From: Promethearchaeota archaeon
GTDB taxonomy: Archaea > Asgardarchaeota > Lokiarchaeia > Sigyniarchaeales > SOKP01
NCBI GenBank assembly: GCA_019057865.1
Contig: JAHLWP010000010.1
Location: 32,001-96,000, forward strand
Direction of reading: 5' to 3'
Length of the DNA: 64,000 nt
In this document: one piece after another, positions 1 to 64,000 of the stretch
Layout: the number at the start of each line of letters is the position of its first letter
Numbering within the stretch: position 1 is the first letter of the stretch
Made by a program: the position numbers and the translations under genes
Notes under the pieces: generated by a model
Databases searched by the model: none
What the model was told of the DNA's origin: nothing
What the model saw: the letters and a program-made list of their open reading frames with translations, nothing else

Positions 1-1
1 T

Positions 2-574
2 TTGGCTACATTCTTCACTTGGATTGGAATTGCATGCGCTGTAGGAGTTTTAGGGATATTATTTTTTCCACCTGATACAGAAATAGAAAAAACGGAAAAT
101 TCGCTTAAAGACTGGTTTAGAAATAAAAATAGTATTAAAATATTAATTCGAATAGGACTTATTGCGATTCCAGTAATTATTGGAATACTTGCTTTAACAC
201 TATCAGATCGTCTTTTTATTGATCCTGATTTCTTGGATGATTATCCTCTAATTACTATAGAACCAATAACAGTAAAGATTGGAGCATGGGAATATCCAAT
301 TGGGAGATTTCTTTTTAATTTTGTGCTCCTACCTTTATTTGTTACTCTTATTCCGTTTATATTCCTCTATTTAGCATGGAAAACTTTTGGAGTACTAAGA
401 AAATCTTATGCTCTAAATGCTATTGGATTTTTTCTTTACTTCCTTGGAAGAATATTACAAGGAGCTCTTGAAGTAGCTAATCTACCCCATTTAGGAGCTA
501 TAATGCCTCCATTGATAATATTATTAGCCCTATTAATAATGGTAATAGCTAATAATTACGAACAACTCAAATAG
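2..574 (+). CDS. Multi-pass membrane protein, 5'-truncated by the window edge
   Basis: ORF open from the window start; several hydrophobic helices. Confidence 0.7.
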   Translation: MATFFTWIGIACAVGVLGILFFPPDTEIEKTENSLKDWFRNKNSIKILIRIGLIAIPVIIGILALTLSDRLFIDPDFLDDYPLITIEPITVKIGAWEYPIGRFLFNFVLLPLFVTLIPFIFLYLAWKTFGVLRKSYALNAIGFFLYFLGRILQGALEVANLPHLGAIMPPLIILLALLIMVIANNYEQLK

Positions 575-795
575 ATAGATTTTAAAACTTATAATTATTG
601 AAGTTCTTTTACTCATTCTAGCCTCAATTTTTTACCAGTATCATAGAATCTATAACTAATTTCTAAAATAGCTTTAAAAAACAATTTTTACTCTTAGTAA
701 AAAAAGAACAAAGTTTTAAAATTGAATCTTTTATAATTAAAATATATTCAAAATTATAAAATAAAGAATAAACATATTTTTAGAAGGTTTTTTTA

Positions 796-2427
796 ATGAT
801 CCACGGAAATCAATATTTATTACCTTTTTTTATTAGAAAAGATATTCACCAACCGGCTATTCAAGAAAATGATGAATTAACTCTTGCATTTTATCTTTTA
901 TCAAAAGATTTAAAAAAAAATGAAAAAATTCTTTCTTTCTCGAGACTTCTTTGGCCATTATTATGTGTTCAAGGTATTGTTAGTACTCATATAATATTAG
1001 ATGGTTTATTAGTATTTAGTAAGAAAGATAAGTTCTCGAATCCACCACGCCAACCATTAATAGGACATCTTTTAAGAAATATTGATAATAGAACAAAAAC
1101 AGAACAATTGAATAAATTAATAGAAGTATTAACATATAAGGATATCGAAGCGGAAAAGATTGGAGAAACTGAAGAATCTGAATACCGTACGCTCATTATA
1201 AATGGCTTAACTAATCCAGAATTTCTTCACGCTTTAATAAAAATAATTCCCCTTATAGAATATAAACCTATTACTGAATATACTGTTTTAGATACTAGTA
1301 TTACTACAGAAGGCGCTTTAGGCATTGCAGAGCAATATCGCAATTTAATAAATACAATGAAAGGTAATTCATTAAGGTGGAAAACTCAAATTGAGTTAAT
1401 TGGAAAAGAGGCTGAAAAATGGCTTATAGATCTAAATGTACAACTTAAGGATATTAAATTACGTTATTCTAGTCAAATAAGTAAAACAACATCGGCAATA
1501 GATCCAACTCAGATTGATCAACAAGTAAAATTCGAACAAGATAAAATTGATCAATGGAATGTAAATGAGAAAAAGAAAGTAATTGAAAGCATTTCAACTC
1601 TATTTAGAACTGCAGAACGTCATTTGGAGGAGATGGTTAAAAAAAATAAATTCTTTAGTCATGGAGATACTTTAAAATCTAGAGTTTTCAAGGATATTTT
1701 ACCTCATTTTGAAAATCATTTTACTTACTTAAATGAAGAAGGTCAAAAATTTATAGATTCATTAGAAAGTCTAAACCAAAGATTTATTGAGCTAAAAGAA
1801 CGGACGATTCAAATAGATAACGAAGCACATCGCAAATTAGAAAGTATTAAAGAGTCTTTGGATAAGAAATTAAAAGATAGAAATAAACTATTAACTGAAT
1901 TTCAAAACGAGAAAGAAGAAAATATTTCTAAATTAGAGCTTTTAAAAAATAAAATTGAAAAATCTTTTGAAAATATTAAAGAAATTATACAAATTAAACA
2001 AGATAATTGTTTGCATGAAGTTCAAGCTTTAGCAGGATGGGCTTTAAATGATGATCAATCAGAATTGTTTTCTAGGCCAATACAATGGATTTATATGCCT
2101 GTTTATGCCATGTTTATCGAGGATGAAGGTAAAATGGAAGAATATATGAATATTGTTTTTCCAGGTTTTATCCGAAGTGATCCTAATAATATTTATGAAC
2201 CCGTCTCTGATGCTTTTACCCGCTTAAAAAATACATTAATTAAAAGACTTGAAGATGATATGGCTATTAGGTCTAACTTTGAATTTTCATGCGAAAGGAA
2301 AAATTTGATTAAAGATCCAAATCTCAAGAAAATAATTCAAATAGGCATTTCTAAATTAAGGAACAAACTTTTCATAAATGATTTAATTGAAAGTAAAATA
2401 CGAGAGAACATCTCATTTTTACCCTAA
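796..2427 (+). CDS. Hypothetical protein with long central coiled coil (543 aa)
   Basis: Long ORF; K/E/Q/L-rich heptad-like middle region between globular ends. Confidence 0.75.
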   Translation: MIHGNQYLLPFFIRKDIHQPAIQENDELTLAFYLLSKDLKKNEKILSFSRLLWPLLCVQGIVSTHIILDGLLVFSKKDKFSNPPRQPLIGHLLRNIDNRTKTEQLNKLIEVLTYKDIEAEKIGETEESEYRTLIINGLTNPEFLHALIKIIPLIEYKPITEYTVLDTSITTEGALGIAEQYRNLINTMKGNSLRWKTQIELIGKEAEKWLIDLNVQLKDIKLRYSSQISKTTSAIDPTQIDQQVKFEQDKIDQWNVNEKKKVIESISTLFRTAERHLEEMVKKNKFFSHGDTLKSRVFKDILPHFENHFTYLNEEGQKFIDSLESLNQRFIELKERTIQIDNEAHRKLESIKESLDKKLKDRNKLLTEFQNEKEENISKLELLKNKIEKSFENIKEIIQIKQDNCLHEVQALAGWALNDDQSELFSRPIQWIYMPVYAMFIEDEGKMEEYMNIVFPGFIRSDPNNIYEPVSDAFTRLKNTLIKRLEDDMAIRSNFEFSCERKNLIKDPNLKKIIQIGISKLRNKLFINDLIESKIRENISFLP

Positions 2428-2449
2428 ATCTTAAATTTTTTCTTAAATC

Positions 2450-3136
2450 ATGCCAGGATCAAAAATAGACATCAAAAATAGATTAGATCTAAAAAAGAAA
2501 AGGATTAGAGCTTTTTTTCTTTCTATAGAAGCAAAAAGAAAACGTAAAGAAGGATTAGATAAAACAGCAGAGGAAATATATCGAGACGGAATGATTTATG
2601 TTCAAATGAGACTTCCCGTTGATAAAATCACTAAAGAATTTGAAGATGAATTAAAGTACAAAATTGATCACAACATTATTCATGCAAGCATACGCGAGGC
2701 TAACACTAGTGATCTTGATAGCATTAAGAATTTATATAATAAAAGTTGGTTAACATCCAATACTCCTTTTAGACCCATAACAAAAACATCTTTATTACAA
2801 ATTTTTGAAGACCCAGATACAGTATTTTTAATTTGTAAAGTGTATAGCAAAGAGGCTGCTTTTGTGATTCTTGATTTTGAAGGAGAAAATAAAGAATGTG
2901 CAGTAATTGCCGCTTTAGCAGTATTGCCTCGTTTTCAAAGAAGAGGGCTTGGAACGATATTAGGGATGGCTACATGGAATTATCTTAAGGAAAATTATAA
3001 ACATGTTAAAGAACTTAAATGTGAAGTTTATAAAGATAATATAGTTTCCTATTCCTTTATCAAATGGATAGGATTTGAAGAATATGGAACTAAGGCATAT
3101 AAGAAGGAAGATTTTCATATTGACGATAATGGATAG
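2450..3136 (+). CDS. GNAT family N-acetyltransferase
   Basis: Motif A LAVLPRFQRRGLG; C-terminal N..SYSFIKWIGF. Confidence 0.85.
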   Translation: MPGSKIDIKNRLDLKKKRIRAFFLSIEAKRKRKEGLDKTAEEIYRDGMIYVQMRLPVDKITKEFEDELKYKIDHNIIHASIREANTSDLDSIKNLYNKSWLTSNTPFRPITKTSLLQIFEDPDTVFLICKVYSKEAAFVILDFEGENKECAVIAALAVLPRFQRRGLGTILGMATWNYLKENYKHVKELKCEVYKDNIVSYSFIKWIGFEEYGTKAYKKEDFHIDDNG

Positions 3137-3202
3137 TAAACCTTTTTTGTTATAATTAAGTCTATTTCATAAAATGTTGTTTTTACTTTTTAATAGATTA
3201 TC

Positions 3203-3859
3203 ATGTCTGAATCAAAATTAAGTTTAAAAAAGAAAAGAATTAGAAGCTTTTTCTTAACTTATAAAAAATCTTCTGAAAGCAAAGAAGATATGCAAGATGA
3301 ACTAATCAATGTTGGTTTAAAGTACATCCAAATGAGGTTACCCATTGAAAAAATTACCCCTGATTTTGAACTTAAAATAAAAGAAAAGGTTGAGCATAAT
3401 ATACTTCGTGCAAAGATCAGAGAAGCTAAATTAGAAGATTTGGAAAATGTAAGATATATTTATAATCGTGCATGGCTTAGTAGTAATGAACCGTATTCAC
3501 CTATTACGGTTGAGGCTTTAAAAGATATCTATAACTATCACGATACTGTTATTTTTATAGCAAAAGTATATGGTACTGATGCTGGATTCATAATTTTAGA
3601 TAGAGAAGGACCAAATAAGGAATATGGAGTAATATGTGGTCTGGGAGTAGATCTTCGTCATCAAAGGAAGGGGCTTGGAACTGTGCTTGGGCTTGAAGCG
3701 TGGAATTTCTTCAAAGAAAAAGGCGTGACTGAGCTTCGTTGTGAGGTTTATGAAAAGAATTCTGCTTCACAATTTTTTATTAATTCTGTGGGATTTGAAG
3801 AGTTTGGAGTTAAAGTTTATAAAAGAAATGATTTTACATTAGAGGAAGAATTAGAATAA
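3203..3859 (+). CDS. GNAT family N-acetyltransferase, tandem paralog of 2450-3136
   Basis: LGVDLRHQRKGLG motif; shares LKKKRIR.FF and Y.QMRLP N-terminal extension with the neighbour. Confidence 0.85.
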   Translation: MSESKLSLKKKRIRSFFLTYKKSSESKEDMQDELINVGLKYIQMRLPIEKITPDFELKIKEKVEHNILRAKIREAKLEDLENVRYIYNRAWLSSNEPYSPITVEALKDIYNYHDTVIFIAKVYGTDAGFIILDREGPNKEYGVICGLGVDLRHQRKGLGTVLGLEAWNFFKEKGVTELRCEVYEKNSASQFFINSVGFEEFGVKVYKRNDFTLEEELE

Positions 3860-3864
3860 ATCCG

Positions 3865-5316
3865 TTAATCATCATAACTAAATTTTGGTTCAGATATAGA
3901 ATTAATTTTCTCATTTACTATATTCTCATTATAATCATCCTGAAGCTCTTTATAATAGTTTTTTGCTCTTTGTAAATTAACTAAAGCTAACTCAATCTCT
4001 CCTTTTTTTATAGCAATATCTCCTAAAGTTTGAAAAATATCTGCGCATTCTTTAAAATATTCTAAAGCTTCAAAAATCTCTAATGCGCTTTCAAAATTTT
4101 TAATTGCTTCTGAATTATTGTCAAGAAAATCTAAATATAATTGAGCTATAGCTGTTTTTAAATCAGCAATCTTAGATTTATCACCATATTTATCATAAAT
4201 TTCAATAGAATAATTATAATATTCAATTGATTTAAGATACTCCTCTTTTAATACATATAATTTTGCAAGATTTTCCAAAATTATCCCTTCTTTAATATCT
4301 TCTGCGATTTCGAAAATTCTAACTGCTTCAAGACTTTTTAATAATAAACTTTCGGCTTCGAAAGTGTTTTTCCTTAAAAGATGTAATTTTCCAAGATAAA
4401 GAAAACATTCCCACTCAAGTTTTGCTTTAATAAAAATTGAACCCTTATCTTCTATTCTATTTATTAAGCCTAATGCATTATTTAAACTTTGAAAGGCTCG
4501 ATCATAATCTTCTCCTAGAATATAGTAAAATTTTCCATATTTAATATGAGTTTGAATCATCCCATAGATATCTTCTCTTTCTTTAAAAAATTTAGAATTT
4601 CTTGATAAAATTTTTTTAATTCTCTCTGCATCCTTTAACATCAAAAGGACTTCAACTAAATTACTGGCTGATTTTATCTCTTCAGTGATTAGATCGTTTT
4701 GCTCTGAAAGATTAAGCGCTTCCTGGTAATATTTATAAGAATGTTCCAAATCGTTAATTAAATAATATATATTTCCTAAATTGTTTAAAGTTTTGATAGC
4801 CTTTTTATATTCATTTATCTCTTTAAGAATTTCTAAAGCTCTATTAAAATGATAAATGGCTTGATCAAAAAATCCAAGATCTTCTTGAATTATCCCAATT
4901 TCATTATAGCAAATAGCCTCATTGAGTAAATCCTTTTCTTCTTTAAAATTTTCTGAAGCCAATTCAAGATTTTTTAGGGCACTAGGCAAATCTCTTTTTT
5001 TATAATATAGACTAGATTTTTCTAATAATAAAGAACCTGGTATAGGATCTCCCATAGCTTCTTTCTCTTTTAATATTTCATTAACTTTCTGAATCTTTCG
5101 CTCAATTTCCTCATCGTTAATAATGATATTGTCATAATATTTATAAGATTCTTCTAGCTCTTCTAAATCAGAACTAGAGTGCAACGGTTCAATATAAGGA
5201 TGTTTTAAACTTCTGCTTAAATCATTTTCGATATTGGTGATTAATGGCTTATTACAATTATGACAATATTTCCAATGATCCTCAATATATTTTTTACAAT
5301 AAGGGCAAGTTCTCAT
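3865..5316 (-). CDS. Zinc-ribbon plus tetratricopeptide repeat protein
   Basis: N-terminal CPYC...CHNC; repeated TPR-like helices (NNLGNIYY, A..YY.EAL). Confidence 0.85.
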   Translation of the reverse strand: MRTCPYCKKYIEDHWKYCHNCNKPLITNIENDLSRSLKHPYIEPLHSSSDLEELEESYKYYDNIIINDEEIERKIQKVNEILKEKEAMGDPIPGSLLLEKSSLYYKKRDLPSALKNLELASENFKEEKDLLNEAICYNEIGIIQEDLGFFDQAIYHFNRALEILKEINEYKKAIKTLNNLGNIYYLINDLEHSYKYYQEALNLSEQNDLITEEIKSASNLVEVLLMLKDAERIKKILSRNSKFFKEREDIYGMIQTHIKYGKFYYILGEDYDRAFQSLNNALGLINRIEDKGSIFIKAKLEWECFLYLGKLHLLRKNTFEAESLLLKSLEAVRIFEIAEDIKEGIILENLAKLYVLKEEYLKSIEYYNYSIEIYDKYGDKSKIADLKTAIAQLYLDFLDNNSEAIKNFESALEIFEALEYFKECADIFQTLGDIAIKKGEIELALVNLQRAKNYYKELQDDYNENIVNEKINSISEPKFSYDD

Positions 5317-5575
5317 AGAAATTCGAAAAAATCAATTATAACTTTTCAAAATTTCTTTAATTTAAAATGAAAATTACCTTATTTATAATTATTTAGTTAT
5401 AATTTTGAGAAATTGCATATAATGCTATTTACTTATTTAAAAATCAATGTTGAATAATTTTTCGAATCGTCAATGTTTCTTTCAAGAATTTGTGAAATTT
5501 ACATTATGATGTAAGAAAAAATAAAAAGGATCACTTTTTTAAAGATAGAAACGATATAAAAAAAATTGGTAAATC

Positions 5576-5731
5576 ATGGATAGTAAATTATTTAAAAAAA
5601 CATATCAGTATGTTTGTGGCTCTTGTGGAGAATTTACTCATACTTTAACTGAATTCTGCGAAAAATGTGGTGAGAAGTCACTTAGGAAAGCTAAGAAAGA
5701 TGATTATAAGAAGTTAAAACATCCTAAATAG
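5576..5731 (+). CDS. Small zinc-ribbon protein (51 aa), below the ORF-track cutoff
   Basis: Translated by hand: MDSKLFKKTYQYVCGSCGEFTHTLTEFCEKCGEKSLRKAKKDDYKKLKHPK; two CxxCG knuckles. Confidence 0.65.
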   Translation: MDSKLFKKTYQYVCGSCGEFTHTLTEFCEKCGEKSLRKAKKDDYKKLKHPK

Positions 5732-5822
5732 ACTATTTTAGTTTACACGGAAAAAGGAGCTTCTTTCATGAAATTTTGAAAAAACTGAACAAGAGTTTAA
5801 CTACAAAAGCATCGGAGATAAA

Positions 5823-6746
5823 TTATTTTACTTTTTTCCGACTTTCCTCATATTTCTTTAAATCATCAAAGATGTCTTTATCCTGTAATCCAAGTGATTG
5901 CAACAGAATCCGCAATTGGATTATAGCGTTATTTGCCTTTATTTTCTCAGCTAAGTGTAAAGCTCTTATATATTGGTTTTTGGCTTCTTTTATCTTTCCA
6001 ATATAGAATAATGTTTCACCTACGTAACCTAAACCTCTAATGATTAATTCAGCATAATTGCTGTCAATAGCAATGTTTGTTCCTTTTTTGAAATACCTTA
6101 TTGCCTTTAGTTTATTATCTTTTTTTCTAATAATTCCTAAATTAAAATATGAAGTTATTATTCCACGATTATCTCTAAGTTCCTTAAAAGCTTTTAAAGT
6201 TTTTTTATATAGCTCGAAAACGATATCCCATTCTTCACTTTTTTCATGAATAAAGATTAAATTTCCTAAACAATCCAATAAATTATAAATATCATTATTA
6301 TCTGAGCATATTGCGCTACAATCTAAAAATATGTCGCATGCTTCCTCCAATTTATTTAATTTAATTAAACTATTTCCAATTCCTTTCGAACATGCAATCT
6401 GTTCTTGGACCTGTTTTAATTCCTTGTAAATTTCATACGCTTTTTCATAAAATTCTAAGGATTTTAAATAATCATTTTTTTTAAAATATAAAGTAGCTAA
6501 TACTCCATAGACGGCAGCTTGTCCGAATCTATCTTTATGTTTTTTAAAATGCTTTAAACAAGTTAAATAATTGATTTCAGAATCAATATATCGCCCTAAT
6601 TGTAATTGTATAAGAGCAATATCGCCCAACTCCTTCATATAATTCGAATCTTTGCCAATTCGCTCTATTTCTCTCAGATTTTCCAGTTTTTTATTTAATA
6701 AATCTTGTAAATCCTCTTTATTAAGCTCTGTTTCATTTTCAGTCAT
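5823..6746 (-). CDS. Tetratricopeptide repeat protein
   Basis: TPR-like repeats (YFNLGII, A...Y.KA.EIY). Confidence 0.85.
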   Translation of the reverse strand: MTENETELNKEDLQDLLNKKLENLREIERIGKDSNYMKELGDIALIQLQLGRYIDSEINYLTCLKHFKKHKDRFGQAAVYGVLATLYFKKNDYLKSLEFYEKAYEIYKELKQVQEQIACSKGIGNSLIKLNKLEEACDIFLDCSAICSDNNDIYNLLDCLGNLIFIHEKSEEWDIVFELYKKTLKAFKELRDNRGIITSYFNLGIIRKKDNKLKAIRYFKKGTNIAIDSNYAELIIRGLGYVGETLFYIGKIKEAKNQYIRALHLAEKIKANNAIIQLRILLQSLGLQDKDIFDDLKKYEESRKKVK

Positions 6747-7000
6747 AGAAATTCTTTATAAATTGTAATTCCTTTTTTTAATTTCCTCATAATATTTCTT
6801 CTAAAACTTCTGCTGCGTTCTTCACATACTGGAGACATTTTTTTTCAAAAAATTCATTTTGATTGTAATAGTTTTTACCTTCTTCTTCTTCGACTATTTC
6901 GGAAATTATAATCTAAATCTATAAGAAATATAAAATTTCTTATCTATTATATATTTAGAGATACAAATACAAAAAAATTAATCTAAATAAGGTTGTTTTC

Positions 7001-8092
7001 TTGAAATTTAAAGCAAGATTATATGAATCCCTTGATGATAAGAAAGTTAAATGCCATGTATGTGCAAATGAATGTATTATAATGCCAGAGAAAGTTGGGA
7101 TTTGTAGGACTCGAAAAAATTTTGATGGAAAATTATATACTTTAATTTATGGCTCAATGATCTCTTCTGGAAGTTTAGATCCAATTGAAAAGAAACCACT
7201 TTATAATTTCTGGCCTGGGGCAACAGCATACTCGATTGCATCAATAGGGTGTTCATTTAAATGCCAGAACTGCCAGAACTGGTCTATCTCACAGGCGAAC
7301 CCAACAGACAATGGAAAAAATGGTTTTTACGATTTAGAAGGATATAAGAATCGTGGGATGTCCTTAGTCGAAATGACTCCTGAACAACTTGAAAAACGAG
7401 TTGTAAAAAGCGGAGCAAAAACTCTAGCTTATACTTATAATGAACCATTAATATGGCATGAATGGATTATGGATACTGTTCCACTACTTAAACAACATGA
7501 AATTAAAACTCTATTGGTAACTAATGGATACTCTACTCCTGAAGCCTCAAAAGAATTGATTGAGGTAGGAATTGATGCTGCAAATATTGACATAAAGGCT
7601 ATGTCAGATGATTTTTATAAAAAAATATGTGGAGTAAAATCAGTACAACCTGTTTTAGATACTGCTAAAAGATTCAAAGACAATGACATTCATGTAGAAG
7701 TTACTAATCTAATAATCCCTGAATTAAATGATAGTAGAGAAGATATTAAAAAATTATGCGAATGGATAGTTAAGAATTTGGGAAAGAATACTCCTTTACA
7801 TTTTTCAGCATATCATCCAGATTTTAGAATGCCCTCTAAGAAACGAACTCCTTATGAAACTTTAGATATGGCTTATAAAATCGCAAAAGATGTGGGATTA
7901 TTCTTTCCTTACGTTGGAAATATAAGACATGACGACGGTAGTAACACTTATTGTCCTAATTGTGGTTATTTATTGTTAGGTCGTTCTGGATATATGTTTA
8001 CAAAAATCGATGTTAATGAAAATAATACATGCCCTAATTGTGGATATAACTTACTTAATGATATTATTGGAGAAATAAATAAAAAACCATAA
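7001..8092 (+). CDS. amrS: AmmeMemoRadiSam system radical SAM enzyme
   Basis: N-terminal CHVC...C..R, DPIEKKPL, CxxxCxxC (CSFKCQNC), YTYNEP, C-terminal CPNCG. Confidence 0.85.
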   Translation: MKFKARLYESLDDKKVKCHVCANECIIMPEKVGICRTRKNFDGKLYTLIYGSMISSGSLDPIEKKPLYNFWPGATAYSIASIGCSFKCQNCQNWSISQANPTDNGKNGFYDLEGYKNRGMSLVEMTPEQLEKRVVKSGAKTLAYTYNEPLIWHEWIMDTVPLLKQHEIKTLLVTNGYSTPEASKELIEVGIDAANIDIKAMSDDFYKKICGVKSVQPVLDTAKRFKDNDIHVEVTNLIIPELNDSREDIKKLCEWIVKNLGKNTPLHFSAYHPDFRMPSKKRTPYETLDMAYKIAKDVGLFFPYVGNIRHDDGSNTYCPNCGYLLLGRSGYMFTKIDVNENNTCPNCGYNLLNDIIGEINKKP

Positions 8093-8162
8093 AAGTATGC
8101 AAGGGTAACTTGTAGACTTATATAATTACTTTAAATATAAAAATAAAAAAATTAATTTAGAA

Positions 8163-8834
8163 TTAAAATACTCCAGAAATTGAAACGCCGAAAACTAATA
8201 ATAGAAATGCTTGTAAAAAACAGAAAGCAGCAACAATTACAGCGAGAGGAGGCCAAGAAAGGGCTTTTGAAACAGCCATAAATCCAGAAGTATAAAATTT
8301 TATGATAAGAGCGATTATTGCGAATATAATTATGAACACAATGAATAAGAACAATCGAAAGTTTATAAAAGCGCCAATAACTTGTTCAACCTCAGGTGGG
8401 AGTACAAGTGTAATAATTATTAAAACAGCTGAAGCAGCAACAAGACCAAATAAACTAGCAAGTGGAAGATCATTTCCAGGTTTCACAAATGCTAAAATTC
8501 CTAAAACGATTAACATTATTGCTGTGAAAATATTAACTGCATTTTCAGTTACATCTTCGTATCTATTAGTTGGTGGGCGATCAAACATCAGTTCTGCAGC
8601 TCCTGTCAAAATGGTAAATAATCCAACAAGAAAGCCCAAATAGGTTAAACCCTTGAGGAACTTAGTTATATCAAAATCCCATTCCTCCGACTTTCTTGTC
8701 TTAAATGAGCCTCTTCTTTTAGTTTCATATGCAACGTAAATTGACCAAATTATCCCCAGAATCAGCATAAATAAACCTCCAAATTCTGCAAGAGGTTTCA
8801 AAAAATCATCTGTAAAATCCCAATTAAAAATCAA
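8163..8834 (-). CDS. Integral membrane protein
   Basis: About six hydrophobic segments. Confidence 0.75.
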   Translation of the reverse strand: MIFNWDFTDDFLKPLAEFGGLFMLILGIIWSIYVAYETKRRGSFKTRKSEEWDFDITKFLKGLTYLGFLVGLFTILTGAAELMFDRPPTNRYEDVTENAVNIFTAIMLIVLGILAFVKPGNDLPLASLFGLVAASAVLIIITLVLPPEVEQVIGAFINFRLFLFIVFIIIFAIIALIIKFYTSGFMAVSKALSWPPLAVIVAAFCFLQAFLLLVFGVSISGVF

Positions 8835-8947
8835 TTTATTTCACACTTTAATTTAATTTTGGATAAATTATTATAATGAATATATAAAACATAATTTAAT
8901 AAAAATATGTAGTCCAATATTTCAAAAATAAAAAAGAAAGTGAATTA

Positions 8948-10639
8948 TTAGATAAAAGAAACTGTTTTTTTAACATAATCCACATAAGTATTGATTTCTT
9001 GCGTTTTCCTTTCTTCATTCCAATTATATTCTTTTGCCATAAGGTCGGCAACTTTTTTAGCAGCTTCAAAAGCTCTTTTATGACTAATCCAGAGAGACAT
9101 TTCAGTTCTTCGGCAAAAAATATCAATCAAATGTTGAGTTAATTCATATCTAAGGCAATAGATAATCTCTGCTTTAATAAAATCATTTTCTTTCATGATT
9201 CTTTCCTTAAAAGACTCATCTTCTTTTATAATTTCAAGAATTTGCAAGGCACCTCTACCATATTGTTGATATAAATGGGCACTAATATCATTATCTAATT
9301 TTATGCCTGAATTCTTTAATTCTTTAAGCCATCGTTCTTCATCAATGCTAACTAAAAATTTCTGTTTAGAATAACCATCTTCTCTTTTTATATTTGGAAA
9401 AAAGTTTCTTTCCTCAACTTTCTTGAATAAATCTTCAGCCATGTTTCGCCATGCTGTTAACTTTCCTCCAGTTATAGTCAATAATCCATCATCAGAGAAA
9501 AATATTATATGCTTTCGAGAAACTTCACTTTCAGATTTTCCTTTTTGCATAACTAAAGGTCTTATTCCAGCATAAGTAGAAAGAATATTATTATAATCTA
9601 ATTCTGCATTTGGAAAATAATGTTTAACTGAAGTGATTAAATAATCAGCATCATCTTTATTACAAAAAGGATTTGCTAAATTGTCTTTATAATCTGTATC
9701 TGTAGTTCCTATAATAGTATAATTCTTATTACGTGGTAATACAAAAAATGCTCTATCATCAGCAATTGATCGGATAATAGTAGCCATATTATTTTTAACA
9801 TGTTCACGCTTAAATTGTAAATGAACTCCTTTAGTCGGTCTAATTAATGGCTTTGGGATCTCTTCGGGGTAACTTTCTAACAATTCATCTGTCCATACTC
9901 CTGTTGCGTTCACAATTAATGTTCCTTTCATTTCAAATTCACCATCATTTTCCAGATCTTTACATTTAACACCAGATATTTTTCCATTATCTTTCATGTA
10001 TCCGGTAGCTTTACAATAGTTAATTATATCCGCTCCCCTCACAACAGCTTCCTTAAGAATCTCGATTGTTAATCTCGCGTCATCTACATTATTATCATAA
10101 TATACTGCTCCACCTTTATTACCTTCTCGTATAAATTCAGGTTCCATTTCAAAGATTTCTTCTGGTTTATACCATTTATGTTTTTTGTATGTTTTAAATT
10201 CTGATTCATTATCACTCAAAAAATCATAAATTTTACAAGCACCTACAATGTCCCGCTTTTTATATTTCCCCCCTTCTAATTCAACGAAAAGGAAAGGGAT
10301 TGGTCTTACTAAATGAGGTAAATGTGCTAACATCCAATTTCTCTCAGTAGTAGATTCTTTTACTAAATCCATTTCTCCATGACCAAGATATCTTATTCCT
10401 CCATGTGCTAATTTTGAACTTCTTGATGAGGTTCCAGTAGCAAAATCTTGCATATCTACGCACGCAATTTTTAAATCTCTCAATGCAGCTTCCCTTGCAA
10501 CCCCTGCCCCTGTAATACCTGCTCCTATGACAATAATATCATATTTTTTTTCTTGTAATCTCTTTATTATCCTATCTCGATTTTTATAATTCCATCCAAG
10601 ATCGAATATTTTCTCTTCTAATTTAGTCATTTTTATCAA
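8948..10639 (-). CDS. glpD: FAD-dependent glycerol-3-phosphate dehydrogenase/oxidase
   Basis: GAGITG, GTSSRSSKLAHGG.RYL, DDARL, GTTD, GGKLT motifs. Confidence 0.9.
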   Translation of the reverse strand: MIKMTKLEEKIFDLGWNYKNRDRIIKRLQEKKYDIIVIGAGITGAGVAREAALRDLKIACVDMQDFATGTSSRSSKLAHGGIRYLGHGEMDLVKESTTERNWMLAHLPHLVRPIPFLFVELEGGKYKKRDIVGACKIYDFLSDNESEFKTYKKHKWYKPEEIFEMEPEFIREGNKGGAVYYDNNVDDARLTIEILKEAVVRGADIINYCKATGYMKDNGKISGVKCKDLENDGEFEMKGTLIVNATGVWTDELLESYPEEIPKPLIRPTKGVHLQFKREHVKNNMATIIRSIADDRAFFVLPRNKNYTIIGTTDTDYKDNLANPFCNKDDADYLITSVKHYFPNAELDYNNILSTYAGIRPLVMQKGKSESEVSRKHIIFFSDDGLLTITGGKLTAWRNMAEDLFKKVEERNFFPNIKREDGYSKQKFLVSIDEERWLKELKNSGIKLDNDISAHLYQQYGRGALQILEIIKEDESFKERIMKENDFIKAEIIYCLRYELTQHLIDIFCRRTEMSLWISHKRAFEAAKKVADLMAKEYNWNEERKTQEINTYVDYVKKTVSFI

Positions 10640-10709
10640 AAATTAGTGAGATTAATTTAAATTAATTAATTAATAATATACTTAATAGTTTAATCTTAAG
10701 AGCTTATCT

Positions 10710-11372
10710 TTATTTCTTTTTAAATACATATACTGTAGAATGTTCAATGCCGAATTCTTTGGATGTTAATGTTTCTCTATAAAATTTAAGAAGCTCTATA
10801 CCCATATTTAAGAACATTTTAAGAACTTCCTTTTTAGAATAAGCTCTAGAATACATATTTTCACCCATAATTTCAACAAATACTTCTTTATCAACATCAG
10901 CACCCTCTTCCCATGGCTCGTTTAGAGATAAATAAAAAAAACCACCCTTTTTTAGGGAGCGTACAATTCTTTTCGCAATATCCTCAAATAAGGGAGGATC
11001 GAGCAAGAGCATAGTATAGGAAGAAAAAACACCATCGAACATATTCTTGAACTCTATTTCGGTCATTGATAATTCTACAAATTCTGCTTGAGGTACATAC
11101 TTTCGAGCGAGTTCTACCATTCGAGGTGAAATATCAATACCTAAAACATTAAATCCTCTTTCTACTAATAATTTTGCATATGGTTTACCAGTACCGGATC
11201 CAAGATCTAAAATATAAGCTCCTTTTGGTAAATTTTCATAAAAATAATAAAATAATGGATTAATATTTACATAATTAACTTCATCATACTTATCTGCAAC
11301 ACGTGTCCATGCTTGTTTATTCAGTGATATAATGTCAACTTTTTTATTCATATTAAGCCCGTCAGAATGCAA
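10710..11372 (-). CDS. Class I SAM-dependent methyltransferase
   Basis: ILDLGSGTG motif I; GIDIS. Confidence 0.9.
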   Translation of the reverse strand: MHSDGLNMNKKVDIISLNKQAWTRVADKYDEVNYVNINPLFYYFYENLPKGAYILDLGSGTGKPYAKLLVERGFNVLGIDISPRMVELARKYVPQAEFVELSMTEIEFKNMFDGVFSSYTMLLLDPPLFEDIAKRIVRSLKKGGFFYLSLNEPWEEGADVDKEVFVEIMGENMYSRAYSKKEVLKMFLNMGIELLKFYRETLTSKEFGIEHSTVYVFKKK

Positions 11373-11394
11373 ATCACTTGAATAAAATTAATAT

Positions 11395-12366
11395 TCATTC
11401 TTTATATAATAATTTTTTGAGAATTAGTGGCATTGAGTAGATATCGTAATAATTGTGCTCAATTATTTCTTTTATTAACCCTATATATCGACTTGGATTT
11501 TTCTGATATCTTTTATAGCATATACCTACTAGACTGCTGGGTAATTCATTTTCTCTTTTCCAATTTAGTAAATTCTTTTCCATGTTTGTAAGAGTATAGC
11601 TATTGAATTTGCCTTTTAACCTCCTACGACAATTGTGATATAAATCTATATGATGATATTTAGTATTATTAATCTCATACGGTTCATCATTTTCCGAAAT
11701 CATGGGATTTTCATCAAAATAATATAAAAAGCGATTTGCGACATACGGAATATCAAAAGTCTTCCCATTATAAGTAACAAAACATTTAAAATTCGGTAAA
11801 ATCTCATTTCTTAGATGTTCACATATAGCAATTTCTTCCTCTAAATCTCTTGCAAAATGAATATGGATTTCAAATTTATTATTATTATAATATCCCAAAC
11901 CAACTATAATCATTGGACTATCATATAAACCTAAAGTTTCAATATCTAAAAAGAGGAAATCTTCAATTTTAAAGCAAAAACTCAGGTCTAAGTCGTCTAT
12001 ATATCGATTTTTTTTAAGAGTTTTATGATCTTTATTTCTAATTAATCTTAAGATCTGGTTTGCTGAATTTTGATATCTTAAATTAATTTTTAAGTCATTA
12101 AGAGTTTGGACTCCCCTTCGCTTTAATTTTTTCTCAACTTTTTCTCCAATATAATGCACAGTTTTAAGATTTTGTATGATTTTTTTCTTAGCTATCAATA
12201 AACCTAAATCCTCGGGGAAATCTTTTTCTTCCCAAATTATCTCTATGAATTCACCCATTTCATTTTTTATAACTTGAGAATTTTCAAAAATTTCCTCTAA
12301 ATTTTTACCTACGTATTGTTCTAATAATGGAGAAATATTGAAACTTGCGAAATTATAATTATCCAT
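11395..12366 (-). CDS. YprB-like RNase H-fold exonuclease domain protein
   Basis: FLDIETLG, VTYNGKTFDIP, HIDL, HN.YD motifs. Confidence 0.85.
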   Translation of the reverse strand: MDNYNFASFNISPLLEQYVGKNLEEIFENSQVIKNEMGEFIEIIWEEKDFPEDLGLLIAKKKIIQNLKTVHYIGEKVEKKLKRRGVQTLNDLKINLRYQNSANQILRLIRNKDHKTLKKNRYIDDLDLSFCFKIEDFLFLDIETLGLYDSPMIIVGLGYYNNNKFEIHIHFARDLEEEIAICEHLRNEILPNFKCFVTYNGKTFDIPYVANRFLYYFDENPMISENDEPYEINNTKYHHIDLYHNCRRRLKGKFNSYTLTNMEKNLLNWKRENELPSSLVGICYKRYQKNPSRYIGLIKEIIEHNYYDIYSMPLILKKLLYKE

Positions 12367-12553
12367 TATCTATTCTAAAATAAGACACTTTATTTAATAA
12401 TGCATTCTCTGAAAGTTTATTATATAATTAAATAAATTTAATGATCAAAAGCTAAATCTAGCCCTGAGATCCAGTTTAAGAGAAAAAATTAGAAATTAAG
12501 GAATATCTGGGAGTTCTTTCTCCAAGATTTAAGGATATGTTCTCTTTAGACTA

Positions 12554-13861
12554 TTACTTCTTAAAAAACTTTCGAGATTCCGAATCTCCTAAAATGTAAT
12601 GACTTCCTCCACCATGTATCATACAATAAGCATCGAGAAGCCCAATTTGATTACAGTATTGTTCTGTATATCCCCGACCACCCATAGTTCTAAATAAATC
12701 AAGAGAAGTTTGAAATGCTAATTCACAAGTTTCAATTTTCAACCCCATTACCTGAGAAGCCATTATTTTTGACCTTTCTAATTGTTGTTTCTTGTCAATT
12801 TCTCGAGCATAACTCATTAATGCTGAAAGATATATATTTACTTCACGCATATTCTTAGTAATTGGAAATCTAATTATTTGATATTGATGTAATTTTCGTT
12901 GAAATTGTTCCCGCTGAATAGCAAAACTATGAGCATAAAATAATTTTTTAATACTATCTCCCAATGCTTCAGCACTAATTACTAATCTTTCTTCAGTTAA
13001 TTGATGAAACATAATATCCAATCCATCTCCTCCAAGAAGGTTTGCTTTAGGGAGTTCAGCATCATCAAATACTAAGCGACTGACAAATGCATCTCTCATC
13101 CCATAAGTAATTACCCGTGATGATTCAAAATTTTTCAATTGTTGATTTTCTGTATCTACAATAATTGCTCCTAATCTTCCATTATCTAATCTACCATATA
13201 AACAAATATAATCTGCTAACATTCCATTTGTTATAAAAAGCTTCTTGCCATTTGCAATTATTTTATTACCTCTTTCTTCGAGTCTTAGTTCAATTCTAAA
13301 AACATCACTACCTGCAATAAATTCTGTCATAGCTGAAGCTGCCATTGCACCAGATTTAACAACAGGATTCAAAAATTTATTTCTCTGATAATCATTAGCT
13401 TTATAATTCACTGGATTGCAATAAAGAGTTCCCCCTGCTAATCTACCCATTTCAATACTCCAATTACCACCAATATACTTCTCACTATTTCTTGACCAAA
13501 AACCTCCACATAGGGCTAATGCTATAAGAGCATTTCGAGAAACGTTACCAATGTCATAATCTTCTGAATCAAAAATTGTACTGTAATAACTTTTTTCTGC
13601 TAATTTTTTCATAACATTAACGACAATTTCCCGTTTCTTCTCTTGTATCGGTTCTTCTGCCAAATAATTTAGTTCTTCTAAGGTCTTCAGGTCTGTTTCA
13701 AGATTTTCTTCCATGAAGTCATAAAATTCGGATAAAAATTCTTTCTCTTTAGCTGTAAATATTGGGTTATTTAATAAGTCTAATTCAGTAATGTATCCGT
13801 TAATTTCAAGTTCCGGAAATTCTGGGAGTCTAGTATCCATAATAAATAAGACAATCTTCAT
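12554..13861 (-). CDS. Acyl-CoA dehydrogenase family protein
   Basis: AMTE..AGSD, NGKKLFITNG, REQF, MGGRGY. Confidence 0.9.
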   Translation of the reverse strand: MKIVLFIMDTRLPEFPELEINGYITELDLLNNPIFTAKEKEFLSEFYDFMEENLETDLKTLEELNYLAEEPIQEKKREIVVNVMKKLAEKSYYSTIFDSEDYDIGNVSRNALIALALCGGFWSRNSEKYIGGNWSIEMGRLAGGTLYCNPVNYKANDYQRNKFLNPVVKSGAMAASAMTEFIAGSDVFRIELRLEERGNKIIANGKKLFITNGMLADYICLYGRLDNGRLGAIIVDTENQQLKNFESSRVITYGMRDAFVSRLVFDDAELPKANLLGGDGLDIMFHQLTEERLVISAEALGDSIKKLFYAHSFAIQREQFQRKLHQYQIIRFPITKNMREVNIYLSALMSYAREIDKKQQLERSKIMASQVMGLKIETCELAFQTSLDLFRTMGGRGYTEQYCNQIGLLDAYCMIHGGGSHYILGDSESRKFFKK

Positions 13862-13894
13862 AAGATTTTAAATTTTTTTTTTGGAGAGTAGGAT

Positions 13895-14275
13895 TTATTT
13901 CCCATCTGAATACCTTTCGCTATATTCACTCCAACGACCTCCACAAAGAGCATAAGCTATAAGTGCATTTCTTGTAATTCTTCCAATTTTATAATCCTTT
14001 TTATTTAGTATGGTTGAATAAAATTCCTTTTCAGCTAGTTTACTCATAATCCTAACAACAATTTCTTTCTTCTTCTCTTGATTTGGCTCTCCTACTAAAT
14101 AATTTAACTCTTCTAATTTTCGTAATTCAATATTAAGTTCATTTTCCATAAAAATTTATAATTCTGCTAATAATTTCTTCTCCTTAGCGTTAAGGATAGA
14201 ATTGTTCAATAAATCTAATTCTGGAACATATCACTGTATACGAATAGCTTCAAATTCACTTATTCTTGTGTCTAT
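13895..14275 (-). pseudogene. Decayed tandem duplicate of the acyl-CoA dehydrogenase N-terminus
   Basis: In-frame reading IDTRISEFEAIRIQ*YVPELDLLNNSILNAKEKKLLAEL*IFMENEL... aligns with MDTRLPEFPELEINGYITELDLLNNPIFTAKEKEFLSEFYDFMEENL; start ATA instead of ATG, two in-frame stops, 3'-truncated. Confidence 0.85.
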
Positions 14276-14434
14276 AATAATTTAATCAATATTTATAATT
14301 TGAAAATTTTGTTCATTTGGTTAAATATAAGTTTAAAGGTAAAAAAACTTTATAACCTAAATATCTATCAAAAAAATATAATTAAATCTAAAAAACAAAT
14401 TTCTAATTTTTAAAAAAAAGATAGTGAAAATATT

Positions 14435-15856
14435 ATGATAAAATTTAGTGATAAGCAATTAAAAATCCCTAAATTAATGCGACCAGTTTATTTAGTTACA
14501 GCTGGAATGTCGAAGTTTGATCGTGCATTCCCAGAGACCCGAACAGAGGAACTTTGTATTGATGCCCTTACTGCTGCTGCTGAATTTGTAAACATGACAC
14601 CGACTGAACTCAAAAAGTTTATTCATACATGCTATTATGGACATTTCGCTGATCATTTTGGAGATCAGTTACTAGGAGAGGCTGTTATTCATGATAGGCT
14701 TGGATTGGATCCATTGGGAAATATTGGTGTAAAAACAGGAGGTGCAACAGGAGGTTCAGCTATGTGGGAAGCTGTAAAAGCTGTAGCTTCAGGCTATAGC
14801 GATTGTGCGCTTGCACTCGGATGGGAGAGGATGGATGAAGTACCAACGGATGAGGGAAACCATCTTATATCATGTGCTGCAGATAAAGATTGGGAAACAC
14901 CATTAGGTCATATATATACGGGTTATTATGCAGTTATGGCACAAAGATATTGGAAGGTCTTCGGAAAGGAAGAACCGTCATTTCGAGACACAATGGCAGA
15001 AATTGCTGTAAAAAATAGAGGATATGCAAGAATGAATCCTCATGCTCAAGGACCAATGAAGATCACCATTGAAGATGTTAAGAACTCTCCTATCGTTGCC
15101 TATCCTCTTCGTGCTTTAGATTGTTGCTTAATGAGTGTAGGAGCAGCATGTGGAATTGTGTGTGATGAAAAAACCGCATATGAGATAACAGATAAACCAC
15201 TTAGGATCTATATAGCAGCAGGAAGTCATACATTACGAGTAGCCGATCGAAGAGATATGAAAATACCTCTTTTACCAAATGAAAAACCAGGTTTATATGA
15301 TGATTTAGGAAAACGATTTTCTGGAGGAGATAGATATCCTGGGTTCGCTAGTTTCTTAGCTGCTAGGATGTCCGCATACTATGCATATCATATGTCAGGG
15401 GTAAATGATCCTTCCGAAGATTTAGATTTAGTTGAACTACACGATGCTTTCACAATTAGTGATATACAGACTTATGAAGATATAGGGATTCGACCATATG
15501 GTGAAGGAAGAGATTATATAGAATCGGGTGACGCTTATGTTATAAATCCAATTACCAAAAAACCCGGTAAATTACCAAGTAATCCTTCTGGTGGATTGAT
15601 AGGGTGCATGCATGCAGTAGGTGCAACAGGTCTAATGCAAATTGCCGAAATTGGCTATCATATTTGGAACCGATGGGATGAGATCCACGAACCAGAAGAA
15701 AAATGGAAAAAATTTGATCGAGAAAAACTAAAAGATTGGACAAGTTTGCAAGTTAAGGGAGCAAAAAGAGGATTAGCTATTTCACACGCAGGTGTTGGTT
15801 CTCATGTAACATGTACTATTTTAATGAATCCAAATAATTTATTAAAGGAGGATTAG
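14435..15856 (+). CDS. Thiolase superfamily protein (SCP-x/aldolase-like, lacks N-terminal Cys)
   Basis: TGGATGG, AVKN, LDCC, ELHDAF, NPSGG...HAVGATG. Confidence 0.9.
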   Translation: MIKFSDKQLKIPKLMRPVYLVTAGMSKFDRAFPETRTEELCIDALTAAAEFVNMTPTELKKFIHTCYYGHFADHFGDQLLGEAVIHDRLGLDPLGNIGVKTGGATGGSAMWEAVKAVASGYSDCALALGWERMDEVPTDEGNHLISCAADKDWETPLGHIYTGYYAVMAQRYWKVFGKEEPSFRDTMAEIAVKNRGYARMNPHAQGPMKITIEDVKNSPIVAYPLRALDCCLMSVGAACGIVCDEKTAYEITDKPLRIYIAAGSHTLRVADRRDMKIPLLPNEKPGLYDDLGKRFSGGDRYPGFASFLAARMSAYYAYHMSGVNDPSEDLDLVELHDAFTISDIQTYEDIGIRPYGEGRDYIESGDAYVINPITKKPGKLPSNPSGGLIGCMHAVGATGLMQIAEIGYHIWNRWDEIHEPEEKWKKFDREKLKDWTSLQVKGAKRGLAISHAGVGSHVTCTILMNPNNLLKED

Positions 15857-15860
15857 AAAA

Positions 15861-16463
15861 ATGCCAAAAACAGAAGAAGAAAAAGGTTTTGTAGAGATTG
15901 TTAATAAAAGATATAAACCTAAAGGGACTTTTCATATAATCGAGGCAAATCAACCTATTTATAATAAAGATACAGGAAAATTAGCAGGTGTTACAAACCC
16001 TAGAGATATGACATATATACATTCATATGGTAGAGAAGCAGTATTTTTCGAGTCTCTAGGTAAAGGAAGACTTATGGCTTCTAGATGTGATAATGAAAAA
16101 TGTGAAACAAAAGGTTCAATTTATGAACCATTTAGGATTTTTTGCCCAGATTGCCTAAGAAAAAATACTGTAATTGATATTACTGAAAAAGCTCAGAAGA
16201 CAGCAAAAATCCACTCATTTATTATTACTCATCGTTCTGGAGCTTTTAATACGCTACCAAAACCAATCAAATTCATAAACGTTGAATTTGATGAAGAAGT
16301 AGTCACTATTCTTATGAGCGTGTTAGTTGTCGGAGAACCAGAAATGGGAAAAAGTGTTGTGCCAATCTTTCGAACCAAGAATCCAACCTATACAATTATG
16401 GATTTAATGTTTGTTGTTAAGGGTACACGCGAGTCAGAACTACCAGAGGGTTTTACATTTTAA
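15861..16463 (+). CDS. DUF35 (Zn-ribbon/OB-fold) thiolase partner
   Basis: FF..L..G.L...RC...C...P.R.FCPDC; adjacent to a thiolase. Confidence 0.85.
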   Translation: MPKTEEEKGFVEIVNKRYKPKGTFHIIEANQPIYNKDTGKLAGVTNPRDMTYIHSYGREAVFFESLGKGRLMASRCDNEKCETKGSIYEPFRIFCPDCLRKNTVIDITEKAQKTAKIHSFIITHRSGAFNTLPKPIKFINVEFDEEVVTILMSVLVVGEPEMGKSVVPIFRTKNPTYTIMDLMFVVKGTRESELPEGFTF

Positions 16464-16710
16464 TACTATTTTAAAATTTTTCTTTTTCTTATTCTTATTA
16501 TTAATAATTTCGAATTTAAAATTTAAAAGTAAAAGCAAATTTAAGACCTAAGGGCAAAAGAGAAGGAACCTTAAAAGATATATTGTACTGGGAATAATTT
16601 AAATCATTTTTTATTTTTATTTCTTGACTTAGTTAAGTCTGATAATTTTAAGCTATTCAATTAATTTTAAACTGAGAATAAATAAAAAATAAAAATAAAA
16701 TTTATTAATA

Positions 16711-17604
16711 TCATTGCTGATATAAATTAAAGATCTTTCTTGCCTCATCAGGAGTTGCAGGTTCACGATTTACTAATCTAGTTACCTTTGCAGCCCACTC
16801 TACTTGTTCCCAACTTCCTTTAGCTAATCTACCATCAGGCATGCGGATATTATCTTCTAATCCAACTCTTATATGTCCTCCCATTGCCGCAGCACATAGT
16901 GCTACTTGAAATTGTTGTTTAGCTACACCACAGACACTCCAACTAGCATCTGGAGGTCTTAGATTTAGAAAGTGTCCTAAATTTTCAAGAGAAAACGGTA
17001 CACCTCCTAAAATACCGAATACAAATTGAAAATGAAGGGGAGGATCTAAAAGTCTTTTTGGTTGCTGTTTTGCTAGATGTAAGATATTATACATACCCCC
17101 AAAATCATAAATTTCAATTTCAGGCTTAACTTGTGCCTTTTTCATGGCTTTAGCGAATTTTTGTATTGTATTGAATGTATTTGCGAATATAAACTTTGCG
17201 CCAAGCCCAACTTGTCCAGTTTTATGATCTCCTACTGCAAAATTCATTGAATTGGAATTTAGTGATGCTATTGGGGGTTTAAACGTTTCAACTGGTGCTA
17301 TTCTCTGTTTAGGTGTAACAATAGTACTTATTGCAGTACTTAGATTAATTAAGATATCTGGTGCTTTTTCTTTGATATTATCAATTGCTGTTTTAATTAT
17401 ATCTAAATCTGCAACGGGATTCCCTTTTTCTGGATGTCTTACATGAATATGAACTATTGCTGCTCCTGCATCATAACATTTTTTTGCTTCATCACCAAAC
17501 TCCTCCGCAGTATAAGGAACTGCAGGATTCTGGGATTTAATTGTTGCCGCTCCTGTAAGAGCAGCACTTATTACCAATTTATTTGATAAATCTTCCTCTG
17601 ACAT
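16711..17604 (-). CDS. Beta-keto acid cleavage enzyme (BKACE/DUF849, Kce-like)
   Basis: ALTGA, P.VPYT, AGAAIVHIHVR, PEIEIYD, HIRVGLEDN. Confidence 0.92.
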   Translation of the reverse strand: MSEEDLSNKLVISAALTGAATIKSQNPAVPYTAEEFGDEAKKCYDAGAAIVHIHVRHPEKGNPVADLDIIKTAIDNIKEKAPDILINLSTAISTIVTPKQRIAPVETFKPPIASLNSNSMNFAVGDHKTGQVGLGAKFIFANTFNTIQKFAKAMKKAQVKPEIEIYDFGGMYNILHLAKQQPKRLLDPPLHFQFVFGILGGVPFSLENLGHFLNLRPPDASWSVCGVAKQQFQVALCAAAMGGHIRVGLEDNIRMPDGRLAKGSWEQVEWAAKVTRLVNREPATPDEARKIFNLYQQ

Positions 17605-17996
17605 TTTTATTACATTTTTAAATTTGATTTTGTAAATTTTAAATCAGATTACTACTGAAAAAATAGATTTTCCTCCTATTAATATTTTTCATATTAATAT
17701 TAATATTTTTTTTAATTGAGTTAAAGCTTATTAAGGATATAGAGAAATCCTATATTATCATTTATTTTTTAAAAAAATATTATTCCAATTAAAATCAAAT
17801 AAATTGAATTTTCTTTTATTTATTATCTTTTTTAGTAGAATTATTAACTTAAAATAAGTTCTCCACTATGGAATCAAAAGAAACCTTTAGTTGTTTTTTT
17901 TTAAATCAGATATTTTTAGATAAATCATTTTCAAATTATTTTAAAACTATTTACTACTATTAATAATATTAAAATTCATAAAACATTGAAATTAAA

Positions 17997-18461
17997 ATGA
18001 GTGAAGAAAAAGTAATTGTAGCTAATAAGGGGCTTGTTAGAGCTGACTTTGCCTTTTGGGTTGGTCAATACATGGATAGATTCTATGATGCTCTTGAAAA
18101 TAAGAGATTTATTGGAAATAAATGTCCAGAATGCGGAAAGATTTTTGTACCTCCGAGAAAGACTTGTGGAAAATGTAACAAAACAATCCCATTGGATAAA
18201 AACTGGGTTAATTTGCCTGAAACAGGGACCTTGCTAAATTACACTGTCACATATTATAAAGTAAATGAGAGAACTACTCGAAAAGTTAAAAAACCTCAAA
18301 TAATTGGCATGATACAAATTGATGGTAGCAATACAGGGATAGTATATCGTCTTTTAAATGTAGATCCTGATGATGTCAAAGTTGGAATGAAAGTTAAAGT
18401 AGTGTGGGAAGAAAAAACAAAAGGAGACCCTTCAGATATTAAGGGTTTCACGAAACTATAG
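17997..18461 (+). CDS. DUF35 (Zn-ribbon/OB-fold) protein
   Basis: KCPECG..FVPPR..CGKC; GMKVKVVW. Confidence 0.9.
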   Translation: MSEEKVIVANKGLVRADFAFWVGQYMDRFYDALENKRFIGNKCPECGKIFVPPRKTCGKCNKTIPLDKNWVNLPETGTLLNYTVTYYKVNERTTRKVKKPQIIGMIQIDGSNTGIVYRLLNVDPDDVKVGMKVKVVWEEKTKGDPSDIKGFTKL

Positions 18462-18478
18462 TAGGAGGTAAAAAGATT

Positions 18479-19621
18479 ATGCAAAAAGTAGGTATTGTAG
18501 GGTATAATCAAGTAAAGTTATATTCAGATGCAAATTATGGGAGGTATGAAATGATTTTTGAAGCTGTACGAGGAGCATTAGATAGTGCAGGACTGAAAAA
18601 GAAAGATATAAGCACAGTGATATCGGCTACTAATGATTATTATGATGGGCGTACTATATCAAATGCGTTAACTGTGGAACCTGGAGGAGGATACTTAGCA
18701 GATGAGTCAAAAGTTGAGATGGATGGAGCTCATGCTGTTTTATATGGATTGATGCGCATTTTATCTGGAAATCATAAACTTGCTGTAGTTTGGGGTGGAA
18801 GTATGGCATCATGCTTTCCCTATCATTCTGCTCGATTATATGAGACTGATCCTACATGGGAGCGTCCAGTTGCTTATGTTAATGATATATCTGCTGCTGG
18901 GTTTCAGATGAGGGCTTATATGGAAAAATTTGGAGTAATTCCTGAGGATATCGCTAAGATTGCTGTTAAAAATAGAAAAAATGCTACTAAAAATCCTCTA
19001 GCGTTAGCTGAGGCTCAAAATCCTAATTTAACAGTTAAAGAAGTATTAGAATCGGAAATTTATGCTGATCCTATAAAAGAATTAATGGTTGCTCAACCTT
19101 GTGATGGTGTTGCCGCATTACTTTTAGCCCCTGAAAAACAAGCATTAAAGATTATAGATAATCCAGTTTGGATTACAGGTGTAGGATATAATCAAGAAAC
19201 TTATTATCTTGGAGATAGAGATTTATTTAAAAGTAAATCTATGGAATTAGCAGGTAAAATGGCGTTTAGTGCTGCTGGAATCAAAGATCCTAAAAATGAA
19301 ATCGATGTAGCTGAGTTATTTGAAGGTTATGCACATGAGGAATTGATTTTTACTGAAGCTTTAGGATTTGTAGAGAAAGGACAAGGAGCAAGTTTAAACT
19401 CTGAGATAAATGGGGATCTACCCATCAATCCTTCTGGTGGAGCACTTGGAGGGAATCCGCCATGTGCAACAGGTTTAATAAGAATTATTGAAGCTGTAAA
19501 ACAACTTAAAGGAGAGGCAAATGATTATCAAGTTAGTGGTGCCAAGAAAGCTGTTGTTTCAGGGCAAATAGGGATGTGTGCACAAAATAATATAGTATAT
19601 GTATTGGAGGGTGGTAATTAA
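18479..19621 (+). CDS. Thiolase-like protein (Ltp4-like)
   Basis: DYYDGR, ES.VEMDGA, DG.AA, INPSGG...ATGL.R. Confidence 0.85.
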   Translation: MQKVGIVGYNQVKLYSDANYGRYEMIFEAVRGALDSAGLKKKDISTVISATNDYYDGRTISNALTVEPGGGYLADESKVEMDGAHAVLYGLMRILSGNHKLAVVWGGSMASCFPYHSARLYETDPTWERPVAYVNDISAAGFQMRAYMEKFGVIPEDIAKIAVKNRKNATKNPLALAEAQNPNLTVKEVLESEIYADPIKELMVAQPCDGVAALLLAPEKQALKIIDNPVWITGVGYNQETYYLGDRDLFKSKSMELAGKMAFSAAGIKDPKNEIDVAELFEGYAHEELIFTEALGFVEKGQGASLNSEINGDLPINPSGGALGGNPPCATGLIRIIEAVKQLKGEANDYQVSGAKKAVVSGQIGMCAQNNIVYVLEGGN

Positions 19622-19623
19622 AT

Positions 19624-20871
19624 ATGGGAAGACAAGTATGTATTGCAAGTGCAGGATTTAGTGAGCATGCTTCTAAGCGCTCCGATGTAAGTATGCCTGA
19701 ATTAGTGAGTGAAGCAATAGAAGATTGTTTAAAAAGAGTTCCTAGTGTTGATATTAAAGATATTGATGCTTATGTAAATGGTAATATGCCTGCATTTGAA
19801 GGTTCAAATATTCCGGAATTATGGATGACTGATTGGATGGGGGCTAGAAACAAACCACTAATGAGAGTTACAACAGGAGGAACTACAGGAGGTTCTGTAG
19901 CTATTTCTGGATATTATTCTGTTGCTGCTGGTTTACCAGGTGTTGATACTGTGTTAGCTATAGCTTTTGAACAACAATCTCAAGGAGACACTAGTGTAGG
20001 GCTTGCTAGCACAGCTTATGGAGAAATATCAGTTATGAACTCGTTAGGTATTCCTTATGATCAATTAACCCTTCTTTTTTCTGCTGGTGCAGCAATAGGA
20101 ATTGCTTCTTATCAAGCTACTAATTATATGCGCAAAAGTAAAATTACAGAAGAAGATTTAGCAAGAGTAGTTGTTCAAAATAGACATAATGCGGCAAAAA
20201 CATGGTGGGCTCATTTAAAAATGCCTAACCTCACAATTGAAGAAGTATTAGATACTCCATATATTTCATATCCTTTAAGATATGGAATGGTTTGTCCAGC
20301 TTCTGATGGAGCCTGTGCAATGCTCTTTACAACCGAGGAAAAAGCTAAAGATATGAGTGATATTCCCGTTTATGTTAATGGAGTGGGTAGTATTGCAACT
20401 GAAACTGCTCTTATTGGTTTTAATGGTAGTGGATCAGGACAACTAGACCTTTCTGAGCAATTAGGTGCTCAAAAGACTTCTGAATTAGCCTTTAGACAGG
20501 CAGGTGTTTCTTTTCCAAGGAAAGAAATTGATTATGCTGAGGTATATTCACCATTTCCTAACCAAGAGCTTATGTGGGTTGAGCAATTAGGTCTATTCGA
20601 AGAAAATACAGCTCCTAATATGTATGAGACAGGGGTAACTGCCTTAAATGGTGAATTACCCGTGAATTGTTCTGGTGGTGTCAATTCTACAAATGCTATA
20701 GGAGCATCGGCAATGGAAAGACCTGCTGTTGCTGCCTTACAAATTATGGGGGAAGCAAGTAATCAAGTTCCCAAGACGGTCCATACTGCTTTAGGACACG
20801 GATGGGGCGGGTATGTTAATTTAGTAACAATGATGGTTATGGCAGATGAGCCAACCAGAAAACTTAGGTAA
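19624..20871 (+). CDS. Thiolase-like protein (Ltp3-like)
   Basis: KPLMRVTTGG..GGS, CP.SDGACA, AEVYSPF, NCSGG.NSTNAIGA. Confidence 0.85.
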   Translation: MGRQVCIASAGFSEHASKRSDVSMPELVSEAIEDCLKRVPSVDIKDIDAYVNGNMPAFEGSNIPELWMTDWMGARNKPLMRVTTGGTTGGSVAISGYYSVAAGLPGVDTVLAIAFEQQSQGDTSVGLASTAYGEISVMNSLGIPYDQLTLLFSAGAAIGIASYQATNYMRKSKITEEDLARVVVQNRHNAAKTWWAHLKMPNLTIEEVLDTPYISYPLRYGMVCPASDGACAMLFTTEEKAKDMSDIPVYVNGVGSIATETALIGFNGSGSGQLDLSEQLGAQKTSELAFRQAGVSFPRKEIDYAEVYSPFPNQELMWVEQLGLFEENTAPNMYETGVTALNGELPVNCSGGVNSTNAIGASAMERPAVAALQIMGEASNQVPKTVHTALGHGWGGYVNLVTMMVMADEPTRKLR

Positions 20872-20890
20872 AATATGGAGGAGATATAAA

Positions 20891-21421
20891 TTGTCTAAAA
20901 GAACGTTAAGAAAAACAATGGATTATGTTAAAAAAGAATATAAAAGAACTAGAATAATGCCAGCTAGTTGGTATTTATCCAGTTATAACTTTAAATTTAA
21001 TATTGCTCATATGAAACCATTTCTTGAAAAATTGAAACAAAAAAAGTTAGTCGGTTTGCAATGTTCAAGTTGTAATAGAGTATTTTTTCCGCCTCGCCAA
21101 GTCTGTGGTAAATGTCTTGTTAAACCAGATCGTTGGGTAGATTTACGTGAAACGGGGAGAGTAGCTTCATACACTATAACTTATTTAAAAGATCCCGAAA
21201 GTGGTGAAGTTTTAGAACGACCAATTATCTGTGCACAATTAGATGGGGCAGATACGTCATACCCAGCAACATTAAGTCCTGATGTTGAATTTAAGGACAC
21301 ATATATTGGAATGCCTATAAAAGTTCATTGGGCAGAAGATATTAGCGGTGGTATGATGGATATTGAATATTATGATTTAACTGAAGATGATGCCAAAGAT
21401 TTAGAATTACGTAAGGAATAA
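20891..21421 (+). CDS. DUF35 (Zn-ribbon/OB-fold) protein; probable TTG start at 20891
   Basis: CSSC..VFFPPR..CGKC; GGAGG ribosome-binding site about 10 nt before TTG 20891, in frame with ORF 20846. Confidence 0.85.
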   Translation: MSKRTLRKTMDYVKKEYKRTRIMPASWYLSSYNFKFNIAHMKPFLEKLKQKKLVGLQCSSCNRVFFPPRQVCGKCLVKPDRWVDLRETGRVASYTITYLKDPESGEVLERPIICAQLDGADTSYPATLSPDVEFKDTYIGMPIKVHWAEDISGGMMDIEYYDLTEDDAKDLELRKE

Positions 21422-21487
21422 TAATATCTTTTCATTTTTTCTATTTTTTTCTTTTCCAACATAAAAAGAGTATCTGACTTGTAACTA

Positions 21488-22543
21488 CTATAAAAATTTT
21501 ACAAGTACTTTTCCTATTGTCGCAATGGTAAATTTTATATCATCCTCATTTATTCCATAATGAGTAACAAACCGAATTCTATGGTTAAAATTGAAGGTTT
21601 TAATTCCATTTTTATAAAGTTCAACCATCAATTTATCCATTGGTATTTTTAGTGGAAAATCTACCCAGAAAATATTTGTTTCTGGCTGTTGAACTTTAAT
21701 TGAGAACTCAAGATTCTTAAGACCTTCAGCAAGAAATTTAGCATTCTTATGATCCTCCTCCAGTCTTTTTATCCATTTCGGTTCAAGTGCTATTAAACCA
21801 AAACATGCAATAACTCCAGCTTGTCGCATCCCTCCTCCTAACATTTTTCGATATTTTCTTGCTTTTTCAATAAAATCGTATGACCCAGCAACAATAGAAC
21901 CAACTGGACACGAGAGACCTTTGGATAAACAAAACATAACACTATCAACATGTTGAGTAAAATCTGAAGCAGGTCTGTTAAGCGCTACCGAAGCATTAAA
22001 TAATCTTGCACCATCAAGATAGAATTTTAAATCATTTTTCCCTGCAAATTCCTTCATTTTATAAAGATCTTCAGGTTTGATTATAGTTCCTCCATGAAAA
22101 TTATGAGTATCCTCAGCACATAAAAGAGTTGTTGGAGGTTCATGAATATCTTCTTTATCTCGAATCAATTCTTGAAGTTCATCTAAGTTTGGCATAGCTT
22201 TATTTGATGAATAAGTACAAATCATTAATCCTCCGATTCGAGCAGCACTTCCTACCTCATGACCATAAATATGACTAAGTTCCTCAACCATTATTTCATC
22301 TCCAGGTGTGGTTTGAGATAATAAAGAAACAAGGTTTCCTTGTGTTCCTGAAGTGACAAATAATGCTGCTTCTTTTCCAACTATCTTTGCTGCTTTATCT
22401 TCCAACTCATTAACAGTTGGATCTTCTCTTTCAACATCATCACCTATCTTTGTATTATCCAACGATTTAACTACTTCCCACATTTCGGGAGATGGTTTTG
22501 TTACAGTATCAGAACGGAGATCAACAATTTTCATTTTAATCAA
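21488..22543 (-). CDS. ltaE: Low-specificity L-threonine aldolase
   Basis: DLRSDTVT, GDDV..EDPTV, SGTQGN, LDGARLFNA, CLSKGL, GGGMRQAG. Confidence 0.93.
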   Translation of the reverse strand: MIKMKIVDLRSDTVTKPSPEMWEVVKSLDNTKIGDDVEREDPTVNELEDKAAKIVGKEAALFVTSGTQGNLVSLLSQTTPGDEIMVEELSHIYGHEVGSAARIGGLMICTYSSNKAMPNLDELQELIRDKEDIHEPPTTLLCAEDTHNFHGGTIIKPEDLYKMKEFAGKNDLKFYLDGARLFNASVALNRPASDFTQHVDSVMFCLSKGLSCPVGSIVAGSYDFIEKARKYRKMLGGGMRQAGVIACFGLIALEPKWIKRLEEDHKNAKFLAEGLKNLEFSIKVQQPETNIFWVDFPLKIPMDKLMVELYKNGIKTFNFNHRIRFVTHYGINEDDIKFTIATIGKVLVKFL

Positions 22544-22628
22544 AATCTTAAGTATATTATTTTATGTTTTTATAATGTATCATAGAAATAAAAAATTATT
22601 AACAGTATTTTTCATTGAAGTTTTTAAT

Positions 22629-23015
22629 ATGAACAATTTTAGAAAAATTGACGAAAACATACAGTTTCCAGAAGTTACCGGTAATTTTATTGTGGTCTAT
22701 GAAGATCAGGACATCTATTTATATGGATGGATTGCACTTGATAAGACTTTTGATAATTTTTGCTCTTTTTTACAAGAAGAAATAGAATATTCCTGGGGTT
22801 TTGAATACGCAGATATGAACGATTACTTAATTTTCTATATTAATATGAATGATAAAAATCAATTAAAAGAAATATCTGATAATCAATATTATCAAAATAT
22901 TCGAAAGCAAGATGAAATTTTCATAGTAGTATTACATAAAAAAATCAAATATCGAATTATAGAAAATATTCCACCAGTATACGATTGGTTTATGGAAGAT
23001 TTTTCAAGTTTTTAA
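22629..23015 (+). CDS. Hypothetical protein (128 aa)
   Basis: The part of ORF 22353-23015 that does not overlap ltaE, from ATG 22629 (MNNFRKIDEN...). Confidence 0.55.
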   Translation: MNNFRKIDENIQFPEVTGNFIVVYEDQDIYLYGWIALDKTFDNFCSFLQEEIEYSWGFEYADMNDYLIFYINMNDKNQLKEISDNQYYQNIRKQDEIFIVVLHKKIKYRIIENIPPVYDWFMEDFSSF

Positions 23016-23115
23016 TCTTCTACTTAAAATTTCAAAAAATTCAGAAAAAAAAAAAAAATTAAAGATTATTTTTTTAATAATTTCCCGTTATTTTTATTTG
23101 AGGTTCTTTGACAAA

Positions 23116-23868
23116 TTACAAACCTGGAATTCCTGTCCGTTTGTGGATGATCTCCAGTATCTTGGTGATAAATGTGATTGTAATTAAAAAGATCATAGTT
23201 GTAAGGACGTATGTAGTGAGTGGATAAAACGTCTTATGAGCGATAACGTCTGCCTGAAAAAATAATTCCTCCACTCCTCCAATAAAATAGATAAGGACAG
23301 TATATTTTGGAAGATAAGCAGCTTCATTGGACCAAGCAGGGATAACACGGCGCAAAGCTTGTGGTAATACGATATGGTGAATACTAGCAATACGTGACAT
23401 TCCCAGCGAGCGTGCAGCTTCTAATTACCCAGTTCCAACAGAAATAATGGCTCCACGGAGATATTCAGCTTGATAAACCGCACTATTAAGACTCAGCGTG
23501 AGTATACCCACAAATATTGGGTAATCCATAAGCTTCAGAGTGATGTCTCTATCTAGCATTCTAAAGCTAGTCTTTAAACTCCAACTTCCAACAGGGATAT
23601 TTAAGCTAACGGGAAGAAAATAAATGAATAATAATTGCGCGAGCAAAGGTGTACCACGTATAATCTCAATGTACCCAGTAGCAATCCGTGAAAGAATCCT
23701 CCCTCCGTACTGGCGAAGTATGCTAAGGATAAGACCAAGCAAAAAGCCCATCAAAAGTGCGCATCCATACAACCACATCGTCAATAAAAAACCTGAGAAG
23801 ATATGATCCCAGGATTTCAGTACAGCAAAAATTTCCTTAATGGGGTTGGGACTAGCTTGAAATATCAT
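23116..23868 (-). pseudogene. Amino-acid ABC permease paralog with one nonsense codon
   Basis: ISVGTG*LEAARSLGM vs TSVGTEQLVAAQSLGM in the intact paralog 26875-27624; TAA at 23425-23427 replaces Gln, same frame, no indel. Confidence 0.85.
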
Positions 23869-24595
23869 TTACTTTCCTCCTCATATGATTGCTTTAAAAG
23901 CCCTTCATGGCTTCCATATAATATCTGAAGCTGTTTGAGAAATTTTTTTACTCGATCAGACTTAGGCGAGGTGAAGAAATGTTTAGGAGTTCCCCGTTCT
24001 AAGATAACTCCATCACCGAGAAAAATCATTTCTGATGCAACAGCTCTCGCGAAACCCATTTCGTGAGTGACAACTATCATTGTAGTACCTGCTTTAGCAA
24101 TATCCAACATCACTTGGAGTACTTCGCCAATCAGTTCAGGATCTAAAGCAGAAGTAGGCTCGTCAAACAAGATTACATCTGGCTCCATGGCCAAAGCACA
24201 TGCAATACCTACACGTTGTTGTTGTCCACCGGATAGTTCTGCAGGATAGTGATCAGCCCATTGCTCCATTTTAACTTGTTGCAATGCCTCTAGTGCCTTT
24301 GCGCGAGCTTCTTCCTTTAAAAGACCTTTCACCCGGCGAAGCCCTATACTAACATTATCTATCGCTTTGAGATGAGCAAATAGATTAAAATGTTGGAATA
24401 CCATGCCGATCCTTGCTCGTATCGTATTAAGATTTATTCCAGATGCCATAAGATTCTGTCCACGAAGATATACTTCACCCTTATCTGGTGGGCTTAGCAT
24501 ATTGATGCAACGAAGTAGTGTACTTTTACCAGAACCACTTGGCCCAAATATTATCTTGACTTCTCGCTCTGCTACTTCGAGTGAAACACCCTTAA
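23865..24595 (-). pseudogene. Polar amino-acid ABC ATPase paralog, 5'-truncated
   Basis: Homology to 27621-28412 ([23 protein letters not shown]) stops abruptly near 24595; about 20 N-terminal residues and the start are missing. Confidence 0.8.
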
Positions 24596-25170
24596 TAAAT
24601 CCGGAGCAATTCCAAGGTAAAGATTTAATGGTATTTCCCTGTTTAGTGTCACATTCAAAATTTTCTCAGAGGGGAATTGGGAAACAATTAATTGAAGCGG
24701 CAGAGAAAGAAACTTTCAATCAAAAGCGAAAGGGAATTGCAACGATTGGTTATTTTTGGGATTTTTGGTTTATGCCTGCAAAGTATTTTTTAAACCTTGG
24801 TTTTAAAGTCGTGGTAAGGAGGGGTGAAGAAGCAATATTATGGAAACAGTTTGATCAAACTGCAGAACCACCTACATTTAGGGAAGAAAACTATAAATTT
24901 AAACCCATTAAAGGAAAAGTGGTAATAGATCTATTTTGGAGTACTTTCTGTTTAACCAGTGATGTTGAAGCCCAAAGAGTTCGAGAAATAGTCTCAGAAT
25001 ATGGAGGTACTGTGATTTTAAATGAATATTCTGCTGATAATCAATCAATTTTACAACAATATGGTATTTCTCGAAGAATCTATGTGAATGGTAAAATAGT
25101 TGAAGTGGGTCCAGAAATAGAAAAAGAAGAGCTTAGACAAGAAATTGAAAATGCTAAAATAAAGATTTAG
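24589..25170 (+). pseudogene. 5'-truncated GNAT acetyltransferase with C-terminal YoaP/thioredoxin-like domain
   Basis: [15 protein letters not shown] motif A, then FWSTFC...RIYVNG; the upstream part of ORF 24403-25170 is only the antisense of the ABC ATPase. Confidence 0.7.
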
Positions 25171-26303
25171 CTTTGCGAATTTTTTAACTCCATAAGTAAT
25201 TCATGTATGCGACTAAGTGCTTGGGTAAGGTAATCTTGCGGCAGTCCAAAACCAATCCGAAGGAACTTGTCCATACCGAAAAAATCCCCTGGTATAATGA
25301 GTACATTCTTTTCCTTTCGCAAACGCTCTGCAAATTCAGTAGAATTGATATCTAAGTGATAACGTAAGAAAAGGATTGCAGCTGCTTGTGGAGGTATAAA
25401 ACTGAATGTATTTTTGTGGTTATCCATCCATGATTGTAAAACCAGATATCCATTACGAATGAACTTACGAGTACGCTTGATAATGCGCGGTCTTACTTTA
25501 GGGGACAAGGCGATCGCAGCGAGTTTGTTTGATAACATCGTGGCACTGATTGTAGTATACTCGTGTCTAGCCCAAATATTATCTATAGTATCAATAGGAC
25601 CGAGTACCCAGCCAATACGAAGTCCAGGTAAACCATATGCTTTACTCATACTACCCACCGCTAGTACTTTGTCGTATCGTCCATAAAATGAAGGAGTTTG
25701 ATCGTTTATCAAACGTTCAGCACCAATATAGACTTCATCGGCCAAAATCCATGCACCAACTCGTTCTGCTGCATTAACAATAGCATCCATTTCATTCTCA
25801 GTAAGGATATAACCAGTAGGGTTATTAGGATTACATACGGCGATGAGTTTGGTATTTTTTGTCACTTTTTCTTGTAATTCATCTAAGTCAGGTGCCCAAC
25901 CATTTTCCTCGAGTAGATGGAGTTTTCTTAACCTAAAATTATTGTTCTTGGCAATACCCCAAATTTGCATGTAATTTGGTAGCATCATGACGATTTCATC
26001 ACCAGCAGCAAGTAACGTACGGATAGCATTATAATTGGCTTCAATTGCCCCTACCGTAACCAAAACATTGTCCGCCGTAGCACCATCATATAACGCAGCA
26101 ATATTTTCCCTTAGTTCGGGGATGCCATTAACATGTGGATAATTCAGATCAGTAGCAAGAAGATGATTGATATAATCTGGATCATCTGAAAGTAATTCGC
26201 TGAGCGACATTGGATGAACACTACTTTCGGTCAGGTTGAACTCAACATCCTGCTCAAACTTGGACATCCAGCGTTCTTTAGCAAAGGGTTGAAATTTTTG
26301 CAT
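25167..26303 (-). CDS. PLP-dependent aminotransferase class I/II
   Basis: NPNNPTG, ADEVY, SMSKAYGLPGLRIGW. Confidence 0.92.
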   Translation of the reverse strand: MQKFQPFAKERWMSKFEQDVEFNLTESSVHPMSLSELLSDDPDYINHLLATDLNYPHVNGIPELRENIAALYDGATADNVLVTVGAIEANYNAIRTLLAAGDEIVMMLPNYMQIWGIAKNNNFRLRKLHLLEENGWAPDLDELQEKVTKNTKLIAVCNPNNPTGYILTENEMDAIVNAAERVGAWILADEVYIGAERLINDQTPSFYGRYDKVLAVGSMSKAYGLPGLRIGWVLGPIDTIDNIWARHEYTTISATMLSNKLAAIALSPKVRPRIIKRTRKFIRNGYLVLQSWMDNHKNTFSFIPPQAAAILFLRYHLDINSTEFAERLRKEKNVLIIPGDFFGMDKFLRIGFGLPQDYLTQALSRIHELLMELKNSQS

Positions 26304-26482
26304 TTTATTGTTTTACTATTTGGAATTAATTTAAAAGAGTATTAAATCTATTTTAAATCTTCTTTGATCTATTATTTTTCTTAATCAATTGTACAATTAT
26401 TCTAGTTGATAAATCGAAGTATGTCTCTAGGTTACCTTAAATCAACATTTCAATTAAGAATTTCAATATTATTCTAATATAT

Positions 26483-26701
26483 CTATATACGTATATACGT
26501 GACAATTCCTTCTAATGTGTCTGTTGAAATCACGCTTCCAGTACTAAAATGGTCTGATGTTACCCAGTTTGGATTTATCAAGATTTTTTCTTCTGAATTG
26601 GTGATAAAATCTTTTAAAGGGATCAATTTAAGGGTTCTTAAAACTACCGCTTGAGTCGTTTCATGAGATCCTCTTTTAACAACGTAGACTTTCGTTTTCA
26701 T
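26483..26701 (-). pseudogene. N-terminal remnant of a DUF362-like protein
   Basis: KILINPNWV...G....TLEGIV resembles DUF362 N-termini; no continuation downstream. Confidence 0.5.
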
Positions 26702-26874
26702 TTTTGTAACATTTAATTCAAATGAAAGGATTAAAATATCAAATTATATAAATTACTGAACTAAAAACGATAGGTGTTAAAAAAAAAAAAATTTTATAAT
26801 TTAATTATTATCTTTTACATAACTAAAAGTTGAGGGCTCTCATTTTTTTCAATAGGTAGTAATTATTGGGCATC

Positions 26875-27624
26875 CTACAATCCCGGAATCGCCGTTCGTT
26901 TGTGGATGACATCTAGTACTTTGGAAACAGTTGAGATCAAGACTATAAAGATGATAGCGATAATAATGAATGTAGCCTCTGGGATAAACTCCCTAAATAC
27001 GAGATAGTGAGCCTTGCCAAAAAGTTCTGGTACTCCAATATACCAGACAACTATAGTATATTTCGGAAGATAGGCGGCTTCGTTGGACCATGCAGGAATA
27101 ACACGGCGTAAAGCCTGTGGCAACACGATATGGACTATACCCGCCCGACGAGACATACCCAGCGATTGGGCAGCTACTAGTTGCTCAGTACCAACAGATG
27201 TAATAGCACCACGGAGGTATTCAGCTTGATAAGCCGCACTATTAAGACCTAAAGCGAGGATACCTACTAAAATTTCTGGATTTAAAAAGATGAAAGTCAT
27301 CTCCCTATTACTGATTCTAAAGTTAGTGTAGAAGGCCCACCTTTTAATGGGGATATTCAAGCTATAAGGGAGAAAGTATAGGAGTAATATCTGTGCTAGT
27401 AAAGGTGTACCCCGCACAATTTCGATGTACCCAGTAGCAATCCGTGAAATAATTGCCCCCCCATATTGGCGAAGAATGGCGAGGAAAAGGCCAAGAAAAA
27501 AGCCTATCACTAGTGCCCATACATATAACCAAATCATCATTGTAAAACCTTCTAGGATTTCATCCCAGTATTCTAGTACGGTAAGTAAGTCCTGAATTTC
27601 CTGAGGGAGAGCTTGGAACATCAT
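26875..27624 (-). CDS. Amino-acid ABC transporter permease
   Basis: YIEIVRGTPLL.Q, SAAYQAEYLRG, EAA-like loop, LPQA.R..IP. Confidence 0.93.
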   Translation of the reverse strand: MMFQALPQEIQDLLTVLEYWDEILEGFTMMIWLYVWALVIGFFLGLFLAILRQYGGAIISRIATGYIEIVRGTPLLAQILLLYFLPYSLNIPIKRWAFYTNFRISNREMTFIFLNPEILVGILALGLNSAAYQAEYLRGAITSVGTEQLVAAQSLGMSRRAGIVHIVLPQALRRVIPAWSNEAAYLPKYTIVVWYIGVPELFGKAHYLVFREFIPEATFIIIAIIFIVLISTVSKVLDVIHKRTAIPGL

Positions 27625-28412
27625 TTGTTTTCGTCCTCATTTGACAATTTCAGAAGTCCTTCATGGCCTCCGTATAAAATATCAAGTTGCTTAAGAAAAG
27701 CTTTCACACGATCAGACTTTGGTGAGACGAAGAAATGTTGCGGGGTTCCTCGTTCTATTATGACGCCATCACCGAGGAAAAGCATTTCTGATGAAACAGC
27801 TCTTGCGAATCCCATTTCGTGAGTTACTACTATCATTGTAGTACCAGTTTTAGCAAGATCCAACATTGCTTGAAGTACTTCACCAATCAGTTCAGGATCC
27901 AAAGCAGAGGTTGGTTCATCAAACAAAATAACTTCAGGCTCCATTACCAATGCACGTGCAATACCTACACGCTGTTGTTGACCACCGGATAATTGTGCAG
28001 GATAATGATCAGCCCATTCCGCCATCCTTACTTGATGTAAAGCTTTCGATGCCTTCGAGCGAGCCTCTTCCTTTGATACACCTTTTACTCGGTGAAGACC
28101 GATACTAACGTTATCTATTGCTCTGAGATGCGCAAAAAGATTAAAATGTTGGAATACCATACCGATATTTGCTCGCATTTTGTTAAGATTGATTCCAGGC
28201 TCCATTAGATTCTGTTCCGAGAGATATACCTCTCCTTGGTCTGGTGGATCCAGCATATTGATGCAACGAAGCAATGTGCTCTTACCAGAGCCGCTTGGTC
28301 CAAAGATAACCTTCACCTCTCGTTCCATTAACTCAAATGAGATCCCCTTAAGAACCTCCAATTCTCCATATGATTTCCACACATCAACGATGCGTAGCAC
28401 GGATTTACCCAT
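27621..28412 (-). CDS. Amino-acid ABC transporter ATP-binding protein (GlnQ-like)
   Basis: [36 protein letters not shown]. Confidence 0.95.
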   Translation of the reverse strand: MGKSVLRIVDVWKSYGELEVLKGISFELMEREVKVIFGPSGSGKSTLLRCINMLDPPDQGEVYLSEQNLMEPGINLNKMRANIGMVFQHFNLFAHLRAIDNVSIGLHRVKGVSKEEARSKASKALHQVRMAEWADHYPAQLSGGQQQRVGIARALVMEPEVILFDEPTSALDPELIGEVLQAMLDLAKTGTTMIVVTHEMGFARAVSSEMLFLGDGVIIERGTPQHFFVSPKSDRVKAFLKQLDILYGGHEGLLKLSNEDENK

Positions 28413-28414
28413 CT

Positions 28415-29143
28415 TTATCCACCTCCCATTCCCAACTCTTCAAGTTTCTTGGTTTGCCGTTCGCCAAATAATCTTGTTATAGGATAGGTGAATAGAAAAT
28501 ATATAATCGCCACAATACCTATGGATAGAGCCCATAAATCAACGAAATTTGATGATATCTGTAAGGACGCGTTCGTCATCTCGACAATTCCAACCGTGAG
28601 GGCAAAGGATGAATCCTTGATGACCACCGCATATTCATTCGACCAGCTAGGAACCGCTAGCCGTAAGGCTTGTGGTAATATAATAGTTCGTAAAGCTTGG
28701 AAACGGCTCATCCCCAATGCACGAGCAGCCTCCTCCTGCCCTGGATTCACAGATAGAAGAGCGCCCCGAAAAATCTGAGATTGGTAAGCACCACTGCGAA
28801 GGGCAAGTGCCAAAATTACACCGACAAGCGGCCTATAACGTAGCTCTATGCCATAACATCTATTACCAAAGCAAATCTCATACAAATAAGTTAGATAAAT
28901 AGCAAAAATGAATATCAGAACCAGAATTGGGATTCCACGAAATATTTTTTCATAGCCACTCGCTAACCAATTAAGTTCTTTACCACCATAAACGCGCATA
29001 ATTGCCAGTGATAAACCTATCACAAACCCACCTAATAGACCTAGAGCTGTGAGCAATAATGTTGCAGGCAATCCTTTCGAAAGAATATAAAAAAAAATTT
29101 CAGCGGAATTGGGAGGATTCGGAATGCTGTTCACCCAAACCAT
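28415..29143 (-). CDS. Amino-acid ABC transporter permease
   Basis: FRGIPILV, GQEEAARALGM, LPQA, IKDSS. Confidence 0.93.
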   Translation of the reverse strand: MVWVNSIPNPPNSAEIFFYILSKGLPATLLLTALGLLGGFVIGLSLAIMRVYGGKELNWLASGYEKIFRGIPILVLIFIFAIYLTYLYEICFGNRCYGIELRYRPLVGVILALALRSGAYQSQIFRGALLSVNPGQEEAARALGMSRFQALRTIILPQALRLAVPSWSNEYAVVIKDSSFALTVGIVEMTNASLQISSNFVDLWALSIGIVAIIYFLFTYPITRLFGERQTKKLEELGMGGG

Positions 29144-29928
29144 TTTTCGATGAGTAAATCCATAGTTCCATCTCCAAAGGCATTAAGGATGACTGTATTG
29201 ATTTCTTTCATCAGCTCGGGTTCTTCCCAACGACACCAAAGTGCTGTAGGCTCAGCTGGTACTGTGAATATAGACTTAAATGCGTATGTTTTGGCATAGA
29301 CGGTAAAAACTGGTTCATCTACAAATGCAGCATCAATCGTTCCAGCATCTAATGCGGCCATAAGTATGTTAGCTTTAGGGTATACTAAAAGATCTACGCC
29401 TTCAGTCATGCCGAGGTCTAATAAGGTATCATGCTGTGTGGTACCCGATTGAACACCAACAGTGTAAGCTGTAATTTCATCTAAACTAGTGATATTAATC
29501 GTTGAGGCAGTCTTGACGATGACAACCTCAGTTACACGAATGTAGGGCACGGAATGCGCGAGTTGTTCTGCACGAGTTGGTGTAACCATCATTGCAGCCG
29601 CAATCATATCGATAGTGCCTGCTTTACAAGCACCAATCAAGATATCAAAATCCATATCTGTCATCCTTAGGCTAACATTGAGATGCGCAGCTATCATGGC
29701 TGACAGATCGACGTCGAAACCTTGCCACTCATCCGCAGTAACATTAAATATCTCAAAAGGGGGCCATGGTTCATCAGTTCCCACATAAATATAGCCTCGA
29801 TCCTGAATCTCCTCGAGTAATGTCTTCCCTTCTGGTTCTGCGGTAAGAAGTGGAGGTATAAACCATCCAAGACCGAATCCAACTGCGAGACCAACTATAA
29901 TACCTAATATAGCAAATTCTCTTTTCAT
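29131..29928 (-). CDS. Amino-acid ABC transporter substrate-binding protein (family 3), N-terminal membrane anchor
   Basis: PPFE...GFDVDL, T.TRAEQ, VGVQSGT, KWFG. Confidence 0.92.
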   Translation of the reverse strand: MKREFAILGIIVGLAVGFGLGWFIPPLLTAEPEGKTLLEEIQDRGYIYVGTDEPWPPFEIFNVTADEWQGFDVDLSAMIAAHLNVSLRMTDMDFDILIGACKAGTIDMIAAAMMVTPTRAEQLAHSVPYIRVTEVVIVKTASTINITSLDEITAYTVGVQSGTTQHDTLLDLGMTEGVDLLVYPKANILMAALDAGTIDAAFVDEPVFTVYAKTYAFKSIFTVPAEPTALWCRWEEPELMKEINTVILNAFGDGTMDLLIEKWFG

Positions 29929-30245
29929 ATAATTATCATCTCCTTATTTTTAATTATAGATAATTTCTGTATTGTTATTTTTGGAAAAATTTCTATGTTG
30001 AAATATTCAATGAGTAAACTTATAAAGATTTCCATCTTTGTTTTAACAATATTAATTATTTCTATCCTTAAAATTTTTATTGAGTAATCGAAATAGTATA
30101 TATTATATTTCATTATTTATCGTAAATTTGTAAGATATAACTAAATGTAGGGGAAATGTTACATTTCTTTACTATTTTTAGTTCAAATAACAATCATAAA
30201 AAAACAATTATATTATAAAAAAGAAAAAAAATTTGTAAAATCTAA

Positions 30246-30617
30246 TTAATTTGCTTTTAAAACTAATGTTATAGCTCTCGTTAAACGAATAATATCCATT
30301 ACTTTACCTTTCTCTACATTAATTTCTTCACGACTAATGGCATGCGTGAAATCACCTTTTCCATTACAAATTTTAACGATTGAATTAGGATCTCCAGACA
30401 TAACAATAACTGAATCTGATTTGGTCCCTTCTAACAAAATTGCTTTGCGGTTTTTAATATCTACATAAAAAGGGTCTTCAATATCAAGGTTGAATTGAAA
30501 TGACATTTCCCAATCAACGTCCTTCCCAGCAATATTAGTTACAAAAACAACTTGAGCTTTTTCATTTTGGTTTATTTTTTCAATAATTTTTGTTAAATTA
30601 TCTCTTGCTATACCCAT
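30246..30617 (-). CDS. SCP2 sterol-carrier-like protein
   Basis: FQFNL...FYVDIKN..A.L.EG....V; last gene of a thiolase-DUF35 operon. Confidence 0.7.
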   Translation of the reverse strand: MGIARDNLTKIIEKINQNEKAQVVFVTNIAGKDVDWEMSFQFNLDIEDPFYVDIKNRKAILLEGTKSDSVIVMSGDPNSIVKICNGKGDFTHAISREEINVEKGKVMDIIRLTRAITLVLKAN

Positions 30618-30619
30618 TT

Positions 30620-31114
30620 TTACTTCCCTCCTTCATATTCAGGTTTATTAATCCAGTTTTCATATTCATCTTCTGGAACAAAGAAGAAATCTGTCATTTT
30701 CCCTTCTCTTACTTTGTTAAAAACAGCTCTAACTCTTCTTCCTTTTTTAATCTTAGAAGGAACTAAATTTTCTGAAAAAATTCCTTGAAGTAATGCGGTT
30801 TCTGCTCCATCTAATTTTATAAAGCCTATACTATAAGGTACGGCTTTTATAAATGCAGAAGTTGTATACCATACAATTGTGCTAACTTCTATAGTTCCTG
30901 TTTGGTTCAATTCTACCCATTTAGCAGGAGCAAAACAATCAGAGCAATTGATCCTTGGAGGCATCCATGTCTTTCCACATTTAGTACATTTTGTGCCCAA
31001 TAGTTTTTTATTTTTCATTAATTCTAAAAAGAATTTGGATTGTCCTCCCATTGTGTATTTGTAGTTGATCCTTATTACATCTCTTATTTGATGCTCCTGA
31101 AATTCTTCGCTCAT
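30620..31114 (-). CDS. DUF35 (Zn-ribbon/OB-fold) protein
   Basis: KCTKCG..WMPPRINCSDC; its ATG overlaps the TGA of the spliced thiolase (ATGA, 31111-31114). Confidence 0.9.
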   Translation of the reverse strand: MSEEFQEHQIRDVIRINYKYTMGGQSKFFLELMKNKKLLGTKCTKCGKTWMPPRINCSDCFAPAKWVELNQTGTIEVSTIVWYTTSAFIKAVPYSIGFIKLDGAETALLQGIFSENLVPSKIKKGRRVRAVFNKVREGKMTDFFFVPEDEYENWINKPEYEGGK

Positions 31115-32460
31115 GGTTTTTTCAACCCCTCCTCATTTGTCATTACTATAACCGCAGCATATGCCGCTCCAGGGCCTCCTATTGAGTGAGCAATAGCTCT
31201 GCCATTTTCAATTGTTTTTATTTGATGCTTTCCAGCATCCTCTCTAAGCTGAAGTGCTGCTTCACCTGTAGACATTATCCCGGTAGCACCAACAGCATGA
31301 CCACATCCAATTAATCCACCGCAAGGGCAACATGGTAATTCACCATCTAACCATGGCCCCTCCCCTGGTTTTTCAAAGGATTTTTCAATCCATGGACCAC
31401 CTTCCCCAAAAGGAACAAACCCAAGCTCCTCATAAGAGATGACTTCTTATCCAGAGAATATCGAACTGATATTCATTGTCCTGAGAAGGCATCATGGAGC
31501 TCTGCTAAATCAATTTGTTCCTTTATTTTATTATAGTCTAAGCCTGCCATCTTATACGCGGCTTTTGCAGCAAAAATATTTGAATATAACCTTCCCATAT
31601 CTTCTCTATTTCCTATAAAACAATCGGTATTTGCTGCTGCGACACCAGTAATCCAAATCGGCTTTTCAATTTTTAATTCTCTTACTTTTTCTTCACTTGC
31701 GAGAATTAATGCTGCTGATGCTTCTGAATATAAACAACAATCAAGCATCTTGAAGGGATGACAAATTATCCTTGAGTATAGGACATCATCTAAGGAAATT
31801 TTCATAGGGGATTGTGCTTTTGGATTGAGCATAGCATTCCCATGGTTTTTTACGCTAACTTTAGCCAATTTTAACTAATTGTTAAGATTTAAAGCCATTT
31901 GTTCTTCGGTAGGATTACCGAATTCTTCATAATGGGCGTTTACCATAGAAACGTACGAGGTTGCTGCCATCATTCCCATAGGATATTTACGAAATATGTA
32001 GAACTTACACCATTTTTTCGTAAGTCATATCAGTAGAATAGGCGATGGCATTCAAAACTTCAGGTGTCGTAGTTCCTGTTTGTTCGTCATAGCAATCATT
32101 GCATTTTTCGACTCCTATACATAAACATAAGTCAGATAAGCCAGAAGCTACTTCTGCAAAAGCCATTCGGACAGTATATCCTCCTGTTGCTCCTCCTGTT
32201 GCTATACGAGTACCAGGTTTATTATTCATCCCTATATAGGAATTACAAAAAATATCTGGCATAAATTGTCTTTCAAATAGCTCATTATAGATTCCATATA
32301 CCGTAGATTGTAAATCCTTATGAGTTATTTCAGCACCGTTATTATTTGCGTCCTCAAGTGCTAATTTTGTTGCATCATATGCTAATTCAAAATATGTCTT
32401 ATCTAAATACTGGGCTTTAAAAGGAGTAATTCCTATACCTATAATCGCAACTTTCTTCAC
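31111..32460 (-). CDS. Thiolase superfamily protein, predicted four-exon gene (join 32460-32017, 31985-31891, 31860-31478, 31448-31111; 1260 nt, 419 aa)
   Basis: Removing three BHB-flanked inserts gives one ORF: ...DMTYE|YPMGMMAATSYVSMVNAHYEEFGNPTEEQMAL|VSVKNHG...ELHDAFSGQ|EVISYEELG...GGLIGCGHAVGATG...AHSIGG...KKP*. No other stops or frameshifts. Confidence 0.85.
31449..31477 (-). other. Putative BHB mRNA intron 3 (29 nt, phase 1)
   Basis: Outer helix CUUCU/AGAAG, central helix CAGG/CUGG (one A.G mismatch), bulges AC^A and AU^A, inner stem GAAUAUC/GAUAUUC; product GGA C|AA GAA. Confidence 0.78.
31861..31890 (-). other. Putative BHB mRNA intron 2 (30 nt, phase 2)
   Basis: Outer helix AAU/GUU, central helix GGCU/GGCU (two G-C, two G.U), bulges UU^A and AA^A, inner stem AAUCUUAAC/GUUAAAAUU (8 of 9 paired); product AUG GCU UU|A GUU. 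Confidence 0.85.
31986..32016 (-). other. Putative BHB mRNA intron 1 (31 nt, phase 0)
   Basis: Central helix UACG/CGUA, bulges AA^A and AA^U, inner hairpin; cutting after the second bulge nucleotide gives UAC GAA|UAU CCU. Confidence 0.8.
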
Positions 32461-32627
32461 ATTTTTTCACATTTTATATTATTTTATGTTTTTTGATATT
32501 AGATATATTTATTATATATTCTTTTCCAATTTTTTTTAGAGAGTAAATCGTTAAAAGTTTAAATCTTACATTATTTAATTCTATAATTGTATTATAATTA
32601 ACAGTTTGTTAACAAAAGTGAAAAAAA

Positions 32628-33662
32628 TTGGTTTTAGAGACAAATATAACTGAAATGTTAGGAATTAAGCATCCAATTGTTGGAGCACCTATGGGACCTT
32701 TTTATACAACTGAATTAACGGTAGCAGTATCTGAAGCGGGAGGATTAGGAGTTTTAAGTCATACTAATTTATTCGGTAAAAGCAGTACTGAAGAAATGAA
32801 GAAAAATATGGAATATGTTATTGAACATACAGATAAACCTTTTGGTTTTAATATTAGAACAGCAAGGATGCAAATGGATGCTATAAAACTTTGTAGAGAA
32901 ATACCCAAGTTCATTATGAGCAAACCAAAATTAAGGGAACAGGTAAGATATGCAATAACTTCTGCTGGTTCCGCTCGTATGTTGCTAAGAAGTAAAAATT
33001 ACCAGAAATTAAAAGAAGTGTCTGATATCAGAAATTTCCATGTAGCTCCAGCATTTTGGTTAGCTAGAAAATGCGTAGAGGCAGGAGTTGATGGGCTTGT
33101 AGTAACTGGATTTGAAGGGGGTGGTCATCAATCATATGAGAAAACATCTACCTTAGTTTTGATTCAACAGGTAAAACAAGCATTTCCTGATATTCCCATA
33201 ATTGCATGTGGAGGATTTGCAACGGGTGTAGGGCTTGCTGGAGCATTAGCAATGGGAGCAGGAGCGATAGCTATGGGAACTAGATTCATTGCATCAAAAG
33301 ATAGTGAATTTCATGAAAATTATAAACAAATTGTAGCTCCTGCGAAAGCTCCTGATACAACAGTAGTCACAGGATTTATAGCTCCAATAAGATTATGGAA
33401 AAATACATACACATCCCATCATGATACTGTGAAAAATAAAAATGAGAAACTCGTAAAGGAGAGTGAAATGTTAATACAAGATTTGCTTATTGATCAAAAG
33501 AATTATGAAATGGTATATGAAGGGTATATAGAAAATAGTGCTGTTCCTTTAGGTCAAAGTTGTGGTATAATCAATAGTATCGATAATGTAAAAGATATTA
33601 TTGAAAATATAGTAAAAGATGCAGAAATTTACCTTAAAAATTCAAATAACTTTATAAAATAA
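32628..33662 (+). CDS. Nitronate monooxygenase / FabK-like flavin oxidoreductase
   Basis: PIVGAPMG, AVSEAGGLG, G.EGGGH, ACGGF, MGTRF. Confidence 0.88.
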   Translation: MVLETNITEMLGIKHPIVGAPMGPFYTTELTVAVSEAGGLGVLSHTNLFGKSSTEEMKKNMEYVIEHTDKPFGFNIRTARMQMDAIKLCREIPKFIMSKPKLREQVRYAITSAGSARMLLRSKNYQKLKEVSDIRNFHVAPAFWLARKCVEAGVDGLVVTGFEGGGHQSYEKTSTLVLIQQVKQAFPDIPIIACGGFATGVGLAGALAMGAGAIAMGTRFIASKDSEFHENYKQIVAPAKAPDTTVVTGFIAPIRLWKNTYTSHHDTVKNKNEKLVKESEMLIQDLLIDQKNYEMVYEGYIENSAVPLGQSCGIINSIDNVKDIIENIVKDAEIYLKNSNNFIK

Positions 33663-33691
33663 ATTGATATTATAAAAAAAAATAATTTTGA

Positions 33692-35470
33692 TTATTCTTT
33701 AGTTCTTAATTCACGCCGTAATATTTTACCTACTACAGACTTGGGCAATTCTGGGATAATTTCTATTATCCTTGGATATTTAAATGCTGAAATATTAGTT
33801 TTACACCATTCCATTAGGTCTTCTTTTGAAACTTTATCTTGATATTCAGGTTTAAGCGAGACATAAGCTTTTATATTCTCTTCCACTTCTGGATCTGGAA
33901 CTCCAACAACGCCAACTTCATTAATAGCTTCATGAAGATACATTAGATCTTCAACTTCTCTTGGAAATACAGAGTGTCCCTTATATTTAATCATATCTCT
34001 TTTACGGTCCTTGATATGTAGGTATCCATCGTGGTCTATACAACCAATATCCGTCGTATAATACCAAGTTCTTCCTTTTGAATCTTTTCTCAATGCATAT
34101 TCAGTAGCTTCTGGTCTATTTAAATAACCTAGAAATACTTGGGGTCCACAACCACAAATTTCTCCAATATATTTTGCCTCATCTGGTCCGCAGTCATCAC
34201 AATTATCATTAGGGCATTGAGGCAAAATTTTTGTGCCATCTTCAGGATCAACAATTTTTATCAATGTATCTGAAACGGGGAAGCCTACTGTATTTTCCTT
34301 ATATTTATGGAATGGTGTGACCGTTAATATTGGACTTGTCTCGCTCATTCCAAAACCTTCTACGATTAACGCACCAGTGATATCTTCAAATTCCTGTTTC
34401 ACCTCTAAAGGGAGAGCAGAAGCCCCACTTAAGCATGCAATAAGAGAATCAAGTTTTCCTTTATACTTGATGGAACCTGGGTCTTGACTAATCTTATTCC
34501 ATAAAGTTGGCACACCAGGACCAAAAGCTATGCTTTCTTGTTTAATCATTTTTAATATCTTTGAAAGCTTAGCAGGTGGTTTTATAAATAAAACTAGTTT
34601 ATATCCATGATACACTCCAATATTCATTGCTATTGATAATGCAAATTCATGTGCTAAAGGTAATACAACAAACATTCCCCCTTTACCTAAAGTTTCTTCT
34701 ACTTTTGGTAGTTGAGTTCGCACAAAAGTGCTACCCTGTTGCGCGTTTACCACAAAATTAAAATGTGACATCATACACCCTTTTGGAAGCCCTGTAGTAC
34801 CTCCAGTATATATCAAAGTAGAAACGTCTTCTATAGGATTTATATTCACGGCTGGTAACTCTATCGGAAGTCCTCTTGTTAAAAAGTCTTGAAATTTATG
34901 GAAATTCACATCTCCAACTTTTGTTGGCCATTTTTTCATTCTTGGAACCTTTCCTAAAGCGGTCCCTAATTTAGCCTTCATTGGGGGCAGATATTCAGCA
35001 ATTCCAGTCAATATAATATCCTTTAATGTAGGCATTTTACTCAATTCATTGCCATGTAAATATTCTTCATAGAGTATATCTAAAATAATCAAAACTTTTC
35101 CTTTAGAATCATTTGTTTGATGAACAATTTCTGTAAATCTATTTAATGGAATGATGGGATTAGCAATAGCACCAATTCGAACTATACCAAAATATGTAAT
35201 TACAAATTGAGGGACATTAGGTAAATCTATAAGTATAACATCCCCCTTTTTAATTCCCATTCTTGCGAGGGCTGTAGCAAATTGATCTGCTGCTTCATCT
35301 AATTCTTTATATGTCATCTGAAATCCTTCAAAATAAATAGCTTGACTTTCTGGGTACGTCTCAGCTGTATTTCTTAACATCTGTCCTAAGGATATTTCAT
35401 CATAGTCAATATGGCGAGGTGTTTCTTTAGGCCATAACTTCATCCAATACTCAGTAATTTCATCACTCAT
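33692..35470 (-). CDS. Long-chain acyl-CoA ligase (AMP-forming)
   Basis: YTGGTTGLPKG, EGFGMSETSP, DRKRDMI, LPKSVVGKILRR. Confidence 0.93.
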   Translation of the reverse strand: MSDEITEYWMKLWPKETPRHIDYDEISLGQMLRNTAETYPESQAIYFEGFQMTYKELDEAADQFATALARMGIKKGDVILIDLPNVPQFVITYFGIVRIGAIANPIIPLNRFTEIVHQTNDSKGKVLIILDILYEEYLHGNELSKMPTLKDIILTGIAEYLPPMKAKLGTALGKVPRMKKWPTKVGDVNFHKFQDFLTRGLPIELPAVNINPIEDVSTLIYTGGTTGLPKGCMMSHFNFVVNAQQGSTFVRTQLPKVEETLGKGGMFVVLPLAHEFALSIAMNIGVYHGYKLVLFIKPPAKLSKILKMIKQESIAFGPGVPTLWNKISQDPGSIKYKGKLDSLIACLSGASALPLEVKQEFEDITGALIVEGFGMSETSPILTVTPFHKYKENTVGFPVSDTLIKIVDPEDGTKILPQCPNDNCDDCGPDEAKYIGEICGCGPQVFLGYLNRPEATEYALRKDSKGRTWYYTTDIGCIDHDGYLHIKDRKRDMIKYKGHSVFPREVEDLMYLHEAINEVGVVGVPDPEVEENIKAYVSLKPEYQDKVSKEDLMEWCKTNISAFKYPRIIEIIPELPKSVVGKILRRELRTKE

Positions 35471-35589
35471 ATTAAATCAATTTTGAATTTTCTGTAAATA
35501 TGAATAATATTAATTCAATGAATATTTAAAATTTTAATAAAAATCAGAGTCAATTTCAGAATAAATATTAATATAGAACAATACCTAAG

Positions 35590-36027
35590 TTATATTCTCA
35601 TCTTATATAAATTTTTATCAGGGACATAACTCATCATAATCAAATCATCTCTTATATCCCAGCCCAAATTAAAATAAAAATCTACAACCTGCTTATTATA
35701 TTTTTCAATGAATAAATGAACTTTATGTACTCTCATTTTATGAAACCTTGCAATTAATTCATCTATCAACATTTTACCATATCTTCTTTTTTGGTAATCA
35801 GGTTCTACAGCTAGATGATGGATATATCCTCTTCTTCCATCGAATCCTCCCATTACAACACCAATGATTTTCTCATTTACCCTACCTATTAGGAAAAGAT
35901 TTGGATTTCTTTTAAGCATTCTTTGGATTTCCTCTCTCGTATCAGTGGAACCTGCACTAATTCCTGCCTTTCTCCAAAGATTAATTACATCTTCATATAA
36001 TTCCATAGAAAATTTTTCGATTTTCAT
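35590..36027 (-). CDS. GNAT acetyltransferase (YpeA-like)
   Basis: MGGFDGRRGYIHHLAVEPDYQKRRYG. Confidence 0.9.
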   Translation of the reverse strand: MKIEKFSMELYEDVINLWRKAGISAGSTDTREEIQRMLKRNPNLFLIGRVNEKIIGVVMGGFDGRRGYIHHLAVEPDYQKRRYGKMLIDELIARFHKMRVHKVHLFIEKYNKQVVDFYFNLGWDIRDDLIMMSYVPDKNLYKMRI

Positions 36028-36075
36028 CTTATTGAGATATTTAACAAACTTTTTAAGTTTTTTATTAGGAATATT

Positions 36076-38160
36076 TTAGTTATTAAAAGATTCTAGAGAT
36101 AATCTGGATATATTTTTCCTTACTTCTGTTTTATCATCAACAATCTTTTTTACATATTCTGAGATTTCTTTTCTTTTATTAATGTCCGAGGAGATTGGTA
36201 AGATTACGTCCATAATTCTGTTTCCAATCGTTGCAATTGTTCCTTGAACAAAAGTAATTGCTTGAATTTGTTTTTGCACAATATCTAAATTCAATAAATA
36301 TAAAAGGAGATAAGAATCAATAAATTCATTATTTTCTAATACTTTTATCTGGAATATATGACTTTGAATTATTATTTTAGTATCTAAGCTAGTTATATAA
36401 GCAGTTTTTCCAATCAAATTAGGCCCACCATCCTTAACTAATAGGATGTCTCCTTCTTCTATATTCTGTTTTAGTTTATAATGCTTATAAACTTCTTCAC
36501 TTGTCTTTTTATATGAATCTAAATTTATTTCCCAATTATTTATTTCACTGGTCCGAATAAATGGAATATCACCTAAACCATAAACATGAGATCCTATTTC
36601 ATCTCCTCGAGGGAGATAACCACCCTTATTAGTATAAATTATTTTTTGGTTTGTTAAATTTTTAATACTTAAAAGTGTGAAATTTTTATCATCTGCCAGT
36701 CTCTTTAAAGTTTTTTCTACACCGATATAATAAATCGGGATGAAAATTTTATCTTTAATCTGGCTAAATTTAATCTTAAAGATTTTTTGTTCCTTTAAAT
36801 AGTCAAATTCTTCAGCCTTTCTTATTTTTAAGTGTAAACCTATGAGGTCATCGTTTACTATTGGATAGCCTGCAGAATCTAATTTTTTACTTCCATCTTT
36901 ATTCAATTTATATGAAACCTTACCATCTTTATCATGTCCCACATTTTCCACAATTGCAAAATCAATTGTATAATCTGCCGGAATATTATTTAATTTTTGA
37001 AAGAATAAAATACTTGTTTTATTACATGTATAAGGTTGAAAGGTATTCTGATCTAATGAGATAATAGCTAAGATTTTACCATTAGAAGTTAAATATTCCC
37101 AGATATAGCGATCTGTAGGATTTCCGAATATCCCTTCTGGTAAGACAATACCTAGCTTTCCTCCATCTTTAAGGAACTGAATGCACCTTTCAATAAATAA
37201 AACTTGGGGTGGTTGTTGTTTTACTAACTTTTCTTGCATTTTCCACTCATCACCAATATTTTTCCAAATATGACCAAGCTTGTAATCTTTTAAAATTTCT
37301 TTATCGTTTATAGGAATTTTAACACCAAACGGAGGATTAGTAAAAATATAATCAAAGAAATTGTCTTTTATTACTTCTTTTGCTTGAGTTCCATAACTTT
37401 TGGGATCCAAAGAATCCTCACAAAAAATATTAGATTTTCCATTACTCAATATTTCTAAGTATAATTTACTAATTTTTGCTAAGAAGAGGTCTTTATCAAT
37501 ACCAAATAAATTTGAAATAGAATTAATTCTTTTTTCTTCAGAGCTGATTTTTGACCATAACAATTCCTTTACTTCAAGAAGGAACCCGCCATGACCACAC
37601 CCGGGATCTAGTAGTTTTGCATCAACAGTAGGATCTAAATAATGTACCATGAATTCAATGATATTTGGAGGGGTAAAAAATTGCCCTCCTTCATCTTTTA
37701 AAATCTTACTTACAAAAATCTCAAAAGCATCACTTAATATGTCTTTAGAGGATTTTAATAATGAAATCTGCTGTAATTCTTTCACAATTAGGTATAAAAG
37801 TTCTTTATTTAGGCTAATTTGCTCGTTTTCACTAATTATATCCTTATATTTTTCTTTAACATTTTTTTCGAATAGTTTTTGTATTCTTTCAAATAAATCT
37901 TCTATTGATTCACCTTTTTTAATACAAAAATCCACAATTTCATTATCATCCTTGCTAATTTCATCAGTTAATTTACAAAGTAAGAGATTTATTATTTCTT
38001 TAGATCTTGTCCTTGTATCTGTATCAGTTTGTTTTAATTTAGCATATAAATGTTGATTAATTGAGATAAAGGTCTTCTTTAAATTTGGAGACTTTATTAG
38101 ATCTTCTTTTTTAATTCCATTGGACCCTATTTCTAAGAAATCGGTAATGTGAACAGGCAT
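36076..38160 (-). CDS. N6-adenine DNA methyltransferase (Type I HsdM-like) fused to an HsdS-like target-recognition domain
   Basis: GQFFTP, DPGCGHGGFL, NPPFG, LF..RC...LK.GGKLGIVLPEG; C-terminal IPFIRTSEI...GDILLVKDG..IGKTA. Confidence 0.88.
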   Translation of the reverse strand: MPVHITDFLEIGSNGIKKEDLIKSPNLKKTFISINQHLYAKLKQTDTDTRTRSKEIINLLLCKLTDEISKDDNEIVDFCIKKGESIEDLFERIQKLFEKNVKEKYKDIISENEQISLNKELLYLIVKELQQISLLKSSKDILSDAFEIFVSKILKDEGGQFFTPPNIIEFMVHYLDPTVDAKLLDPGCGHGGFLLEVKELLWSKISSEEKRINSISNLFGIDKDLFLAKISKLYLEILSNGKSNIFCEDSLDPKSYGTQAKEVIKDNFFDYIFTNPPFGVKIPINDKEILKDYKLGHIWKNIGDEWKMQEKLVKQQPPQVLFIERCIQFLKDGGKLGIVLPEGIFGNPTDRYIWEYLTSNGKILAIISLDQNTFQPYTCNKTSILFFQKLNNIPADYTIDFAIVENVGHDKDGKVSYKLNKDGSKKLDSAGYPIVNDDLIGLHLKIRKAEEFDYLKEQKIFKIKFSQIKDKIFIPIYYIGVEKTLKRLADDKNFTLLSIKNLTNQKIIYTNKGGYLPRGDEIGSHVYGLGDIPFIRTSEINNWEINLDSYKKTSEEVYKHYKLKQNIEEGDILLVKDGGPNLIGKTAYITSLDTKIIIQSHIFQIKVLENNEFIDSYLLLYLLNLDIVQKQIQAITFVQGTIATIGNRIMDVILPISSDINKRKEISEYVKKIVDDKTEVRKNISRLSLESFNN

Positions 38161-38247
38161 ATTTTTTATATATTAAAAATTACCTATTACTCACTATATT
38201 CAATAAGACTATTATTATTTTTTATTAAATGAAAATTAATTTTATAT

Positions 38248-39030
38248 ATGTCTCTAAAAGATCTCGATATCGGAGAATACATTGAATTTAATGTAAAGAA
38301 GAGATTTGCAATAATAACACTTAATAGGGTTCATAGATCAAATGCATTTACAATTGAGCAATTAAGATTCTTAAAAAAAGCAATAGAATATTGTCAAAAT
38401 TCAGAAAAAATTCGAGGTTTAATCCTAACTGCAAATGGAACAACTTTTAGTACAGGTATGGACTTGGATTTTATTGATGGTAGTGATCATAATGCTGTAA
38501 AAGACCTTGAGAGAACTGCTGCTGAGATTTGTATGTTATTATTTAATGGAAAGCCTGCGATTGCGGCTATAAATGGCCGTTGTTTAGGTGAGGGTGTTGT
38601 ATTTCTTTTATGTTGTGATTATAGGATAAATGTTAAAGACACTTATTTCCAATATCCTGAAATCTTTTCTGGTATTTTTCCGGGTACAGGTTGTATAGTA
38701 TTAATGACTAGAATTATCGGGATTCCTTGGACAAAAAGGATGTTAATGCTAGCTGAAAAGATTAGCTCTGAAAAGGCGTTAGAAATTGGGTTAATTGATC
38801 AAATAGTTGATTCCAAAGAAGAATTGATGCAAGCTGCTATTGATAAGGCAAAATTTCTCTTTCCTAAAAATCAAACTGTTCTTAATGCTATTAAATTGTG
38901 TTCAAATCATTTACTTGATAAAATTTATCATAAAGCTTACGAATTAGAAAAAGAGGCTTCAGGGTGGTTTGAATATGATAATAAAAATAAATTCATAAGT
39001 GATTTTAGAGAAAAGTTATCATCATTATAA
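38248..39030 (+). CDS. Enoyl-CoA hydratase/isomerase
   Basis: ITLNR...NA, FSTGMDL, KP.IAAING, PE...GI.PG.G. Confidence 0.92.
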   Translation: MSLKDLDIGEYIEFNVKKRFAIITLNRVHRSNAFTIEQLRFLKKAIEYCQNSEKIRGLILTANGTTFSTGMDLDFIDGSDHNAVKDLERTAAEICMLLFNGKPAIAAINGRCLGEGVVFLLCCDYRINVKDTYFQYPEIFSGIFPGTGCIVLMTRIIGIPWTKRMLMLAEKISSEKALEIGLIDQIVDSKEELMQAAIDKAKFLFPKNQTVLNAIKLCSNHLLDKIYHKAYELEKEASGWFEYDNKNKFISDFREKLSSL

Positions 39031-39073
39031 TTTTAATGATATTGAAAAGAAAAAAAAGTGAAAAAGAATAAAA

Positions 39074-39850
39074 ATGTCATTTGAAGGTTTAGAATTTGGA
39101 GAATTTATAGAATTTTCTATAAAAAAAAGATTTGGAATAATTACCCTAAATAGAGCAGAACGAGCAAATGCTTTAACTACTGAAATGTTAAAAGATTTGA
39201 AAAGAGCAATTGAGTATTGTATGGATAATGTAAAAATAAGAGGAATTATATTGACTGGAAATGGTTCAAGTTTTACAACGGGAATGGATATTGATTCTAT
39301 AGATGGAAGTAATCATGCTGCTGTTAAAGAATATGAACAAACCGCTGCCTTTATCGCGAAATCAATATATTATGGAAAACCAACCATTTGTGCTATTAAT
39401 GGTAAGGCAATGGGTGATGGTGTTGCCTATTCTCTATGCTCTGATTATCGAATAGCTGTTAAAGAAAGTTTTTTTATGATGCCTGAAATAAATTTAGGTA
39501 TTTTTCCTGGAACTGGAACAATTGTGTTAATGACAAGAGTTATTGGGATACCTTGGACAAAAAAAATACTTATGTTTGCTGAAAAATTAAGCTCTGAAAA
39601 AGCGTTAGAAATTGGATTAATTGATCAAATAGTTGATTCCCAAGAAGAATTGATGCAAGCTGCTATTGATAAAGCAAAATTTCTCTTTCCTAAAAATCAA
39701 ACTGTTCTTAATGCTATTAAATTATGTAGTAACCATTTACTTGATAAATCATATAAAGAAGCATATGAATTAGAAAAATATGGGTCTGCTTGGTATGAGT
39801 ATGAAGATAGAGATCAATATATTAAGGATTTTAGAAAGAGACTCTATTAA
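39074..39850 (+). CDS. Enoyl-CoA hydratase/isomerase, tandem paralog
   Basis: Same crotonase motifs as the neighbour. Confidence 0.92.
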   Translation: MSFEGLEFGEFIEFSIKKRFGIITLNRAERANALTTEMLKDLKRAIEYCMDNVKIRGIILTGNGSSFTTGMDIDSIDGSNHAAVKEYEQTAAFIAKSIYYGKPTICAINGKAMGDGVAYSLCSDYRIAVKESFFMMPEINLGIFPGTGTIVLMTRVIGIPWTKKILMFAEKLSSEKALEIGLIDQIVDSQEELMQAAIDKAKFLFPKNQTVLNAIKLCSNHLLDKSYKEAYELEKYGSAWYEYEDRDQYIKDFRKRLY

Positions 39851-39973
39851 AAGAAAGACTTTTTTGAAGATAATAATTAATCAAAAAAGTCGATAATCTC
39901 AAATAAATTAAAACTTTTTAACTAATTCTATCAATATTAATTATTAACAACTTCATTTTATTAAAAATTAAAG

Positions 39974-41704
39974 GTGGATATTGTAAACATGTCAAGTCCT
40001 TATAAAGACCGATTCTGGCGAAAATATTGGGACGAGGGATTAACTGATTTGGATCCTAGTTTATGGAAAATTTCATATACGGAAGCCGTGAAGGATACTA
40101 TTGAAAAGTTTCCTAAGAAAATGGCGTTAGCATATCAAGGCTTAGAAATAAATTATGGTGAATTAGATAAATATTCAAATCAATTTGCTAATATGTTGAT
40201 TAAACAAGGGTTTAAGAAAGGAGATGTTGTAGGAATAAACTTACCAAATATACCTGAATACGTGATTGCTCTTCTTGGTACTCTTAAAGCAGGATGCATT
40301 GTTTCTGGAGTAAGTCCACTCATGTCAGATGTCCAAATGCATTACCAATTAAATGATTTAGGAGCGGGTGAAAAAAATGTTGCTCTGGTAACTTTAGACG
40401 CAATTTTCCAGCATAGATTAAAAAATATAGAATCAAAATTGCCTCAATTGAAGTTAATAGTATGGACTAGTGTTATTGGGATTTTTCCAAAAGAACAACA
40501 AGATAAAATTCGAGCTGTTAGAGATATTCCTTCAGGAGAGGTCACTCCATTAGAGGGAAAAACTGTTCTTGACTTTCATGATGACGTCCTAGCTCAATAC
40601 TCTACTGACGTACCTAAGGTCAATGTAACTCCTGATGATATAGCATTTATTCAATATACTGGAGGAACAACAGGACCTCCTAAAGGTGCTATGTTATCAC
40701 ATAGAAACAGTGTTTCGGATTTGTTAATTGTCCAAAAATGGCTTAGTTGGGAAAGTGGAGCAAAAATTGCACTTTCAGGATTTCCTTTTTTCCATATCGC
40801 GGGTACATTTTTCTGTGAAAACTGTATTTATCTAGGATGGGGACAAGTGCTTATACCTGATCCTAGAGATGCCTTACATATTTGTAATGAGATTAAGAAA
40901 TATAAACCAACTGCTCTTGTAAATGTGCCTTCACTATTTCAAATTTTGATTAATACACGAAAATTTAAGCGATTAGATCATTCAAGTTTAGAATTCTGCA
41001 TTTCTGCTGCTTCACCATTTCCAGAAGAATCGCAGAAACAATTAGAAGGTATTATAGGTGAAGGTAAATTATTAGAAGTTTATGGAATGACCGAAACTTC
41101 TCCCCTTACTACAATGAATCCTATGAAAGGCAAGAGGAAATTAGGTTCAATAGGATTACCGTTATTAAACACGGAATTAAAAATAGTTGATCCTGATACT
41201 GGAGAAGAAGTTCCCTTAGGGGAACCAGGAGAAATATGGGTAAAAGGCCCTATGGTAATGAAAGGATATTATAATAAACCTGAAGAAACTAAAAAAGCTA
41301 TTGACCAAGACGGATATATACGTACTGGAGATGTCGCGATTATGGATGATAGAGGTTACCTTAGAATTGTAGATCGTACAAAAGATATGATAATAGTAGG
41401 GGGTTATAAGTTGTTTTCTACTAAAGTTGAAGATATATTATCTAAACATCCTGCTATTGGAATGATTGCTCTAATCGGGTTGCCAAATCCAGATAGGCCG
41501 GGTTCCGAAATTGTGAAAGCTTATATACAAATAGATCCTGAGTACGAATTTGATGGAAATGAAGATGCATTAAAAGAAAATATAATAAAATTCGCTAAAG
41601 AGAATTGTTCCCCTTATGAAGTTCCTAAAGTAGTTGAATTTTCAAAAGAGCTCCCTCTTACTGTGGTAGGAAAGATTGATAAAAAGTTATTACGCAAAGA
41701 GTAA
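39974..41704 (+). CDS. Long-chain acyl-CoA ligase (AMP-forming)
   Basis: YTGGTTGPPKG, YGMTETSP, RTGD, DRTKDMI, LP.TVVGKIDKK. Confidence 0.93.
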   Translation: MDIVNMSSPYKDRFWRKYWDEGLTDLDPSLWKISYTEAVKDTIEKFPKKMALAYQGLEINYGELDKYSNQFANMLIKQGFKKGDVVGINLPNIPEYVIALLGTLKAGCIVSGVSPLMSDVQMHYQLNDLGAGEKNVALVTLDAIFQHRLKNIESKLPQLKLIVWTSVIGIFPKEQQDKIRAVRDIPSGEVTPLEGKTVLDFHDDVLAQYSTDVPKVNVTPDDIAFIQYTGGTTGPPKGAMLSHRNSVSDLLIVQKWLSWESGAKIALSGFPFFHIAGTFFCENCIYLGWGQVLIPDPRDALHICNEIKKYKPTALVNVPSLFQILINTRKFKRLDHSSLEFCISAASPFPEESQKQLEGIIGEGKLLEVYGMTETSPLTTMNPMKGKRKLGSIGLPLLNTELKIVDPDTGEEVPLGEPGEIWVKGPMVMKGYYNKPEETKKAIDQDGYIRTGDVAIMDDRGYLRIVDRTKDMIIVGGYKLFSTKVEDILSKHPAIGMIALIGLPNPDRPGSEIVKAYIQIDPEYEFDGNEDALKENIIKFAKENCSPYEVPKVVEFSKELPLTVVGKIDKKLLRKE

Positions 41705-41978
41705 AAATAAATTTAAAATTCATTTTTTTTATCTTTTTAATGATTCAAGATTTAATTTGAAATAATAAGAGTATTTCACACTATAATTCATTGAATCATT
41801 ATATTATCCTAATATTTTCAAAGATATTATAAAATTACAAAATCTTAAAAACTGAATATGGTTTATAACACATAATTATCTATAGATAATTGGCATTTAA
41901 AACACATATAAGGAATACAAAAGATTAGAAAGCATAAAAAAGAAAGGTATAAACCAAGCATAGAAAAGGTGAGAATTA

Positions 41979-42263
41979 ATGGCTAATGATGATGACTCAA
42001 AAGTTTTTATTGGTAAGAAGAGGTCAATGAATTATGTAATGGCTGCTATGGTTGTTCTAAATGAAAAACCAGTGAGATTACTAGCTCGAGGACGATCTAT
42101 ATCCCGAGCAGTTGATGTAGCAGAAATTGTTATTAATAATTTTATTAAAGGAAGTACTTATGGAGAAATCATAATTGACACTGAGACATTTACTAATGAT
42201 GATGGGACTTCTAGCAACGTCTCATCAATCGACATTGAAATCTTACCACCAGAAAAGAAGTAA
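41979..42263 (+). CDS. albA: Chromatin protein Alba
   Basis: VFIGKK..MNYV.A, ARGRSISRAVDVAE, NVSSIDI. Confidence 0.95.
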   Translation: MANDDDSKVFIGKKRSMNYVMAAMVVLNEKPVRLLARGRSISRAVDVAEIVINNFIKGSTYGEIIIDTETFTNDDGTSSNVSSIDIEILPPEKK

Positions 42264-42284
42264 TAATTAGTTAAAAATCTTCAG

Positions 42285-42319
42285 GAGAAAATCAGGAGAC
42301 TTTCTCGCATCTTTTTTTT
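42285..42319 (+). terminator. Putative terminator after albA
   Basis: GAGAAA...TTTCTC hairpin followed by a T8 tract. Confidence 0.4.
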
Positions 42320-42342
42320 ATTTTATTTTGTAGAAGGATTAA

Positions 42343-43203
42343 TTACTTAAGGACAAATTGAAATTCATCTACGTCAATTACAGAGCGATAACCAACTTTT
42401 TGATAAATACTGTTCGACGTGGGATTCATTAAGTCTTAAATAAGAAACAAAATCGATTTCCCTCTTCTAATATGTTTTTACTTAATTTAGCTACACACTC
42501 AGTTGCATATCCCCTTCTTCTTAATTCTGGTGGAGTATAAACAAAGTTCACTAAATTTCTATTAGGTGTTTTTCCTGCTTTTTGTACCATTGAAACTGGT
42601 TTATTATTATCTAATAATAAAAAAATTTTTCCCTTTCCTAATTGCCTTCGCTATTTTTTTTATTGATTGTTCTATCATTTCGTTGGTTCTTTCTTGAAAT
42701 GCTTCTATCAAAAACTCTTTTGCCCATTGCAGAATTTTATTCTCATATAACCTTGTGGCTTTAATAAATTCATTTTTACCTAAAGTTTCTTCTGCTACAC
42801 GTTCTAATTTATAAATTCTTTCATTTGTAACTAATTCAGCGCTAATCCCTTTCTTTTTACACCATTGCTTAATAAACTTTTTTGCTCCTTCTTTAAAACC
42901 CAAAACACCAGGTAATTTAATATTCTTTTTAATAAGTACATCAATTAAAACATCAATAGTTTGTAAATTATCCGTATACGATATAATTTGGTTATGGGGA
43001 GGAGTTCTTATAGAAACTAATTTTATCTTGTCATTCTCAGTAATAGAAGTAAAAATTGGTTTATTATCTCCATATCTATATAAGTCTTCCTTTAGAGAGT
43101 TAAGAATCGAGAAAAGCAGATTATTTTCTGCTTCATACTTTAATAAAAATGGAAATACCATCTCATTAAATCGGTTGAGATCTTCATAAAATTCTACTTT
43201 CAT
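42343..43203 (-). pseudogene. GNAT acetyltransferase with two frameshifts
   Basis: After ...KAIRKGK a +1 shift in the A5/T7 run near 42625 continues IFLLLDNNKPVSMV...VYTPPELRRRGYA; a second 1-nt loss near 42437 precedes DLMNPTSNSIYQKVGY...LK*. Confidence 0.8.
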
Positions 43204-43347
43204 AAATACACTAGATAATTATTTTGATTTAAATTCTCTTAATCTTCTTTTAATTAACCATTCTATTTAATCAGTATAAAAAAGGAGAGTATTTTGAACT
43301 GTCATTATATTAATAAAATAAGTTTAGACATTAATAAATTATAAATA

Positions 43348-43581
43348 TTAAGATCTGCAAAATAATGTTAAACTGGACGGATTCGAAAGTGAATAAAATA
43401 TGATTAGAGAAAGAAAATTGACTATTTTCCTTATAATTATACTTTTACGTGCATAAGTTAAATTTTTCTCTTGATAGCCAAGGTCTAAGGCAACTAGAGT
43501 TGAAACTAAATCTACCAGATTTAAGATTAAAAATATTCCAAATAAGATGTAATTAATAATTTTTAGTCTCATGCATATCAA
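43348..43581 (-). CDS. Small membrane protein or fragment (DUF5658-like)
   Basis: LNLVDLVSTLVAL..GY.EKN pattern; short and possibly internally deleted. Confidence 0.35.
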   Translation of the reverse strand: MICMRLKIINYILFGIFLILNLVDLVSTLVALDLGYQEKNLTYARKSIIIRKIVNFLSLIIFYSLSNPSSLTLFCRS

Positions 43582-43900
43582 TTAAATAAATCTTTTTAAA
43601 AATATTAAAATATATAAGATTTCTGATTCTTTTTTAGTCATGATAAGGATTTAGAGTCTGTCAATTTGTAGCAAGCAAATAATTCTTCAACATTATTATT
43701 CAATTATATTCAATAGAAAACCTGAAGAAGTATAAAAGTAGTAAACGAGCAGATAAAACTTATTAATAGAAAAAGTGCAAGTATACCTTTTATACCCTCA
43801 TTTGTACTATATCTCAGAAAAACTAAACAGAGAAGTAATGTGGTACCATAAAAAAAAGAAGTTATTACACAAAAAGGATTTAACCAAGAATAACATTCAC

Positions 43901-45421
43901 TTAAAGCACTAAATGATACATCAGATATCGTTCAAATAAAAAAGTAAGTAAATAATATGGACCTAAGCAAAACAGATACCATGCTCCTAGCACAATACAA
44001 AGAGTTAAAATGTACAAAATTATTGTCTTGATTAATTTCACTATTGAAGGAAGGACTTGTCTTAATTTAAAGGTAAATGAGAAAGCAAATTTTCGAACTT
44101 TTCGCTTGAAAGAAATTTTCTTTTGTGGCATAAGAGACTGAAGAGATACAGATTCTGGAGAAAATCCATCAGGATTTGTTAAATATATTATACCACTCTT
44201 AGTTATTATAATGTATTTAAAGGCTCTGCCATTATTATCTCTAAAAGAAGTGGATAAAAAACATCTGTTAATGAGTTCCGAAATTTTTTGTTTTATTTGC
44301 TTGTTATATTGTTTCTTATGATACTGTTTAGCTCTTTTAGATAGCTGATTAATCTCTCCTAAAAATTTTTTTGCTTGTGGAATAGAATCATATATAAAAT
44401 CAGATCTTATTGCTTTTTCTGGCTGATTGTAAATAGCTCTTAATATATCAGTATTTTCTATTGTCGGTAATGGGATTATCTTTTGAGGTTTATAAGGTCT
44501 CTTTTTGTGAGAAGGGCGTGACTTTTTATAATATATACGTTTTGAAGGTCTTTTATACGATACAAAATTCGGATAATAAGTTCCCTTATAGGCAGCATTT
44601 GTATCTTCTAAATTAACTACTTTACCTTGCTTTTTATTCTCAGATCTAAGCTGAGTGAAAGTCGAGTTAATAAAAAACATTTTTGAGACCTGATCTTCAT
44701 GATGACATAATGTATGATGTTCATTGTTATTATTGAATCCTGAAATGAGATTTTCCTTTGTAAAATATAATCTCAAAATATTATTATATGAAGCACAAAA
44801 AATCAATACTTGTAAAAATTTAATCTCACCTTCAAGATAACGTCCATGATTTTTATTCTCATCAATATAATTGAATATCATAAAATTTAAACCATCATAT
44901 ATAAAATCTCCTTCTTTTGGCAATTCAAAGGGCATTTTCTCTTCAAATTTTTTAATCATTTCATGATACAATGAAAAGGTAGGTTCTCGGTCAAAAAAAT
45001 AATGTGTATGAAAATATTCAATAAATTTTCGAATATTTAAGAGATATTCTTTAGGTATTTCAATTAATTTGTCCCAGAATCCATCTTCTAATGCCTCATA
45101 CCACACTTTTCTACCTTTAGTAGTAAATGTAAAAATAGGATACTCAATTTCATGTTGTCTGTGCCTTCTTCCTTTATCAGGTGGCTTTAATAAATCAATA
45201 GTTCTATTTCCTAATTGGATACGAGATAGATTAAAACAAGTCTGGAAGATAACGTGTTTTCTTTTATACTCTTTAAAAAGTAATCCTATGTTTTTTTTTT
45301 TAAAATCTAAAAACCCTTTCCAGCAAAAAAAGTAGAGATCAGGAGCGAAATTAAATGTAATGAGTTTTAATATTTCCTTGTTTCGTAAATTATCTAATTT
45401 ATAAATTCTATCATCTATCAT
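43901..45421 (-). CDS. Hypothetical protein (506 aa) with C-terminal transmembrane segment
   Basis: Long ORF; basic patches; hydrophobic C-terminus. Confidence 0.65.
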   Translation of the reverse strand: MIDDRIYKLDNLRNKEILKLITFNFAPDLYFFCWKGFLDFKKKNIGLLFKEYKRKHVIFQTCFNLSRIQLGNRTIDLLKPPDKGRRHRQHEIEYPIFTFTTKGRKVWYEALEDGFWDKLIEIPKEYLLNIRKFIEYFHTHYFFDREPTFSLYHEMIKKFEEKMPFELPKEGDFIYDGLNFMIFNYIDENKNHGRYLEGEIKFLQVLIFCASYNNILRLYFTKENLISGFNNNNEHHTLCHHEDQVSKMFFINSTFTQLRSENKKQGKVVNLEDTNAAYKGTYYPNFVSYKRPSKRIYYKKSRPSHKKRPYKPQKIIPLPTIENTDILRAIYNQPEKAIRSDFIYDSIPQAKKFLGEINQLSKRAKQYHKKQYNKQIKQKISELINRCFLSTSFRDNNGRAFKYIIITKSGIIYLTNPDGFSPESVSLQSLMPQKKISFKRKVRKFAFSFTFKLRQVLPSIVKLIKTIILYILTLCIVLGAWYLFCLGPYYLLTFLFERYLMYHLVL

Positions 45422-45450
45422 TCTTATTTTTACTATTCAATATTAATTAT

Positions 45451-46491
45451 TTAGTCTAAATTTATTTTAATTTGAGAACTATCTTTGTAATAATAATAAA
45501 TCTCAGAGAGATCTTCACACACAGTAATGAGTGAAATGTTTCTATACCGAAACTCATCACAGATCAAATCCTCAAACATCCTTTCAAGCTGGATATTAAA
45601 AAGATATTCTTTATCTCCATAGACTCCTTCTAACTGTTCCTTGGTAAGAAAATAATTCTCCTCTTCAATCCTTCTAAAATAGTCTCTGTTCATGATAAAA
45701 TTTTTCCTATAGTCTTCATGAGGAGGTTTTTTTAATATCTTATCAGCGTCCTCTAAAACAATAATGCCACGAAGGACATCTGAATTCCTAATGGGTATAA
45801 GATTTTTAATGGTTTGAAGTAGAAAAGTCACTAAAACTTTCTGGTAAAAAAGATCACATCCAGATAAATCAATACATATTGCCTTACCCTCACTCCATAA
45901 TTTTAACCATTCGGGTACTTCCAGCAGAATCTCTAATGTTCTTTCTAAAACAGGATCATTTTCGAATAAATGAATTGCTTTTTCAATGCTTCTTATATTA
46001 CTCTCTGTAAAATTATCTGAATATGGATGCTCGATTAGATTGGTCTTTAAATCCTCCAGTAAATCTACTAAGGAGCTAGGAAATTCTCCCGTCTTATAAT
46101 GGTGTAGTAAACATCCCATAACAATTGTCATCTCAGGATGAAATCCAAAAATAGCGTTAATATATTCTTCAAATTGCTCTCTATTACGTGCATCAAATTG
46201 CTCTTTGATGAAATAGGGAATTACTAAATCAGAATCTCCATACTTATACACTTTGTCAAGATGATACAGATACAAATCCTCATTCGATTTTAGCTTGATA
46301 AATAAAACTCCAATATCAGGTAATCTTACGTATAACTGGTTTAAAATGTAAGATAGTGTCGCATTCCTCTCTGCTCGGTTCTTTCCTGTAATTAAGAGGT
46401 TGTACATAAAATATCTAAGAGGAATGTTTGAAATCTCGCCTCCATTTTCATAATCCCATACCATCATACCAAGATCTATTTTTATTGACAT
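45451..46491 (-). CDS. HerA/VirB4-like P-loop protein with degenerate Walker A
   Basis: NLLITGKNRAERN where GxxGxGKS is expected; ICIDLS; GIIVLEDAD Walker B; EFRYRNISLI arginine-finger-like segment. Confidence 0.6.
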   Translation of the reverse strand: MSIKIDLGMMVWDYENGGEISNIPLRYFMYNLLITGKNRAERNATLSYILNQLYVRLPDIGVLFIKLKSNEDLYLYHLDKVYKYGDSDLVIPYFIKEQFDARNREQFEEYINAIFGFHPEMTIVMGCLLHHYKTGEFPSSLVDLLEDLKTNLIEHPYSDNFTESNIRSIEKAIHLFENDPVLERTLEILLEVPEWLKLWSEGKAICIDLSGCDLFYQKVLVTFLLQTIKNLIPIRNSDVLRGIIVLEDADKILKKPPHEDYRKNFIMNRDYFRRIEEENYFLTKEQLEGVYGDKEYLFNIQLERMFEDLICDEFRYRNISLITVCEDLSEIYYYYKDSSQIKINLD

Positions 46492-46614
46492 GATTTTCGA
46501 CCTTATATACTAAACTTTCGTGTCTTTAATTACTGTATTATTATTTATATTTAAAGAAAAATTAAATTCGGAATATTAAATTGAAAAATTAAAACTTCTA
46601 TCATTCTTGATGGT

Positions 46615-46941
46615 TCACTTCCTTAAAAAATCATTAATCTCATCATATATCTTGACTAATTCGTTAAAGAACTCTTCATAAAAATAATCATCCTCTCTTA
46701 CATTCTCTTGTAAAAATTTGAAGGTCTTTTCTATGGTTGTTTTCAACACTTCTACTTTAATACTGTTTACTTTATTCATTTCTAACAAAATATCGCACAT
46801 TCGATTAATGACATCTCGATAACTAGGAAATTCAATACCAAATTTCAGCTTGACTTGGTCTATTTTATCCAATAGTTCCTCATTAACTGGGATTGCCGTT
46901 CTCAATTTCTTAACTCCTCTTTTAATTGGGCAAGAATTCAT
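46615..46941 (-). CDS. Small putative DNA-binding protein (ribbon-helix-helix-like)
   Basis: RTAIPVNEELLDKI...SYRDVINRM pattern. Confidence 0.5.
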   Translation of the reverse strand: MNSCPIKRGVKKLRTAIPVNEELLDKIDQVKLKFGIEFPSYRDVINRMCDILLEMNKVNSIKVEVLKTTIEKTFKFLQENVREDDYFYEEFFNELVKIYDEINDFLRK

Positions 46942-47218
46942 TCTTTAAATTCCTGAGAGCAATTTGCTTATCTTTCTCAGATAATTGGTCAAATTCTTCT
47001 CCAATTTTACTGTATTCATAAGGTGGGAGAGCTGTAAAGTACGAAATAACAAGTAATATACCATTTTTAACAATTTCTCTGTCTTCTTTTGTGTCCAGAA
47101 TCTTCATTAGCTTTAGTAATATCTGACTCACTGAAATTATAATCGACTTGCGATTCAAACTCCTACTCTCAATATATTCAATGATTTTCATATAGCAATT
47201 TACATCAAAATGATCCAT
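46922..47218 (-). CDS. Hypothetical protein
   Basis: 98-aa ORF coupled to the downstream gene. Confidence 0.55.
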   Translation of the reverse strand: MDHFDVNCYMKIIEYIESRSLNRKSIIISVSQILLKLMKILDTKEDREIVKNGILLVISYFTALPPYEYSKIGEEFDQLSEKDKQIALRNLKNEFLPN

Positions 47219-47384
47219 TATTATCTTTCTTCACCTACTATTGAAAACACCAAGATTTTTGCATATTTTTAAATGTTAAAAATCTGGGATCGTTTCATTC
47301 TCATTATGATTCTGTTCATTATTATAGATTTATTATAAATATTTAAATGTTATGATTTCATTATAAATATAGAACGATTTTGAT

Positions 47385-47582
47385 GTGATACTAAAAGTGA
47401 ACGGACACCCAACTAAATACTTGTTTTATGAATCCAATAAAAAAAGCATCGTTACTGTACCACGAGCGATAATTGATGCTGCTAATCTAAATTGGAATCA
47501 TCAAGACCAAATAAATATAATCGTAAAAACTATAGATGAACAACCAGGCTTATTTCTATTTAAAAAGAAAAATAATAAATAA
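47385..47582 (+). CDS. AbrB/MazE-like small DNA-binding protein
   Basis: SIVTVPRAIIDAANLNW...DQINI swapped-hairpin pattern. Confidence 0.65.
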   Translation: MILKVNGHPTKYLFYESNKKSIVTVPRAIIDAANLNWNHQDQINIIVKTIDEQPGLFLFKKKNNK

Positions 47583-47612
47583 TAATATTGCCTAAATTTA
47601 TGATGATGTTAT

Positions 47613-49031
47613 TTGAAGGAAATGGATGAGCTTGTTCAATTTATAAAGGCTGATATAGACTTAATAAATAAAGGAATACAAAAAGATAATCCATTGCTTT
47701 TGGATAATATTGAAAAAAATAAACATTTGTTATTTATAGAAAAAGATTTTATGATAGATTTACTCAATAAATATTGCTTTCAATCTTTACCACTGAACTA
47801 TAATTATTATAAAGGCTACGTTCCTAAGGATCGGTTGGAATTATTTGAGAGTCTTTTTACTTCAGGAATAAAGAAATCCGAAATCTATAATGTTAGTTAT
47901 GTAAATGGAGGTACATTTATATATTCAATGGAACAGCTTTATATTAGATTGTTCTTAACAATCTACATTGAATCTCTAATCACATCTTTAGAAATAAAGG
48001 TTATAATTAAAAAATTATTGGATAACTGGAAATTTTTTTTGGAAGAACAAAAACTACCAGTTGAAATTTTAACATTTTTGCCTGAAGTTTTTATTGAAAA
48101 AGAAGCTGTAAAATTACCCAATAACTTTGAGATCAAAACTATTTCAAGTTTTCTACATTTTGAAAAAACAGGATCTGAATTAAGTAAAGGATTTGAAGTT
48201 TTTGGACCAATGGGCTCTTTTCTTATTTTTAAAACAGAAATTTCATGTAATCATAATTTTATAAAAGATCATCAGAAACTTAGCAATATTGATCAAAAAA
48301 TACTTATTGAAGAATGGAAAAAAAAAATGAAATCTCTTAAAGAATTAACATTTAGTCTACTTCTAGGAGGTATTAATTTTACTAATGAATCTACAGTACT
48401 ATCATTGCCTTGGTGGTTTGGAGATCAAGAACTAAAATTTAAGAGAAAAAATATAAGTATAGGGGCTATAACAATTACAGATAAATATTTAAAACTCGTA
48501 AATGAAATCTATGAAATGGTATTAAAATTGGATATTATAAATGATAAGGAACTTGAGTTAGCACTTTTCAAATATGGTTACCTTCTTAAAAAAAAATTTT
48601 TATATGATATGATTCTAGATGAATTTATAATCCTCGAATCTATTTTTTCAAAAGGAGGGACTTCAGAAGTCTCATACCGTCTCTCATCTAATTTAGCCTT
48701 TTTTCTTGCCGAAGACATTGAATATTTTAAGGAAATTTATAATTGTATAAAGGATCTCTATAGCATTAGAAATAAAATTGCACACGGAGAGGATTGGACA
48801 AAAGGATTATCAAAAGAAAAATATAGAAAGCATTTAGGAATTGATGATCCTAATGCTAAAGCTGAAACAATAGCTAAAGGGATATATTCTAAATTGAGAT
48901 ATTTTATTGATGAAGTGCTGAAAAAAATAATAGAAATGAAGTATGAAAGGATTGAGGCTAGTAAAGACCCAAACATAATGAAGGATTTTAAAGGTACCTA
49001 TTTTATAGAAAATAGTAATATGTATAAATAA
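47613..49031 (+). CDS. HEPN-domain protein (ApeA-like)
   Basis: ILESIF...EVSYRLS..LAFFL and LYSIRNKIAHG (Rx4H). Confidence 0.8.
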   Translation: MKEMDELVQFIKADIDLINKGIQKDNPLLLDNIEKNKHLLFIEKDFMIDLLNKYCFQSLPLNYNYYKGYVPKDRLELFESLFTSGIKKSEIYNVSYVNGGTFIYSMEQLYIRLFLTIYIESLITSLEIKVIIKKLLDNWKFFLEEQKLPVEILTFLPEVFIEKEAVKLPNNFEIKTISSFLHFEKTGSELSKGFEVFGPMGSFLIFKTEISCNHNFIKDHQKLSNIDQKILIEEWKKKMKSLKELTFSLLLGGINFTNESTVLSLPWWFGDQELKFKRKNISIGAITITDKYLKLVNEIYEMVLKLDIINDKELELALFKYGYLLKKKFLYDMILDEFIILESIFSKGGTSEVSYRLSSNLAFFLAEDIEYFKEIYNCIKDLYSIRNKIAHGEDWTKGLSKEKYRKHLGIDDPNAKAETIAKGIYSKLRYFIDEVLKKIIEMKYERIEASKDPNIMKDFKGTYFIENSNMYK

Positions 49032-49277
49032 CAGAAATAAAGATAATGTAAATGAATCCAGAAGCATTTAATTGCTAGGAAAGGTAAGAAATGGTCTTAA
49101 TTAATGATGAAGTAATGAAAAATCCCAAAAAACAGTTTGAAAAATATATGAAAACCTATGAGACCGTTAAAAATTAATTTAAGGCTGTTGTTTCACCAAA
49201 TTTAATTCATCACCAAAATTTATAAAAACTTTAATCAATTTTTAAAATATTCAAAACCAAGAGACTTAAGGATATAA

Positions 49278-50525
49278 ATGTCTGAACAAAAAATAATTCA
49301 AGGAAAATTTTGCAAAACTAAAACAATTGGAGAAGGTAAATCGGGTAAAATTTTTGAAGTATTAGTCCTAAGAGACATTATATACGCAAATAAAGGGGAT
49401 AAATTAGCTATAAAAGAATATAAAGCTTGGGTCTTAGAAGAGCCATTCCAAACAATTAGAATTGCAAGAGAATGGACCACTGGTTCGAAAATAATATCTA
49501 ATCATTTAGTAAAGACATATGAAATAATCGAAGAACAAGGAAATACCTATTTAGTGATGGAATTATTGGACGGTATTTCCTTATCCAAATATTTAGAAAA
49601 TAATCCAATACTGAGTTTCCCAGAACTTATTGATATTTGTTCAGGAATTTTAGAAGGTTTACACCAACTTCATAAAAATAATTTAATTCACAGGGATATT
49701 AAACCAGCCAATATAATGATAACAAGTAGAGGACCAGTTATTACGGATTTTGGTGTAATTAAAGATCTGAATGAATCAAATACAATTACAGGGAGCAATC
49801 AATTTTTAGGTACAATAAAATACGCAGCTCCAGAATTATTATTTGGTAAGAGTAAAGATGATAAATCAATAAATATCTATAGTTTTGGAATGATATTATA
49901 TGAATTAATTTTTAAGAAACCGTATTTTGATAAAAGCATGTATTGGAGCGAAATTATAATCCTAAAAAAAAACCCTATTACATTTCCCTTATTTTTAAAT
50001 TCAGAAATATGGCGGCGTTTTGGATTTCGAGAATCACTTTTTCTATCATCAATTTTACAAGGCAGTTTAACAAAACCAGACTTACGTTTAACTAGCGAAC
50101 AATTATATACAGCATTCAGTAATAATATTTGGAAAAATTATTTTTTACATTATGTGAATTCGGATGTTATATCAATTTGGCCAGATAATCCTGAAATATT
50201 AAAAACAAAACTTCATACATTACTTATTAAATTAGAAAAGGAAGCACCATCTGAAATTGAAGATATTATAAAAAACTTGTATTATAACGCAGCTATAATA
50301 GAAGATTATGGATTTTACAAAATAATTGGTGTTGATGATACAGAAGGTTGGCTATATCGCTTAAGTGAATTAGGATTAATATCAGAATTAATTAATTATG
50401 AAAAAGAGTATTGGGATGAAAGAGTAGGATTTATGACTAATTTAGGATGGCAGTTTTTATTAAAATATTCCCAAGATGTTGAAAAATTAATCCAAGACGT
50501 TAGAATCAATAGCAGTATCAAATAA
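49278..50525 (+). CDS. Hanks-type Ser/Thr protein kinase with possible C-terminal winged helix
   Basis: IGEGKSG, AIK, HRDIKPAN, DFG, GT..Y.APE; C-terminal L..LSELGLI...MTNLGW. Confidence 0.9.
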   Translation: MSEQKIIQGKFCKTKTIGEGKSGKIFEVLVLRDIIYANKGDKLAIKEYKAWVLEEPFQTIRIAREWTTGSKIISNHLVKTYEIIEEQGNTYLVMELLDGISLSKYLENNPILSFPELIDICSGILEGLHQLHKNNLIHRDIKPANIMITSRGPVITDFGVIKDLNESNTITGSNQFLGTIKYAAPELLFGKSKDDKSINIYSFGMILYELIFKKPYFDKSMYWSEIIILKKNPITFPLFLNSEIWRRFGFRESLFLSSILQGSLTKPDLRLTSEQLYTAFSNNIWKNYFLHYVNSDVISIWPDNPEILKTKLHTLLIKLEKEAPSEIEDIIKNLYYNAAIIEDYGFYKIIGVDDTEGWLYRLSELGLISELINYEKEYWDERVGFMTNLGWQFLLKYSQDVEKLIQDVRINSSIK

Positions 50526-50743
50526 AATTGTAATAAATATTTCCAATAATCCTTAATTTCCTTAATACTTTAATTTAGAAATATCTTCGCGGACTTGTTG
50601 TGATCTATTTTTTAATCCTAATTGTTCATAAATTTCTAGGGCACTTTCGAAATTTTGAAGTTCTATGTCGATAATCTAAAGTTATCCACGCTATTACTTG
50701 ACATCTTACCTATAAATAAGCAAAAATAAGAAAATCTAAACAA

Positions 50744-50908
50744 TTAGTAAAGTGTTCTCCTTTCTAACTTATTTAACTTGATGACATATTCAGAACAAAT
50801 TTTACATTCAGGTATCTTACATATCGCTTGATTTTTCGGCAAGATGCATGAATGAACAAATGGACATTCGAACACTATAATTTTTGGCTTATCTTTGGTT
50901 CTGCTCAT
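50744..50908 (-). CDS. Small Cys-rich protein (54 aa)
   Basis: MSRTKDKPKIIVFECPFVHSCILPKNQAICKIPECKICSEYVIKLNKLERRTLY; five Cys. Confidence 0.5.
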   Translation of the reverse strand: MSRTKDKPKIIVFECPFVHSCILPKNQAICKIPECKICSEYVIKLNKLERRTLY

Positions 50909-51164
50909 CATTACTAATGATATTTGTTAAATTATATAAATAAAAAACGAGTGTTTGAATTTTAAAAAAAGAGGAGGGGAACAATTTAATAATTAATCGT
51001 CCTGGTATTGACTTTTTTTATTTAAATGATAATAATAATTGGCTAGGTAAAGAAAAATGTGAGAGTCACTCTCAATAACTAGTTAATAAATGCCTCATCA
51101 TTTAAATAGTCGAAATCTCATGTCTAGGCTAGAGAGAAAAATTATTTTAGAGAGGAAATAAAGG

Positions 51165-51290
51165 ATGTGTAAAGAGTGTAATGACACTGGAAAAATTAGA
51201 ATCTATAGGAATGATTTAGAGGAATTTGAAGAAATACCCTGTGATGCGTGTCATCAAGTTTATCCAGAAAGTATCTCAACTTACCATTAA
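51165..51290 (+). CDS. Small zinc-finger protein (41 aa)
   Basis: MCKECNDTGKIRIYRNDLEEFEEIPCDACHQVYPESISTYH; CxxCxxxG...CxxC, preceded by GAGG. Confidence 0.55.
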   Translation: MCKECNDTGKIRIYRNDLEEFEEIPCDACHQVYPESISTYH

Positions 51291-51464
51291 AATTCCTAAG
51301 TATAAAGCTGTTTTTGAAGTTCTCTTATCCTCACTCGTAAGGTAGCATCTGTAAAACCTATTCGGAAGCAGTAAATATTCTCTTATTATTTTATGAAGAA
51401 AAGAAGAAATCAAATTCTAAATAAATTGACTAAATAAATAAATAGACTAATTAAATTAATGAGC

Positions 51465-52698
51465 CTATATTTCTTCTACTCTTTTGAATTTTTTTATAAT
51501 ATCATCTTTTATACTCTTAGCGGTATTCAATGAATTTAGAACGCTTTCTATTTCAGATATAGATAACCCGTAATACTTAAATACGTAAACATCTACTAAA
51601 TTTTCATAATTTTGAATTATAGTATCCAAATGAATTGGATCTTTAATTCTTAATTGGTATCTAGCATTAAATTTAGCTTTTGCATATTTAACTAAATTAA
51701 AAGATTTTTCCCAAATATTTGGTTTAATTACAGATATAATAGTCTTTGAAAAAATATCATTTAAGCTTTTAACTCTTTTTCTTGAATTTAGTAATTGTAA
51801 CATTTCAAGATATATAATATCTCTAAATTCTGGTAATTTAGTCTCAAAAATCAGTAAAGGTATCTCATCAGCACCTTTAATTCCGTAGAGTTCTAAAGTA
51901 GAATTACCATCTATAATTAATCTATATTGGTTGAATTCAGTAAATAATACTTCTTCTTCACCATCCGGAAAAATATTAATATCTGATATCCATACTTCAT
52001 CAAATTCACCATTCTGAATTTTTATTTTGTCATCAAGAACAAGTTTCTTAAATGTCTTGGTACCATTTCTATATTTCTCAGAAAGTTCAATCCAAATCTG
52101 ATAAAATTCAGTAAACAATTTTTTACTTCTCGATATACTTGAAATAATTCTACCTAATTTAACTTGTTCTTTGTCTGAAGCTATATATATCGGCATTCTA
52201 CCTAAAGGCGTCGCAAAAAATTCCCATATAAGACCTTTTGCTTTTCCTGCTATTTTATACCAAAATGTTAATAATTTAGAATTCAAAATTCCCAAAAGAT
52301 AATTTAAATCAATTTGAAAATTATTCTTAGGAGTAATTGCATACATATCTGAAGTTCCAAAATAACCAATTTCATCTAGCGCAAAACTATTCTCGGGAGC
52401 TCGATATGGACACAAAATTTTTATATTGGAGTTTTCAAACAATTCTATATTCTGAATTCTTTGATATCCATACCAAGGATATTTTTCTTCTTTATCATCA
52501 TAATCATATCTCTCCTTTAATTCATCTTCATATACTTTTAAATAACTCAATACTCCAGAATAGTCGTCAATTTTGAATCGTCCATCCTGTAATGGACCAG
52601 TATATACAAGATATTCATCACTTTTAATTAAATAATATTTCTTAATACCACTATTAGTGATTAATGGTTTTATAAATGGAAATTCTATCTTATGAGAT
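51465..52698 (-). pseudogene. C-terminal half (TaqI-like target-recognition region) of a Type IIG/Eco57I-like R-M enzyme, 5'-truncated
   Basis: FIKPLITNSGIKKY...PWY...KIL.P...F..D...YLLGILNSKL..FWY; the frame runs back to a T11 tract near 52700 and no methyltransferase motifs are present. Confidence 0.75.
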
Positions 52699-53047
52699 TT
52701 TTTTTTTTAAAGTTCTAAGTAGCGTCATTTAAGAAAGTCTAATTTATTTTATTTCAGTTCATTCTATTTTGATCATATTACATTTAAATTAAAAAATGTT
52801 TATTAACTATGGAATAACTATCATTAATCTTAGTTTAATATTCAAATCACTCTTATTTAAAGAAAAAGGATTTTGGAAAAAATAAAAGAATCAGAGGAAA
52901 GAGGGGGAGTTGATATAAAAATTAAGCAATCCATAAATGATTTTGGCTTTAATGGATTAAGAACCCATCAAAAAGTATGTTGTTAGGTTTTATTTGGTTT
53001 TAAATTTGACTTTCGTATATAAAAACAAAGATACAAAGAGTTATAAT

Positions 53048-53101
53048 GTATTACGTTAATTTTTAAGGGAATATTTCGTATTACGGTATTTTTGAGGGAA
53101 T
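53048..53101 (+). repeat. Imperfect tandem direct repeat (about 25 bp, 30-bp period) upstream of the ABC operon
   Basis: gtattacgttaatttttaagggaat and gtattacggtatttttgagggaat. Confidence 0.55.
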
Positions 53102-53272
53102 TTAAGAAGTTTCCCTACTTATTTTGGATTTTTAACCACGGAAAATATTTTTTTAAAATAATAGGTCTATTTTAATAAATTTGTGTGGAAAATAGAAAAG
53201 ATTTAAATAATTTTTTAAGATATTTTTATATAGAGTAAAATTTGGATTAAATACATTTCAAAAGGTTAATAA

Positions 53273-54208
53273 ATGTCTCAAAGTTTAAGTCCTTTAATTA
53301 GTATTCAAGGATTAACAAAAAAATATAATAAATTAGTTGCTGTTGATAATCTATATCTTGATATCCATGAATCTTGCTTTGCACTACTAGGTTCTAATGG
53401 TGCAGGAAAGACAACAATAATGTTAATGTTGCTAGGATTAGTTAAACCTACCAATGGAACTGCTTTTATTTTAGGAAAAAAGATATCCAAAAATCTAACT
53501 AATACTTATAAAATTGGTTTTTTACCCGAGAATGTAGGATTTTATCCAAATTCAACAGGTCGAGAACATATCGAGTTATTATTTGGTCTTCGGAATAATA
53601 TGAAAGATAGAAGAAAAAATGCAGAATTACTTTTAAAATGGTGTGGGTTAAAAAAGGAATTTTGGGCCAAGAAAGTTTCTACATATTCCAAAGGAATGCG
53701 CCAACGTTTAGGAATAGCACAAGCATTTGCTGGAGATCCTAAAATCGTAATTTTAGACGAACCATTATCCAATATTGACCCCTTGGGCAGAGATGAATTA
53801 ATTAAGAAAATTCAAGAAAAAATTAAAGAAGGAATAATTATTCTTATTTCAAGCCATATAGTCTCTGAGATAGAACAAATTTCAGATTCAGTTGCCATTA
53901 TTGATAATGGGAAAATAAAAGCATCAGGTAACATTTTTGCTTTAGCACAATCTTATGGATTCAATGAATATGAAATAAATATTATAAATAAAAATTCAAG
54001 AATATCCTTGAATGAGCTTAATGAAATTCTTTTTTCTGAAAAAGACCTTTTTATGGAAAAACCGAAAGTTTTAAGCGAAAAAATCATTTTTAGAAGTGAT
54101 AATCCTAATGAAATTAAAAATAATTTGAAGAAATATGAGGATTTTGAGATTAAACCTTTATATGGAACTTTAGGGAAGATTTATAAAAAAGTAATAAAAA
54201 AAAAATGA
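53273..54208 (+). CDS. ABC-2 type transporter ATP-binding protein
   Basis: GSNGAGKTT, YSKGMRQRLGIA, ILDEP, SSH. Confidence 0.93.
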   Translation: MSQSLSPLISIQGLTKKYNKLVAVDNLYLDIHESCFALLGSNGAGKTTIMLMLLGLVKPTNGTAFILGKKISKNLTNTYKIGFLPENVGFYPNSTGREHIELLFGLRNNMKDRRKNAELLLKWCGLKKEFWAKKVSTYSKGMRQRLGIAQAFAGDPKIVILDEPLSNIDPLGRDELIKKIQEKIKEGIIILISSHIVSEIEQISDSVAIIDNGKIKASGNIFALAQSYGFNEYEINIINKNSRISLNELNEILFSEKDLFMEKPKVLSEKIIFRSDNPNEIKNNLKKYEDFEIKPLYGTLGKIYKKVIKKK

Positions 54209-54223
54209 AAAAGGTGTAAATCA

Positions 54224-55003
54224 ATTAAACCTTATTTTTATTCAGAAAGAATCTTAATTTCATTTTATCTTAAAAAATATTTTAAAAGTTTTCGCACTAT
54301 TTTATGCTTTCTTTTAATTTTAATTCCCGTTGTATATAGTTTTTATCATATACAAACTCTTAAAAAATCTTCAGTTGAGTTCAATCAGACATATATAGAT
54401 ACTTCAATTTTTTTACCTGGATTGATATTAAATTTTATTTTATTTATAGGAATATTTACTATTATTACTTCATGTGATATTATTTCATATGATTTCTCCC
54501 ATAACATGGCAATGATTCTGTATTCGACAATTTCTCGGAAAAACATTTTAATATCGAAATTGGTATCTGTAATATTGTATTTAGTTTTTCTTGAATTGAT
54601 TACTTTTCTCTCTTTTGATATTTTATTATCAATTACATTACTTTCTTCAGTATCCACAAGTGTATTCTTTATAGGGTTTTTCTTAATTTTCTTTTATATT
54701 CTTTTTGTATTCTCATTAACCTTCTTTTTTTCAACCATAACGCGAAATACGGTTTATGCATTTGTGATACCTTTATTTTATCTTTATTCCGAACCATTAC
54801 TAGTTATTTTTGACTTGAAAATTCTCTCATACACTGAACAAGTAACCATAATTGCTCGTTTTATTCAAAACATTATTATTAATGGAAATGTAGTAATTAA
54901 TTATAACGAATTAACTATTAGTCTTATTATTTTTTTCGGTCTCCCTTTAATCTTTTTTCTTATTAGTTTTTATATATTTAAACAATTAGATATTCGTACA
55001 TAA
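54224..55003 (+). CDS. ABC-2 type permease; true start uncertain (frame open from 54209)
   Basis: Six-TM pattern, ISRKNILISKL; frame is open with a hydrophobic helix for about 70 codons upstream of TTG 54422 with no ATG/GTG/TTG. Confidence 0.7.
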   Translation: MKPYFYSERILISFYLKKYFKSFRTILCFLLILIPVVYSFYHIQTLKKSSVEFNQTYIDTSIFLPGLILNFILFIGIFTIITSCDIISYDFSHNMAMILYSTISRKNILISKLVSVILYLVFLELITFLSFDILLSITLLSSVSTSVFFIGFFLIFFYILFVFSLTFFFSTITRNTVYAFVIPLFYLYSEPLLVIFDLKILSYTEQVTIIARFIQNIIINGNVVINYNELTISLIIFFGLPLIFFLISFYIFKQLDIRT

Positions 55004-55161
55004 TTATTGGTGATAAGAATTTTCATTAAATTAAAATAACAATATTTGGTTGGGAGAGAAAAATTCAAACTAAGGAGAAGATTATTTTACCTTTTATTGT
55101 TCTTTTTTCAAAAATAAGTGCTGTTGTAATATTTATTCCGTTTCCAAAGACCGAGGTAATA

Positions 55162-55572
55162 ATGAGATTGGGGGATTATGATTTTCTTAAAGGAGTTACT
55201 CACTTTGGACATCTAAAATATCCTTGGCGATCATACAAACAAGTAATATTTATTAATCTAACAGCAAGAGAGGGCGTTTTTTCTCTATTAATTCTTGATC
55301 AAAATGCTTTTATAAATTGGAGTAATAATCTCTCTTTCCAACCATATTTTGAAACTGGAAATATTACAGAAATAGACGAAAAAATAACGATAAAACCCCC
55401 TAATCATGATAGAATAACTATAATAATTATCGCTGAAGAATATTTAGCAATTTCTGGAATGATAATAACAAAATATTTAGATTACTACACAAATTATGGC
55501 TTTTTCTCTCTTGTAATTGTAGCTGTCCTTATATTTTATTATTTATATGAAAAATATAGAAAAGGATTATGA
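55162..55572 (+). CDS. Membrane-anchored hypothetical protein
   Basis: C-terminal TM plus basic tail; frame open upstream to 55030, including a hydrophobic segment. Confidence 0.6.
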   Translation: MRLGDYDFLKGVTHFGHLKYPWRSYKQVIFINLTAREGVFSLLILDQNAFINWSNNLSFQPYFETGNITEIDEKITIKPPNHDRITIIIIAEEYLAISGMIITKYLDYYTNYGFFSLVIVAVLIFYYLYEKYRKGL

Positions 55573-55961
55573 TTTTGTATAGTACGAAAGTAACAACTAA
55601 TATTTAATTTTTTATAACTTAAAAGAACTTAATTTTTAGAAATTTTTTTTTAGTTTAGGACAAATTATTAAAATGGTTGAAAATATATCGAAGAAAAATT
55701 CTGTATCTTGATAAATACAGAAGAGTTTATAGGAGCAGAATGTGTAAAAGAAATTAATAATTTCAAAGAAGAACAATGACTTAACATCTTTTTTTATTTT
55801 TAGAGAAGAATGTAAAGATGCAACAGTAAAGAGAAAAATTTTATAAATTATAATTTCTTAATTACTTTTACAGAAATGTATTCTTAATTCAATTTTCTTT
55901 AATCAAAAAAATTTTTAAGTAGAAATCTACAAATACAAAAATTAAGAGAATTTTTGTTAAG

Positions 55962-57047
55962 GTGATAAAAATGAAAAAGATTAAAAACTTTAAATTGCTT
56001 TCGATTGGATTTTTATCTTTATTTATCTTAATTTTCCTAATACCCATTGTTCATGCTGATGACGTTACGTTATTGGTTGAGGAATCTGAATCCAATTACT
56101 ATCTTCATAGTACTCTGACTGTATGGAAAAGAGAAGATGCTGATCCTAATAAAGATTATTACGCGGTTAAACTTACTGTTGCTGAACATTACGCACAAAA
56201 TAATATTTTTATCGAAATAATGAGAATGGGTGCAGGTCTTAATGTGTATCACCCCGCTGTTGGTGGTGGTATAATTAATCGAGCCGAACGTAAACCTAGT
56301 GCTGGAATTCATCTTGGAGGAACGATTTATATAGGATTTGGGGGGATTACTATTGCCTGTGGGCTACCCACAGGAGTGGTAACTTTGGCAACAGACACAA
56401 ATACTGAACAACATTGGGCTGTATCTAGCTGCCTTGCAATTAATTGTTTGGATTTTGTAATCAAGGTCTCTACACCTGAAGGACAAGGACTCTACATATC
56501 TAGTTGGTGTGGGGCTCACTGGTTCACTTTCACGGGCCTTGGTTATTGGCTTCCAGATAGAGAAGGTTATGGTCCTAGTCACTATATATATGTTGGACCC
56601 GAGAGGGACGGAGGTGGTTGTCCAATTCTTTCTGTATATAATGGAACAGATTATATAGAAGAAGGATTGCTAAATATTCATAGTCCATCTTTTGATATTA
56701 AAAATGAACATACCTTAATCATGAAACCTGAAGCGGTAGACAATCGATATCTCCTTAGACTTACTGAACACTACAAAACCATCTCACATATAGATAATGT
56801 AAAGCTATTTGGGAGGTTATCGAATGGTGTATTGATTCCATTACAATTAACATCAGCATTCCATTCTGCAATTGGTAATGTCATTGATACTTTATGGCTT
56901 AGTGATGACAACCGAGTGGACGTTTTAGGTGCGGATCATAATGATGGCATATCTGAGTTTATTGATTTAGAATTTAATGCCCACAATGGTCAGAGTTTCA
57001 TAGAATTCTTATTTGTGATTGAAGGCTATAATGCGTTCGTAAAATAA
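55962..57047 (+). CDS. Secreted/surface protein
   Basis: Signal peptide (KKIKNFK..hydrophobic..VHA); beta-rich body; C-terminal module starting GGGCPILSVYNG. Confidence 0.75.
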   Translation: MIKMKKIKNFKLLSIGFLSLFILIFLIPIVHADDVTLLVEESESNYYLHSTLTVWKREDADPNKDYYAVKLTVAEHYAQNNIFIEIMRMGAGLNVYHPAVGGGIINRAERKPSAGIHLGGTIYIGFGGITIACGLPTGVVTLATDTNTEQHWAVSSCLAINCLDFVIKVSTPEGQGLYISSWCGAHWFTFTGLGYWLPDREGYGPSHYIYVGPERDGGGCPILSVYNGTDYIEEGLLNIHSPSFDIKNEHTLIMKPEAVDNRYLLRLTEHYKTISHIDNVKLFGRLSNGVLIPLQLTSAFHSAIGNVIDTLWLSDDNRVDVLGADHNDGISEFIDLEFNAHNGQSFIEFLFVIEGYNAFVK

Positions 57048-57222
57048 TAGTCAAAATATTTATTCATAAATTAATTTTTTTTTTTTTCTTAAAATATACT
57101 ATTTCATATGTTATATTTTTAAATTTTTTTGAAAGAAATTCTTAGTTTTCTTTACATTTTTTCCAAAGAACTGTGAACCAAATGAGTCTATAAATCTTCA
57201 AATAACGGCAAATCAATCACCA

Positions 57223-57519
57223 GTGGAAAATGCTACTATAACTGTTATGAAAGATGGAGATCTTTTATGGAAAGGAAATACATCAGAAACTGGAGAGATT
57301 GAAGTACCTTATAAGCAAGAGCAAATAGATGGAATGATCTTAACTGCAAGTAAAAACGGTTATATACCTTTTCAAACTCTACAAGATATCCCTTATGAGG
57401 ATTCTAAGCTGATCACTGGATATGACATGGTTATAACTTATATCATTCTTCTTGGTTTTATAAGCATATCTGTTGTTTACATTAAAAAATTTAAAGGACA
57501 AAATAAGAAAGTTAATTAA
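57223..57519 (+). pseudogene. C-terminal remnant of a surface protein with Loki-CTERM-like sorting tail
   Basis: Ig-like ITVMKDG...LTASKNGYIP, then ITGYD + TM helix + KKFK; no signal peptide. Confidence 0.5.
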
Positions 57520-57555
57520 GCCTCTTTAATCTAAATACATTCTTTTTTTACTTTT

Positions 57556-57861
57556 TTATGATTTAAGGGTTTCTTTCAATTTTTCTAAACTTTTTTGGAA
57601 TTTTTCAATTTCAGCCTTATTTAAAGTATTATCATTGATTTTTTTAACTAGATTAATAAAATCTTTCACCAAGGGATGTTCAAGGACTACACAAGTTTGG
57701 TTTAAGGTATTAACATCTAATATTAGACCTGAATCTATAATCTCACCAATACCTAATATATCTTTGAATAGTAATTCATTATTCTCTGTATATGATAATA
57801 CCACAATATCCTCTAATATTTGGGAACCATCGTTTTGTTTTATAATCTTAAATTCGCACAA
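57556..57861 (-). CDS. CooT-family nickel-binding protein
   Basis: MCEF N-terminus, ILEDIV, L.F.DILG; divergent from cdhB-cdhC. Confidence 0.7.
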   Translation of the reverse strand: MCEFKIIKQNDGSQILEDIVVLSYTENNELLFKDILGIGEIIDSGLILDVNTLNQTCVVLEHPLVKDFINLVKKINDNTLNKAEIEKFQKSLEKLKETLKS

Positions 57862-58015
57862 CTTAAATTTTTCACTTCTTTTATATTTAATTCATCTTAC
57901 TTTTTAGTTTAATTTAATAAAAACAATTTTTTTAAATTGTCTTTAATAAATCTAAGTATAGCAATTATTTTAAAAGTTATAACTTAAACTAAAACCAGAG
58001 AAAATTGATGGAAAA

Positions 58016-58546
58016 ATGGCAAGACCTTATCAAAAAGCGAATATTCCCGGTCCAGAGATGGGCACGTCTGTCTATGATCCGAAAGTAATGGCGAATATTC
58101 TAAAAGCACAGAAAAAGAAGGTTTTTGTTATCGGCTCAGAATCTCTAAACTGGGAGCTAGATGGTAAAAAAGTCGCTGATTATTTCATAGATATTGCAAA
58201 AAAGCTAGATTGTCATGTTATATCAACAGGTCATACTTATGGATATCTAAAGGAATTTTATCCTTTAGATAAATTATGGGATATGTCTCTAATTAATGTT
58301 ACTGGAAGACTAGTGGATAAAGAGTGGAAAGGATTAGATGGAAAAGGACAATATGAAATGGCTATTTTTGGTGGACATCTCGTATATTATGTTTCACAAA
58401 CAATGAGTCGAATAAAAAACTTTTCAAATTGGGTAAGAACAGTTGATTTAGACCGATATTCACATCCTAACGCTAGATTTAGCTTACCAAATTTAAGTGA
58501 CAATGATTGGAAAGCCTTTTTAGAAAAATTAATTGAAAATTTATAA
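58016..58546 (+). CDS. cdhB: ACDS/CODH complex subunit epsilon
   Basis: PYQ.ANIPGP, W.GLDG.GQY, YYVSQ, HPNA.FS.PN; upstream of cdhC. Confidence 0.9.
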   Translation: MARPYQKANIPGPEMGTSVYDPKVMANILKAQKKKVFVIGSESLNWELDGKKVADYFIDIAKKLDCHVISTGHTYGYLKEFYPLDKLWDMSLINVTGRLVDKEWKGLDGKGQYEMAIFGGHLVYYVSQTMSRIKNFSNWVRTVDLDRYSHPNARFSLPNLSDNDWKAFLEKLIENL

Positions 58547-58585
58547 TTATTAAAAATACAAAAAAAATTAGAGGAGAATTATTAA

Positions 58586-60016
58586 ATGAGTTTTTCAGAT
58601 ATGCCCGTTGATGTAGGTCCTGTATATGAAGGTGAGCGCATCAGGGGTAATCAAATGTATGTAGAGCTCGGCGGACCTAAGATTAAAAAGCATTTTGAAC
58701 TCGTGAGGGTTAAATCAGCCAAGGAAATTAAGGATGGTGATGTTAGACTAATTGGTCCAGATTTGACCGACATGGAAGAGGGAGAAAGGTACCCTATTGG
58801 AATTTTAGTGGAAGTTGCTGGACCTGAATTAGAAGAAGATTTAGAAGCAGTATTTGAAAGGAGAGTCCATGAATTTTGTAATTTTGTAAATGGAATAATG
58901 CATTTAAATCAACGGTATACAAACTGGATGCGAATTTCTAAGTCTGCTTTCGCAAAAGGGTTAAATAATTTTGAGATGTTAGGGACAATCCTGATTAGGC
59001 TCTATAAAGCAGAATTATCAATTATTAAACAAGCACAAGTGACATTTTATACAGATGCTAAAGAAATTGAAAAGCCTTATGAAATGGCAATGCAAATATA
59101 TGAAAAGAGAGATGAAAGAGCCAGAACAATTCATGATGAGGATGTAGATATGTTTTATGGGTGTGTTTTATGCCAGTCTTTTGCACCAACCCACGCTTGT
59201 TGTATAACACCAGACAGAACTTCTCTTTGTGGTTCAATCAATTGGTTTGATGCCCGAGCAGCAGCTAAAGTCGACCCGAAGGGTCCTCTGTTCGAGGTAC
59301 CTCCAGGCGAGTGTCTAAATGAGGAAGCTGGAGAATTTACAGGTGTTAACCAAATGATTAAGAAACGGTCACTCGGAGAAATTGAGAGAATTTACTTATA
59401 TTCGGGCATGGAATTTCCACATACATCATGTGGCTGTTTTGAAGCGATTGATTTTTATATCCCTGAAGTAAATGGTCATGGAATAGTTGATAGAAATTTC
59501 GATGGAGTCGCTATCAATGGTTTGCCCTTCTCAGCTATGGCAAATCAGACTGGTGGGGGTAAGCAGATGCCCGGTTTTAATGGTGTGAGTATCCAATACA
59601 TTGTATCACCAAAATACCAATCTTATGACGGACTACAAATGGGCCTTGATGGAGGCATTTATACAATCGTATGGATGCCGAAAGCAGTAAAAGATCGAGT
59701 TGGTGAGTTCCTCCCTGAAGACCTTGTTAACAAAATTGCTACAGAAGAAGAGGTTCAAGATCTTAACAAACTAAAAGATTGGTTGAAAGAAAACAATCAT
59801 CCTGTTGTTGAGACTTGGGCTGAATTAGAAGCTATGGAAGAAGAGGAAGAAGAGGAATGGGAGGAAGCAGGTGCTATGGTCCCAATGGGTACAGTTGGAA
59901 TGACAATTCCTGGAATTGGTGGAGCAGGAGGTTTTAAAGTCATCTTAAAGAATTGTAAAATTCATGCTGAATCAATTATCATCAAGAAGATTGAACCTAA
60001 AAGAAGAAAAAAATAG
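58586..60016 (+). CDS. cdhC: ACDS complex subunit beta (acetyl-CoA synthase)
   Basis: PVDVGPVYEGERIR, CVLCQSFAPTH, LCGSI, PHTSCGCFE, GGGKQ.PGF. Confidence 0.96.
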   Translation: MSFSDMPVDVGPVYEGERIRGNQMYVELGGPKIKKHFELVRVKSAKEIKDGDVRLIGPDLTDMEEGERYPIGILVEVAGPELEEDLEAVFERRVHEFCNFVNGIMHLNQRYTNWMRISKSAFAKGLNNFEMLGTILIRLYKAELSIIKQAQVTFYTDAKEIEKPYEMAMQIYEKRDERARTIHDEDVDMFYGCVLCQSFAPTHACCITPDRTSLCGSINWFDARAAAKVDPKGPLFEVPPGECLNEEAGEFTGVNQMIKKRSLGEIERIYLYSGMEFPHTSCGCFEAIDFYIPEVNGHGIVDRNFDGVAINGLPFSAMANQTGGGKQMPGFNGVSIQYIVSPKYQSYDGLQMGLDGGIYTIVWMPKAVKDRVGEFLPEDLVNKIATEEEVQDLNKLKDWLKENNHPVVETWAELEAMEEEEEEEWEEAGAMVPMGTVGMTIPGIGGAGGFKVILKNCKIHAESIIIKKIEPKRRKK

Positions 60017-60532
60017 ATTATTATTTTTTTTGCTTTTTATTTTTATTTTTATTGTTTAAACTATTTCTATATGAAGACAATTAAAAACTTTTGAGCTCAT
60101 TTCTAAAAACAAAGGAAGAAATAAATATTAAAATATTTTTTATTAAATTTTTTTACTAAAAAGTTAGTTCCTATATATTAATCCAATAATCCTAAAACTT
60201 TAAGATTCTTTAACTTCGATTTTTTCTGGAAACCTGTAAGTAGATATGTCATCAATGAGTTCTTTATTCTCATTTTTGGGAAGCTGAGTTAAATGTCCTT
60301 CGGCTATAAGTAGTGGCATTTGGTCTTTATTCAAGCGATTTAATAGACCGGTATTCTCAGTTATCATCATAATATGATCCAGAGACAACAAAAAATTTCT
60401 AAGTAATTCCATATATCAAAAATCAATAGAGTAAATAGAGTTAGTGATCATAAAAGTATAAAAATTTATAAATTAAATTTACTAATAAAATTAAGAGGAT
60501 AATTTTTCTTTAGAATCAAATAGGGTGGAAAA

Positions 60533-61039
60533 ATGCTTAAAAGGTCAATGAATTCAGCTATTATAGGTATTTTGTTTCTATTATTTTCACTAGTCTTGCA
60601 AATTATAGAGAAAAAAAAAACATTAGCTCTATTCTTAGGAATAATAGCTCTTTTTTCAATCATTTTTGGCCTTTCTCTTGACTATAGAGATTTATTTTTT
60701 ACTGTGAAAGAATTCAGATTAGGGAGAGCTGAGGAATATGAGGTTAATGCGGTTGGTCCGTATCTTTCAGGCATAATCTTACTTTCTATCAGTCTCTTTG
60801 ATTTTCGCTTTATTTTGAACTTACATAATCTTTTTGATATGATTATCTTTATAACCTGGATTTTAAGTATTATCGCCTTAATTGGTGCTATAATATTTTG
60901 GAAGTTGCAGACGAGTCTAGGAAAGAGTCCAAGAAAAAGGAAAAAAGACACCTGTCCCAAATGTGGAGTAAAAGTACAGCCTGGATATAATATCTGTTCT
61001 CATTGTGGAGAAAGAATTTCATATGAAGAAGAAAATTAA
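60533..61039 (+). CDS. Membrane protein with C-terminal zinc ribbon
   Basis: Four TM segments; CPKCG...CSHCG. Confidence 0.75.
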   Translation: MLKRSMNSAIIGILFLLFSLVLQIIEKKKTLALFLGIIALFSIIFGLSLDYRDLFFTVKEFRLGRAEEYEVNAVGPYLSGIILLSISLFDFRFILNLHNLFDMIIFITWILSIIALIGAIIFWKLQTSLGKSPRKRKKDTCPKCGVKVQPGYNICSHCGERISYEEEN

Positions 61040-61523
61040 ACAGAATTATTATTTTTAATGGGATCTTTATTTAGCTATTTTTACTTTTTGATGGTTCCAT
61101 GAAGGCTGACATTAGGGTCCTTTTTAAGCTCTTCAATTCGTTTTACATTTGTTTCTTGGCACTCATTTATAATTTTATCCATCCTTTTTTGATTTAAGTA
61201 TCTTTTAGCTCATCATCGTTAAAGTCCATGACTTCAGGATCTTTCTATTGAAATATGGATTCCCTATTTTCTTCTACTTCTTCAAGAATACCAATTTCTA
61301 AAAAGTAATCAAACATTTTCTTTATTTCTATCCTGATTTTAATTTTATATTTTCCTTTTCATTCTCTTCTTGAAAGAATAATAGGAAGGAATTCCTTCCT
61401 TATTTTTTTTTAGAAAATATTTAAACATATCTGAATTTTCTTACAATTGGCTATATATCTAGGTGATATTTATATTTGACTAGATGAACTCGCTTTTTAT
61501 CTTTTTGTCTTTTCTTCCATTTA

Positions 61524-61889
61524 TTAAAGCTTATTACCACAATCAGGGCAATATTCTAAATTTTTATCTACTATAGGGTTTGAACATTCTGAACACCTTT
61601 TATAGATCTTTATCTTTCCATATGATACTCCTCTCCGGTCAGCTGTGGATTTAGAATAATATTTTAAAATCGTGCCAATTATCCCTAAAGATAACATGAT
61701 AATCCCTGCTATGGTATAGGTTGATGCACCCGCACCCCATGGACCAATGATAACAACAACTATTAAACAAGAGATCCCCATTCCTATTAGACACCCAGTA
61801 AAAGAACGATAGTAAACCATAATCCGCACCCTAATTAATTTTATAAATATTTTTATTTTTTCAGTTGTACTATTATCTAAAATTATCAA
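61524..61889 (-). CDS. Membrane protein with C-terminal zinc ribbon (start probably ATG 61820)
   Basis: Two TM segments; CSECS...YCPDCG. Confidence 0.7.
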   Translation of the reverse strand: MIILDNSTTEKIKIFIKLIRVRIMVYYRSFTGCLIGMGISCLIVVVIIGPWGAGASTYTIAGIIMLSLGIIGTILKYYSKSTADRRGVSYGKIKIYKRCSECSNPIVDKNLEYCPDCGNKL

Positions 61890-62257
61890 TCACATTTAAT
61901 ATTTTTTACAGGGATAACTAGATTCTTCTAATGAATTATTTAAAATCCCTTCAATAACTCTAATTCTTCCAAACATAATTTATATTCTCTTTAAATTTCT
62001 TATATCTGGTTATGATACTTCAGTGAGAATATTTACTAATAAATTTTGCCGTAGGCTCCATGCCAAATCGGTATTAGTGATCATCAAGTAAATTGCGCAT
62101 AACCAGGTGTCGTATGGTCTATTTGAATATAATTAAAAAATTTTAAGCTCATTTCTGAAAAGTGAATTTTATAACAATTACTGTAAGAATGATGTGCCTA
62201 TTAAATCTTTAAATACGTATTTTGAGTATTTTCTAATCAATAAATGTCAAAAAAGAA

Positions 62258-62683
62258 TTATTCTTCGATATCTCTTCGCAAGGCGGACATTTGACTTAAA
62301 TATTTTAAATATTCAAGGCCTTTACCTTTAATTTTACGCGTTAAAATTTTTTTTCTTATATCTTTACTTGAAAGTGTTCCATCACCAATTTCTCTAAAGT
62401 TTTGTCTTGTAGTTTGCATATAACCGTCCCATCCTACTATTTCTTTTGAAATATCTTCTTTAGGAGTGTTTTTCATTCCATGTACAGAAACAATACCTTT
62501 ATCAACACTAATTATCGCTGCAAATTCTCCATCTTTTGGATTTAAGAGTATTTTAAAGGTCTCATCTTTGAATTGCTCTTTGAATTTTTCATTATTATTT
62601 AATGATTCATAATTCTTTTTTATAGATTTAACAAACTCATCTTCAATTTCACTACCCATTTCTTGTACTGCCATAAGCATCAA
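62258..62683 (-). CDS. SCP2-like protein
   Basis: A.ISVDKG.V.V...KIKGKG pattern. Confidence 0.55.
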   Translation of the reverse strand: MMLMAVQEMGSEIEDEFVKSIKKNYESLNNNEKFKEQFKDETFKILLNPKDGEFAAIISVDKGIVSVHGMKNTPKEDISKEIVGWDGYMQTTRQNFREIGDGTLSSKDIRKKILTRKIKGKGLEYLKYLSQMSALRRDIEE

Positions 62684-62849
62684 TTTTTCTTTTATTGGAT
62701 TTAATTATGTTTACCAACAAAAATTATTATACGAACATATTTAAATTTTTGACAAATTTATATAAAACTGCAAGAACTTTTTTTATTTTAAAATATTTAA
62801 TAAATAGGGGAAAGTATTCAATTTCGTTTAACTAAAGAAGAATTTAGAT

Positions 62850-63434
62850 TTATTCTTGTTTTTTACTTATGATTTTTATTCTATTTATAATATCCCATTT
62901 TTTCATGAGTTTTACTACACTGGTAGGGAGTAAATGTTCCCATGGCTTACCATTAATCATTGCATCCCGAATATCACTTGAGCTTAATTCTTTTTCTTCC
63001 AAAGAAACTTCCCATAATACGTGGACATTGAGTCCTAGCGATTCTAAATATTTTTTTTTCTGTCTACCCCAATCGTCATAGATCGATAAAAAAAATACGG
63101 CATCCATAGGAACATAATATTTAATAAGTTCAGGTATATTAATCGGAAAAGGTACAATAGAAAACTCGGACAATTTAAATCCTTTTTCCTTAAATATTTC
63201 TCTTATCATCACATAACGTTCATAATAGGACAATGGATTTGCAAGGGGAGTACTACGTTGGGGATTTGTTTTTGAATCTCTTGTTAGAGAAGGATCTGGA
63301 TTTGTGATACCTATTATTAAATGATTACATAAATTTTTTCCAGCTAATAGATATTTCATATGATCATTATGTAATATTTGGAATCGACCATGAATTACAC
63401 CAATATTATATTTAATTTCTTTATCTTGAATCAT
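62850..63434 (-). CDS. Nicotinamide/nicotinate-nucleotide adenylyltransferase-like (cytidylyltransferase fold)
   Basis: GRFQILHNDH, IGITNPD, NPLSYYER, SSSDIR, WEHLLP. Confidence 0.85.
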   Translation of the reverse strand: MIQDKEIKYNIGVIHGRFQILHNDHMKYLLAGKNLCNHLIIGITNPDPSLTRDSKTNPQRSTPLANPLSYYERYVMIREIFKEKGFKLSEFSIVPFPINIPELIKYYVPMDAVFFLSIYDDWGRQKKKYLESLGLNVHVLWEVSLEEKELSSSDIRDAMINGKPWEHLLPTSVVKLMKKWDIINRIKIISKKQE

Positions 63435-63616
63435 AATTATAAGAATATTTTCACGTAATCGTAAGTCAAATAATTCAAAAAATATTAATAATTTTGCTAA
63501 TCAGAAATATCGAGATATTTTAGGGTTATTCACTACATCTTCAGGCTTTTATTATTTATAAATCTGAATATGATATTCAAAATATCGTATAAAACTTTCA
63601 GAATTTTATAATTTAC

Positions 63617-64000
63617 ATGTTGGACTTTAACCTTTTCAAACACAAACTAGGAAGCTATCAAAACTGCGTTCAATATAATCAAGACAGAGTACAGTTTATA
63701 CACGCTAGCGATATTCATCTGGGATCTCATCAATACAGAAATGATTATCGAGCAGACGACTTTGTTCGTGTATTTCAAGAGATACTAGAACTAGCAATTG
63801 CTTATCATGTTGATTTTATATTACTAGGTGGCGATGTATTTACTTCATTGGAAATGCTTCCAGGAAAGCTAGATAAGATTGTTAATATATTAAAAGAATT
63901 TTACCAATATACAAATGAGACAATTTCAATCATTGCAATTGAAGGAAATCATGATATTCGTAAATTTTCTAGAGGGGTACAATTTAAACAGCGGGGGCAA
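63617..64000 (+). CDS. Mre11/SbcD-like metallophosphoesterase, runs off the window
   Basis: Translated by hand: FIHASDIHLG, LLGGDVF, IEGNHD; no stop before 64000. Confidence 0.85.
   Translation, partial: MLDFNLFKHKLGSYQNCVQYNQDRVQFIHASDIHLGSHQYRNDYRADDFVRVFQEILELAIAYHVDFILLGGDVFTSLEMLPGKLDKIVNILKEFYQYTNETISIIAIEGNHDIRKFSRGVQFKQRGQ

What the first reader, a model, noticed from the sequence alone, without database searches (positions are those of the whole stretch)
31111..32460. Protein-coding gene with three tiny bulge-helix-bulge introns: a predicted four-exon mRNA in an Asgard-like archaeon
Seen: the thiolase is broken only by three insertions of 31, 30 and 29 nt. Each forms an internal hairpin and, with its exon flanks, a 4-bp central helix between two 3-nt bulges on opposite strands. 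Applying the EndA rule (cut after the second nucleotide of each bulge) independently at all three sites gives exons of 444+95+383+338 = 1260 nt, one 419-aa ORF. Motif spacing then matches the intact paralog in this window (DMTYEYPMG vs DKDWETPLG; HDAFSGQEVISYEELG vs HDAFTISDIQTYEDIG), and the stop overlaps the DUF35 start (ATGA). There are no other lesions, unlike the real pseudogenes here, which carry point stops and 1-nt indels. Known: BHB motifs are cut by the archaeal tRNA splicing endonuclease and ligated by RtcB; the best-characterised archaeal mRNA case is the single cbf5 intron of some crenarchaea. Inferred: a metabolic gene with several BHB introns implies wider mRNA splicing in this lineage, relevant to intron origins and likely hidden as 'pseudogenes' in annotations.
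Basis: partly seen in the sequence, partly recalled or inferred. Interest (0 to 1): 0.97.

Follow-up and report, generated by a model that had tools for sequence, protein, structure and literature searches.

The report
Three tRNA-type introns in thiolase gene
A thiolase gene of an Asgard-type archaeon is interrupted by three ~30-base inserts with the RNA shape that the tRNA-splicing enzyme cuts; relatives keep them while the protein stays under strong selection, so they are very probably spliced mRNA introns, which papers I could search document only for the cbf5 gene.

Summary
The minus-strand thiolase gene (32460..31111) carries inserts of 31, 30 and 29 nt. About 90 intact orthologues lack them, and removing them gives a gapless 419-aa match.

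With junctions fixed by homology alone, I1 and I2 sit in the exact bulge-helix-bulge (BHB) register. I3 has a 3-bp central helix with one A.G mismatch.

A pseudogene is excluded.
- A 92.6%-identical environmental allele has all three inserts. Its exons show dS 0.33 and dN/dS 0.085, and I2 plus I3 show no change in 59 nt.
- Orthologues from over 15 assemblies carry 28-35 nt inserts at about eight recurrent positions.
- 32 of 40 distinct inserts have a perfect 4-bp helix at a homology-allowed register (2.95 expected by chance), with compensatory changes.
- Homologous inserts differ in length by one base.
- At least 25 of 28 insert-bearing alleles give intact ORFs once the inserts are removed.

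The genome encodes two EndA paralogues and RtcB. A motif-free comparison with a congener shows that frame-breaking indels in this genome are only about 29-32 nt.

No RNA data exist for this organism, so splicing itself is inferred. This scan noted the same class before on other pieces of this genome and in other genomes. I found no paper describing it in Asgard archaea.

The parts
32017..32460 (-). Exon 1 (444 nt, GTG start at 32460; Thiolase_N region)
   Evidence: It matches residues 1-148 of the orthologues without gaps.
31986..32016 (-). Intron I1 (31 nt). H = UACG (exon) / CGUA (intron 3' end). Bulges AA|A and AA|U. h' = AAAU/AUUU, followed by the hairpin GUGUA-AGUUC-UACAU.
   Evidence: Absent from 19 orthologues. 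BHB score (4,5,1). Homologous 32-nt introns lie at the same site in L188 and L174, with an A-U to G-C covariation in h'. Present, with 4 changes, in L228.
31891..31985 (-). Exon 2 (95 nt)
31861..31890 (-). Intron I2 (30 nt, carries an in-frame TAG). H = GGCU/GGCU (two G.U pairs). Bulges UU|A and AA|A. h' = AAU/AUU plus the hairpin UUAAC-AAUUA-GUUAA.
   Evidence: score 4,3,3. Eight other distinct alleles carry a 29-30 nt intron at the same site, with two covarying h' pairs and 9/9 pairing. Identical in L228.
31478..31860 (-). Exon 3 (383 nt)
   Evidence: 85-91% identity to congeneric orthologues.
31449..31477 (-). Intron I3 (29 nt; shifts the frame and puts a TGA in frame). H = CAGG/CUGG, 3 pairs plus an A.G mismatch. 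Bulges AC|A and AU|A. Outer exon-exon helix CUUCU/AGAAG, extended by GAUG/CAUC. Hairpin GAAUAUC-AGUUC-GAUAUUC.
   Evidence: score 3,1,5. Relatives carry a 30-nt intron at the same site with a perfect CUGG/CCAG helix. Identical in L228.
31111..31448 (-). Exon 4 (338 nt including the TGA stop at 31113..31111; Thiolase_C_1 region)
   Evidence: (Pfam E = 5e-15).
30620..31114 (-). Downstream translationally coupled DUF35/ChsH2-type gene (zinc ribbon plus OB fold), the usual partner of archaeal thiolases. Its ATG overlaps the thiolase stop (ATGA).
   Evidence: The same gene order is seen in environmental loci.

Best explanation
The thiolase gene is a working four-exon gene. Its transcript carries three tRNA-type (bulge-helix-bulge) micro-introns.

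Proposed mechanism. At each junction the last exon bases pair with the 3' end of the intron to form a 4-bp helix (3 bp plus A.G in I3). A 3-nt bulge lies on each strand beside this helix, and an intron hairpin and an exon-exon helix lie outside it. The host's splicing endonuclease cuts after the second base of each bulge. This enzyme has two paralogues, one with the Tyr/His/Lys catalytic residues and one lacking the His, which fits the broad-specificity (alpha-beta)2 type reported for Asgard archaea. RtcB joins the exons. The result is a 1260-nt reading frame for a 419-aa thiolase that is translationally coupled to its DUF35 partner.

Shown here: the inserts and their exact junctions, the BHB geometry, its conservation and covariation in relatives, purifying selection on exons and on introns, and the presence of the enzymes.

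Inferred: cleavage and ligation of this RNA in the cell.
For: 1. Homology-only junctions fall in the BHB cutting register for I1 and I2, and in a relaxed form for I3. The chance is 0.0017-0.0019 per register, with 2-3 tied registers each.
2. Allele L228 is 92.6% identical, aligns without gaps and has all three inserts. Its exons show dS 0.33, dN 0.028 and dN/dS 0.085. I2 and I3 show 0 changes in 59 nt, although 26% of synonymous sites differ. I1 shows 4 changes in 31 nt.
3. Of 116 orthologous loci, 28 carry 28-35 nt inserts at recurrent CDS positions 378, 381, 441, 444, 457, 539, 917 and 922. GTDB congeners carry them as well.
4. In 37 of 40 distinct inserts the BHB register lies in the homology tie set. 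In 32 the central helix is a perfect 4 bp (2.95 expected). In 21 the strict criterion of H=4 with h'>=3 is met (0.19 expected).
5. Compensatory pairs occur in h' of I1 and I2. H plus h' pairing is 0.97-1.0, against 0.17-0.54 when the partner strand is slid.
6. Homologous introns differ in length by one base: I1 31 vs 32, I2 30 vs 29, I3 29 vs 30. They are therefore not read as codons.
7. At least 25 of 28 insert-bearing alleles become intact full-length ORFs after BHB-rule removal. dN/dS is 0.03-0.07 for all pairs.
8. Two EndA paralogues and RtcB are encoded. Asgard EndA is reported as (alpha-beta)2 with the L1 loop (PMC5829648).
9. In a motif-free comparison with 2 Mb of a congener, the frame-breaking indels of this genome are only about 29-32 nt, and 6 of the 9 that could be scored fit strict BHB. 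Ordinary in-frame indels do not fit, apart from one in acs that may itself be an intron.
Against: - There is no RNA evidence for this gene or organism. No RNA run holds it.
- The BHB conformer is 1.8-5.6 kcal/mol above the predicted minimum-energy fold for all three introns.
- The central helix of I3 has an internal A.G mismatch where relatives have a perfect helix.
- The outer exon-exon helix of I1 is only 1 bp.
- In L228 the I1 helix has lost one pair.
- The (alpha-beta)2 architecture and broad specificity of this genome's EndA are inferred from motifs and the literature, not tested.
Confidence: 0.82

Rival explanations
1. The gene is a recently inactivated pseudogene. Three hairpin-forming insertions, for example templated repair products, broke it, and the pieces are no longer expressed as one protein.
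For: - Gene callers split it into fragments.
- The closest GTDB orthologues lack the inserts.
- I3 has an imperfect helix.
- The 3' end of I3 resembles the upstream exon, UUCUCAGGACAA versus UUCUCUGGAUAA.
Against: - dN/dS is 0.085 between two alleles that both carry all three inserts, at dS 0.33. I2 and I3 are themselves unchanged.
- No other lesion occurs in any of at least 25 insert-bearing alleles.
- The same positions recur across lineages whose synonymous sites are saturated.
- The structure is kept through compensatory changes.
Confidence: 0.05
2. The inserts are skipped by the ribosome through programmed translational bypassing, as in phage T4 gene 60 or the 27-55 nt 'byp' elements of Magnusiomyces mitochondria. 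They are not removed from the RNA.
For: - The inserts are short hairpin-bearing sequences with a stop at or near the 5' junction, and there are several per gene.
- At I2 the GCU codon recurs just before the 3' junction.
Against: - Bypassing needs matching take-off and landing codons. I1 has GAA versus AAA, and the I3-position introns of relatives have GGA versus CCAGUC, so neither has them.
- At I2 of the relatives, a GCU-to-GCU hop would give Asn where orthologues have Tyr, Cys or Leu. The BHB cut rebuilds the consensus Tyr codon UA|U.
- What is conserved is the exon-intron 4-bp helix and the bulge register, which bypassing does not require.
Confidence: 0.04
3. The inserts are removed or tolerated by some other route. 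Candidates are DNA-level excision in part of the population, a different RNA nuclease, or copies of a small mobile element that merely mimics BHB.
For: - Intronless and intron-bearing alleles co-occur in the same sediments.
- Hairpin loops recur between introns at different sites, for example CAAUUAG at positions 539 and 917.
Against: - The intronless contigs differ in their flanks and match other species' orthologues (joint 31985>32021 with CTCA).
- No insert-free joint is seen at depth 219 in the source run.
- I1, I2 and I3 have no other copy in the genome.
- Half of each motif is exon sequence, so an element cannot carry it along.
Confidence: 0.05
4. The inserts are assembly or sequencing artefacts.
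For: The genome is a metagenome-assembled genome of 87 contigs.
Against: - A second assembler's contig from the source run is identical.
- Contigs of three other studies hold the inserts.
- More than 15 independent assemblies carry homologous inserts.
Confidence: 0.01

Closest known systems
BHB intron in the cbf5 (pseudouridine synthase) pre-mRNA of Crenarchaeota (Watanabe 2002; Yoshinari 2006; Yokobori 2009, PMC2738675)
   Same: - A short intron lies inside an archaeal protein-coding sequence.
- Exon-intron boundaries fold as (relaxed) bulge-helix-bulge.
- The host has a heteromeric EndA.
- Gain and loss are lineage-specific.
- Gene callers mis-predict the gene.
   Different: - The gene here is a metabolic enzyme (thiolase), not cbf5.
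- There are three introns in one gene, and up to four in relatives, not one.
- About eight intron positions are used across orthologues, with turnover and a possible 5-nt slide.
- The host is Asgard-type.
- Splicing of cbf5 was shown by RT-PCR and in vitro cleavage. Here it is inferred.
Archaeal tRNA introns, including the many non-canonical ones of Asgard tRNA genes (bioRxiv 10.64898/2026.10.13.758758; PMC5829648)
   Same: - The motif geometry is the same: H 4 bp, 3-nt bulges 3' of each H strand, cut after the second bulge base.
- The size range is the same.
- The predicted enzymes are the same.
- This genome's tRNA genes are heavily interrupted: ARAGORN finds only 18, of which 12 have introns.
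   Different: - The host RNA is an mRNA with no tRNA body to help recognition.
- The exon half of the motif is constrained by codons.
- The introns carry stops or shift the frame, so splicing is needed for translation.
Translational bypass elements (T4 gene 60; mitochondrial 'byps' of Magnusiomyces)
   Same: They are short (27-55 nt) hairpin-bearing inserts in coding sequence, with several per gene.
   Different: - I1 and I3 have no matching take-off and landing codons.
- The conserved feature here is exon-intron base pairing in the BHB register.
IRE1/RtcB-dependent HAC1/XBP1 mRNA splicing in eukaryotes
   Same: It is protein-enzyme, non-spliceosomal splicing of an mRNA, with stem-loop splice sites and RtcB-type ligation (in metazoa). 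The 26-nt XBP1 intron is of similar size.
   Different: The endonuclease (IRE1) and the motif differ. It is a single regulatory intron, not multiple constitutive-looking ones.

Membership tests
Archaeal BHB (EndA-type) intron | A 4-bp central helix with a 3-nt bulge on each strand, each bulge lying 3' of its helix strand | tested here: met
   I1 has UACG/CGUA with bulges AAA and AAU. I2 has GGCU/GGCU (two G.U pairs) with bulges UUA and AAA. The chance is 0.0017 per register.
Archaeal BHB (EndA-type) intron | The same feature, tested for intron I3 | tested here: inconclusive
   CAGG/CUGG gives 3 pairs plus an internal A.G mismatch. The bulges ACA and AUA are in register, and both flanking helices are strong. 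Relatives have a perfect CUGG/CCAG helix at the same site. This is a relaxed motif, of the kind (alpha-beta)2 enzymes are reported to accept (PMC5829648).
Archaeal BHB (EndA-type) intron | Cutting after the second bulge base on both strands yields the functional, collinear product | tested here: met
   The cuts give a 1260-nt ORF whose 419-aa product aligns without gaps to 19 orthologues. The BHB register lies inside the homology tie set in 37 of 40 related introns.
Archaeal BHB (EndA-type) intron | The structure is kept in evolution through covariation | tested here: met
   Compensatory pairs occur in h' of I1 and I2. Pairing is 0.97-1.0, against 0.17-0.54 in slid controls. The registers were anchored on exon homology, but many of the rows are related to each other.
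Archaeal BHB (EndA-type) intron | The host encodes the splicing endonuclease and the RtcB ligase | tested here: met
   PF01974 hits at 104.6 and 70.5 bits on contigs C71 and C69. RtcB scores 561 bits on C75. One paralogue has the Tyr/His/Lys residues and the other lacks the His. The heterotetramer is inferred.
Archaeal BHB (EndA-type) intron | The intron is excised from the RNA (spliced junction or circular intron seen; EndA cleavage in vitro) | not testable with these tools
   No RNA run holds this organism. Only DNA contigs could be laid.
Pseudogene | Relaxed selection and accumulation of further lesions | tested here: not met
   dN/dS is 0.085 between two three-intron alleles and 0.03-0.07 elsewhere. 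The spliced ORF is intact in at least 25 of 28 alleles.
Translational bypass element | Identical take-off and landing codons flanking the skipped segment | tested here: not met
   This fails for I1 and for the I3-position introns. At I2 of the relatives it would give a non-consensus residue.
Repeated miniature mobile element | Multiple near-identical copies in the genome | tested here: not met
   blastn-short of I1-I3 against the 4.26-Mb genome finds only themselves and chance 11-19 nt matches.

The most novel reading that the evidence does not exclude
This lineage of Asgard archaea runs a genome-wide, evolutionarily dynamic mRNA-intron system based on the tRNA-splicing endonuclease. Genes carry up to four or five micro-introns. 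Introns are gained, lost and possibly slide by a few bases between close relatives. Intron sequences are held under selection. Splicing, or retention, could therefore act as a layer of gene control in the closest prokaryotic relatives of eukaryotes.
Probability: 0.55. Interest if true: 0.92.

Novelty: new variant of a known kind. Interest (0 to 1): 0.85.

Why it matters
In the papers I could search, endonuclease-type splicing inside an archaeal coding sequence is documented only for cbf5, one intron per gene (PMC2738675). A Haloferax 5' UTR intron is also reported there.

A four-exon metabolic gene is a different picture. Its intron positions are shared, lost and renewed across dozens of environmental lineages, in the archaea nearest to eukaryotes.
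- Interrupted protein genes and obligatory mRNA splicing would not be confined to eukaryotes and rare oddities.
- It gives a concrete system for asking how introns arise at new sites, because half of each motif is exon sequence.
- Many 'pseudogenes' and gene fragments in Asgard annotations may be intact genes. That would affect metabolic reconstructions.

Tried and rejected
- A structure-plus-ORF scan of the whole genome, without homology, gave 4965 hits against 4776-4960 in controls. Ordinary gene boundaries swamp it, so I abandoned it for the comparison with a congener. The first version of that script timed out.
- A DNA-level re-alignment of the census events, taking the best of 17 registers, is too permissive in 29% GC sequence and picks up spurious gaps in ORF flanks. 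It is not used as evidence.
- The first version of the register test compared windows of unequal length. It was corrected.
- No RNA holder was listed for the stretch. This says nothing on expression.
- Read laying does not return contig letters, so the ~90%-identical contigs of run X6 that span the inserts could not be used for covariation.
- Strict alternative registers for I3 give introns of the wrong length. CAGG/UCUG gives 28 nt and UCAG/CUGG gives 30 nt. Both put the product out of frame, so I rejected them.
- A Profilin Pfam search found nothing here or in the control genomes and is uninformative.
- L139, L154 and L155 did not give intact ORFs with my automatic registers. L139 has an 83-nt deletion, L154 has two adjacent inserts, and the L155 register is uncertain. 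I did not resolve them.
- Six literature searches found no paper on BHB introns in Asgard protein-coding genes. The library lacks most subscription journals.
Full report
**What is there.** The feature lies on the minus strand. Stop-to-stop frames split a thiolase-like gene into four pieces. Their Pfam matches are Thiolase_N for piece 1 and Thiolase_C_1 for pieces 3 and 4. The next gene is a DUF35/ChsH2-type zinc-ribbon/OB protein whose ATG overlaps the thiolase stop. Removing 32016..31986 (31 nt), 31890..31861 (30 nt, in-frame TAG) and 31477..31449 (29 nt) joins exons of 444, 95, 383 and 338 nt. The result is a 1260-nt frame of 419 codons.

**Host.** The window is contig C7 of a 4.26-Mb genome in 87 contigs with 29% GC. 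It has a 444-bit eukaryote-type actin hit, EndA and RtcB. 'Asgard-like' is reasonable.

**Are the inserts real and specific?**
- Orthologues in 19 congeneric genomes have open frames of 412-435 aa. They align to the spliced product over 416-419 residues without a gap, at 88-91% identity.
- A nucleotide alignment shows exactly three blocks, of 31, 30 and 29 nt, present only in this genome.
- No species representative of the genus shares all three.
- A Logan contig of the probable source run covers 31105-32700 with no difference.
- Contigs of three other studies carry I1 (X3), I2 and I3 (X10), or all three at about 90% identity (X6).
- Intronless contigs in the same samples have divergent flanks that match other species' orthologues.
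- An artefact is excluded.

**Geometry.** From the canonical 37/38 tRNA intron one derives the order on each strand: 5'-helix H (4 nt), bulge (3 nt)-3', with the cut after the second bulge base.
- I fixed the junctions by protein homology alone, which left 2-3 tied registers per intron.
- I1 gives H = UACG/CGUA, bulges AAA and AAU, and h' of 4-5 bp.
- I2 gives H = GGCU/GGCU (two G.U pairs), h' of 3 bp plus a 5-bp hairpin, and h of 3 bp.
- I3 gives H = CAGG/CUGG with an internal A.G mismatch, a 5+4 bp outer helix and a 7-bp hairpin.
- In this genome the background frequency of 'H = 4 and h' >= 3' is 0.0017 per register. That of 'H >= 3 and h >= 5' is 0.0019.
- The BHB conformers are 4.6, 1.8 and 5.6 kcal/mol above the predicted minimum-energy folds of I1, I2 and I3. 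The enzyme would have to capture them.

**Comparative evidence, which decides the case.**
- A search with the exon-3 frame found gene fragments of 113-160 aa in other assemblies.
- Their contigs and 80 metagenome loci gave, together with the genus loci, 116 orthologous loci. Of these, 28 carry 28-35 nt inserts.
- The inserts fall at recurrent CDS positions: 378, 381, 441, 444 (= I1), 457, 539 (= I2), 917 and 922 (= I3).
- L188 has introns at the same three sites as the window (32, 29 and 30 nt). L174 has them at 444 and 539. L138 and L204 have four introns each.
- GTDB congeners G002, G025, G057 and G076 also have introns in a copy of this gene.
- In a register test anchored on homology, the BHB register lies in the tie set for 37 of 40 distinct introns. 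32 have a perfect 4-bp H (2.95 expected) and 21 meet the strict criterion (0.19 expected). These rows are related to one another, but seven separate positions satisfy the rule.
- Pairs covary. At I2, h'1 switches A-U to C-G and h'3 switches U-A to C-G, with 9/9 paired. At I1, h'2 switches A-U to G-C.
- H plus h' pairing is 0.97-1.0, against 0.17-0.54 when the 3' partner is slid by 1-3 nt.
- Homologous introns differ in length by one base, so their effect on the frame differs between alleles, yet the exons stay collinear. They cannot be translated.
- After removal by the BHB rule, at least 25 of 28 alleles give intact full-length frames.

**Selection.**
- Pairwise dN/dS is 0.03-0.07 for all pairs, whether intron-bearing or not.
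- The sharpest test is L228, an ENA contig that is 92.6% identical over 838 nt without gaps and carries all three introns.
- Between L228 and the window, the exons show dS 0.33, dN 0.028 and dN/dS 0.085. I2 and I3 have no change in 59 nt, where 26% of synonymous sites differ. I1 has 4 changes in 31 nt.
- The three-intron gene, and two of its introns as such, have therefore been under purifying selection. This removes the pseudogene reading for this allele.

**Genome context.**
- The genome has two EndA paralogues. One carries the catalytic Tyr/His/Lys and the other lacks the His. RtcB is present too.
- Asgard EndA is reported as (alpha-beta)2 with the L1 loop that gives broad specificity (PMC5829648).
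- ARAGORN recognises only 18 tRNA genes, 12 of them with introns, in a 99.7%-complete genome. This fits the heavily interrupted Asgard tRNA genes described in bioRxiv 10.64898/2026.10.13.758758.
- I compared 2 Mb of the one-contig congener G006 with this genome without using any motif.
- In-frame indels decay with size: 56 events of 6 nt, 41 of 9 nt, 22 of 12 nt, down to 3 of 27 nt. A second peak then appears: 8 of 30 nt, 4 of 31, 3 of 32 and 4 of 33.
- Among the sizes under 40 nt, the only frame-breaking events are of 31 and 32 nt, plus I3 at 29 nt, which the aligner reported as 27 nt in frame. Two larger events, of 44 and 65 nt, I did not examine.
- Among the frame-breaking or stop-bearing inserts, 6 of the 9 that could be scored fit strict BHB at a homology-tied register. 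Ordinary in-frame indels do not, apart from one in-frame insert in acs that may itself be an intron.
- One gene on contig C82, noted earlier in this scan as acs, has five such inserts.
- I1-I3 have no other copy in the genome. They are not a repeated element.

**Rivals.**
- Translational bypassing is the only known alternative that fits short hairpin inserts occurring in series. It needs matching take-off and landing codons. I1 and the I3-site introns lack them. At I2 of the relatives it would give Asn, where the BHB cut rebuilds the consensus Tyr codon.
- DNA-level excision has no support in the contigs.

**Known and new.**
- In the papers I could search, cbf5 is the only archaeal protein-coding gene with demonstrated endonuclease splicing of its coding sequence. 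The authors noted that others were only predicted (PMC2738675).
- Six searches of the held library gave no paper on such introns in Asgard protein genes.
- This scan has noted the same class on other pieces of this genome (cooS, leuS, acs, rnhB and others) and in other genomes. Some of those notes report spliced RNA contigs. They are unchecked AI notes, and I used them only as leads. I saw the acs case independently in my census.

**Verdict.** It remains unproven at the RNA level.

Noticed in passing
window 31449-31477 (I3) versus L205, L181, L229 and L140 (intron at CDS position 917): The hairpin of I3 (GAAUAUC-AGUUC-GAUAUUC) matches the intron that lies 5 nt upstream in other lineages (GAAUAUC-AAUUA-GAUAUUU), by my hand count at 19 of 23 positions. 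It does not match the intron that relatives carry at the same site, 922. The 3' end of I3 also repeats the upstream exon (UUCUCAGGACAA versus UUCUCUGGAUAA). This may be a 5-nt intron slide.
   Followed up: partly
G000 contig C82, about 100-600 (minus strand), outside the window: One gene carries five inserts of 30, 30, 30, 33 and 32 nt relative to its G006 orthologue. Three of them are in frame without a stop. Another 30-nt stop-bearing BHB insert lies at C82:40903.
   Followed up: partly
G000 contigs C56:2605 and C75:2685: Two introns in unrelated genes share the core AAGGUUUCCU in their hairpins. Likewise CAAUUAG recurs in the loops of thiolase introns at positions 539 and 917. This could mean common descent or a preferred loop.
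   Followed up: no
whole genome G000: ARAGORN finds only 18 tRNA genes in a 99.7%-complete genome, 12 of them with introns. Two of these have implausible 'introns' of 876 and 1582 nt. Most tRNA genes are probably too interrupted to be recognised.
   Followed up: no
L139 (JGI 3300040951) and L147, L153: A few environmental orthologues have other differences: an 83-nt deletion in L139, a 45-nt deletion in L147 and a 1-nt deletion in L153. They may be real decay or assembly errors.
   Followed up: no
G025 (three copies), G057 contig C175 (two tandem copies), G001, G018, G019: Several congeners hold two or three copies of this thiolase. In G025 and G057 one copy is intronless and another carries an intron.
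   Followed up: partly
L228 versus window, intron I1: In the 92.6%-identical allele, the central helix of I1 has lost one pair (CGUA to AGUA) and its inner hairpin has changed, while I2 and I3 are untouched. I1 may be under weaker constraint or on its way out.
   Followed up: partly

What the first reader, a model, noticed from the sequence alone, without database searches (positions are those of the whole stretch)
31986..32016. Intron 1: 31-nt insert with a perfect UACG/CGUA central helix
mRNA sense: GAU AUG ACU UACG AA^A AAAUG G UGUA AGUUC UACA UAUUU CGUA AA^U AUCCU. The exon-encoded UACG pairs fully with the intron's CGUA, and the inner stem has 9 pairs around one bulged G. The outer helix is weak (one U-A pair), so this is a relaxed HBh'-type motif. 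An alternative register (UUACGAAA/UUUCGUAA extended by GAUAU/AUAUC) would remove the bulges and could inhibit splicing. Retention gives a UAA four codons in.
Basis: partly seen in the sequence, partly recalled or inferred. Interest (0 to 1): 0.85.

Follow-up and report, generated by a model that had tools for sequence, protein, structure and literature searches.

The report
tRNA-type mini-intron in Asgard thiolase gene
A 31-base insert that breaks a thiolase gene of an Asgard archaeon has the shape of a tRNA-type (bulge-helix-bulge) intron and is one of three in this gene, so the enzyme can probably be made only after the messenger RNA is cut and rejoined, which published work shows for only one archaeal protein gene (cbf5).

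Summary
Window 31986-32016 (minus strand) holds a 31-nt insert in a thiolase-domain gene (32460..31111). It is absent, to the base, from more than 30 intact orthologues of the same genus.

With its exon flank it forms a 4-bp helix (UACG/CGUA) between two 3-nt bulges, plus a 9-bp inner stem with one bulged G. The outer helix is almost absent, so this is a relaxed HBh' motif.

Cutting after the second base of each bulge restores D-M-T-Y-E-Y-P-M-G. Two more inserts (30 nt, 29 nt) obey the same rule, and removing all three gives a 419-aa protein.

- **Wider sample:** among 88 orthologues, 26 carry 41 such inserts (28-35 nt) at nine or more positions. All become open frames when cut at the register chosen by structure alone.
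- **Selection:** the gene is under strong purifying selection (terminal-branch dN/dS 0.07).
- **Relatives:** two of them keep intron 1, with one compensatory pair.
- **Machinery:** the genome encodes a two-subunit EndA and RtcB.

I could not obtain RNA evidence, so splicing is inferred (about 0.8).

This scan has reported the same kind of intron before, in other genes of this genome and in other Asgard genomes.

The parts
32017..32460 (-). Exon 1 of the thiolase-domain gene (GTG start at 32460; 148 codons)
   Evidence: Open frame. 90-93% amino-acid identity to intact orthologues. NCBIfam NF004720 positions 1-124. Best solved relative is the 6esq_A archaeal acetoacetyl-CoA thiolase.
31986..32016 (-). 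Intron 1 (31 nt), the finding: A AAAUG G UGUA AGUUC UACA UAUUU CGUA AA
   Evidence: Absent from all intact orthologues. Best BHB register, with 0 of 2000 shuffles reaching its score. Homologous introns in L109 and L123.
32019..32022 (-). Central helix H, 5' strand (UACG), encoded by the exon
   Evidence: Pairs 4 of 4 with 31988-31991. Invariant in all three sequences that hold the intron.
31988..31991 (-). Central helix H, 3' strand (CGUA), inside the intron
32016..32018 (-). 5' bulge AA|A; predicted cut between 32017 and 32016
   Evidence: BHB geometry read from the sequence. The cut restores ...UAC GAA|UAU CCU....
31985..31987 (-). 3' bulge AA|U; predicted cut between 31986 and 31985
   Evidence: As for the 5' bulge. 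L123 has AU|U here.
31992..32015 (-). Inner helix h' (9 pairs, G32010 bulged) with loop AGUUC
   Evidence: 27 of 27 cells paired, with one A-U to G-C double change and one G-U to G-C change. A strain variant, 31996 A>G on the + strand, turns G32011.U31996 into G-C.
31891..31985 (-). Exon 2 (95 nt)
31861..31890 (-). Intron 2 (30 nt, in frame but holds TAG). H = GGCU/GGCU; bulges UU|A and AA|A; h' AAUCUUAAC/GUUAAAAUU
   Evidence: A divergent strain lacks exactly these 30 nt. Splicing gives M-A-L-V-S, as in several orthologues.
31478..31860 (-). Exon 3 (383 nt)
   Evidence: NCBIfam NF004720 positions 168-288.
31449..31477 (-). Intron 3 (29 nt). H = CAGG/CUGG (one A.G mismatch); outer helix CUUCU/AGAAG (5 bp); h' of 8 pairs with a bulged U; loop AGUUC
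   Evidence: Splicing gives F-S-G-Q-E-V-I.
31111..31448 (-). Exon 4 (to the TGA stop at 31113-31111)
   Evidence: Pfam Thiolase_C_1. NF004720 positions 291-386.
30620..31114 (-). Downstream gene for a DUF35/ChsH2-type zinc-ribbon and OB-fold protein, overlapping the thiolase stop by ATGA
   Evidence: Pfam PF12172 and PF01796. This is the usual partner of archaeal thiolases (6esq/6et9 complex; from my own knowledge).

Best explanation
The 31-nt insert is an archaeal bulge-helix-bulge (BHB) intron in a pre-mRNA. It is the first of three micro-introns (31, 30 and 29 nt) in a functional thiolase-domain gene of an Asgard archaeon.

Proposed mechanism:
1. In the transcript, the exon bases UACG pair with the intron bases CGUA. 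On either side of this 4-bp helix lies a 3-nt bulge.
2. The intron's own hairpin supplies the inner helix. The outer exon-exon helix is nearly missing, which makes this a relaxed HBh' motif.
3. [quoted passage not shown]
4. RtcB joins the exons and probably circularises the 31-mer.
5. The joined message reads ...D-M-T-Y-E|Y-P-M-G..., and a 419-aa enzyme is made.

An unspliced message stops at UAA four codons into the intron.

Shown here: the insert is discrete and fits the BHB geometry, the frame and conserved peptide are restored, selection is purifying, relatives show covariation, and the enzymes are encoded. Inferred: the cleavage, the ligation, and any regulatory use of the competing hairpin.
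For: - **Exact insert.** It is absent from 18 and then more than 30 intact same-genus orthologues with open frames of 412-435 aa.
- **Restored protein.** Removing the three inserts at BHB cuts gives a 419-aa protein. Its exons match one NCBIfam thiolase model collinearly.
- **Structure predicts the junction.** For 12 intron families in this gene, the register chosen by structure alone gives the conserved peptide. Shuffles reach the intron 1 score 0 of 2000 times.
- **No other lesions.** All 26 intron-bearing orthologues (41 inserts, 28-35 nt, mode 30) become uninterrupted after removal.
- **Purifying selection.** dN/dS on the G000 terminal branch is 0.07, against 0.054 in the intact sister. 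It is low in every exon, including those behind the frameshift.
- **Covariation.** Intron 1 homologues in L109 and L123 keep 42 of 42 BHB pair cells, with one A-U to G-C double change. The alternative hairpin loses 4 cells.
- **Persistence.** Intron 1 occurs in an independent study's contigs and in a strain about 12% divergent, without gaps.
- **Machinery.** A catalytic EndA (closest solved chains 3p1z_B and 3ajv_B), a second EndA paralogue that appears to lack the catalytic His, and RtcB are encoded. Asgard EndA is reported as (alpha-beta)2 with the broad-specificity loop (PMC5829648).
- **Same kind elsewhere in the genome.** A 32-nt insert in acs on contig C82, when removed, joins ...YCTAD|IGWITGHSY.... 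From my own knowledge this is the conserved acetyl-CoA synthetase motif.
Against: - No RNA data were available, so no junction read or circular intron was seen for this locus.
- In G000 the BHB conformer is predicted at -0.2 kcal/mol, against -9.5 for the competing hairpin and -11.6 for the MFE. The outer helix has only one pair.
- Covariation for intron 1 rests on three sequences (one double change; 165 of 500 shuffles do as well).
- My genome-wide scan combining BHB geometry with open-frame linkage showed no excess over its frame-shifted control. I therefore cannot say how common such introns are in this genome.
- The genome holds an intact leuS beside a fragmented one, so not every interrupted gene here has to be functional.
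Confidence: 0.8

Rival explanations
1. The gene is a pseudogene, recently disabled by insertion of small hairpin-forming mobile elements. The inserts are never removed.
For: - Each insert stops or shifts the frame.
- The genome has many thiolase paralogues that could compensate.
- Another gene, leuS, exists as an intact copy plus a fragmented copy.
- Short direct repeats flank inserts 2 and 3.
Against: - Terminal-branch dN/dS is 0.07, no higher than in intact relatives.
- There is no other lesion in any of 26 insert-bearing orthologues carrying 41 inserts.
- Intron 1 persists in a strain about 12% divergent and in lineages about 21% divergent.
- The inserts are unique in the genome rather than a repeat family.
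- Structure-chosen cuts restore the conserved peptide in all 12 families, which decay does not predict.
Confidence: 0.08
2. The inserts are translational bypass elements, like the T4 gene 60 gap or the 'byp' elements of Magnusiomyces mitochondria. Ribosomes hop over about 30 nt of hairpin.
For: The size and the hairpin are similar. In insert 3 a UGA follows the last sense codon, and insert 2 has matching GCU codons on both sides. The comparison with those systems is from my own knowledge.
Against: - Inserts 1 and 3 lack matching take-off and landing codons (GAA against UAA/AAA; CAA against UAA).
- Bypass at insert 2 would give A-K-V. Orthologues have Y or L there, and the BHB cut gives L.
- Bypass does not explain the constant geometry of a 4-bp helix with two 3-nt bulges across 41 inserts.
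Confidence: 0.03
3. The inserts are removed at the DNA level (programmed excision, as with ciliate IESs) in the cells that express the gene.
For: Insert-free versions of sites 1 and 2 occur in metagenome contigs.
Against: Those insert-free contigs differ at many other positions: TAT GAG instead of TAC GAA, and 57 other differences in X7 record 28. They are therefore other lineages, not excision products. No recombinase sits next to the gene. Contigs cannot show rare variants, so this is not excluded.
Confidence: 0.03
4. The insert is an assembly or sequencing artefact.
For: None, beyond the genome being a draft assembly of 87 contigs with 5% estimated contamination.
Against: Identical sequence occurs in contigs of four runs from at least two studies. 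Homologous inserts occur in independent JGI metagenomes.
Confidence: 0.01

Closest known systems
BHB intron in the cbf5 (pseudouridine synthase) pre-mRNA of Crenarchaeota (Watanabe 2002; Yoshinari 2006; Yokobori 2009, PMC2738675)
   Same: [quoted passage not shown] The host has a hetero-oligomeric EndA. The intron is present or absent among related species, and the frame is restored by endonuclease-type cuts.
   Different: - cbf5 has one intron in one RNA-modification gene of thermophilic Crenarchaeota.
- Here an Asgard metabolic gene has three introns of 29-31 nt.
- Its orthologues carry introns at nine or more positions, up to four per gene.
- cbf5 splicing was shown experimentally; this one was not.
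Non-canonical (HBh'/hBH) tRNA introns of Crenarchaeota and Asgard archaea (Marck and Grosjean 2003; PMC5829648; bioRxiv 10.64898/2026.10.13.758758)
   Same: The same relaxed motif, the same size range, the same (alpha-beta)2 enzyme class with broad specificity, multiple introns per gene, and repeated gains.
   Different: The substrate is an mRNA with no tRNA body to help folding or recognition. The product must also keep a reading frame.
IRE1/RtcB unconventional splicing of XBP1 (26 nt) and HAC1 mRNA in eukaryotes (from my own knowledge)
   Same: It works alike. A protein endonuclease cuts at two small RNA structures, RtcB-type ligation follows, and removing a tiny intron changes the reading frame of a cytoplasmic mRNA.
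   Different: The endonuclease (IRE1) and the recognition motif (twin stem-loops) are different. That system is a regulated stress switch. No IRE1 is expected in archaea, so this is not a member of that system.
Translational bypass elements (T4 gene 60; 'byps' of Magnusiomyces mitochondria; from my own knowledge)
   Same: Hairpin-forming inserts of about 30-50 nt that interrupt otherwise intact coding sequences.
   Different: They need matched take-off and landing codons, which are absent at inserts 1 and 3. They have no BHB geometry.

Membership tests
Archaeal BHB (EndA-spliced) intron | [quoted passage not shown] | tested here: met
   UACG/CGUA pairs 4 of 4, with bulges AAA and AAU. The same geometry holds at introns 2 and 3 and at 38 further inserts: 29 with 4 of 4 pairs, 10 with 3 of 4, and 2 with 2 of 4.
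Archaeal BHB (EndA-spliced) intron | Flanking helices h (exon-exon) and h' (intron); the strict hBHBh' form needs both | tested here: inconclusive
   h' is strong (9 pairs). h is one U-A pair (2 by my scoring). The motif is therefore the relaxed HBh' form, which only broad-specificity enzymes are known to cut (PMC5829648).
Archaeal BHB (EndA-spliced) intron | Cuts after the second base of each bulge give a functional product | tested here: met
   They restore D-M-T-Y-E-Y-P-M-G and, together with introns 2 and 3, a 419-aa open frame.
Archaeal BHB (EndA-spliced) intron | The host encodes a splicing endonuclease able to cut relaxed motifs, and an RtcB ligase | tested here: met
   Two EndA paralogues are present. 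One appears catalytic (Y/H/K motif read from the sequence, best match 3p1z_B) and one appears to lack the His. RtcB matches at 561 bits. I did not check for the broad-specificity loop itself.
Archaeal BHB (EndA-spliced) intron | The structure is kept in evolution by compensatory change | tested here: inconclusive
   Three sequences give 42 of 42 cells paired, one double change and one G-U to G-C change. Shuffles do as well 165 of 500 times. The rival hairpin is broken in 4 cells.
Archaeal BHB (EndA-spliced) intron | The intron is actually removed from the RNA (junction, or a linear or circular intron) | not testable with these tools
   No RNA run holds the locus.
Pseudogene | Relaxed selection and further lesions | tested here: not met
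   dN/dS is 0.07 on the terminal branch. No additional stops or frameshifts occur in 26 insert-bearing orthologues.
Translational bypass element | Matching take-off and landing codons around the gap | tested here: not met
   Insert 1 has GAA against UAA/AAA, and insert 3 has CAA against UAA. Only insert 2 has GCU on both sides, and there bypass would give a residue unseen in orthologues.
Self-splicing intron or small ribozyme | Match to a known RNA family | tested here: not met
   No Rfam family reaches its gathering score anywhere in the window. At 31 nt the insert is also too short for a group I or group II intron.

The most novel reading that the evidence does not exclude
Asgard archaea of this genus carry a population of ~30-nt BHB micro-introns that enter protein-coding genes at many positions and make EndA/RtcB splicing of mRNA a routine step of gene expression. 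On this reading the introns are gained, precisely lost or exchanged between lineages. Two results point that way. The exon tree rejects a single clade of intron 1 holders. Intron 2 is 29 of 30 identical between lineages whose exons are about 78% identical. In intron 1, the more stable competing hairpin could act as a switch that sets how much message is spliced.
Probability: 0.45. Interest if true: 0.9.

Novelty: new variant of a known kind. Interest (0 to 1): 0.78.

Why it matters
In the papers I could search, endonuclease-type splicing of an archaeal coding sequence is documented only for cbf5.

[quoted passage not shown] Its orthologues carry them at nine or more positions, and presence varies between lineages.

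If RNA data confirm removal, three things follow:
- Interrupted protein genes and protein-catalysed mRNA splicing are common in this lineage.
- Gene callers will mis-annotate such genes as pseudogenes or fragments.
- Intron gain, loss and spread can be studied in a prokaryote.

Intron 1 also offers a testable case of two competing RNA folds at a splice site.

Tried and rejected
- **RNA evidence.** No RNA holder was listed for this locus, so expression and splicing could not be examined. Only DNA contigs were laid.
- **Genome-wide scan.** I combined BHB geometry with a test for two open frames being linked. In two versions it gave no excess over a frame-shifted control. Ordinary gene junctions swamp it, and short exons of multi-intron genes fail its length filter. 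It recovered all three thiolase introns at the right register, but it cannot estimate prevalence.
- **Repeat family.** The three inserts have no other copies in the genome.
- **Rfam and ARAGORN on the window.** Nothing was found.
- **Synteny comparison.** Comparing the window with three relatives found frame-breaking inserts only in this gene. In-frame inserts would have been missed.
- **'Essential gene' argument from leuS.** This lead came from an earlier scan note. The genome also has an intact leuS on contig C1, so I did not use the argument.
- **Profilin as an Asgard marker.** No match, and the controls did not ring either, so the search is uninformative. Actin at 444 bits served instead.
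- **First intron presence/absence coding on the tree.** It was faulty (many '?') and was replaced by explicit lists.

Full report
**Setting**

The window is G000:C7:32001-96000, from a 4.26-Mb, 29% G+C draft archaeal genome. ARAGORN found few tRNA genes, and most of those carry introns. The genome encodes an actin that scores 444 bits against Pfam Actin. From my own knowledge, that marks an Asgard archaeon. The organism's name is not given to me.

The finding lies on the minus strand, in a gene that runs from a GTG at 32460 to a TGA at 31113-31111. Read without splicing, the gene falls into four pieces. The pieces match Thiolase_N and Thiolase_C_1. They also match consecutive parts of one NCBIfam thiolase-domain model, NF004720: positions 1-124, 168-288 and 291-386. 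The closest solved relative is the archaeal acetoacetyl-CoA thiolase 6esq_A. The next gene (31114..30620) overlaps the stop by ATGA. It encodes the DUF35/ChsH2-type zinc-ribbon and OB-fold partner.

**The observation**

The quoted RNA is exactly at 31986-32016. The elements are:
- UACG (32022-32019) pairs with CGUA (31991-31988).
- The bulges are AA|A (32018-32016) and AA|U (31987-31985).
- The inner stem has 9 pairs around bulged G32010, with loop AGUUC.
- The outer helix is a single U-A pair.

Unspliced, the frame reads E-K-M-V-stop.

**Is it a discrete insert?**

A search of 40 relatives found orthologues at 87-93% amino-acid identity with open frames of 412-435 aa. The MAFFT alignment shows that G000 has exactly 31, 30 and 29 extra bases at three places. 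All 54 species of the genus gave the same picture.

Removing 32016-31986, 31890-31861 and 31477-31449 gives 1260 nt, a 419-aa protein that aligns end to end with the orthologues.

**The same rule elsewhere in this gene family**

- G002 has a different 34-nt insert 3 nt upstream of the intron 1 site, and a 31-nt insert 16 nt downstream of that site.
- G062 and G067 share a 30-nt insert about 95 nt upstream of the intron 1 site.
- Eighty metagenome loci added many more.

In all, 26 of 88 orthologues carry 41 inserts of 28-35 nt (mode 30) at nine or more positions, with up to four in one contig (L139).

For a representative of each of 12 insert families, I scored every register near the alignment gap for BHB geometry only. 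The score counted the 4-bp H helix, the 3-nt bulges, h' and h. The best register always gave the conserved peptide, and intron shuffles reached the observed score in 0 to 68 of 2000 trials (0 for intron 1).

After removal at those registers, every one of the 26 sequences is an uninterrupted frame over its whole available length. The first intron base is A in 40 of 41 inserts.

**Is the gene alive?**

Nei-Gojobori dN/dS between G000 and its nearest intact orthologue is 0.066, and it is low in all four exons. On the G000 terminal branch it is 0.07, against 0.054 for the intact sister. Other intron-bearing branches give 0.04-0.07. G000 has two substitutions at otherwise invariant positions, no more than the intact genes have.

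Contigs from other samples show intron 1 unchanged in an independent 2015 study. They also show it, without gaps, in a strain with 66 differences over 542 nt. One difference in that strain lies in the intron: 31996 A>G on the + strand. It turns G32011.U31996 into a G-C pair.

Other lineages lack intron 1 (TAT GAG in place of TAC GAA plus the insert) or lack exactly the 30 nt of intron 2.

A pseudogene does not predict any of this.

**Structure of intron 1 in relatives**

L109 and L123 hold homologous 32-nt introns at the same site.
- **BHB structure:** all 42 pair cells are standard pairs, with one A-U to G-C double change and one G-U to G-C change.
- **Alternative hairpin:** four cells are broken and nothing covaries.

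Three sequences give little statistical weight: 165 of 500 shuffles do as well. The direction nevertheless favours the BHB fold.

Thermodynamics point the other way in G000. The BHB conformer is -0.2 kcal/mol, the competing hairpin -9.5 and the MFE -11.6. In L109 the two are about equal (-5.1 against -4.7), and in L123 the alternative is ahead (-6.0 against -2.4). Whether this competition slows or regulates splicing is open.

**Machinery**

The genome has two EndA paralogues. Reading the sequences from my own knowledge of the family:
- One has the catalytic Tyr/His/Lys pattern. It is closest to chain B of the Aeropyrum pernix heterotetramer (3p1z_B, 3ajv_B).
- The other appears to lack the His.

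RtcB is present. Published work reports (alpha-beta)2 EndA with the broad-specificity loop in Asgard archaea (PMC5829648), and heavily interrupted Asgard tRNA genes (bioRxiv 10.64898/2026.10.13.758758).

**Rivals**

- **Translational bypass.** It needs matched take-off and landing codons, which inserts 1 and 3 lack. At insert 2 it would give Lys where orthologues have Tyr or Leu, and the BHB cut gives Leu.
- **DNA-level excision.** It is not supported. The insert-free contigs are other lineages. Rare variants cannot be excluded from contigs.
- **Artefact.** Excluded by independent samples.
- **Repeat family.** Not one.
- **Known RNA family.** No Rfam match.

**History of the introns**

On an exon-only tree, the three holders of intron 1 are not a clade. 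Holding them together costs 143 log-likelihood units (AU p = 5.6e-5). The group was named after I had seen a first tree, and recombination could distort the gene tree.

Intron 2 is 29 of 30 identical between G000 and L104/L105, although their exons are about 78% identical. At the same site, L123 and L139 carry an unrelated 29-nt intron.

These patterns call for repeated precise loss, lateral spread or gene conversion. I cannot tell which.

**Elsewhere in the genome**

My structure-plus-frame scan could not measure prevalence. Its top hits include:
- A 32-nt insert in acs on contig C82. Its removal joins ...YCTAD|IGWITGHSY....
- A 30-nt insert in another thiolase paralogue at C7:~117.7 kb.

An earlier scan note offered leuS as an essential gene split by four introns. 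I found an intact second leuS, so that argument needs care.

Earlier notes of this scan report the same kind of intron in other genes of this genome and in other Asgard genomes. Some of those notes cite environmental RNA that lacks the insert. I did not check them, and I do not count them as evidence.

**Literature**

Six searches of the paper library found no report of BHB introns in Asgard protein-coding genes. Papers up to 2025 cite only cbf5 for archaeal pre-mRNA splicing.

**Verdict**

This is a new variant of a known kind: the cbf5 type of mRNA intron, but in an Asgard metabolic gene, three to a gene, about 30 nt long, and variable between lineages.

Noticed in passing
window 31861-31890 compared with L104, L105 and L109 (intron 2): Intron 2 is 29 of 30 (L104/L105) and 28 of 30 (L109) identical to G000's, although the exons of those contigs are only about 78-79% identical. 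L123 and L139 carry an unrelated 29-nt intron at the same site. This suggests lateral spread, gene conversion, or very strong constraint on the intron sequence.
   Followed up: partly
G000:C49:5023-7935 and G000:C1:28378-31242: There are two leuS genes. The one on C49 is fragmented into several frames, and a 33-nt BHB-like insert was picked up there by my scan at C49:6047. The one on C1 is an intact 967-aa frame. The interrupted copy is therefore not the only leuS.
   Followed up: partly
G000:C82:114-1525 (minus strand): An acetyl-CoA synthetase gene has a 32-nt BHB-like insert. Its removal joins ...YCTAD|IGWITGHSY... The translation around it also shows odd in-frame segments (for example VDDIEFFYSIDGY) that may be further micro-introns.
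   Followed up: partly
G000:C7:~117703-117732 (outside the window, minus strand): A second thiolase paralogue on the same contig carries a 30-nt BHB-like insert (GGUA/UACU helix). In one search it showed two TAA stops inside its match.
   Followed up: no
L139 (metagenome contig SDBT01373410.1): This orthologue carries four micro-introns (30, 30, 29 and 30 nt) in one gene. After their removal it is open over its whole length.
   Followed up: partly
whole genome G000: ARAGORN found only about 13 tRNA genes in 4.26 Mb, 9 of them with introns. Two of those calls have implausibly long introns of 876 and 1582 nt. This fits heavily interrupted tRNA genes that are hard to detect.
   Followed up: no
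window 31449-31477 and 31986-32016: Introns 1 and 3 have the same loop sequence, AGUUC, on otherwise unrelated stems.
   Followed up: no

What the first reader, a model, noticed from the sequence alone, without database searches (positions are those of the whole stretch)
31861..31890. Intron 2: canonical h-B-H-B-h' motif with a discriminating prediction (Leu, not Lys, at the junction)
mRNA sense: CA AAU GGCU UU^A AAUCUUAAC AAUUA GUUAAAAUU GGCU AA^A GUU AGC. All BHB elements are present. The insert is a multiple of three but carries an in-frame UAG, so it must be removed. It is also bounded by a UGGCU direct repeat: deletion between the repeats would give QMA-K-VSVKN, whereas BHB splicing gives QMA-L-VSVKN.
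Basis: partly seen in the sequence, partly recalled or inferred. Interest (0 to 1): 0.88.

Follow-up and report, generated by a model that had tools for sequence, protein, structure and literature searches.

The report
tRNA-type mini-intron in Asgard thiolase gene
A 30-base insert that breaks a thiolase gene of a Lokiarchaeia (Asgard) archaeon has the shape of an intron cut by the tRNA-splicing enzyme. Comparison with 83 related genes supports removal from the mRNA at the predicted points, leaving a leucine codon; no RNA data were available.

Summary
No RNA data exist for this organism.

- **Gene:** bases 31861-31890 (minus strand) lie in a thiolase-family gene of a Promethearchaeota (Lokiarchaeia) MAG. 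The gene is broken by three inserts of 31, 30 and 29 nt.
- **Insert boundaries:** intronless orthologues lack exactly these bases.
- **RNA fold:** outer helix AAU/GUU, central helix GGCU/GGCU, bulges UU^A and AA^A, a 9-bp inner stem and a 5-nt loop.
- **Chance:** the fold alone is not significant in this AT-rich genome. A mirror-image fold that would give Lys scores equally well in this one sequence.
- **Comparison settles it:** six other genomes carry an insert at the same site.
  - The true central helix pairs in 28 of 28 cells, the mirror helix in 54%.
  - Four inner-stem pairs show compensatory changes.
- **Junction codon:** it is always UUA (Leu) or UAU (Tyr). The 76 intronless orthologues have Tyr (40) or Leu (27) there and never Lys.
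- **Closest relatives:** the three closest intronless relatives read TTA.
- **Selection:** dN/dS of the spliced frame is about 0.05.
- **Machinery:** the genome encodes two EndA paralogues and RtcB.

This scan has followed up the same phenomenon in other Lokiarchaeia genomes.

The parts
31861..31890 (-). Intron 2: 30-nt bulge-helix-bulge micro-intron, from the third nucleotide of bulge 1 to the second nucleotide of bulge 2. It contains the in-frame UAG at 31877-31875.
   Evidence: Sequence read. Exactly 30 nt are absent from intronless orthologues. BHB boundaries were located.
31893..31899 (-). Exon-2 half of the motif: outer helix strand AAU (31899-31897) and central helix strand GGCU (31896-31893). 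It lies over the codons CAA AUG GCU.
   Evidence: The central helix is paired in 28 of 28 cells across 7 carriers. The Ala codon is GCT in 7 of 7 carriers against 27 of 76 intronless orthologues.
31890..31892 (-). Bulge 1, UU^A. The 5' cut falls between 31891 and 31890.
   Evidence: Cut rule from PMC2738675.
31867..31889 (-). Inner intron hairpin h': 9-bp stem AAUCUUAAC/GUUAAAAUU with one C.A mismatch, and loop AAUUA.
   Evidence: fold; 90% of cells paired, and 4 pairs change on both sides among the 7 carriers.
31860..31866 (-). Intron-side central helix strand GGCU (31866-31863) and bulge 2, AA^A (31862-31860). The 3' cut falls between 31861 and 31860.
31857..31859 (-). Exon-3 outer helix strand GUU (the Val codon).
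   Evidence: 2 of the 3 pairs are invariant and paired. The Val codon is GTY in 7 of 7 carriers against 38 of 82 intronless rows (duplicate rows not removed).
31986..32016 (-). Intron 1 of the same gene: 31 nt, central helix UACG/CGUA, bulges AA^A and AA^U, weak outer helix.
   Evidence: Excision regenerates DMTYEYPMG as in the orthologues.
31449..31477 (-). Intron 3 of the same gene: 29 nt, outer helix CUUCU/AGAAG, central helix CAGG/CUGG with one A.G mismatch, bulges AC^A and AU^A.
   Evidence: Excision regenerates AFSGQEVIS as in the orthologues.
31108..32460 (-). Thiolase-family gene (Thiolase_N plus Thiolase_C_1) in four exons: 32460-32017, 31985-31891, 31860-31478 and 31448-31111, plus the stop codon. 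The spliced open frame is 421 codons, and GTG at 32460 is a possible start.
   Evidence: Pfam hits, spliced frame, dN/dS of 0.04-0.07 against orthologues.
30620..31132 (-). Downstream partner gene: DUF35/ChsH2-type Zn-ribbon and OB-fold protein. It is intact and immediately follows the thiolase gene.

Best explanation
Bases 31861-31890 are a bulge-helix-bulge (BHB) micro-intron in the pre-mRNA of a thiolase-family gene of a Lokiarchaeia (Asgard) archaeon.

**Proposed mechanism**
1. In the transcript, the exon sequence AAU-GGCU pairs with the intron's 3' GGCU and the exon-3 GUU. This gives a 4-bp helix flanked by two 3-nt bulges, closed by a 9-bp intron hairpin. The fold is shown from the sequence and supported by covariation.
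2. The heteromeric splicing endonuclease EndA cuts after the second nucleotide of each bulge (UU^A and AA^A). Its genes are present; the cutting itself is inferred.
3. RtcB joins the exons and probably circularises the 30-nt intron. Its gene is present; the joining is inferred.
4. The junction codon is UU|A, so the protein reads ...EEQMA-L-VSVKNH.

Together with the 31-nt and 29-nt sister introns, splicing restores a 421-codon frame. Without splicing, translation stops at the UAG inside intron 2.
For: **Insert boundaries**
- The window has exactly 30 extra nt relative to 11 same-genus orthologues with single 413-435-aa frames.
- An 89-row alignment (83 unique sequences) places an insert at this site in 7 of them.

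**The motif sits on those boundaries**
- Scores are H 4/4, h 3/3 and h' 8/9.
- A motif this good occurs about 8e-5 per position at this length in the genome, and only about 9 boundary positions are allowed.

**Seven carriers compared (alignment A1)**
- The central helix is paired in 28 of 28 cells.
- The inner stem has 4 pairs that change on both sides.
- Overall 90.9% of cells are paired, against 20-46% when the partners are slid.
- The mirror topology's central helix is only 54% paired.
- RNAalifold independently recovers the GGCU/GGCU helix, the 5' bulge and the hairpin.

**Family-level test**
- 30 micro-inserts at 6 sites in this gene family could be evaluated.
- At protein-restoring boundaries, a perfect 4-bp central helix is found in 24 of 30 for the BHB topology and 1 of 30 for the mirror.

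**Junction codon**
- BHB cuts give UUA in the window and L028. They give UAU in L031, L050, L053, L013 and L082.
- The 76 intronless orthologues have Y 40, L 27 and K 0.
- The window's sister sequences read TTA. The sisters of the UAU carriers read TAT or TAC.

**Exon-side constraint**
- The wobble base of the Ala codon is the fourth base of the central helix. It is U in 7 of 7 carriers and in 27 of 76 intronless genes.

**The gene is under selection**
- dN/dS is 0.067 against the closest orthologue, at dS of about 1.
- There is no other break in the gene.
- There is no second copy in the genome: the other matches are at most 42% identical.

**Machinery**
- Two EndA paralogues score over the Pfam cut-off. 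By eye, one keeps a Y/H/K-like pattern and the other lacks the His.
- RtcB is present.
- Asgard EndA is the (alpha-beta)2 type with the L1 loop, which accepts relaxed motifs (PMC5829648).

**The insert is real DNA**
- Contigs from independent metagenome studies hold it.
Against: - There is no RNA evidence of any kind, so cleavage, ligation and the junction are inferred.
- The fold is not thermodynamically unusual: the z-score is 0.0.
- Structure-only scans show no genome-wide excess of the BHB over the mirror topology.
- In this one sequence the mirror fold (GGC bulges, UUUA/UAAA helix) scores equally.
- The outer helix is only 3 bp including a U.G pair, and its third pair is unpaired in 4 of 7 carriers.
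- The central helix has two G.U pairs.
- The same-genus orthologues sampled first all have Tyr, not Leu. Leu rests on the gene-tree neighbours.
Confidence: 0.86

Rival explanations
1. The gene is a decaying pseudogene. The three roughly 30-nt inserts are DNA-level insertions, such as small palindromic elements with a TGGCT target duplication, that are never removed. The thiolase is not made.
For: - The gene is in four open pieces under table 11.
- Intron 2 is flanked by a 5-nt direct repeat that could pass for a target-site duplication.
- No RNA evidence for splicing is available.
Against: - dN/dS is 0.04-0.07 over dS of about 1 or more, with no other stop or frameshift.
- Inserts at the same site occur in 7 genomes spread over several clades of the gene tree. 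Their helices are maintained by compensatory changes.
- All three inserts sit exactly in BHB geometry.
- The direct repeat is a by-product of a self-complementary central helix (GGCU pairs with GGCU). It is absent at the other sites, for example UACG/CGUA, CUGG/CCAG and GAUG/CAUU.
- This is the only copy of the orthologue in the genome.
Confidence: 0.05
2. The insert is skipped by the ribosome, not spliced. This would be translational bypassing, as in phage T4 gene 60 or the yeast mitochondrial byp elements: peptidyl-tRNA-Ala takes off at GCU and lands on the second GCU 30 nt downstream, giving QMA-K-VSVKN.
For: - Matching GCU codons precede and end the insert, and a hairpin lies between them.
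- In five other carriers a UAA stop directly follows the take-off GCU.
Against: - The predicted residues (K in the window; I or N in the other carriers) are never seen among 76 intronless orthologues.
- L053 has GUU, not GCU, at the would-be landing codon.
- Introns 1 and 3 of the same gene have no matching take-off and landing codons that would restore the protein, yet they have BHB geometry.
- In the window the codon after GCU is UUA, not a stop.
Confidence: 0.03
3. The insert is removed from the RNA, but in the other register. Any cut pair inside the UGGCU repeat, for example through the mirror fold with GGC bulges, would give Lys.
For: - In the window sequence the mirror fold scores the same as the BHB fold: H 4/4, h 3/3, h' 8/9.
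- It is close to the single-sequence minimum-free-energy fold.
Against: - The mirror central helix is paired in only 54% of cells across the carriers, against 100% for the BHB helix.
- The mirror topology fits 1 of 30 inserts of the family, against 24 of 30 for the BHB topology.
- By established knowledge of tRNA position 37/38 introns, the bulge lies 3' of the central-helix strand. The mirror arrangement is not the known EndA substrate.
- Lys is never seen at this site, and the sister genes read TTA.
Confidence: 0.03
4. The 30 nt are retained and translated as a 10-residue insertion, with the UAG read through or recoded, for example as pyrrolysine.
For: The insert length is a multiple of three and it holds a single in-frame stop.
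Against: - No PylS scores over the family cut-off in a genome that is 99.7% complete.
- The homologous inserts in L013 and L082 are 29 nt. Other carriers hold UAA stops.
- Introns 1 and 3 shift the frame, so the gene needs RNA-level removal in any case.
Confidence: 0.01

Closest known systems
BHB intron in the cbf5 (pseudouridine synthase) pre-mRNA of Crenarchaeota (Watanabe 2002; Yoshinari 2006; Yokobori 2009, PMC2738675)
   Same: - It is an intron inside an archaeal protein-coding sequence.
- It is recognised through a (relaxed) bulge-helix-bulge motif by a heteromeric (alpha-beta)2 EndA.
- It is cut between the second and third bulge nucleotides.
- Its presence is patchy among related species, so it has been gained or lost.
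   Different: - The lineage is different (Lokiarchaeia, Asgard) and so is the gene (a metabolic thiolase-family enzyme).
- This gene has three introns, and its orthologue family has at least 7 insertion sites.
- The micro-format is uniform: 28-36 nt by alignment estimate, about 30 at this site. At this site the layout is a ~9-bp stem and 5-nt loop.
- Splicing of cbf5 is shown by cDNA and in vitro cleavage. Here it is inferred only.
Non-canonical BHB introns of archaeal tRNA genes, including the heavily interrupted tRNA genes of Asgard archaea (Marck and Grosjean 2003; PMC11291895; bioRxiv 10.64898/2026.10.13.758758)
   Same: - The motif, the cut rule and the EndA/RtcB machinery are the same.
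- Intron lengths are similarly short.
- In this genome aragorn finds only 18 tRNAs, 12 of them with introns. This fits the reported intron richness of Asgard tRNA genes.
   Different: - The host RNA is an mRNA.
[quoted passage not shown] GUU), not from a tRNA stem.
- That places a constraint on synonymous positions.
EndA-processed BHB in the 5' UTR of Haloferax volcanii HVO_1309 mRNA (PMC7714728)
   Same: An mRNA is a substrate of the archaeal splicing endonuclease.
   Different: That element lies in the untranslated leader and does not interrupt a reading frame.
Translational bypass elements (T4 gene 60; byp elements of Magnusiomyces mitochondria). This comparison rests on my own knowledge, not on a paper read here.
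   Same: - It is a short insert of tens of nt in a coding sequence, with a hairpin and matching codons at both ends.
- It is invisible in the protein.
   Different: - The bypass prediction (K, I or N) is contradicted by the orthologues.
- The matching codon is not conserved among carriers.

Membership tests
Archaeal BHB (splicing-endonuclease) intron | [quoted passage not shown] | tested here: met
   GGCU/GGCU flanked by UUA and AAA. The helix is paired in 28 of 28 cells in 7 carriers.
Archaeal BHB (splicing-endonuclease) intron | Flanking helices: an outer exon-exon helix h and an inner intron helix h'. | tested here: met
   h' is 9 bp (8 paired here) with 4 covarying pairs. h is only 3 bp (U.G, A-U, A-U) and its third pair fails in 4 of 7 carriers, so the outer side is weak or relaxed.
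Archaeal BHB (splicing-endonuclease) intron | Cutting after the second nucleotide of each bulge yields the functional mature RNA. | tested here: met
   It gives the 421-codon frame and codon UUA, which equals the TTA of the three closest intronless orthologues. The same rule restores the orthologue protein at introns 1 and 3.
Archaeal BHB (splicing-endonuclease) intron | The host encodes EndA and an RtcB-type ligase. | tested here: met
   Two PF01974 paralogues over the cut-off and RtcB at E 1.7e-168.
Archaeal BHB (splicing-endonuclease) intron | Excision and exon ligation observed in RNA (cDNA junction, circular intron) or in vitro cleavage. | not testable with these tools
   No RNA run holds the sequence. 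Only DNA contigs could be laid.
cbf5-type pre-mRNA intron (orthologous intron) | Located in cbf5, at the codon of the catalytic Asp. | tested here: not met
   The host gene is a thiolase-family gene. The element works like the cbf5 intron but is not a member of that orthologous intron set.
Translational bypass element | Matched take-off and landing codons, conserved, with the bypass product being the functional protein. | tested here: not met
   The landing codon is GUU in L053. The predicted K, I or N is absent from 76 intronless orthologues.
Transposon-like insertion with target-site duplication | Direct repeats flanking the insert at every copy. | tested here: not met
   The repeat appears only where the central helix is self-complementary. 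The other sites have UACG/CGUA, CUGG/CCAG and GAUG/CAUU.

The most novel reading that the evidence does not exclude
The ~30-nt BHB micro-introns are a proliferating and possibly mobile class of mRNA introns in Lokiarchaeia.
- They are gained repeatedly at BHB-compatible sites of ordinary protein genes. This one thiolase family has at least 7 sites, and 19 of 83 unique orthologues are interrupted.
- They may move between alleles. Intron 2 is 63-93% identical among carriers whose third codon positions are saturated at 43-61% identity, and the carriers are scattered over the gene tree.
- If so, routine and obligatory mRNA splicing by the tRNA-splicing machinery would exist in the closest archaeal relatives of eukaryotes.
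Probability: 0.35. Interest if true: 0.92.

Novelty: new variant of a known kind. Interest (0 to 1): 0.8.

Why it matters
**What the literature held here says**
- Endonuclease-dependent splicing of archaeal protein-coding sequence is documented essentially for one gene, cbf5 of Crenarchaeota.
- One 5'-UTR case is also known in Haloferax. PMC7714728 said so in 2020.
- I found no paper on such introns in Asgard protein genes.

**What this case adds**
- An ordinary metabolic gene of a Lokiarchaeon needs three such excisions to be translated at all.
- Its orthologue family shows many insertion sites, with presence and absence varying between genomes.

**Consequences if confirmed by RNA data**
- Gene callers systematically mis-annotate such Asgard genes as fragments or pseudogenes.
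- mRNA splicing is part of normal gene expression in the archaeal lineage nearest to eukaryotes.
- Intron gain and loss can be studied at fine scale in prokaryotes.

**This intron as a test case.** The two candidate mechanisms predict different residues, and the comparative data already favour the BHB junction (Leu).

Tried and rejected
- **RNA evidence.** The look-up of sequencing runs listed no RNA holder. The cDNA test could therefore not be run, and this blank says nothing about expression.
- **Folding energy.** The 66-nt region is no more stable than shuffles, z = 0.0. Energy is useless as a criterion in this 30% G+C genome.
- **De novo genome-wide BHB scans.**
  - A first script timed out.
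  - Three further scans gave equal counts for the true and the mirror topology: 19465 vs 19383, 18898 vs 18570 and 28 vs 22. These used coding-rescue filters or a strict 9-bp stem.
  - No genome-wide count of mRNA introns could be derived this way. Gene boundaries and chance AT hairpins dominate.
- **My own first hand parse.** I used the wrong helix order (bulge 5' of the central helix) and got Lys. I rejected it after checking the tRNA 37/38 logic, the cut rule in PMC2738675, introns 1 and 3, and the comparative counts.
- **Rfam and aragorn on the window.** Nothing was found.
- **tblastn as an insert detector.** It reads through in-frame 30-nt inserts and misses them, so I replaced it with a DNA alignment.
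- **Pyrrolysine reading of the UAG.** No PylS scores over the cut-off.
- **RNAalifold.** It recovers the central helix, the 5' bulge and the hairpin. It draws the 3' side as one extra pair plus a 1-nt bulge, not a 3-nt bulge. This is partial support only.
Full report
**1. What is there**

The finding lies on the minus strand, inside a thiolase-family gene. The gene has Thiolase_N and Thiolase_C_1 hits and is followed by an intact DUF35/ChsH2 OB-fold gene at 30620-31132. Under table 11 the thiolase is in four open pieces.

The in-frame UAG (31877-31875) and the UGGCU direct repeat are both present.

**2. Organism**

- The 80 related loci fetched from genome contigs are almost all titled Promethearchaeota or Promethearchaeia MAGs, that is Lokiarchaeia of the Asgard archaea.
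- The window is part of a 4.26-Mb, 87-contig genome that is 99.7% complete.
- G+C is about 30%.

**3. The insert is defined by orthologues**

- In 16 of 18 same-genus genomes searched there is an orthologue at 84-90% amino-acid identity. Eleven were fetched, and each has a single open frame of 413-435 aa.
- A DNA alignment shows three window-only inserts of 31, 30 and 29 nt. The 30-nt one is at the finding.
- The genome has no second copy of this orthologue. Its other thiolase-like matches are at most 42% identical.

**4. Which fold, and which junction**

The BHB motif has a defined order on each strand: outer helix, 4-bp central helix, 3-nt bulge, inner helix. This follows from the classic tRNA 37/38 intron. 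There, nucleotide 38 is the last base of the 3' bulge and abuts the anticodon stem. The cut falls between the second and third bulge nucleotides (PMC2738675).

| Element | Sequence |
|---|---|
| Outer helix h | AAU/GUU |
| Central helix H | GGCU/GGCU (two G.U pairs) |
| Bulges | UU^A and AA^A |
| Inner stem h' | 9 bp, one C.A mismatch |
| Loop | AAUUA |

The intron is then 31890-31861 and the junction codon is UU|A, Leu.

I first parsed the motif in the mirror order (GGC bulges, UUUA/UAAA helix), which gives Lys. A scan confirms that in this single sequence both topologies score identically. Neither is thermodynamically special (z = 0.0). Genome-wide, chance motifs of either topology are equally common, about 700 per length class. 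The single sequence therefore cannot decide. The motif's coincidence with the ortholog-defined boundaries is improbable: about 8e-5 per position times about 9 allowed positions.

**5. Comparative test**

*Carriers.* An alignment of 89 rows (83 unique sequences) shows micro-inserts of about 28-36 nt by alignment estimate, at 7 or more sites. Nineteen unique sequences carry at least one. The intron-2 site is occupied in seven: the window, L028, L031, L050, L053, L013 and L082.

*Pair counts.* On their alignment (A1):
- The BHB central helix is paired in 28 of 28 cells.
- The inner stem has four pairs that change on both sides. For example, the L053 stem differs from the window's at five of its nine 5'-strand positions and is 9 perfect base pairs.
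- Overall 90.9% of cells pair, against 20-46% for slid controls.
- The mirror central helix pairs in only 54% of cells.
- RNAalifold recovers the GGCU/GGCU helix, the 5' bulge and the hairpin on its own.

*All sites of the family.* Thirty inserts could be evaluated. I restricted boundaries to those that restore the orthologue's protein. A perfect 4-bp central helix then occurs in 24 of 30 for the BHB topology and in 1 of 30 for the mirror. That one is this window's intron 2.

*Sister introns.* The same rule fits both, and each excision reproduces the orthologues' protein.

| Intron | Window coordinates | Central helix | Restored protein |
|---|---|---|---|
| 1 | 31986-32016 | UACG/CGUA | DMTYE\|YPMG |
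| 3 | 31449-31477 | CAGG/CUGG | FSGQ\|EVIS |

**6. The Leu versus Lys prediction**

| Sequences | Junction codon from BHB cuts |
|---|---|
| Window, L028 | UUA (Leu) |
| L031, L050, L053, L013, L082 | UAU (Tyr) |

- In the 76 unique intronless orthologues the residue is Tyr 40, Leu 27, Phe 3, Cys 2, His 2 and Met 2. Lys, Ile and Asn are never seen, and those are the residues the repeat-deletion or bypass reading would give.
- On the gene tree the window's sister is L056, followed by L049 and L025. All three are intronless and read ATG GCA TTA GTA.
- L028's neighbours (L044, L030) have Leu. The intronless neighbours of L031, L050, L013 and L082 checked have TAT or TAC. L053's neighbour L039 has TTC (Phe).
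- The junction codon therefore largely tracks the local phylogeny, as expected for a precisely spliced intron.

**7. Exon-side signature**

- The Ala codon's wobble base is the fourth base of the central helix. It is U in 7 of 7 carriers but in only 27 of 76 intronless genes.
- The Val codon ends in a pyrimidine in 7 of 7 carriers against 38 of 82 intronless rows.
- The window's sisters have GCA and GTA where the window has GCU and GUU.
- The carriers are not fully independent, so these are indications and not P-values.

**8. The gene is alive**

- The spliced frame is 421 codons.
- dN/dS is 0.067 against L056 at dS of about 1, and 0.035-0.047 against three of the four more distant orthologues compared; dS was saturated for the fourth.

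**9. Machinery**

- Two EndA paralogues score over the Pfam cut-off. One is 200 aa with a Y/H/K-like pattern. The other is 207 aa and lacks the His. Both readings are my inspection, so this point is inference.
- That fits the (alpha-beta)2 enzyme with the L1 loop reported for Asgard archaea, which accepts relaxed motifs (PMC5829648).
- RtcB is present.
- No PylS is found over the cut-off, so UAG is a stop.

**10. The DNA is real**

- Contigs of an independent 2015 marine-sediment study match pieces of the gene exactly, including intron 1 and the edge of intron 2.
- A contig of a third study covers 31680-31911, across intron 2, with 3 mismatches. It has only 21 nt on the far side, below the tool's own 31-nt bridging criterion.
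- Another study holds a roughly 90%-identical relative that lacks exactly 30 nt at 31862.

**11. What is not shown**

No RNA run holds the sequence. Cleavage, ligation, intron circularisation and the timing relative to translation are all inferred.

**12. Comparison with what is known**

- The mechanism is that of the cbf5 pre-mRNA intron of Crenarchaeota (PMC2738675) and of non-canonical tRNA introns.
- The element is not a member of the cbf5 intron set, because the gene and the lineage differ.
- Asgard tRNA genes are known to be heavily interrupted (PMC11291895; bioRxiv 10.64898/2026.10.13.758758). Here aragorn finds only 18 tRNAs, 12 of them with introns.
- In the library I could search, no paper describes BHB introns in Asgard protein genes. 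PMC7714728 stated in 2020 that cbf5 was the only coding case.
- Notes of this scan report the same kind of micro-intron in other genes of this genome and, with follow-ups, in other Lokiarchaeia genomes. I did not test those.

**13. Verdict**

- This is a new variant of a known kind: a uniform ~30-nt micro-intron format, several introns per gene, in ordinary metabolic genes of an Asgard archaeon.

Noticed in passing
L013-L092 orthologue loci (alignment); window introns at 31986-32016 and 31449-31477: The thiolase orthologue family carries micro-inserts of about 28-36 nt (alignment estimates) at 7 or more sites: after reference nt 32, 376-379, 441, 454-457, 531, 538 and 917-921. Nineteen of 83 unique sequences are interrupted, and L013 has four inserts.
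   Followed up: partly
L043, insert after reference nt 531: L043 has a 34-nt insert only 7 nt upstream of the intron-2 site, with its own BHB-like fold (GCAA/UUAU helix, 3 of 4 paired). It may be an independent gain next to the same site or a shifted intron.
   Followed up: no
A1 alignment; Intron 2 is 63-93% identical among carriers whose third codon positions are only 43-61% identical. The carriers sit in five or six separate clades of the gene tree, next to intronless sisters. This means either many precise losses or lateral spread between alleles; I could not decide which.
   Followed up: partly
window 31865-31894 (minus strand): In the window sequence alone a mirror-image pseudo-BHB (GGC bulges, UUUA/UAAA helix) scores the same as the true one. 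It is close to the single-sequence minimum-free-energy fold. This is a trap for motif finders that ignore helix order.
   Followed up: yes
whole genome G000: Aragorn finds only 18 tRNA genes in a genome that is 99.7% complete, and 12 of them have introns. Most tRNA genes are probably too interrupted to be recognised.
   Followed up: no
window 31986-32016 and 31449-31477: Introns 1 and 3 share the same 5-nt loop, AGUUC, although their stems are unrelated. Intron 2 and its homologues have loops A-A/U/G-U-U-A or UUUUA.
   Followed up: no
window 32150-32200 (minus strand), protein stretch ...TRIATGGATGGYTVRMAF: Where SCPx-type thiolases usually carry the nucleophilic cysteine, this protein reads GGATGG by eye. 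An earlier scan note (e1-4757953) reports cysteine-less thiolase-like paralogues with DUF35 partners elsewhere in this window. I did not test this.
   Followed up: no
window 31217-31219: There is a one-codon insertion in the window's exon 4 relative to the 11 same-genus orthologues. It is an ordinary in-frame indel.
   Followed up: no

What the first reader, a model, noticed from the sequence alone, without database searches (positions are those of the whole stretch)
31449..31477. Intron 3: 29-nt insert beside the catalytic HDAF motif, with one mismatch in the central helix
mRNA sense: GC CUUCU CAGG AC^A AU GAAUAUC AGUUC GAUAUUC U CUGG AU^A AGAAG UC. A strong 5-bp outer helix fixes the register. 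The central helix is C-G, A.G, G.U, G-C, or a 1-nt-shifted full CAGG/UCUG helix with uneven bulges. The canonical register gives GGA CAA GAA in frame; a 29-nt excision placed one base earlier would leave a UAA, and the shifted register would frameshift. This suggests an endonuclease tolerant of relaxed motifs.
Basis: partly seen in the sequence, partly recalled or inferred. Interest (0 to 1): 0.82.

Follow-up and report, generated by a model that had tools for sequence, protein, structure and literature searches.

The report
tRNA-type micro-intron in Asgard thiolase
A 29-base hairpin breaks the reading frame of a thiolase gene in an Asgard (Promethearchaeota) archaeon and has the shape of a tRNA-type intron, one of dozens of such 30-base micro-introns in this gene family, which points to routine RNA splicing of protein-coding messages in the closest prokaryotic relatives of eukaryotes.

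Summary
Window 31477-31449 (minus strand) is a 29-nt insert in a thiolase gene. It is absent from 38 congeneric orthologs. Removing it restores ELHDAFSGQEVISYEELGF exactly.

Around the protein-defined junction the RNA forms bulge-helix-bulge (BHB) geometry:
- a 5-bp outer helix;
- a 4-position central helix (C-G, A.G, G.U, G-C);
- two 3-nt bulges;
- an inner hairpin.

I found no RNA data, so splicing is inferred. The comparative evidence is strong:
- 91 Promethearchaeota orthologs carry 50 distinct 28-35-nt inserts at 10 positions.
- All 50 show BHB geometry at the protein-defined junction; 39 of 50 have a perfect central helix, against 1.4% at wrong registers.
- Helices show compensatory changes.
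- Interrupted genes stay under purifying selection (dN/dS about 0.03-0.09).
- Conserved codons are split across inserts.

The genome encodes a two-paralog EndA (catalytic subunit with the Crenarchaea-specific-loop lysine) and RtcB.

Intron 3 is the only insert with an internal central-helix mismatch. The mismatch comes from a synonymous exon change (TCT to TCA). An out-of-frame 28-nt register is 4.3 kcal/mol more stable. However, a diverged homologous intron (L152) has U.U at the same position in an intact gene.

The scan noted similar introns elsewhere in this genome.

The parts
31111..32460 (-). Thiolase gene (SCP2/archaeal type) in four exons. Removing the three inserts gives a 419-codon ORF.
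   Evidence: Pfam Thiolase_N and Thiolase_C_1 hit the exon pieces. The spliced ORF has no internal stop and is 373/415 identical to an intact ortholog, with no internal gaps.
31449..31477 (-). Intron 3, 29 nt, phase 1 (C|AA). This is the finding.
   Evidence: Absent from congeneric orthologs. BHB parse.
31480..31483 (-). 5' strand of the central helix (CAGG). It is exonic and covers parts of the Ser and Gly codons. A31482 is the mismatched base.
   Evidence: Relatives with an intron at this site have TCT here, giving CUGG.
31451..31454 (-). 3' strand of the central helix (CUGG), inside the intron.
31484..31488 (-). 5' strand of the outer helix (CUUCU), exonic. It pairs with 31443-31447.
   Evidence: The constrained and free folds extend the exon-exon pairing outward (GAUG/CAUC in both; GAGCUCC/GGAGCUU in the longer fold).
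31443..31447 (-). 3' strand of the outer helix (AGAAG), exonic.
31455..31476 (-). Inner helix and 5-nt loop. The arms are AUGAAUAUC and GAUAUUCU, the loop is AGUUC, and U31475 is bulged.
   Evidence: The family design is 1 + 9 + 5 + 9 + 4 + 2 = 30 nt. This intron is one base short in the 3' arm.
31861..31890 (-). Intron 2, 30 nt, phase 2. Layout: GGCU UU|A ... GGCU AA|A. The product reads MALVSV.
   Evidence: Covariation in 11 homologs. A metagenome relative lacks exactly these 30 nt.
31986..32016 (-). Intron 1, 31 nt, phase 0. Layout: UACG AA|A ... CGUA AA|U.
30620..31114 (-). Downstream DUF35-type gene (ChsH2 zinc ribbon plus OB fold). Its start overlaps the thiolase stop (ATGA).

Best explanation
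Window 31477-31449 is a tRNA-type (bulge-helix-bulge) micro-intron in the pre-mRNA of a thiolase gene of a Promethearchaeota (Asgard) archaeon.

Proposed mechanism. The transcript folds so that exon bases CAGG pair with intron bases CUGG. An exon-exon outer helix and an intron hairpin flank this central helix. The heterotetramer-type splicing endonuclease EndA cuts after the second base of each 3-nt bulge (GGAC|A and GGAU|A). RtcB then joins the exons to give ...UCA GGA CAA GAA GUC... This restores the frame into the C-terminal domain.

The A.G mismatch is a derived state. A synonymous TCT-to-TCA change in the exon turned a CUGG/CUGG helix with two G.U pairs into C-G, A.G, G.U, G-C. The flanking helices, which leave exactly 7 + 7 nt between them in this register, most likely hold the productive register against a more stable 28-nt alternative.

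Shown here: the anatomy; absence from orthologs; exact restoration of the protein; the family-wide BHB rule; covariation; purifying selection; presence of EndA (two paralogs) and RtcB.

Inferred: that EndA is the enzyme; that cleavage occurs at these two bonds; and how efficient the splicing is.
For: 1. Excising the three inserts yields one 419-codon ORF, 90% identical to intact orthologs and without gaps. All orthologs read SGQEV across the junction.

2. Among 91 orthologs there are 50 distinct 28-35-nt inserts at 10 positions. At the registers defined by protein alignment alone, 39 have 4/4 and 11 have 3/4 central-helix pairs in exact BHB geometry. At wrong registers in the same sequences the figures are 1.4% (4/4) and 13% (3/4 or better).

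3. Covariation. At the intron-2 site, 89.5% of cells are paired, against 23-47% when the partner is slid. Five pairs changed on both sides, and 0 of 500 shuffles reached the score. The S0 site gives the same picture, including an exon third-codon base that covaries with the intron.

4. Selection. G000 versus L064, which share all three introns, gives dN/dS 0.085; exon 4 alone gives pN/pS 0.12. Intron-bearing pairs L066-L068 and L065-L070 give dN/dS 0.035 and 0.027.

5. L152 carries a homologous 29-nt intron at the same bond. Its central helix is CUGG/CUUG (U.U at the same position). One hairpin pair has changed from A-U to G-C. The gene is intact (86% amino-acid identity) and exon 4 has pN/pS of about 0.18.

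6. In sister introns the conserved Gln or Ser codon is split across the insert (C|AA, AG|T), so the residue can arise only by joining the RNA.

7. The EndA alpha subunit has Tyr/His/Lys and the CSL lysine, its best solved-structure match being A. pernix 3p1z_B. A second paralog lacks the catalytic His. RtcB is present.

8. I3-like geometry is expected by chance at about 1e-4.
Against: - No RNA run holds this locus, so no junction read exists.
- The productive register ranks only 5th of 142 BHB parses (-21.4 kcal/mol). The 28-nt CAGG/UCUG register reaches -25.7.
- I3 is the only one of the 50 inserts with an internal central-helix mismatch.
- The strictly contiguous inner helix next to the bulge is only 1 bp unless U31475 is bulged out.
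- G000 and L064 are identical over 173 nt around I3. That pair therefore says little about how long this exact allele has persisted.
- Two structure-plus-ORF censuses of the whole genome showed little or no enrichment over decoys. The genome-wide scale rests on unchecked notes, not on my data.
Confidence: 0.8

Rival explanations
1. I3 is, or was, a BHB intron, but the G000 allele is crippled. The TCT-to-TCA change favours the CAGG/UCUG register. Most transcripts would then be mis-spliced (28 nt removed) or left unspliced, and the gene is on its way to becoming a pseudogene.
For: The out-of-frame register is 4.3 kcal/mol more stable. With TCU in the exon the correct register ranks first. I3 is the only internal mismatch among 50 inserts.
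Against: - Exon 4 shows pN/pS 0.12 between the two genomes that carry this allele.
- The allele is identical in three independent assemblies.
- L152 keeps a mismatch at the same helix position in an intact, conserved gene.
- The next-best thiolase matches in this genome are 43% identical or less, so no close second copy could replace it.
Confidence: 0.1
2. The insert is skipped by the ribosome (translational bypass, as in phage T4 gene 60 or the mitochondrial 'byp' elements), not removed from the RNA.
For: A stop codon (UGA) follows CAA directly. A hairpin sits at the take-off site. The insert is short.
Against: - Take-off and landing codons do not match (CAA versus UAA).
- Introns 1 and 2 have no stop next to the take-off codon and no matching codons.
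- In sister inserts the conserved residue is encoded by a codon split across the insert (C|AA in L066-L069, AG|T in L065/L070), which bypass cannot produce.
- Bypass would not explain why the 4-bp helix and 3-nt bulges sit at the junction.
Confidence: 0.03
3. The insert is a small mobile DNA insertion with a target-site duplication. It simply breaks the gene, and there is no removal at the RNA level.
For: A 12-nt imperfect direct repeat (TTCTCAGGACAA / TTCTCTGGATAA) flanks a 17-nt core. The first 21 nt are 18/21 identical to an intron 7 nt upstream in other lineages.
Against: - Strong purifying selection on interrupted genes, including the exon downstream of the insert.
- There are no other lesions in the gene.
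- No other copy of the 29-mer exists in the genome at up to 4 mismatches.
- The helices covary.
- The direct repeat is what a two-fold symmetric BHB with a near-palindromic central helix produces. L152 keeps it.
Confidence: 0.04
4. The insert is removed from the RNA, but by a nuclease other than EndA. The BHB-like shape would be incidental to another hairpin-recognising system.
For: Nothing tested here links EndA to this substrate. The inserts have a uniform 9-bp/5-nt-loop hairpin and a near-invariant A as first base (46/50). EndA is not known to require either.
Against: The rule 'cut two bases 3' of a 4-bp helix on each strand' predicts the protein-defined junction in all 50 inserts. That is the defining property of EndA substrates. 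The genome has the broad-specificity EndA class and RtcB.
Confidence: 0.03

Closest known systems
BHB intron in the cbf5 pre-mRNA of Crenarchaeota (Watanabe 2002; Yokobori 2009, PMC2738675)
   Same: - A short intron inside an archaeal protein-coding ORF.
- A relaxed BHB motif.
- The host has a hetero-oligomeric EndA.
- Gain and loss are lineage-specific.
   Different: - cbf5 has one intron in one gene family. Here there are three introns in one gene and 10 positions across the ortholog family.
- The introns have a uniform design of about 30 nt.
- The host is an Asgard archaeon and the gene is metabolic.
- Splicing has not been shown experimentally here.
Non-canonical tRNA introns of Asgard and TACK archaea, cut by (alpha-beta)2 EndA with the L1/CSL loop (PMC5829648; bioRxiv 10.64898/2026.10.13.758758)
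   Same: - The same motif and the same enzyme class.
- Many introns per gene.
- Repeated gains.
   Different: The substrate is an mRNA, so the junction must keep a reading frame. The exon half of the motif is made of codons, and synonymous sites carry the pairing.
BHB intron in the 5' UTR of HVO_1309 mRNA, Haloferax volcanii (PMC7714728)
   Same: EndA processes an mRNA.
   Different: The Haloferax intron lies in a UTR, not in the ORF, and is a single case.
HAC1/XBP1 unconventional splicing by IRE1 and RtcB (from my own knowledge), and SOS splicing of transposons out of animal mRNAs (PMC12779559, abstract only)
   Same: - A small, structure-defined insert (26 nt in XBP1) is cut out of an mRNA by an endonuclease without the spliceosome.
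- An RtcB-type ligase joins the ends.
- A frame shift is corrected.
   Different: The nuclease differs and so does the motif (twin stem-loops, or inverted-repeat pairing). Those systems are eukaryotic. XBP1 splicing is regulatory.
Translational bypass elements (T4 gene 60; mitochondrial byps of Magnusiomyces; from my own knowledge)
   Same: Inserts of 27-55 nt inside ORFs, with a hairpin and a stop codon, are tolerated without loss of the protein.
   Different: Those elements need matching take-off and landing codons and stay in the mRNA. Here the codons do not match, and in sister inserts the codons are split.

Membership tests
Archaeal BHB intron (EndA/RtcB substrate) | [quoted passage not shown] | tested here: met
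   The geometry is exact, with 7 + 7 nt between the outer and inner helices. One of the four central pairs is A.G and one is G.U, so this is the relaxed form.
Archaeal BHB intron (EndA/RtcB substrate) | Cuts after the 2nd base of each bulge give the functional junction | tested here: met
   The predicted junction GGAC|AAGAAG restores SGQEV and the frame. This matches all intact orthologs.
Archaeal BHB intron (EndA/RtcB substrate) | Flanking helices h (exon-exon) and h' (within the intron) | tested here: met
   h is CUUCU/AGAAG and extends further in the folds. h' is 7 bp, plus an A-U pair with a 1-nt bulge.
Archaeal BHB intron (EndA/RtcB substrate) | The structure is kept by compensatory change in homologs | tested here: met
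   Sister introns show five double-change pairs at each of two sites, with 0 of 500 shuffles reaching the score. For I3 itself there is one A-U to G-C pair against L152, and the outer helix is kept through G.U pairs. The I3 lineage has only three sequences.
Archaeal BHB intron (EndA/RtcB substrate) | The host encodes a splicing endonuclease of a class that accepts relaxed motifs, and an RtcB ligase | tested here: met
   There are two EndA paralogs. The L001 ORF has Tyr/His/Lys and the CSL lysine, with 3p1z_B as best match. The L002 ORF lacks the His. RtcB is at C75:110910-112217.
Archaeal BHB intron (EndA/RtcB substrate) | Excision and ligation seen in RNA | not testable with these tools
   No RNA run is listed for this DNA.
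cbf5-type pre-mRNA intron | Lies in the cbf5 gene of Desulfurococcales or Sulfolobales | tested here: not met
   The host gene is a thiolase. Relatives are labelled Promethearchaeota. It works like the cbf5 intron but is not a member of that family.
Translational bypass element | Matching take-off and landing codons, with the insert retained in the mRNA | tested here: not met
   The codons are CAA and UAA. In sister inserts the codons are split.
MITE-like insertion with target-site duplication | Several copies in the genome, and decay of the broken gene | tested here: not met
   There is no second copy at up to 4 mismatches. dN/dS is 0.085 and the gene has no other lesion. A 12-nt imperfect direct repeat is present.
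SCP2/archaeal-type thiolase with a DUF35 partner (host gene) | Thiolase N- and C-terminal domains, an HDxF fingerprint, and a DUF35 gene downstream | tested here: met
   Pfam PF00108 and PF22691 hit the exons. PF12172 and PF01796 hit the next gene. HDAF lies at the end of exon 3. That HDAF corresponds to the HDCF fingerprint is from my own knowledge.

The most novel reading that the evidence does not exclude
The roughly 30-nt BHB micro-introns are a mobile family, not just tolerated relics.

- Intron 3 shares its first 21 nt (18/21 identical) with an intron that sits 7 nt upstream in other lineages. It is also flanked by a 12-nt duplicate of the exon.
- It may therefore have arisen by relocation of that intron. 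Duplication of the near-palindromic exon segment CUGG could have created both halves of a new BHB.
- The 173-nt tract of complete identity around it, between genomes that differ by 7.4% elsewhere, would be a co-conversion tract left by recent spread.
- If so, Asgard archaea have an active system of intron gain in mRNAs that depends on EndA and RtcB. In that system the enzyme reads the register from the flanking helices rather than from the central helix.
Probability: 0.3. Interest if true: 0.9.

Novelty: new variant of a known kind. Interest (0 to 1): 0.78.

Why it matters
The papers I read record endonuclease-spliced introns in only two archaeal mRNAs: cbf5 and one 5' UTR (PMC2738675, PMC7714728). 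My searches of the held library found no report of such introns in Asgard protein-coding genes.

Here a single metabolic gene family of Promethearchaeota carries such introns at 10 positions, up to three per gene, with clear signs of selection on their RNA structure. Earlier notes of this scan, which I did not check, report many more genes of this kind in the same genome.

If RNA data confirm it:
- Asgard archaea would routinely splice mRNAs with the tRNA splicing machinery.
- Gene callers would be mis-annotating many Asgard genes as fragments or pseudogenes.
- Intron gain, loss and movement in the lineage closest to eukaryotes could be studied directly.

Intron 3 is a useful natural test substrate. 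The productive register is not the most stable one, and nature provides both a 'repaired' central helix (CUGG/CCAG in relatives) and a second mismatched one (CUGG/CUUG in L152).

Tried and rejected
- **RNA evidence.** No RNA holder is listed for this DNA. Only DNA contigs could be laid.
- **Rfam and ARAGORN on the window.** No matches.
- **Genome-wide census by BHB geometry plus ORF merging.** There was no enrichment over identity-pairing or shifted-partner decoys. Ordinary gene junctions and AT-rich pairing swamp any signal.
- **Census using the family design** (7-9-bp hairpin, 4-7-nt loop). It gave only a weak excess: 348 loci against 286-321 in decoys, and 1305 candidates against about 1208. 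I make no claim about the genome-wide number from my own data.
- **Other copies of I1-I3 in the genome.** None were found. Three 19-nt near-matches to the I3 hairpin are not introns.
- **Complementarity of distal exon flanks.** It is stronger in alleles with an intron at this site (-11.7 against -6.0 kcal/mol, p = 4e-7). Control positions also differ (p = 0.001 and 0.05), and two other sites show nothing, so this is only suggestive.
- **Search for a near-identical protein spanning the junction** (a possible spliced transcript assembly). None above 91% identity was found.
- **Free MFE fold of 66 nt.** z = -1.7, and the fold does not form the BHB.
- **Not attempted.** The protein-representative search (search of protein representatives), structure prediction (structure prediction, fold search) and complex prediction (complex prediction) were not used, because the question concerns RNA.

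Full report
**What is there**

The minus strand of window 32460-31111 encodes a thiolase. Pfam Thiolase_N and Thiolase_C_1 hit its pieces. A DUF35-type gene follows, and its start overlaps the thiolase stop. The thiolase frame is broken three times.

I aligned the DNA with 18 intact orthologs from the same genus. The breaks are three clean insertions of 31, 30 and 29 nt, and nothing else is wrong with the gene. The third insertion is the finding. Removing 31477-31449 joins GGAC to AAGAAG and gives ELHDAFSGQEVISYEELGF, which is the sequence of every intact ortholog. Removing all three (32016-31986, 31890-31861, 31477-31449) gives one 419-codon ORF. It is 90% identical to an intact ortholog and has no internal gap.

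- The outer helix is CUUCU/AGAAG.
- The central helix is CAGG/CUGG, read as C-G, A.G, G.U, G-C.
- The bulges are AC|A and AU|A.
- The hairpin is 7 bp with a 5-nt loop.
- If A31476 pairs with U31455 and U31475 bulges out, exactly 7 + 7 nt lie between the outer and inner helices. That is canonical hBHBh' geometry.
- Cuts shifted by +1 or +2 give the same mRNA. A cut at -1 gives UAA. The alternative CAGG/UCUG helix gives bulges of 5 and 4 nt and a 28-nt, out-of-frame excision.
- This combination of features occurs at 4.2e-5 of genome positions for L = 29, or about 1.3e-4 for the three valid registers.

**It is real DNA**

The same 29 nt occur in an ENA metagenome contig (L064). They also occur in a contig from a different study (X6 record 19).

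**Organism and enzymes**

- The genome is 4.26 Mb and 99.7% complete, with about 30% G+C across the window.
- Orthologs from genome collections are labelled Promethearchaeota, the former Lokiarchaeota, including Loki_b31 and Loki_b32.
- There are two EndA paralogs.
  - One matches the catalytic alpha chain of the A. pernix (alpha-beta)2 enzyme best (3p1z_B, E = 3e-35). It keeps the Tyr, His and Lys and the lysine of the Crenarchaea-specific loop (INKPR aligned to VEKPR).
  - The other has Ser where the catalytic His should be.
- This is the class reported for Asgard archaea and linked to relaxed substrates (PMC5829648, PMC12397907).
- RtcB is present and uninterrupted.

**Is it spliced?**

No RNA run holds this DNA, so the case rests on comparison. 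The comparative evidence has five parts.

1. *The family.* Truncated proteins that end at HDAF led me to metagenome relatives with other inserts at or near this site. A scan of species genomes added 80 orthologs. In 91 orthologs there are 50 distinct inserts of 28-35 nt at 10 positions; 27 of them are exactly 30 nt.

   I fixed each junction from the protein alignment alone. Every insert then has 3 or more of 4 central-helix pairs in exact BHB geometry, and 39 have all four. At wrong registers in the same sequences, 1.4% have four pairs and 13% have three or more.

   The inserts share one design: 1 base, a 9-bp arm, a 5-nt loop, a 9-bp arm, the 4-nt helix strand, then 2 bases. The first intron base is A in 46 of 50.

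2. *Covariation.* At the intron-2 site (11 sequences), 89.5% of cells pair, against 23-47% with slid partners. Five pairs changed on both sides, and no shuffle out of 500 reached the score. A second site gives the same result. There, a third-codon exon base (GAT to GAC) covaries with its intron partner (A to G).

3. *Selection.*
   - Interrupted genes are as constrained as intact ones. dN/dS is 0.035 for L066-L068 and 0.027 for L065-L070, against 0.034-0.037 for pairs of intact genes.
   - G000 and L064 share all three introns and give 0.085. Exon 4, which lies in another frame unless 29 nt are removed, gives pN/pS 0.12.

4. *Split codons.* In L066-L069 the invariant Gln codon is split C|AA. 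In L065 and L070 the Ser codon is split AG|T. Only joining of the RNA can make these residues, which rules out ribosomal bypass.

5. *A diverged homolog of intron 3 itself.*
   - L152 has a 29-nt intron at the same bond, with the same one-base asymmetry.
   - One hairpin pair has changed from A-U to G-C.
   - The outer helix is kept through G.U pairs.
   - The central helix is CUGG/CUUG, which puts U.U at the very position where G000 has A.G.
   - Its gene is intact, 86% identical in protein, with saturated synonymous sites. Exon 4 has pN/pS of about 0.18.

**What is special about intron 3**

Intron 3 is the only one of the 50 inserts with an internal mismatch in the central helix. Nine others mismatch at the outermost pair and one at the innermost.

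All eight relatives with the other intron type at this bond have exon TCT and a perfect CUGG/CCAG helix. G000 and L064 have TCA.

- With TCU in the exon, the productive parse ranks first (-24.4 kcal/mol).
- With the native A, it ranks 5th of 142 (-21.4), and the 28-nt register is best (-25.7).

So the mismatch is a derived, synonymous exon change. It makes the productive register the less stable one. Selection on exon 4 and the L152 case argue that the enzyme still uses the productive register, probably because the flanking helices set it. I cannot exclude reduced efficiency.

**History**

- The first 21 nt of intron 3 are 18/21 identical to an intron that sits 7 nt upstream (AG|T) in L070 and L113. 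This is the top score among 978 cross-site pairs (15, against a shuffle mean of 6.1 and a maximum of 14).
- Intron 2 shares a 13-nt core with the L065 intron.
- Intron 3 is flanked by a 12-nt imperfect copy of the exon (TTCTCAGGACAA / TTCTCTGGATAA). L152 keeps such a repeat too.
- G000 and L064 differ at 62 of 838 positions. They show no difference over 173 nt around intron 3 (31369-31541) or over 74 nt around intron 2 (31840-31913).
- These points suggest movement and recent exchange of introns, but they do not prove it.

**Literature**

The papers I read record only two confirmed archaeal mRNA BHB introns: cbf5 and the 5' UTR of HVO_1309 (PMC2738675, PMC7714728). Six searches of the held library found no report of such introns in Asgard protein-coding genes. 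A 2026 preprint covers Asgard tRNA introns only. Earlier notes of this scan report similar inserts in other genes of this genome. I did not test those.

**Verdict**

This is a relaxed BHB micro-intron in an Asgard mRNA, and it belongs to a large, structurally uniform and evolutionarily dynamic family. Splicing itself remains to be shown in RNA.

Noticed in passing
window 31986-32016 and 31861-31890 (minus strand): The same gene has two more micro-introns, of 31 and 30 nt. The best BHB register for intron 2 gives MALVSV, as in several orthologs. It does not give the MAKVSV that a naive gap placement suggests.
   Followed up: yes
loci L062, L064-L071, L076, L083, L086, L087, L092, L098, L101, L106, L113, L114, L118, L122, L124, L141, L143, L148, L152: Thiolase orthologs of Promethearchaeota MAGs carry 28-35-nt BHB inserts at 10 different positions, up to five per gene (L076). 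Presence and absence vary between species. L092 has three, at sites partly of its own.
   Followed up: yes
window 31369-31541 and 31840-31913 compared with L064: Tracts of 173 and 74 nt around introns 3 and 2 show no difference between G000 and L064, although the rest of the 838-nt overlap differs at 7.4%. This could be a co-conversion or recombination tract, or constraint on the exon flanks.
   Followed up: partly
window 31449-31477 compared with L070:1767-1796 and L113:1878-1907: Intron 3 shares 18 of its first 21 bases with an intron located 7 nt upstream in other lineages. Only the last 8-9 bases, the part that must pair with the local exon, differ.
   Followed up: partly
window 31476-31487 and 31447-31458 (minus strand): A 12-nt imperfect direct repeat of exon sequence brackets the 17-nt hairpin core of intron 3. 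This makes the two halves of the BHB nearly identical. L152 has the same arrangement.
   Followed up: partly
whole genome G000: ARAGORN finds only 30 tRNA genes in a 99.7% complete genome, and 18 of them have intron calls. Many tRNA genes are probably too interrupted to detect.
   Followed up: no
L021:1346-1379, with L086, L118, L124 and L148: At the intron-1 site a second, unrelated intron lineage (ACGU AU|A ... GCGR AA|G) varies from 28 to 35 nt through changes in hairpin length. It always has the outermost central pair unpaired.
   Followed up: partly
window 28415-29928 (minus strand): An amino-acid ABC transporter permease and binding-protein pair lies in a segment with clearly higher G+C (0.42 against about 0.30 nearby).
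   Followed up: no
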